Shown here one piece after another: positions 1-64,000 of a stretch of 64,000 nt of DNA. The position numbers were made by a program, and so were the translations under genes. Every line of letters begins with the position of its first letter. Within the stretch, counting starts at the first letter, position 1. Source of the stretch: Octopus vulgaris (lineage: Eukaryota); contig OX597841.1 of the NCBI GenBank assembly GCA_951406725.2, forward strand, positions 18,848,001 to 18,912,000, given 5' to 3'. The notes beneath the pieces were generated by a model, which saw only the letters and a program-made list of their open reading frames with translations, ran no database searches and was not told the DNA's origin.

Positions 1-18550: not shown

Positions 18551-18830
18551 TGTCTGTCTGTCTGTCTACTCCGATTTAGATTCCTAACTACTACCACATT
18601 TTGTGGTGCAGTTTAACCAAAAGCGGGTATCTTATAGTCGTCATTCATATCGAGCCCTTCTGGTTATTAGCGCGCGTCTACGATGAGTCTACGATTAAAA
18701 AAATAATTTACCATCATTTTTCCGCATTTTTAATGATTTTTGCTCTGTTATATAAGGGAAGTAACTCTCTAAAAATCCTTATATAGTTATTTCCCTTACA
18801 AACCCGAGCAACGCCGGGCGATAGTGCTAG
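18197..18830 (+). mobile_element. Two head-to-tail non-autonomous Helitron-like elements (18197-18490, 18491-18830)
   Basis: 5' TC start after A, 3' hairpin CCCGAGCAACGCCGGG then CTAG followed by T; no target duplication. Confidence 0.8.
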
Positions 18831-19121
18831 TTTACACATGAAATACTTAAAATCTGGTGCAGTAGAACAAAAGTTAAGAGAAAAAACTTATACACCAAAC
18901 TGGTTGACTTACGGGTAGTAACACCCAACAGGGGCACTTTGAATCCATGCCATTTTAAAAATTTTGTTTACAAACTATTATATTGATATTAATATGAAAG
19001 AGAAATGTTAAAGGAATATATTGGTAAAGGATTCGTAAAATTTTATTCATTAGAAACAAAGATATTTAATTTTAATTCTCAAATTTTTGTTAAGTTTTGT
19101 GATATTAAAGGGACACTACTC

Positions 19122-20998
<1,877 letters not shown>

Positions 20999-21118
20999 CA
21001 CTGCTCATCTATGAACTAAACTATTTCTTAGGCGCAGACACAACAGATAAAAGACAACCCAAATCGATACAAAGAGTTCTAATATTTATTTTCATTAGTC
21101 TAAATTATTTTTTTTTAT

Positions 21119-21633
21119 GTGGCCGTTTCCAGCCTCGCCTGGCCCCCGGCCCGGTGGCACGTAAAAAGCACCATCCGATCGTGGCCGTCTGCCAGCCTCG
21201 CCTGGCCCCCGTGCCGGTGGCACGTAAAAAGCACCATCCGATCGTGGCCGTCTGCCAGCCTCGCCTGGCCCCCGTGCCGGTGGCACGTAAAAAGCACCAT
21301 CCGATCGTGGCCGTTTGCCAGCCTCGCCTGGCCCCCGTGCTGGTGGCACGTAAAAAGCACCATCCGTCCGTGGCCGTCTGCCAGCCCCGTCTGGCACCTG
21401 TGCGGGTGGCACGTAAAAAGCACCATCCGTCCGTGGCCGTCTGCCAGCCCCGTCTGGCACCTGTGCGGGTGGCACGTAAGAAGCATCCACTACACTCTCG
21501 GAGTTGTTGGCGTTAGGAAGGGCATCCAGCCGTAGAAACACTGCCAGATCAGACTGGGCCTGGTGCAGCCTTCTGGCTTCACAGACCCCAGTTGAACCGT
21601 CCAACCCATGCTAGCATGGAAAGCGGACGCTAA

Positions 21634-21663
<30 letters not shown>
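21119..21663 (+). mobile_element. SINE-like element with six ~63-bp tandem units and a (TGA)n tail (related 63622-63955+, 46560-46660-)
   Basis: Units start at 21119, 21181, 21244, 21307, 21370, 21433; GGCGTTAGGAAGGGCATCCAGC body. Confidence 0.8.
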
Positions 21664-21665
<2 letters not shown>

Positions 21666-21865
21666 AAAATGAAAATTTTTTGCTTAATTTTTTTTTATAG
21701 TATGGCTTTTAAAAATCCATTTTTGGAATAAATTATTTTAATAACAAGATTATTAAATATTTTCTTTGTCGTTATTATCAGAACTGAATAATGTCATTCA
21801 GAAAAGACAAATGATAAAAATTCAAATATTTTAACAGATCCCATCGCTGCCAGCTTAACTTTTAT

Positions 21866-22036
21866 AGGCGTAGGAGTGGCTGTGTGGTAAGTAGCTTGTT
21901 TACCAACCACATGATTCCGGGTTCAGTCCCACTGCGTGGCACCTTGAGCAAGTGTCTTCTACTATAGCCTCGGGCCGACCAATGCCTTGTGAGTGGATTT
22001 GGTAGACGGAAACTGAAAGAAGCCCGTCGTATATAT

Positions 22037-22095
<59 letters not shown>

Positions 22096-22300
22096 TGTGT
22101 GTGTCTGTGTTTGTCCCCCTAGCATTGCTTGACAACCGATGCTGGTGTGTTTATGTCCCCATAACTTAGCGGTTCGGCAAAAGAGACCGATAGAATAAGT
22201 ACTGGGCTTACAAAAGAATAAGTCCCGGGTTCGATTTGCTCGATTAAAGGGGGTGCTCCAGCATGGCCGCAGTCAAATGACTGAAACAGGTAAAAGAGAC
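21866..22300 (+). mobile_element. tRNA-derived SINE family A (~18 copies or fragments, e.g. 2480-2877-, 17560-17945-, 22507-22900+, 23107-23520+, 30652-31110+, 35700-35925-, 39085-39491-, 59820-59985-, 62222-62600+)
   Basis: A-box TGGCTGTGTGG, B-box GGTTCAGTCCC, conserved body, internal (TA)/(TG) tract, 3' GCATGGCCGCAGTCAAATGACTGAAAC. Confidence 0.9.
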
Positions 22301-23399
22301 AATTTTCACTATTTCAAAATTTCCAAACATGGAGTTTATTATTTCCATGCTAGAAATGACTTCATTTATAATTGTTTCCTAATTTTATAGTAAATAGAAT
22401 ATGATTATTTGTGGCTTTGTCTCTATGAGTAGTGCTGAAGTCTGAGGAAGGCTGTTGAGAAAAGGCAAATGCTACTTGTAATTATATTCTGTTCATTTTA
22501 AAAACAAGCAGGAGTGGCTGTGTGGTAGGTAGCTTGCTAACCAGCCACATGGTTCCGGGTTCAGTCCCACTGTGTGGCATCTTGGGCAAGTGTCTTCTGC
22601 TATAGCCTCGGTCCGACCAATGCCTTGTGAGTGGATTTGGTAGACGGAAACTGAAAGAAGCCTGTCGTATATATGCATATATATATATATGTATGTGTTT
22701 GTGTTTGTGTGTGTTTGTGTGTCTGTGTTTGTCCCCTAGCATTGCTTGACAACCGATCTGGTGTGTTTAGAATAAGTCGGCAAGAGACCGATAGAAAAGT
22801 ACTGGGCTTACAAAAGAATAAGTCCCGGGTTCGATTTGCTCGATTAAAGGGGGTGCTCCAGCATGGCCGCAGTCAAATGACTGAAACAGGTAAAAGAGAC
22901 AATTTTCACTATTTCAAAATTTCCAAACATGGAGTTTATTATTTCCATGCTAGAAATGACTTCATTTATAATTGTTTCCTAATTTTATAGTAAATAGAAT
23001 ATGATTATTTGTGGCTTTGTCTCTATGAGCAGTGCTGAAGTCTGAGGAAGGCTGTTGAGAAAAGGCAAATGCTACTTGTAATTATATTCTGTTCATTTTA
23101 AAAACAAGCAGGAGTGGCTGTGTGGTAGGTAGCTTGCTAACCAGCCACATGGTTCCGGGTTCAGTCCCACTGTGTGGCATCTTGGGCAAGTGTCTTCTGC
23201 TATAGCCTCGGTCCGACCAATACCTTGTGAGTGGATTTGGTAGACGGAAACTGAAAGAAGCCTGTCGTATATATGCATATATATATATATGTATGTGTTT
23301 GTGTTTGTGTGTGTTTGTGTGTCTGTGTTTGTCCCCCTAGCATTGCTTGACAACCGATGCAGGTGTGTTTACGTCCCCGTCACTTAGCGGTTCGGCAAA
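22200..23399. repeat. 600-bp direct tandem duplication
   Basis: Sequence at 22201-22740 is nearly identical to 22801-23340. Confidence 0.93.
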
Positions 23400-23777
23400 A
23401 GATTCCGATAGAAAAAGTACTGGGCTTACAAAAAGAATAAGTCCCGGGGTCGATTTGCTCGACTAAATGCGGTGCTCCAGCATGGCCGCAGTGAAATGAC
23501 TGAAGCAAGTAAAAGAGTATAAAAAGTATTAAAAAAATATTATTACTTCTAATTATATTTAACGTGTGGGTGTCTTATCAGGTATCTCGATTACTTACTA
23601 AACCTGAGTTAACTAACCTAGAAATAGAACTGAAAGCTCCCTCTCTCCCCGCTGCTCTGGGACTGACACGGATCGGTTTCATCTTGTCTTTGATTTATAT
23701 TACGAAGAAAACTTTACGGTCTGTCTACGATTCTTATATCTTCTGTATTCCTGTAGCATGATAACAGCACTACGTAC

Positions 23778-23836
<59 letters not shown>

Positions 23837-24189
23837 TGAGTGTATGCGTGTATGTGTGTGTAGCTATGTGTGTATGTATGTGTTCGTGTGTGCCTATGTA
23901 TGGGTGGCTGTATATAGAGACACACTTGCACACACACACACGCACACACACACACCCCATCACATATGTATATATAGGCAGAGGCATGGCTGTATGGTAA
24001 GTGGCTTGTTTCCTTATCATATGGCTCCGGGTTCAATCCCACTGTGTGGCACCTTAGGAAATTGTCTTCTATGAAAGCCTTAGACTTGGATTTGGTAGAC
24101 AGAAACTGAAAGAAGCCCGTTGTATATATATATATATATATATATCGTGATGCATATTTGATGCATATATATATATATATATATATATA

Positions 24190-24236
<47 letters not shown>

Positions 24237-24715
24237 TGATGCATATTTGCCATTTGAATATGGCTAACCCTTAAGAGTGGATGCTACTGTAGTTTGTAGC
24301 CCCAGGAAGATATCTCCTCCAGCTGGCTATAGACACACTATCTGTGTCCTCTCAGTATTTGTGAAGGGGAGTCTCTGAGATTTATCATTATATATATATA
24401 TATACACACACAATGGGCTTCTTTCAGTTTCTATCTACCAAATCCAAGTCTAAGGCTTTCATAGAAGACAATTTCCTAAGGTGTATGCATCACCATACAT
24501 ACGACTTGCACTCTGTCACCCCCCTATTCTTAGTACTTTCCGCTTCCAACCATTCTTGAACTCTTGAACTTTTTAGAATTTTATCCATCCAACCAATTTT
24601 GACGTCACTGCTAGTAACGGAATATTTTTAAGAAACACTCATTATCACTATGGACGCCGTGTGGGCAGTCATCTAAAAGTTTTTGTTCGTCATGATGCTG
24701 ACATAAGTTCCTTGT

Positions 24716-24798
24716 TTTTCCTGATGAGAAGACGACATAATGCACCCTTTATTCCTTCGGAATAAAGAATATGCAGTCTTCGAAAGATGTGTCGAGAA
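24716..24798 (+). ncRNA. Type I hammerhead motif with extended stem II
   Basis: TTTTC-CTGATGA-GAAGAC..GTCTTC-GAAA-GATGT-GTC-GAGAA. Confidence 0.7.
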
Positions 24799-24999
24799 TA
24801 AAGGAATTTTGTTAAATCGTCGTTCGACTCCATTCTTTCATTTATCTATAATAAAAAAAACACACAAACTTCCACATGAAAGCGCGTGATTTCTGCCCTT
24901 GGCATGTAGCTTCAACCGTGCTTTCTGACGTAAATTTGCTACCCGGGTATCGGTTAACCGAATTATCCATACTAGGATAATTCATTCAACTACTTAAAC

Positions 25000-25082
<83 letters not shown>

Positions 25083-25359
25083 TATATGTATATATATGTA
25101 TTCTTTTAATCTTTTATTTTTTTACTTTTCAGTCATCTGACTGTGGCCATGCTGGAGCACCACCCTAAAGGGTTTAGTCGAAGAAATGGACTCCAGGACT
25201 TATTCTTTGTAAGCCTAGTACTTATAATTTTGGTGTGTTTTGCCGAGCTGCTAAGCTACAGGGACGTAAACACACCAACATCGGTTGTCAAGTGATAGTA
25301 GGAGGACAAATATATATGGGGGGGGTATAAACACACACACACACATTTGAATATGAACT

Positions 25360-26075
25360 TTTTTCTGTAGTTTCAGCTCAGAGCTGTGGCCATGCTGATG
25401 CACCGCCGTTTTGTGCTACACTGTTATTACGACGAACCTCGTCTAATATGTGGCACTTGGTGAAGAATGGAGTTTGATATAGCTACTCTCATTTGCACCT
25501 CTTGCCGTGAGGTAGGTTCATCTGGGACTCTTGACAGGAAGATGTCCAGCTTTGATTTAAAAACCGCTACATCTACTTTGTGCAAGTTCCTCAGACTCTT
25601 TGAGAGAATATTAAAAAGTTGTGGGCCTTTAAAACCCAGGCTGTTGCATAAGTTGGTCCTGAAGCGTGATGGCATTGCTGGGATCTTTGGCACTATGCAG
25701 TGTCGTCCCGTTCTAGCATTGGTGTAGCTTACAAGACCAAAATTTGGCACAATTCCTTCCAGGATCTTCCAAATGTATATTACTGCATACCTCTCCCGTC
25801 TTCTCTCCAGGGAGTAGAGTCTTAGCTGTTCCAACCTTTCCCAGTAGCTGAGCTGCTGCAAAGAGATGATCTTCTTCGTGAATCTTCTCTGGATTGCTTC
25901 AAGGTCCGCTGTTAATTTCACACTGGTGGGTGACCATAGCAGTGAGCAGTAATCCAGGCGGCTGAGGACGAATGTCCTCCAGAGGACCATCATGGTTTCC
26001 TTATCTCTGGTTCTGAATGTTCTCGGGATCCATTCGGCCAGTCGTCTGCACTCTGTCGCCAACCTGGTAATGTGC
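25360..26075 (-). mobile_element. CR1/L2-group LINE 3' fragment
   Basis: LDYCS.LWSP, LEAIQRRFTK, LSYWERL..L.LYSLERRR motifs. Confidence 0.88.
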
Positions 26076-26143
26076 GCTACATACATCTTCAATCTCATGC
26101 GGACGTCTCGTGTATAGTTCTGCAAATTATATTTTGCTATGAC

Positions 26144-26213
26144 GATCACACTGAAGAGTTGCGGACATCTGTGTGATGACGTAAGGTATAACAACGAAAC
26201 CGGGTTAGTGATT
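26144..26213 (+). ncRNA. Type I hammerhead-like motif
   Basis: GATCACA-CTGAAGA-GTTG..CAAC-GAAA-CCGGG-TT-AGTGATT. Confidence 0.6.
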
Positions 26214-26596
26214 AATCTGTATATTTTGTATCTTTTCATTTGTGTTGCTCGCTTACGTTCTGGCATTTGCTAAATTTTCATGAGAATATTTCTTTTTTAG
26301 TGGTAAGACCATAGCGGATCTGCTTCTAGCATATGGATGTCCACCTAGTGGTCATCTCTCTTATATGTATGTAATTTTTCTGAACCTTCAGATTTTTCTA
26401 TATGCGAGACCACTGCTTTTAAATTGATATCAATCAAACTAATATTCAATTTTTCACCCTTATTATTTCATATATATATATATTGCATTACTATTTTCAT
26501 TGAAACTTCTTCACTGTTCTCGTCCTGTTAACGTTTTGGCGTTCAGACGAGTGTACTGGCATAGATGTGGCAACATTTGAAATTTTGTCTAGGTAT

Positions 26597-26667
26597 ATGC
26601 AGTTGATGAAGACAATTCAAATCTACGTTGGCAAACGTATTTGAAGAGTCTGAAACCGGTCCTGCAT
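26597..26667 (+). ncRNA. Type I hammerhead motif (C3U core)
   Basis: ATGCAG-TTGATGA-AGAC[long hairpin]GTCT-GAAA-CCGG-TC-CTGCAT. Confidence 0.75.
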
Positions 26668-26860
26668 TATCCGTTTCTGGGTTTTTCATTTTTCAGATGT
26701 TCTTCCTAGAGGTAAGTCAAATTTTTTTCATGTTTGTTGCACACACACGTCTTTGCTAGTATATACGCAGTGAAGCTATACAATAGCGTCGTATTTATTA
26801 CGTTCGCTATTTTCCAGTAAATATCGGTACTTCGTTGTACCATTTATTTACTTTTATATG

Positions 26861-26892
<32 letters not shown>

Positions 26893-26935
26893 TATATAGA
26901 TAGATAGATAGATAGATAGATACATACACACACAC

Positions 26936-27036
<101 letters not shown>

Positions 27037-27099
27037 GGGAGTATAACTCCAAACTTACAGGGAAAAATTCAATGTAGTATTAAATCAAATTTCACAATA

Positions 27100-27612
27100 T
27101 CTATATATATAAAACTGTAGTTGTGCGAGTGTCTGTCCCCTTCGATTTAGATTCCTAACTCCTCCCACATTTTGCGGTGCAGTTTAACCAAATTCGGGTA
27201 TCTTATAGTCGTGATTAATATCGAACCCGTCAGGCTATTAGCGCGCGTCTACGATGAGTCCACGATTTTAAAAATAATTTAACATCATTTTTTATTCCAT
27301 TTTAATGCATAATTTTTCGTGTGTCGATGGCGGCGGTGTTGGCGTCCATGGTCACACCTGCACCTGTGTTGCTTCTCCCCCTTCTTCCTCCCTCGTGAAG
27401 CTGTGGGGAAGGGAGTGTAAGGAAATCAACGTCGTAAAGCGTTGTCAAGGAGACCAGCGTTCTTTTAGAACAACGACTTCATGGCTTGAAGACACCAAAA
27501 CAGAAATGGCTAAGAAAGCCCGAATTGGCATCTATAAGGGAAGTAACTCCCTAAAAATGCTTATATAGTTATTTCCCTTACAAACCCGAGCAACGCCGGG
27601 CGATACTGCTAG
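27100..27612 (+). mobile_element. Helitron-like element, same family, with extra internal sequence
   Basis: A|TCTATATAT...CCCGAGCAACGCCGGG..CTAG|T. Confidence 0.8.
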
Positions 27613-28080
27613 TAAATATATAAAATATAAATTAGAGAAAACCCATTATTATGCAATTCAAACAATGATAGACATAAACCATGAAATGTACGTAGTTTTT
27701 TTTACTTATTATATATTGTTTATTCATTTTTGTACGTTTTGGGATCTAGTTGTATGTTTAAAAATATATTTTATTCTTTATTTATGATTTGGTTTATGTT
27801 TATCATTGTTTGAATTGCATAATAGTGTTTTTTCTCTAATTTATATATATATATATATATATATACATATATACAATGGGCTTCTTTCCGTTTCCGTCTA
27901 CCAAATCCAGTCATGAAGCTTTGGTCGGCATGAAGCTACAGTAGAAGACATCTACCCAATGTGCCACGCAGTGGGACTGAACCCGGAACTATGTGATCGC
28001 TAGGCAAGCTTCTTACCACACTCCTGCATCTATGTATGTATATGCATATATGTATGTGTGTGTGTGCATATAAACACGCG

Positions 28081-28136
<56 letters not shown>

Positions 28137-28144
28137 CATATATC

Positions 28145-28405
28145 GTGTGTGGCACTCCGTCGGTTATGACGACGAGGGTTCCAGTTGATCTGACCAACAG
28201 AACAGCCTGCTCATGAAGTTAACGTGCAAGTGGCTGAATACTCCACAGACATGTGTACCCTTAACATAGTTCCCTGGTAGATTCAGCGTGACACAGAGTG
28301 TGACAAGGCTGGTCCCTTTGAAATATGGGTACAACTCACTTTTGCCAGCTGAGTGAACTGGGGCAATAAAGTGAAATAAAGTGTCTTGCTCAAGGACACA
28401 ATACG
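28145..28405 (-). mobile_element. SINE family D fragment (also 29300-29595-; related 59560-59745+)
   Basis: Shared TGTCCTTGAGCAAGACACTTTATTTCAC core and body between copies. Confidence 0.7.
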
Positions 28406-28610
28406 GTTACAACAGAAACAGGAAGAAAGAGTGTGAGAAAGTTGGAGCGAAAGATTGCAGCAAGGTTCGCCCCCCACCCTGCCAGAGCTCTGTGGAACTT
28501 TAGGTGTTTTCGCACAATAAACGCTCAGAACGCCTGGTCTGAGAATCGAAACTGCGATCCTACAACCGCGAGTCTGCTATCCTAACCACTGGGCCTCCAC
28601 ATACATATAT

Positions 28611-29117
28611 CATCATCATCATTGTTCGACCGTGGTCGAGACAATGGAATTTACCATGCTACGCCAGACTTCACGGTCCATCATGGCATTACGGAGGTCC
28701 TGTTGCTGGATGCCTGTATCCCTGGAGATTACATCAGGGTAGGAGAGTGTGCGCCCTCTGGTATTGCGAGTAGATGGCTTCCAGAGGAGAAGAGTAGAAA
28801 TTGCCTCCTTTTTCAGCTCTACAACAATGTCCAGCAAACTGGACTCTCCTACCTTTCACAAGAGATGACACAGGTGGTAGTTTCCCATATATTTGCATTT
28901 TGGTTGGATGACGCTTCCACGAGAGATTTTGAGCTCTCATAAGTAGGCAAGTGTAGGTTCCATCCAACCACCTCTCAGGCTTCTTTGATAACGTCCAGGT
29001 TTCTGAGCCATAGAGTAGAATTGGTTCGACTGCGGCTTTGAAGATTTCAAGTCTGAAGTCTCTACTTAGATTTGATGACCAGATCTTATGCATGTCATTA
29101 CAGGCTGACCAGGCCAC
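28611..29117 (-). mobile_element. RTE-clade LINE 3' fragment
   Basis: [10 protein letters not shown] motif and (TGA)n tail. Confidence 0.88.
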
Positions 29118-29182
29118 TTATATGTGTGTTTATATATGTATCCAAAATGGATACATATATAAACACATATAAGTGTACGTGT

Positions 29183-29249
<67 letters not shown>

Positions 29250-29884
29250 TGTGTACGTGTGTGTGTGTGTGTCTAGAGAGACACCCATATAACTTGACTG
29301 CCTCGCCATCGGTTGTGCTGACGAGTGTTCCAGTCGATCCGATCAATGGAACAGCCTGCTCGGGAAATTGACGTGCAAGTGGTTGAGTACTCCGCAGACA
29401 CATGTACCCTTAACGTAGTTACAAAAGGGATTCAGCATGACACAGAATACGACAAAGCTGGCCTCCTTTGAAATACGGGTACAACTCATTTCTGCCAGCT
29501 GAGTGGACAGGAGCAATAAAGTGAAATAAAGTGTCTTGCTCAAGGAGACAATGTGAAGCCAGGAATTGAACTCATGACATCACGATCGTCACCATACATA
29601 TAACACAACAATAGAGACACACTGTTACTTATACACACACACGCGCCCGCACGCACGCATATACATACACAGAATCGTACATACATGCACACACTAGATA
29701 CACACACACACATATTCACACACACACACACTCAACACACACACACACACATGCATAAACATACGTGTACACACACACACACACTATTTCATATAAACAC
29801 ACGTACTCATGCACATACACACAGACACAACCCTACACACATTAGCACATACACATTCATCCAAACACATACCCACACATGTAC

Positions 29885-30362
29885 ACACACTATCACATAC
29901 ACACACTATCACATACACACACTATCACATACACACACTATCACATACACACACTATCACATACACACACTATCACACACACTCTATCACATACACACAC
30001 TATCACATACACACACTATCACATACACACACTATCACATACACACACTATCACATACACACACTATCACATACACACACTATCACATACACACACTATC
30101 ACACACATACACTATCACACACACACTATCACATACACACACTATCACATACACACACTATCACATACACACACTATCACATACACACACTATCACATAC
30201 ACACACTATCACATACACACACTATCACATACACACACTATCACATACACACACTATCACATACACACACTATCACACACATACACTATCACATACACAC
30301 ACTATCACATACACACACTATCACATACACACACTATCACATACACACACTATCACATACAC
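29885..30362. repeat. 16-bp minisatellite (TATCACATACACACAC)n
   Basis: Direct inspection, about 29 units. Confidence 0.95.
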
Positions 30363-30610
30363 ATGCACACGCACACACACGCACATACCACTCAGCGCAC
30401 ACCATTCCAAATTGCAGATTTTGGCAGAATTCCTTGTGCCATATTCCCAGCTCCAGATCAAAGACATGACTGACGGTTGCCACAGTAACAGGGGGGATGG
30501 GGGGATGTGGGGGGAGTGGCAGTGCATGAGGCGGGGGAGGAGGAGGAGGAGGGCGGCAGGGCAGAGCACTTTCCGAGCACCAAGCCTCGTCAAGCAACTC
30601 CGACTCCAAT

Positions 30611-30648
<38 letters not shown>

Positions 30649-30813
30649 ATTGGCGCAGGAGTGGCTGTGTGGTAAGAAGCTTGCTTCCCAACCACATAGA
30701 TCTGGGTTCAGTCCTACTGCATGGCACCTTGGGCAAGTGTCCTCTACTATACCCTCAGGCCGACCAAAGCCTTGTGAGTGGATTTGGTAGATGGAAACTG
30801 AAAGAAGCCCGTC

Positions 30814-30900
<87 letters not shown>

Positions 30901-31162
30901 CTTCTTGGTGTTTTTGTTTGTCAACCCACCCCCACCATCGCTTAACAATCGATGTTGTTGTGTTTATGTCCCTGAAACTTAGTGGTTCAGCAAAAGAAAC
31001 ATAGAATAGGTACAAGGCTAATAAATTATATGTCCTGGGGTCAATTTGGTCGACTAAAGGCAGTGCTCCAGCAGGGTCACAGTCAAATGACGGAAAGGTG
31101 TAAAAGAGTAACGAGTGTATATAATATATATGAATTTGTGTGTGTATGTGTGTGTGTATATA

Positions 31163-31241
<79 letters not shown>

Positions 31242-31243
31242 GC

Positions 31244-31325
<82 letters not shown>

Positions 31326-31326
31326 G

Positions 31327-31624
31327 TGGAGGCGCAATGGCCCAGTGGTTAGGGCAGCGGACTCGCGGTTTCGATTCCCAGACCGGGCGTTGTGAGTGTT
31401 TATTGAGCGAAAACACCTAAAGCACCACGATCTCCGGCAGAGGGTGGTGGCGATCCCTGCTGTACTCTTTCGCCACAACTTTCTCTCACTCTTTCTTCTG
31501 TTGGCCTGCTCGCTTAGTCAGCGGGGTGGCGTCATTTGAAGGCTAAACAACAATGCGAATAGCATTGTGACCAGCGATGTGTAGCAACATCTGATAGCTG
31601 GTCGATCACGGTGATCACGGTGAT
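31327..31624 (+). mobile_element. tRNA-derived SINE family C (also 49565-49885-, 28415-28600-, 9727-9873+)
   Basis: TGGCCCAGTGG A-box, GTTTCGATTCC B-box, (GATCACGGT)n tail. Confidence 0.85.
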
Positions 31625-31633
31625 ATATGTATG

Positions 31634-31704
<71 letters not shown>

Positions 31705-31990
31705 AAAATGGTAAATAATTTTCCTGTGGTTTTTCATGTAACCAACAATTATTTAGCGGTAAATTTGTATGTAAATACGACAAATTAATCAGGGCCTTTG
31801 TAAGGTTCAGTATATAGTAAAGAAAATAAGATGGCTAGCAGCAAGCTGTTTCACCTCATACTGAAGGAATTAGAAATGGCAGTCAAAGACCTTTTTTCCA
31901 TTTCTATAAGTGGAGAATCCAAAAACGAAGGCCCTTACGGCTCACATACACAAAACGGAGTGGCAAATATACGAAGTCAGTATACCGTTA

Positions 31991-32055
31991 ATAGCGAACA
32001 TATGTTTCTGGATCGCAAACATAGAAATCAGTTTGAATTCCGTCATCGGCGCTAT
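31991..32055 (-). ncRNA. Hammerhead motif (U4C core)
   Basis: Reverse complement reads ATAGCG-CCGATGA-CGGA..TCCA-GAAA-CATATG-TT-CGCTAT. Confidence 0.68.
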
Positions 32056-32082
32056 ATTATAGCTTTACCAAATATATAGCCC

Positions 32083-32119
<37 letters not shown>

Positions 32120-48393: not shown

Positions 48394-48697
48394 ATGAGGT
48401 AATCAGATTGGATGGTTCATATTTATAGATATTTATTTATATATTACATTTTTTACATATATATCTATCATATCATTCAGATCATATCATTCGGATTATT
48501 AGCGCTTTCTCCCAATCCAGTGGGGTTTTCAATTGAAAACCCCACTGGATTGGGAGAAAGCGCTAATAATCCGAATGATATGATAGATATATATGTAAAA
48601 AATGTAATATATAAATAAATATCTATAAATATGAACCATCCAATCTGATTACCTCATTTTCTCTAATATATAATACCTGTACATCATCTCCAAACCT

Positions 48698-48789
<92 letters not shown>

Positions 48790-51700
48790 AAATAAGCAAC
48801 AAGGATACCCAGAGGTAATGCAGTACGATCGTTTCATGCGACTCTATTTAATTGAACAATGCAATCATTGCATCAATTTTAAAATGCAGAGCAATCCTCA
48901 GCTGCATAAAAGTATAGAATTTAGTTAAATTCGTAAGACTCGTGTGTATAATTTTATCCAAAATCTCCAAAAGGATAAGGAGATAGACAAAGAACATGTT
49001 TTTCCAACATCACAGTTGAAATATTTTTATGCAGCTGAAGATTGCTCTACATTTTAAGTTGATGTAATACTTGCATTGTTCAATTAAATGGAGTCGCATG
49101 AAACGATCGTACTGCATTACCTCTGGATATCCTTGTTGCTTATTTTGATTATAATAATCTTATTTTAAATTATATGGATAATACCCTACTAAATTTTGCT
49201 GCCTTCAACTTAAGTACCATATTCATCTGAATCTATATATATATATATATATACACATCATCATCTTCATTCCACTTTCCATACTGACATGAGTTGATAT
49301 ATATATTTAAATGCATATATGTATATCTTTGTTGGTGAAGGCTTGTTGGCTGCTATGAGAATTTGACTGGTGCTTCCACTAGCTTTGGCACGGTGCAAAT
49401 GACTGGAGGAGTTTCTGAATACATACTTTTCGAAAACGACGATCCTGCGGAAATATTCGAGCTGTTATCAAGGATGCAAGACATGAACTCGATGTTTTCG
49501 TGTGCCATTGTAAGTATTCGTCTCTGTCGGTTTTTGTTTGTGTGTGTACACATAGATTCATATATCGCCGTGATCACCGTCACCGTGACCGATCAGCCTA
49601 TCAGATGTTGCTACACATCGCTGGTCACAATGCGCTTCGTATTGTTTTAGCCTTCAAATGATGCCACCCCCACTGGCTAAGCGAGCAGGCCAACAGAAGA
49701 AAGAGTGAGAGAAAGTTGTGGCGAAAGTGTACAGCAGGGATCGCCACCACCCCCTGCTGGAGCCTCGTGGAGCTTTTAGGTGTTTTCGCTCAATAAACAC
49801 TCACAACGCTCGGTCTGGGAATCGAAACCACGACCCTACGACCGCGAGTCTGCTGCCCTAACCACTGGGCCATTGTACCTCCACAGATTCATATATATAC
49901 ACATGTATATAATTTACAAAATGAGGGCAGAAGAAAAATTCTAATGCTAAATATGCCGAAAAAAAGACAAAAATTGTCAATAACCATTATAATTTATGCG
50001 TCTCGAAAATTATAAATTATAATGGTTATTGACAATTTTTGTCTTTTTTTCAGCATATTTGGCATCAGAATTTTTCTTCTGCCCTCATTTTGTAAATTAT
50101 TTATGAATTTAACCTTTAGAGGTATTTTTTTGATATGCTGGCCATTGATAAAAATTTTTCCCGAAAAAAATTTTTATCCTACATTAGTTATACACATGTA
50201 TATATATATATATATATAACTCCAAGAAAGTTAGGGGTTGTGAATCCAACCAAGGGATAATATCCATCCAATATACTGTTGGTAGAATACCCAATTATTA
50301 AAACACAAGTGTTTTTTTATTGCATTGCAATTAACTCATTTATTGTATTAGATGGGTGAAGGTAAAGAGATATCTTACCATTAATTTATATTGCAGCTAA
50401 TTAGAAAATATCTGTTCGTAATGAAAGCATTAACTATACTGAGAAGTAATGTTTATCGCCCCTCCAACATAGCTGTTCCATAACAACCAATGTCACTACC
50501 ATTTTAACACCAGAGGGATGCCTCATCCAGATGCAGACTGCACCCCTGATATATATTGCAAGCAGGGGAGATAACCTCTACCATCTTTCAGCAATGATGG
50601 TGTATATATATATATTGCTGGGAGATGGTAGAGAGCGCTTCGAGGTGATCGGAGAACAAGTCTGGCATATGTACGGAAAGCTCGTAGGGAAGACCATTCA
50701 AATGGGGTAACTTGTGCCTCGTGTAGCCCACAAGGGCATTCGACTCAGTGTTCAACGTTACCGGCCACCTCTCGGAAGCAGTGGAGGCCTTCGACCCCTT
50801 GCACATTTTATAAGTTTAGGGCAGAAAGCTCGCAAATGGACAACTCCGCAAACGAAACAATGCGGCCTTCTGCCCTCAGTCATTATGTGCAATACCGTCC
50901 CCTTTTGGGGACGGATGTGGTCCGGGATTCTTTTGAAGTTTTCGGGTTTGATCTGGCTGAGTATCTCCAGATCCATTCCGGACCAATCCTCCCTGGCAGT
51001 TTTTGTCAAAATTATTGAGACGTTATCTGACCCTTGCTCGATTACGCATCCTAGAAGCCACCATATGTCAAGTCCTGGTGGACACCCGCTATTTTTTTTC
51101 TCATAGGTGATGGGTACATAACGACCTTGCTGGTTTTGCAAGGGGTCATTGAGTGCCTCATAGCGAGGGCTTCTGACTTAAAACGCAGCGAAATGGTGCC
51201 GAATTTGTCCTACCCTCACTGTGTACTCAGTATCATCCCTGATACATCTCAGCACAGCTTCAATATCTGCCTTTGCTGTTTTTGCTGGGTTTCTTTGTTT
51301 CTGTTGAAATGCATTTGAAAGGAACAGTTTTTTTTTTCTCCACTGTTTCAGTTGCCACTTTTGGTATGGTTATGTTGGCCCACGTTCGTTTATGCTTGAC
51401 GAGCATCCATGCCCGAAAGGTCGGCTGGAGGTGGCGAATGCAGACATCGCTTCTGTCATCTACTACAGTTTGACCGCCGTCCCTTGCCCCCATTTGCGCC
51501 TCGCCAAGTTGGAGCACCCCCTCTTCAAATTCTTGTAGAGAAGACAGGTTCCATTGCTGAGGTCACTCATCAGCTGCCAACACTCTCTACGCAGAGGGAT
51601 GGGCATGCCGTGGCTAATGATGCGCAGACATGCACTAAGGCTGGGGCATCTCCAGATATTCTGCCTAAATGGTGAATAGGTGTGGTCACCGTTTGTCAAA

Positions 51701-52682
51701 CAAGCCTCCCCCAGCTCGTCTTCTTGACTGAGCTGCAGTCCTCGGTCAAGAAAAGACTGAGACATCTAGAAAGTTGCCAGGCACTCACTGCCCTCTAGCA
51801 GTCGGGAAATATGACCAGTAGAACATCTACTCTTGCGTTCTATATAGGGTTAGTGGGGGGAAAGAGCGATGACGCACTCGGAGAGGCACTGGGCGTCAAC
51901 AAAGTCGAACTGACCAGTCTGCTCAGGAGGACTTTTGAGCCAGGGACGATGGATAACTTCCAGAAATCCCTAGCTTGGCAGTGCTACTACCGGAGGGCAC
52001 TGCTGGTTCGAAATAAACTCGATAGACACGGAAATGCTGTCAGATGGACCTACCCAAGATCGACAAAACCGTTCTGCATGCATTCGTCCAGTGTCCTTGT
52101 TTTACTGACTTGCAGAGTTATGTTGAACAGCTGTCATCACTTGCTATCAGACGACTTCATAGGGAAGGGCTGGCAATTTTCCTCTGTCTGATAGCGGTAG
52201 CAAAAGTAGTCGTATGGTGAACCAGGTTGAAAAGACTGAAGGCAAACACTTTTTTCTTCGACCAATTCCTCATCAACTTTTTGCAGATTTCACTTAGAAA
52301 GGAAGATGAGGGTAGAGAAAGATGTACATTTGCTAAAAGGTGGCTGAATATAGCGAAATGGCCCGTGTGAATGGACCTACCCTGATAAGGCACCTGTAGG
52401 CTAGCAAATTTAAGAGGGAGATGGGTGCCCTTCCCAGATGCCCTCAAAGCGTCAAGTGGTTGAGGATTGGTGGAGTACCTGAGCCAACCCCATGTGGTTA
52501 CCCCCCACATCCTTTTGGGGGGATTTTCATTGTTATATTTTTCTTGTTTGATATTATTGCTATTGTTTTAATTGTGTGTTTGTTGTTTTGTGTAAAATCT
52601 CCACTGTGCATGTCTACTGTATTGTCCCCTAAATGTCGGCCCTGGTGGCCAATAAATGAAATAATAATAAGAATAGTTGTTG

Positions 52683-52731
<49 letters not shown>

Positions 52732-53322
52732 TATTATAATTATCATTATCATTATTATTATCATTATTATTATTATTATTGAGTGAGAGAGCAGTGCATG
52801 CCATCAAAGTGACACTGGGGTAAAATATACGAAGCCCAATATACCCATCATGACTGCCCGTCTGATAAGGGTACACCAGGCACATGCATCACAACTATAT
52901 GTGCGCGACATGGTGATCTCATATCAAGATAAACAGCACATGACCTTGCAGGTGGGGCCCAGTTAGAATTTTCTTCAGGTTGAGTAGCCCATCCCGCTCA
53001 AAAGGTCCCTGAATAAGGGTTGTTTAAGGATGTTGAAAGAACCACCCATGTTTCCAGAGGTGAACTATTCAAACCCCAAAGAATCCCTCTCAACACATGG
53101 CTATGATGCTCCCCCACTACTTCTGCTCGTGATCAGAGATGCACATATTGTCAGCCACTAAGGGACATGGTCAACTGGTTAAGGTCAAACAACTGACAAG
53201 CAAATCTGGTATTGAGCAGAATATTTGCTGTAGCCCATCTTTTATAACAAAACAATGTACATAACACTTCCAATCAGTTAAGATCAGAAGCCATGAGAGA
53301 CTGCCTGGTACTGCATCGGGGC

Positions 53323-53401
<79 letters not shown>

Positions 53402-54874
53402 TAGTCTTATTTTTATATCGTGCTTTCACTTCATTACCGAGCACAGCTCTGTGTGCCTTGGGTATGTGTTGTGGTTTGTTGTGATTCTCTTATTTTCACT
53501 GTATTGAAAGTGTTTTATGTAGGATGTGTGCGTTATCTAATAGTGCAATTTTCTGTATGTTATATATATTTGTTAGTCCTGGTGTTTTTGTTATGTATTT
53601 GTCTGAATATTTTTTTATCATACCTAATGCACCTACTATGATAGGAATTGTTTCTGTTTTTAGACTCCACATTCGATTTACCACCATTTCCAGATCTTTG
53701 TATTTTGAAAGTTTCTCCATTATACTACTACTACTACTACAACAACAATTACTACTACTACTACTTTACTTCCTTTTATTTGTCTCATTCAGTTAGGTGC
53801 TGGAGAAACTACCGAAGGTGAAACAAAGGAAGGCCTCTTTACAATACATGCTTATTGCTTAATAAAACTTATGAAGGTAAGTTGTTAATCTTCTCACCTT
53901 TTCGCACCTTTCCTTTATCAATTTTAATCAGCAAACCACAAAACAAAACCAACAGAAGCAGAGCATGCGGCCCTTAAGGCTAAACCCAGTTTCTCAAAAT
54001 GGCTTCTCAAGGATCGTCTGTTTTATTTCGCCAACTTTTATCCAATGGCCTTTTCTTTCGTCTTTTATTTGTGTCAGTCACTGGAGGGCGGTCATGCTAC
54101 AGCACCACCTGGAAGAGTTTCTAGTCTAACGAATTGACCTCCAACCACAAATATATATTTATGTGTGCGTGCGCGCGCGCGCGTGTGTATAGAGAGAGAG
54201 GGAGGGAGAGAGACAGACAGACAGATAAATTGATAAATAGACAGATAGATATATTCATACACACCCATACACACATACCGTGCCTGAGAAAGGGGGTGGT
54301 GGTGATGTTGATCATGATGGTCAAGATGATGATGATGATGATGATGATAATGTTAGTGATGATGATTATGATGATGATTATGATGATGATGAGGATAATA
54401 ACGATCATGATGATGATGATGATGAGGATGTGTATAATTATGAAGGGATAACGACAATGATGATCATGAGGAGGAGGAGGAGGAGGAAGAGGAAGAGCAT
54501 GGGGGAAGAGGAGGAGGCGGAGGAGGTGGAGCGATGTCTGTATGTGTGCATGTGAGTACAGAGCACTCTGTCTGTTTGCAGGTTCAATACCAAGGAAAGG
54601 AGGTTGGCCTTGTTAAACTGAGAAATCCATGGGGCAAAAAGGAGTGGAATGGACCCTGGAGTGATTCGTAAGTAAAACATTCACAAACTGAATGCCAGGA
54701 ATATTCGACCAGGTTCACTTTCTCATGCATCGTACTCTCGCACACACCCTGTGTATACACACACACACACACACACATGTGTTTATGCATAAATGTGTTT
54801 ATGTGTACATATATATATATATATTGTTATTTCGGAATGGTCATATTGCCAGTTTAGCCAACAAATATTTAAAC

Positions 54875-54943
<69 letters not shown>

Positions 54944-55464
54944 ATAATTAAGGATAACCTCTTAATAAGGAATCTTAACAAGAAATTATCAGGTAGATAG
55001 CGTGAAAAACCTCATAAGAGAAAAATTTCGAAAATAATTCTTTCTTATTGAACATATTAATTTATATTATATAGAGGGCATTATTACATATAAATGCCTC
55101 ACGCTAAGAGGGACATAAGTCATTTCTACCAAAAATTTTACTAATCATACCCAATGCAATTTTTCAAAGCAAGACATTTAAAAAATGAATTTAGTCTTGT
55201 ATCACCTGTGATTTCGCACTCACCGCAGGTGATATAAGACTAAATTCATTTTTTAAATGTCTTGCTTTGAAAAATTGCATTGGGTATGATTAGTAAAATT
55301 TTTGGTAGAAATGACTTATGTCCCTCTTAGTGTGAGGCATTTATATGTAATAATGCCCTCTATATAATATAAATTAATATATATATATATATATACATAT
55401 GTGTGTATGTGCGTACATAAACACATACATAATACATACATACATACATACATACATACATACA

Positions 55465-55498
<34 letters not shown>

Positions 55499-55511
55499 CA
55501 TACATATATAC

Positions 55512-55551
<40 letters not shown>

Positions 55552-58392
55552 TAAATTAGAGATAAAACCACCATTAGGAAAATCAAACAATGAAAAACAT
55601 AAACCGAAACATAAAAATAAACATAATTAATAAAATATACAAAATATATAGAATATAAGATTTAAAATTTAAATTATTTAAATTTAAAATTTTTTATTTA
55701 TATTTATAAATTTTTCTATTTTTTAAATTTTAAATTAATAAATTTATATACATATATATCCATATATATATATGTATATAAAAATTCAGATTACGATATA
55801 TGTAAACAAAGTTTGTTTTTAGAAGTGCTGAGATGTATTGAAAGATACAGGTAAGGAAATGATATATTTCCAAACGCAGAATAATTCGTGAGTAGGCAAT
55901 TTAGCATAACGGTAAAGCACGTGACCGGAAATCACAGATAAGTTCGAGTCTCATGTTTGGCCGCTGACAAACTTTTCTGCAAAATATGGATACATTTTGT
56001 AACATGAAATTCGTCACACTATTTTTATTTTCATTTCATTTCATCTAGTTTCAGCTCACGAGCTGTGGCCATGCTGGGGCACCGCCATTTGGTGTTGCTA
56101 CATGATTTTACTTCACGAATGGTTTTTAGCAATTGTCATTTGGTGCATGAGAGAGTTCGATGCAGCTGCCCTCATCTGCACCTCCTGCCGTGAAGTTGGT
56201 TCATCTGGGACACCTGACAGGAAGAGATCCAGTTTTATTTTAAAGACATCTGCATCCACCCCATGCAGGTCTCTCAGGTTCTTCGGGGGGATATTGAAGA
56301 GCTGTGGGTCTCTGAAGCCCAGGCTATCACAGTATCTTGTCCTACACCTTGATGGCAAATTTGGAGTCCTTGGCACTCTGCAGTGGTGCCCAGTTCTGGC
56401 ATTTGTGTAACTATATTTCAACAATACGAAAATGTTATTCATTGAAGTAAGCACCATTACAATCAACACATTTCTGCCAACGAGTTACAAGTTTGTTTAT
56501 TCCAGTAACATAATAATATAGAGTTCTGGGCTTGATGAACTTTTTGAATGCATTTTCAGCATCGGTTTCTCCTCCCACAGGAAACCATCAAAGTGCTTCA
56601 AAAAGTGGTAGTTGGTAGGAGAAAAGTCTGTGGAATAAGCTGGGTGAAGAAGAACTTCGTAGCCAAGTTCCCTCAACTGCTGGGGCATCATTAGCGAAAC
56701 ATGTGGTCAAACATTGTAATGAAGAATGATTGGCCTTATTCTGTTGACCAGTCTGGAATGGAGGAGTAGCAGTTTTTCATTCATTTTGGCAATTTCATAG
56801 CCATCATCATCATCATCTTCATTGTTCGACCGTGGTCGAGACAATGGAATTTACCATGCTACGCCAGACTTCACGGTCCATCATAGCATTACGGAGATCC
56901 TGTTGCTGGATGCCTGTATCCCTGGAGATTACATCAGGGTAGGAGAGTGTGCACCCTCTGGTATTGCGAGTAGATGGCTTCCAGAGGAGAAAAGTAGAAA
57001 TTGCCTCCTTTTTCAGCTCTACAACAATGTCCAGCAAACTGGACTCTCCTACCTTCCACAAGAGATGACACAGGTGGTAATTTCCCATATATTTGCATTT
57101 TGTTTGGATGACGCTTCCACGAGAGATTTTGAGTTCTCATAAGGAGGCAAGTGTAGGTTCCATCCAACCGCCTCTCAAGCTTCTTTGATAACGTCCAGGT
57201 TTCTGAGCCATATAGTAGAATTGGTTCTGTGGCTTTGAAGATTTTAAGTTTGAAGTCTCTACTTAGATTTGATGACCAGATCTTATGCATGTCATTACAG
57301 GCTGACCAGGCCATACCCTTTATAATTAGAAAATCTCTTTCAGATGATGAAGTTCCATCCAACCGCCTCTCAAGTTTCTTAGATAACGTCCAGGTTTCTG
57401 AGCCATAGAGTAGAATTGGTTCGACTGTGGCTTTGAAGATTTTAAGTTTGAAGTCTCTACTTAGATTTGATGACCAGATCTTATGCATGTCATTACAGGC
57501 CATATGTCATTCATGGCCATATATTTCTGTCGTAATGGTTTTCCTGGTTTTAAGAAGTTATAGGGAATGAGTGCAGCAGTACACCACCAAACAGACACCA
57601 TAAGCATCTTTGGGAAGACCTCAGGCTTAGGGAAGGTTTTACATGCTTCTTTTTAGCCCAACCCTGCAAAGAACTTTTTATTATTATTATTGTACAGAAT
57701 CTACGTTCATCGCAAGTTACAATATGGTCGAGAAATGGATTAACTGGTTACGGAGAAGAAGCGACGAGCTAAGTTCATATTGGCACATTTTCTGATTTTA
57801 ATTCAAATCGTGTGGTACCCATTTGTTGAGCTTTTTTGATTTTCTGATCGCATACAAATGGTTGCTAACTGTTTTCTGGCTAACCTGAAATTCCTTCGCC
57901 AGTTCTCGAGTGGTCTTACGTGGATCTCTCTTAATGTCCATCATCAATGACAAATGGGCATCCACTATGCTCACGATCAGGTCTCCGCTGTGAAATCATT
58001 TAAACCATTTTCAAGTTAACCACTCACTGCTCATTTCCTCACCAAACATTTCATTGATATCGCGATGTCGTTTTTTGAAGCTGAATAGCAAAATTGCTCG
58101 AATATCGCTCTTTGACAGTTCCATTTCAGATGATGGCAAGAATGGTGAAAAAAAATCAATGTTAATTTATTGATGCAATTAGGCTAGTCTATGTCTGTAT
58201 TATCCGACCAAAGGAAAAAATGTTTCAAAAATATTCAAAACTCTACAAAAATCCGGTACAAATTCTTCCTGGTTCAAAACGTTGCTTACTTTTTACTCAA
58301 CCTGATACATACATACATACATACATACATACATACATACATACATACATACACACATACATACACACATACATACACACATACATATATAT

Positions 58393-58423
<31 letters not shown>

Positions 58424-59398
58424 CATACATACATACATACATACACACATACACACATACATACATACATACATACATACATACATACATACATACATAC
58501 ATACATACATACATACATACATACATACATACATACAAACACACACACATACATACATACATACATACATACATACATACACACACATACATACATACAT
58601 ACATACACACACACATACATACATAAATACATACATACATACATACATACACACATACATACACACATACATACACACATACATATATGCATACATACAT
58701 ACATACATACACACACATACACACACACACACATACATACATACATACGTACATACATACATACATACACACATACATACATACATACATACATACACAC
58801 ATACATACATACATACATACATACATACATACATAAATACATACATACATACACACATACATACATACATGCATACATACATACACACGTACATACATAC
58901 ATACATACTTACGTACATACATACATACGTAAATACATACATACACACATACACACATACATACACACATACATACATACATACACACATACATACATAC
59001 ATACTTACGTACATACATACATACACACATACATACATACATACATACATACATACTTACGTACATACATACATACATACACACATACATACATACATAC
59101 ATATTTACATACGTAAATACTTACATACACACATACACACATACATACACACATACATACACATATACATACACACATACATACATAGATACATACATAC
59201 ATACATGTATACATACACACATACATACATACATACACACATACACACATACATACACACATACATACATACATACATACACACACACATACATACATAC
59301 ATACATACATACATACATACATACATACATACATACATACATACATACATACATACATACATACATACATACATACATACATACATACATACATACAT

Positions 59399-59429
<31 letters not shown>

Positions 59430-59501
59430 TACTCATATATATATATTGAGGCTTTTGAATTGTTTTAACTCTTATTTTTAGCAAAAGCGGTGCTAATCAA
59501 T

Positions 59502-59549
<48 letters not shown>

Positions 59550-59981
59550 TGGGACGTGGCTACGATATTTCCGAGCCGGATTGTGCATTGTGTTCTTGAG
59601 CAAGACACTTTATTCCACATAGCTCCAGTTCCCTCAGCGGTAGAAACGAGTTGGGACGTCACTGGTGCCAAGCTGTATCGGCCCCTTTCCCTTGGATAAC
59701 TCTCTAGATGGAATCTCATGGTCATTCATGACCAAAGGGGGATCTTATGTGCGTGTGTGTATGTATGTGTTTGTAGATACATACACACACACACATATAC
59801 TCTTTACTCTTTACACACACACGACAGGCTTCTTTCAGTTTCCGTCTTCCAAATCCACTCACAAGGCATTGGTCAGCCCGGGGCTATAGCAGAAGACACT
59901 TGCCCAAAATGCCACGCCGTGGGACTGAACCCGGAACCATGTGGTTGGTTAGCAAGCCACTTACCACACAGCCACTCCTGC

Positions 59982-60045
<64 letters not shown>

Positions 60046-61815
60046 GAACAAACTTACTTAGAAGTGGATGCGTGCGTTCCGTCATATAATAACAAATTAA
60101 TAAATAAAATACATGCGTATATACATACATATATGCACGTACCTACCTCTACATGTATATATACGAGGGACGTTCAATAAGTAATGCCTCTGACCCACTT
60201 GCAGTTGTTTGATATAGCTGAAATTTTGCATGTGCAATCATTTATATCTCTATAGAGTAAGTGGCACTGAATTAATTGTGGTTTCTGATTTACAGGTGTT
60301 TGAACCGAGTCAAGTGTTAAATGGAGCCTGTTGAGTGTCGAGCAGTGATCCGGTTTTTGTATTTGAAAGGACGCACACCACGGGAGACTTTTGATCAAAT
60401 GAAAGTAACTTATGGTGATGATGCCCCATCATATGACCTTGTAAAACGCTGGCATCGTGAATTCAAACATGGTCGGAACTCTGTGGAAACAGCTCCCAGA
60501 TCTGGTCGCCCCCTTCTGCCATTGATGAGGCATCTGTCCGTCAAGTTGAGGCTGCCATTTTGGAAGATCGACGCATAACTATTCGCCAAATAGCCCATGA
60601 GGTTAAAGTTAGTACCGGGTCTGTGTAAACTATCATTCATGACCATTTGCATATGCAAAAGGTATCTGCCAGATGGATTCCCAGGTTGCTCACGCCTTTC
60701 CAGAAGCAAGAACGTGTCGAGTACTCGAGGGTGAATTTGGAGATGTGCCAAGAAGATGAATCAAAATTTTTCAAAAGACTGATTACACAGGATGAAACCT
60801 GGGTCCATCACGATGATCCAGAGACCAAAGCCCAGTCAATGCAGTGGAAGCACCGTGACTCACCCCCTCCAAAGAAGGCAAGGGTGCAGCCCTCCGCTGG
60901 CAAGGTCATGCTCACAGTCTTCTGGGACCAGGACGGAGTAGTGATGACAGATTTCCTGGCAAAGGGTACCACGATTGCAGGAGCCTATTATGCTTCACTT
61001 TTGAGGAAATTAAGAGAAGTTATCAAAATCAAGAGGCGGGGCAAGATCAGCAAAGGCATCCTCCTCCTGCAGGACAACGCTCCGGTTCACAACTCGCTTG
61101 TCGCCAGATCAGAAGCACAGGCGTATGGCTATGAACTCCTCCCCCATCCTCCTACTTTCCTGACCTTGCACCCTCTGATTTTCACCTCTTCGCAGTTATG
61201 AAGTTGTTTTTGAAAAGAAAGCGTTTCCCAGATGATGCAGCCTTGATTTCTGAAGTCGCGTTCAGGTTGGAGGACCAAGCTGGGGTCTTCTATAAAAACG
61301 GTCTCCAGAGCTGCATCAAACAATGGGAGAAATGCGTAACTCTGGGTGGTTCCTATGTAGAAAAAGACTAATAACTGTGCCAAGTTTCGTTACTCTACTG
61401 CTATGGGAAGTGGGTCAGGGGCATTACTTATTGAACGCCCCTCGTACATGCATATATGGGTACAGGACACCAAAAAGACGTCGAACACAATGAGAAACGA
61501 AAACATAGACACAAAACCAAGGAAATGGACATTTTTCTTGAATAACGAAAAAATAGAGTAAAGGACATACAAAACAAGGAAAATACCCCTTCTTCAGTCG
61601 CCATGGTTTCATCCACTCCGCGTTTACTCTATTTTTTCGTTGTTTAAGAAAAATGTCCATTTCCTTGGGTTTGTGTCTATGCTTTCGTTTCTCATTGTGT
61701 TCGACGTTTATTTTGGTGTCCTGTACCCATAAATGCATGTATATATACATGTAGAGGTAGGTACGTACATATATGTATGTATATATGCATATGTTTTATT
61801 TATTAATATGTTATT

Positions 61816-61876
<61 letters not shown>

Positions 61877-62140
61877 AATAGTAAAGGATTATAAATATTG
61901 TGTGTATCATTGAGTTTGTTCCCCCTTCCCCCAATCACCATTCGACAACCGAAGGGCTTCCTTTAGTTTCCCTCTGATAAATTCACAGGTATAATACAAG
62001 ACACTTGCCTTAGGTGGTACAGAGAGGAACTGAACCCAGAACCATGTGTTTGGAAAGCAAGCTTCTTACCACATGCCTTCATGTGCATATATATATATAT
62101 ACACACACACACACATATATTTATACATATATATATAAAC

Positions 62141-62210
<70 letters not shown>

Positions 62211-62612
62211 GTATGTATGCATGTAGGAGTGGCTGTGTGGTAAGAAGCTTGCTTACCAACCAGATGGTTCCAGGATCAGTCCCACTGTGTGGCACCTTGG
62301 GCAAGTGTCTTCTACGATAGCCTTGGGCCAATCAAAGTATTGTAAGTGGATTTAGTAAACGGAAACTGAGAGAATCCTGTCGTGTATATATATATATATA
62401 TATGTATGTATATATTTGTGTGTCTGTGTTTGTCTGCCCACCATCGCTTGACAACCGATGTTGGTGTGTTTATGTTCCCATAAATTAGCAGTTTGGCAAA
62501 AGACACCGATAAATGAAATTCTGGAGCCAATTTGTTCAATTGAAGATGGTGCTCCGGCATGGCCGCAGTCAAATGGCTGAAACAGATAAAAGAATAAATA
62601 AAAACATCGCAC

Positions 62613-62664
<52 letters not shown>

Positions 62665-62917
62665 GCACACACACACGTCAACGCACCCACAGATGCAGTT
62701 TAACTCACACCACTGCTCCTCCCCTTCTCTTTTTTTCCTCTTTGAAGATCTGAAGAATGGAACGGATTGAAAGAAGAAGAGAGAAAACGGATGAATCTGG
62801 AAGTGAAGGACGATGGAGAATTTTGGTAAGGATTGGCTTCGTTCTCTTGTTGTTGCTGTTGTTCGTGTTGACGTCGTTGCAGCAGCAGCAATGGTAGTAG
62901 TAGTAGTAGTAGTAGTG

Positions 62918-62993
<76 letters not shown>

Positions 62994-63366
62994 CAGCAGT
63001 GTAGTAGTAGTAGTAGTAGCCTTAGTAGCAGCAGCCGCAGTAGTGGTAGTAGCAGTGATAGTAGTAGTAGTAGTAGTAGTAATAGTTGAAGTTTTTACTA
63101 CTGTTGTTGTTGTTTGTGTTAATGATGCATTTACTTGCCATTGTTGTTTTAAACCTTTGACTACTCCTCCAGAGCACCCCTCCTCTTCCCACCCCTCACC
63201 ACCACTGATAAAGGCTCTCTCTTTCCCCCACCCTCCATTTCTCACTCACTCATTCTCTCTCTCTCTCTTTCTTTCTTTTCACAGGATGGACATCAATGAT
63301 GTCGTGAAGCACTTCAGCTTCGTCGACATGTGCCACATGGATCCGTTTGCAATAACAAGCTTTGAG
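35521..63366 (+). CDS. Calpain-family cysteine protease, multi-exon, 3'-incomplete: join(35521..35682,43104..43170,46342..46446,47853..48012,49341..49509,53793..53876,54582..54667,62748..62825,63285..63366)
   Basis: Manual splicing at GT-AG sites gives 993 nt with consistent phases (0,1,1,2,0,0,2,2,0) and calpain motifs [62 protein letters not shown]. Orthology cannot be determined by eye. Confidence 0.95.
37985..38204. mobile_element. Mariner-derived MITE (~200 bp); related copies 9908-10105 and 37785-37955
   Basis: Inverted ends GTGCTGAAAATTCCT / AGGAATTTTTCAGCAC in TA context; shared internal sequence. Confidence 0.65.
38369..38413 (+). ncRNA. Hammerhead motif, same family as 45670-45714 (core mutated to CTGATGC)
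   Basis: GGACCA-CTGATGC-G-GTCAC AGGAGT GTGAC-GAAA-GAAC-TC-TGGCC. Confidence 0.62.
39824..39903 (+). ncRNA. Partial hammerhead motif (intact core and stem II, degenerate stems III/I)
   Basis: CTGATGA-GATTCAT..ATGAATC-GAAA-CG. Confidence 0.5.
42148..42182 (+). ncRNA. Minimal hammerhead motif (CCGACGA core)
   Basis: GTTT-CCGACGA-A-GAGC TCC GCTC-GAAA-CG-TT-AAAC. Confidence 0.62.
42300..42757. repeat. Inverted repeat with ~195-bp arms, hammerhead-bearing (Penelope pLTR-like)
   Basis: Arms ~42300-42498 and ~42556-42757, flanked by (TA)n. Confidence 0.88.
42659..42696 (+). ncRNA. Degenerate hammerhead motif in right arm of inverted repeat (mirror at 42359-42396, - strand)
   Basis: CAG-TTGAAAA-GGTC..GACC-GAAA-CCGG-TA-CTG. 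Confidence 0.55.
43104..43170 (+). CDS. Calpain exon 2 ([23 protein letters not shown])
   Basis: Acceptor ttttttttacag, donor gtaagt; 67 nt; QG.LG motif; missed by the ORF track. Confidence 0.92.
43545..44215. repeat. CT/CA compound minisatellite (similar CT-rich tract at 300-790)
   Basis: Recurring ACTCTCCGTCTTTCTCT and ACTCTCCCTCTTTCTCT units. Confidence 0.9.
45367..45453 (+). ncRNA. Degenerate hammerhead motif
   Basis: CT-CGGATGA-AGCT..AGCA-GAAA-CAGCTG-TC-AG. Confidence 0.45.
45670..45714 (-). ncRNA. Minimal hammerhead motif, canonical core
   Basis: Reverse complement reads GGACCA-CTGATGA-A-GTCAC AGGAGT GTGAC-GAAA-GAAC-TC-TGGCC. Confidence 0.72.
46342..46446 (+). CDS. Calpain exon 3, catalytic Cys (GDCWLISA...QSFTEDYAG)
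   Basis: cacag acceptor, gtgagt donor, GDCW motif. Confidence 0.95.
47853..48012 (+). CDS. Calpain exon 4 ([22 protein letters not shown]...[13 protein letters not shown])
   Basis: ttgcag acceptor, gtaaga donor, hallmark calpain motifs. Confidence 0.96.
48383..48671. repeat. Near-perfect spacer-less palindrome, ~290 bp
   Basis: Centre TTTTCAATTGAAAA (axis 48532/48533). Confidence 0.92.
48818..48907 (-). ncRNA. Type I hammerhead motif (mirror copy of 49029-49117)
   Basis: Reverse complement reads ATGCAG-CTGAGGA-TTGC..GCAT-GAAA-CGATCG-TA-CTGCAT. Confidence 0.78.
49029..49117 (+). ncRNA. Type I hammerhead ribozyme motif, canonical core
   Basis: ATGCAG-CTGAAGA-TTGC..GCAT-GAAA-CGATCG-TA-CTGCAT: 6-bp stem I, palindromic stem III, GUA site. 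Confidence 0.8.
49341..49509 (+). CDS. Calpain exon 5 ([10 protein letters not shown]...MTGGVSE...MFSCAI)
   Basis: AAG acceptor, gtaagt donor; phase 2 to 0 fits both neighbours. Confidence 0.9.
49909..50100. repeat. Inverted repeat with ~87-bp arms
   Basis: Arms 49909-49995 and 50014-50100. Confidence 0.88.
50620..52670. mobile_element. Degenerate L1/Tx1-like LINE with an inverted 5' part (ORF1 zinc knuckle on -, ORF2 C-terminus and tail on +)
   Basis: Minus-strand CFVCG..HLRAFC knuckle at ~50820-50865; plus-strand RGMGMP and [13 protein letters not shown]; 3' end AATAAATGAAATAATAAT at ~52651-52670. Confidence 0.6.
53399..53722 (-). mobile_element. R4/Dong-like 3' end with 3'UTR
   Basis: [28 protein letters not shown]; 3'UTR ends ACTACTG(AAT)n. 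Confidence 0.85.
53793..53876 (+). CDS. Calpain exon 6, catalytic His ([28 protein letters not shown])
   Basis: ctcattcag acceptor, gtaagt donor; 84 nt; GL...HAY motif. Confidence 0.9.
54582..54667 (+). CDS. Calpain exon 7, catalytic Asn ([28 protein letters not shown])
   Basis: tttgcag acceptor, gtaagt donor, LRNPWG motif. Confidence 0.95.
55054..55380. repeat. Inverted repeat with ~155-bp arms and a 17-bp spacer
   Basis: Arms 55054-55208 and 55226-55380. Confidence 0.9.
56030..56410 (-). mobile_element. CR1/L2-group LINE 3' fragment (same family as 25.4-26.1 kb)
   Basis: [29 protein letters not shown]; (ATGAA)n tail. Confidence 0.85.
56410..58303 (-). mobile_element. Highly degenerate second mariner (Hsmar1/cecropia-like), interrupted by an RTE insertion
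   Basis: TIR-like TATCAGGTTGAGTAAAAAGTAA at 58303; [14 protein letters not shown] start near 58124; [20 protein letters not shown] near 56600. Confidence 0.75.
56803..57503 (-). mobile_element. RTE-clade LINE 3' fragment with a ~150-bp internal duplication
   Basis: [23 protein letters not shown] occurs twice; (TGA)n tail. Confidence 0.88.
58304..59445. repeat. (TACA)n microsatellite (similar tracts at 40790-41360 and 44500-45110)
   Basis: Direct inspection. Confidence 0.95.
60164..61444 (+). mobile_element. Full-length mariner (DD34D) transposon relic with frameshifted transposase from 60321
   Basis: TA target duplications at 60162-63 and 61445-46; 37-bp TIR CGAGGGACGTTCAATAAGTAATGCCTCTGACCCACTT (2 mismatches); motifs RSGRP, ARWIP, TQDETW, QDNAPVH, frameshifted [12 protein letters not shown]. 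Confidence 0.95.
62748..62825 (+). CDS. Calpain exon 8 ([26 protein letters not shown])
   Basis: Long pyrimidine tract plus gaag acceptor, gtaagg donor, DDGEFW motif. Confidence 0.93.
63285..63366 (+). CDS. Calpain exon 9 ([27 protein letters not shown]), end of CysPc domain
   Basis: ttttcacag acceptor, gtcagt donor; corresponds to the M...DF...F..L.IC end of CysPc. Confidence 0.88.
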
Positions 63367-63499
63367 GTCAGTCACATATAACTAACAACACACACATACA
63401 TACATACCTCCTGCGTGACCCCTCTGCCCGACATTCGCCACGATTGATCGCAGCCACTAAACCTTATTCTATTTTCTCTTCCTGTTTATTTCTGTGTTC

Positions 63500-63535
63500 C
63501 TTTCTGTCGAAGAGCGTAGGCTCGAAATGTAAAAG
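63500..63535 (+). ncRNA. Degenerate minimal hammerhead motif (related copy 36534-36570)
   Basis: CTTT-CTGTCGA-A-GAGC GTAG GCTC-GAAA-TG-TA-AAAG. Confidence 0.55.
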
Positions 63536-64000
63536 ACTTTTACACTTCCCGAGCGTTAAACTAATACACCTGTTTGTTGTCTACACCACCTGTCTTCGTC
63601 TACAATGGAAATTGTAGTTGTGATACCTGTGCCGGGTGCACGTAAAAAGTACCACCCGAATGTAGCTGATGCCAGCGCCGCCTTGACTGGCTTCTGTGCC
63701 GGTGGCACATAAAAAGCACCAACCGATTGTGGATGCTGCCAGCCTCCCCTCGCACCTGTGCCGGTGGCATGTAAAAAGCACCCACTACATTCTCGGAGTG
63801 GTTGGCGTTAGGAAGGGCATCCAGCTGTAGAAACACTGCCAGATCAGACTGAAGCCTGTTGCTGCTTCCTGGCTTCCCAGACCCCGGTCGAACCGTCCAA
63901 CCCATGCTAGCATGGAAAACGGACGTTAGACGATGATGATGAGGATGATGATGATGTGTGCTCGTTCGGCAAGATCTTTAGAGATACCTCCCAATGCACC

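What the first reader, a model, noticed from the sequence alone, without database searches (positions are those of the whole stretch)
48786..49149. Mirror pair of intact hammerheads in calpain intron 4, with the sense copy ~230 nt upstream of exon 5
Seen: an inverted repeat (arms ~48786-48911 and ~49025-49149) in which both arms keep a canonical core (CTGAGGA on -, CTGAAGA on +), the 6-bp stem I ATGCAG/CTGCAT, the CGATCG palindrome and a GUA site. The + copy lies in the calpain pre-mRNA. Inference: the upstream antisense arm can pair with and mask the ribozyme, so long-hairpin folding (a potential ADAR substrate) competes with self-cleavage. This could be a safety catch or a regulatory switch near a weak acceptor.
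Basis: partly seen in the sequence, partly recalled or inferred. Interest (0 to 1): 0.72.

Follow-up and report, generated by a model that had tools for sequence, protein, structure and literature searches.

The report
Back-to-back Penelope retrotransposon stumps
The mirror pair is two truncated tail ends of a very common Penelope-type jumping gene lying back to back in a calpain intron, a known footprint that recurs all over this genome; its hammerhead is predicted to be locked in the hairpin and is likely idle, not a regulatory switch.

Summary
The inverted repeat and both hammerhead motifs are real, and the calpain context is right. They are two 5'-truncated 3' ends of a Hydra-clade Penelope-like element (PLE), joined head to head at 49019-49021 inside a (TA)n tract; the 'spacer' is element sequence. 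A near-full copy (L082) links this hammerhead to a reverse transcriptase/endonuclease ORF. The genome holds 3,446 intact-core motifs of this type; among the first 100 listed, 10 head-to-head pairs lie within 1 kb and no tail-to-tail pair does. Paired arms always carry one short and one long 3' end, the published PLE insertion signature. The ribozyme is not canonical: U·U replaces the G10.1-C11.1 pair across the family, and stem III is a 2-bp dimer-type palindrome. The hairpin is predicted about 110 kcal/mol more stable than the ribozyme fold: a sink, not a switch. I found no sign of selection on this pair. Cleavage, editing and intronic orientation bias were not measurable. Inverted PLE ends with opposing hammerheads are in print, and this scan noted them before on other DNA. 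Ordinary; the family-level tail rule is of mild mechanistic interest.

The parts
48702..48787 (.). (TA)n tract, left remnant of the likely target site
   Evidence: sequence; family 3' ends abut (TA)n or other microsatellites
48786..49018 (-). Left arm: 5'-truncated PLE 3' end, element positions about -121 to +114 relative to C3; short 3' end
48818..48907 (-). Hammerhead motif on the - strand (C3 48901, A17 48824); antisense in the calpain pre-mRNA, so not a ribozyme there
48916..49018 (-). 'Spacer': element sequence upstream of the hammerhead, present only in the left arm; forms the hairpin loop
49019..49021 (.). Head-to-head junction of the two 5'-truncated ends (flush, 0-2 nt)
49021..49234 (+). 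Right arm: 5'-truncated PLE 3' end from position -14; long 3' end including the tail
49029..49117 (+). Type I hammerhead motif: stem I 49029-34/49112-17, CUGAAGA 49035-41, 58-nt stem II domain 49042-99 closed by U·U, GAAA 49100-03, palindrome 49104-09, predicted cut after 49111
49150..49234 (+). Tail found on one arm only (about 85 nt here, about 105 nt in family copies)
49234..49253 (.). (TA)n tract, right remnant of the likely target site
   Evidence: sequence
47853..48012 (+). Calpain coding exon 4
   Evidence: motifs and splice sites
49341..49509 (+). Calpain coding exon 5
   Evidence: Pfam PF00648; contig of run X10 fits exactly 49341-49509

Best explanation
48786-49234 consists of two 5'-truncated 3' ends of an abundant Hydra-clade Penelope-like retrotransposon joined head to head between (TA)n tracts, likely left by one insertion, and its sense-strand hammerhead is predicted to be buried in the arm-arm hairpin and is likely idle. 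Shown: family membership, link to an RT/endonuclease ORF, recurrence of the geometry, two fixed 3' ends, one per arm. Inferred: the element's enzyme cut both strands of a (TA)n site and primed DNA synthesis on each strand from a different start site in the RNA (short and long 3' ends); both copies stopped early and were joined at their truncation points. The hammerhead sits about 115-220 nt from the 3' ends, so any pair of arms longer than that carries two opposing hammerheads automatically. In the calpain pre-mRNA the hairpin would form as soon as the second arm is made, would probably be edited by ADAR like other young inverted repeats, and would be spliced out; the copy decays neutrally.
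For: Family: 1,807 first-look candidates for the + arm; 3,446 exact intact-core motifs, control 0; 673 with the window's U·U type. PLE link: walking upstream reaches an AT-rich 3' region, endonuclease and RT remnants; L082 has the ORF remnant (62% to intact L083 over 453 aa), the hammerhead at its 3' end and an inverted hammerhead-bearing piece at its 5' end; L086 has direct repeats with hammerheads on both sides of the ORF. Geometry: 15 of 30 loci flagged head to head (one, L002, a simple-repeat artefact; the window is among the rest), 4 of 18 in a set chosen on upstream sequence; 10 head-to-head and 0 tail-to-tail neighbours within 1 kb among 100 listed motifs, 0.1 expected. One short plus one long end in 13 of 13 pairs with both ends typed (6 of 19 flagged loci left out as truncated, complex or artefact), 11 of 11 and 10 of 10 in two further, partly overlapping samples. 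Arms of 14 pairs share subfamily markers more than random copies (p about 0.01). Neutrality: arm-arm divergence 8.7% against 8.7% for random copies and a median 5.8% for 10 pairs; core columns 9 of 264 changed against 103 of 2,184 elsewhere, p=0.43. Folding. Literature: PMC8557442 (inverted 5'-truncated copy, one-sided tail, Hydra clade, (TA)n targets), PMC4209133 (dual hammerheads 100-700 bp apart on opposite strands; no monomer cleavage), PMC3846280 (head-to-head most frequent), PMC11167929 (both strands cut and extended, two RT start sites, no ribozyme cleavage without the element's protein).
Against: The window's own arms differ at 5 of 10 subfamily-informative sites and share no minor allele, the highest of 14 pairs, which fits two templates or two events better than one template (14% of random pairs reach 5). 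Both arms keep core, stem I and palindrome, which only 8 of 24 copies chosen on upstream sequence and 3 of 11 pairs do: a modest coincidence. No target-site duplication can be read inside (TA)n. Pfam gave no hit for the intact ORF and PDB none for its RT part; PLE identity rests on motifs and visible likeness to the published Hydra alignment plus a weak GIY-YIG-type hit (TIGR01453, E 1.7e-4). Idleness of the ribozyme is predicted, not measured; equilibrium folding ignores kinetics and editing.
Confidence: 0.88

Rival explanations
1. Passive filter: the pair arose as an insertion by-product, but a sense-strand hammerhead in an intron is tolerated more often when an upstream antisense arm masks it, so masked copies are over-represented in genes.
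For: Masking is predicted. Retrozymes are reported depleted from introns in Xenopus (10.64898/2026.07.22.740005, passages). Stems covary across sister families: stem I 88% paired against 51% shuffled, 0 of 5,000, so the motif was functional in the lineage.
Against: The motif is dimer-type, lacks G10.1-C11.1 in 63 of 63 family copies and needs the element's protein in the one PLE tested (PMC11167929), so there may be little to mask. Even without the antisense arm, 49020-49255 gives stem I probability about 0.04. Intronic orientation bias was not tested.
Confidence: 0.07
2. Exapted switch: hairpin folding or ADAR editing competes with self-cleavage and tunes calpain exon 5 splicing.
For: Position 229 nt from the acceptor; both cores retained; young inverted repeats are the main ADAR targets in animals (PMC9989829, passages); an intronic ribozyme affecting its host gene is reported for CPEB3 (PMC10274809, search listing only).
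Against: 110 kcal/mol gap; no excess conservation; hundreds of like pairs expected genome-wide; two other long hairpins lie within 1 kb; no sense-strand dimer partner in the window or the next 40 kb.
Confidence: 0.03
3. Two independent insertions, or later gene conversion, made the pair.
For: The arms look like different sublineages.
Against: Flush junction, one short and one long end, and (TA)n on both outer sides match single-event pairs.
Confidence: 0.02

Closest known systems
Hydra clade of Penelope-like elements (Craig et al. 2021, PMC8557442; section 11 read whole, other passages, supplement hits)
   Same: Single ORF with RT and C-terminal endonuclease; RW(K/R), DKT, YRDD, CxCx5C linker, CxxC and CxH around E and N, no CCHH; hammerhead in the terminal repeat; (TA)n targets; inverted 5'-truncated copy; one-sided tail
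   Different: Not Hydra-1_Obim, whose listed hammerhead has a 7-bp stem II with an 8-nt loop; here stem II encloses 58 nt and is closed by U·U; the element is about 6 kb with an asparagine-rich insert and a long AT-rich 3' region (published Hydra elements mostly under 3 kb); the tail is about 105 nt against 30-40 bp
Minimal type I hammerheads of PLE terminal repeats (Cervera and de la Pena 2014, PMC4209133; parts 1-2 of 4 read)
   Same: Type I, short palindromic stem III, dimer-type; opposite-strand pairs 100-700 bp apart described in Schistosoma
   Different: No extra base after A9, no G10.1-C11.1 pair, much longer stem II
Inverted-pLTR insertions of Adineta Penelope elements (PMC3846280, passages) and the PAc in vitro mechanism (PMC11167929, parts 1-2 of 4)
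   Same: Head-to-head inverted ends, tail on one end, two RT start sites, both strands extended, AT-rich targets, N-rich ORF inserts
   Different: No readable target-site duplication here; longer tail; other clade
Non-LTR retrozymes (10.64898/2026.07.22.740005, part 1 of 5 and passages; PMC7229834, listing only)
   Same: PLE-derived type I hammerheads in short repeats
   Different: Retrozymes are tandem head-to-tail units that can dimerise in cis; this pair is inverted and cannot
Host-exapted intronic ribozymes (CPEB3, PMC10274809, listing only; amniote HH9/HH10, recalled)
   Same: Self-cleaving motif in the sense strand of an intron
   Different: Those are single-copy and deeply conserved (recalled); this is one of thousands of decaying copies

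Membership tests
EN+ Penelope-like element | RT ORF linked to the hammerhead-bearing end | tested here: met
   L082, L066, L085 carry ORF remnants and the window's end sequence at 85-93% identity; RT identified by motifs and likeness to the published alignment, not by Pfam
EN+ Penelope-like element | C-terminal GIY-YIG endonuclease | tested here: met
   C-terminal domain of L083, weak TIGR01453 hit E 1.7e-4, below the curated cut-off; remnants in family copies
EN+ Penelope-like element | 5' truncation, fixed 3' ends, one-sided tail, inverted 5'-truncated copy | tested here: met
EN+ Penelope-like element | Direct pseudo-LTRs flanking the ORF | tested here: met
   L086, a sister subfamily 74% alike, and L083/L084; not seen in L082, which has the inverted form
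EN+ Penelope-like element | Target-site duplication | tested here: inconclusive
   both flanks are (TA)n
Hydra clade | RWK, DKT, CxCx5C, no CCHH, CxxC and CxH around E and N | tested here: met
   read in intact sister ORFs L083/L084 (RWR in place of RWK) against section 11; family remnants 54-76% identical to L083 in the RT part
Hydra clade | Insertion into (TA)n | tested here: met
   window flanks and family 3' flanks
Hydra clade | Placement in the RT phylogeny | not tested
   no tree built; reference sequences seen only as cut supplement text
Type I hammerhead ribozyme | CUGANGA, GAAA, UH and stems I-III in type I order | tested here: met
   covariation over 19 stem haplotypes
Type I hammerhead ribozyme | Base pair at 10.1-11.1 (usually G-C) | tested here: not met
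   U·U in both arms and in 61 of 63 family copies, U·C and U·G once each; G-C in L083 and L086
Type I hammerhead ribozyme | Stable stem III as a monomer | tested here: not met
   pair probability 0.005; self-duplex of the palindrome -12.0 kcal/mol
Type I hammerhead ribozyme | Self-cleavage | not testable with these tools
   indirect test inconclusive: about 21 independent copies begin exactly at the cut against 15 at a site 8 nt downstream
Non-LTR retrozyme | Tandem head-to-tail units with a hammerhead each | tested here: not met
   inverted pair only
Exapted intronic ribozyme | Locus-specific conservation | tested here: inconclusive
   no excess conservation within the genome; no distant orthologue available

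The most novel reading that the evidence does not exclude
Head-to-head Hydra insertions are written from two RNA molecules held together by the hammerhead's palindromic stem III: one is copied from the near start site on one DNA strand, the other from a site about 105 nt further out on the other strand. The strict short/long pairing and the window's two arms from different sublineages would be the genomic trace, and the hammerhead would act as a dimerisation signal, which would explain why a lineage that lost G10.1-C11.1 but kept the palindrome still spread to thousands of copies.
Probability: 0.12. Interest if true: 0.6.

Novelty: new member of a known kind. Interest (0 to 1): 0.17.

Why it matters
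For calpain regulation probably not at all. It matters as a caution: opposing hammerheads in animal introns are the default footprint of Penelope-like insertions and number in the hundreds in this genome. At family level there is a small gain: a Hydra-clade family with a roughly 105-nt one-sided tail, a long stem II and a fixed loss of the G10.1-C11.1 pair gives a large natural data set for asking how PLEs build inverted ends and whether their hammerheads need to cut.

Tried and rejected
Rfam at gathering score: 0 matches in the window. Pfam found nothing significant for element fragments or the intact ORF; PDB sequence search 0 hits. I first read the element as Neptune or Nematis from recalled motifs; section 11 of PMC8557442 fits Hydra instead. 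Sequencing runs: no RNA holder listed; only contigs were available, so cleavage, editing, strand and level could not be read; differences over the arms come from other family copies. In vivo cleavage from 5' ends: 29 pattern hits at the cut (4 were internal deletions or mutations, 1 ambiguous through stem I microhomology, 3 duplicates; about 21 left) against 15 of 15 true ends at +85 and 2 of 9 at +95, where a palindrome hides fold-back ends: no clear excess. A cis dimer partner was sought in the window and 40 kb downstream: only a tail-only piece and a 73% antisense copy. Paper searches for octopus + hammerhead + ribozyme and Nematis/Penelope/hammerhead showed no paper on this family; Repbase was not available, so it may be catalogued there. 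Lunse et al. 2017 on dimeric PLE hammerheads was not held and is only recalled; the importance of G10.1-C11.1 rests on PMC4209133 ('highly conserved') and PMC544870 passages (minizymes lacking helix II generally less active), neither of which tests U·U.

Full report
Observation. The inverted repeat is real: 48781-48915 against 49021-49153, 10 differences. A both-strand motif scan of the window returned two hammerhead-like motifs and no others, at the places given. The host gene is a calpain on the + strand (Pfam PF00648); coding exon 4 is 47853-48012 and exon 5 is 49341-49509, and one contig of run X10, whose RNA status is a guess, fits 49341-49509 exactly with 97 other letters before it. The predicted cut is 229 nt before the acceptor. 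The simple repeats and the earlier notes of this scan point to an octopus-like genome; that is an inference.

What it is. The + arm has 1,807 first-look candidates in the genome. Aligning the loci shows that the right copy runs 49021-49234 and the left copy 49018-48786, so the 'spacer' is element sequence and the two copies meet at their truncated 5' ends. Walking upstream through longer copies leads through about 2 kb of AT-rich sequence to endonuclease and reverse-transcriptase remnants. L082 is a near-full copy: ORF remnant, the window's hammerhead at its 3' end, and an inverted hammerhead-bearing piece at its 5' end. L086, a sister subfamily, has hammerhead-bearing direct repeats on both sides of the ORF. 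L083 and L084 hold intact 1,090-aa sister ORFs. Pfam and PDB did not recognise the ORF and NCBIfam gave only a weak GIY-YIG-type hit, but it shows the motifs that define the Hydra clade of Penelope-like elements in PMC8557442 (section 11) and visibly resembles the Hydra alignment in its supplement. No tree was built.

How common the mirror pair is. An exact pattern for core plus palindrome matches 3,446 times, the reversed control 0 times; 673 matches have the window's U·U form. Among the first 100 listed matches, 10 neighbours within 1 kb are head to head and none is tail to tail or tandem, against 0.1 expected; scaled up this is roughly 300-350 such pairs (extrapolation). In loci chosen by likeness to the + arm the script flagged 15 of 30 as head to head (one an artefact), and 4 of 18 in loci chosen on upstream sequence. 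The family has two fixed 3' ends, about +114/118 and +220/225 from C3, both ending at microsatellites. Pairs with both ends typed had one of each in 13 of 13 (6 of 19 flagged loci left out), 11 of 11 and 10 of 10 (samples partly overlapping). The window follows the rule: short left arm, long right arm, (TA)n on both sides. PMC8557442 describes the inverted 5'-truncated copy and the one-sided tail, PMC3846280 calls head-to-head the most frequent form, PMC4209133 reports dual hammerheads 100-700 bp apart on opposite strands, and PMC11167929 shows a PLE enzyme cutting and extending both strands from two RT start sites that bound the tail.

The ribozyme. The motif is a true hammerhead lineage: over 19 stem haplotypes, stem I is 88% paired against 51% in shuffles and stem II 79% against 59%, 0 of 5,000 shuffles reaching either (related sequences, so not a strict probability). 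But in the window's family position 10.1-11.1 is U·U in 61 of 63 copies and never a standard pair, while sister families have G-C. Predicted stem II pairing next to the core is 0.11-0.16 for the + arm alone against 0.85-1.0 for the sisters, and stem III is 0.005 as a monomer. Metazoan PLE hammerheads of this type showed no monomer cleavage and low dimer cleavage (PMC4209133); the anole one cut only with the element's protein, was not needed for insertion, and left no read ends (PMC11167929). The antisense arm cannot be a dimer partner, and no sense partner was found in the window or 40 kb downstream. A genomic test of cutting in vivo was inconclusive: about 21 independent copies begin exactly at the cut against 15 eight bases downstream.

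Masking and function. With both arms the duplex folds at -211 kcal/mol and the hammerhead-constrained fold at -102; stem I probability is 0.0. This supports masking as a physical prediction and speaks against a switch. There is no sign of selection: arm-arm divergence is 8.7%, equal to random copies and above the 5.8% median of 10 pairs; core columns change as often as others in copies chosen on upstream sequence (p=0.43). Against this, only 8 of 24 such copies and 3 of 11 pairs keep core, stem I and palindrome throughout, so the window's retention is a modest coincidence. Long hairpins are plentiful here: two more lie within 1 kb and 14 inverted self-matches of 50 nt or more, this one included, were listed in the window. 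Editing by ADAR would be ordinary for a young inverted repeat (PMC9989829, passages) and could not be measured.

An oddity. Arms of 14 pairs share subfamily markers more than random copies (p about 0.01), yet the window's arms differ at 5 of 10 informative sites and share none. This hints that the two arms were copied from two template RNAs; 14% of random pairs differ as much, so it is a lead only.

Verdict. Observation confirmed, interpretation partly supported (masking predicted; switch unsupported). A known insertion footprint of a Hydra-clade family that I did not find described in the papers searched. The scan's own notes record the same arrangement in other genomes. Supplements of the bioRxiv retrozyme preprint were closed and may list related families. 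Interest 0.17.

Noticed in passing
window 48391-48660 and 49906-50103: Two further hairpins flank the finding: arms of 95 nt at 98% and 92 nt at 96%; larger ones at 42298-42757 and 55054-55380.
   Followed up: no
window 41948-42068 (+) and L088:6749-6952 (-): A tail-only piece (80%) and a diverged antisense copy (73%) of the same family in other introns of this calpain gene.
   Followed up: partly
L083:900-4172, L084:4172-7441: Intact 1,090-aa Hydra-type ORFs, 98.7% identical to each other, with a long asparagine-rich insert and a hammerhead with a perfect 7-bp stem II; many identical copies suggest a recently active family.
   Followed up: partly
G000:C29:24631411-24632471 (L135-L137): Three tandem copies of the hammerhead end at a 460-nt period, retrozyme-like and able in principle to dimerise in cis.
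   Followed up: no
L183, L184, L196, L198, L201: 5 of 29 copies stop matching the references at -102/-103, four of them after the same upstream sequence ending in AG; a subfamily with another upstream part or an intron boundary.
   Followed up: no
L069 minus strand, 584-aa frame: An open RT plus GIY-YIG frame of another, Poseidon-like Penelope family next to the Hydra copy (clade name from recalled motifs).
   Followed up: no
window 1474-1824, 28737-29117, 56937-57506, 3342-3833, 53499-53765, 61135-61368: Fragments that look like RTE-type and R4/NeSL-type retrotransposons and a mariner transposase (names recalled).
   Followed up: no
L092, L093, L097, L101, L109, L111: Several unrelated families share the same stem III palindrome with different stems I and II, all with a 52-66 nt stem II domain.
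   Followed up: partly
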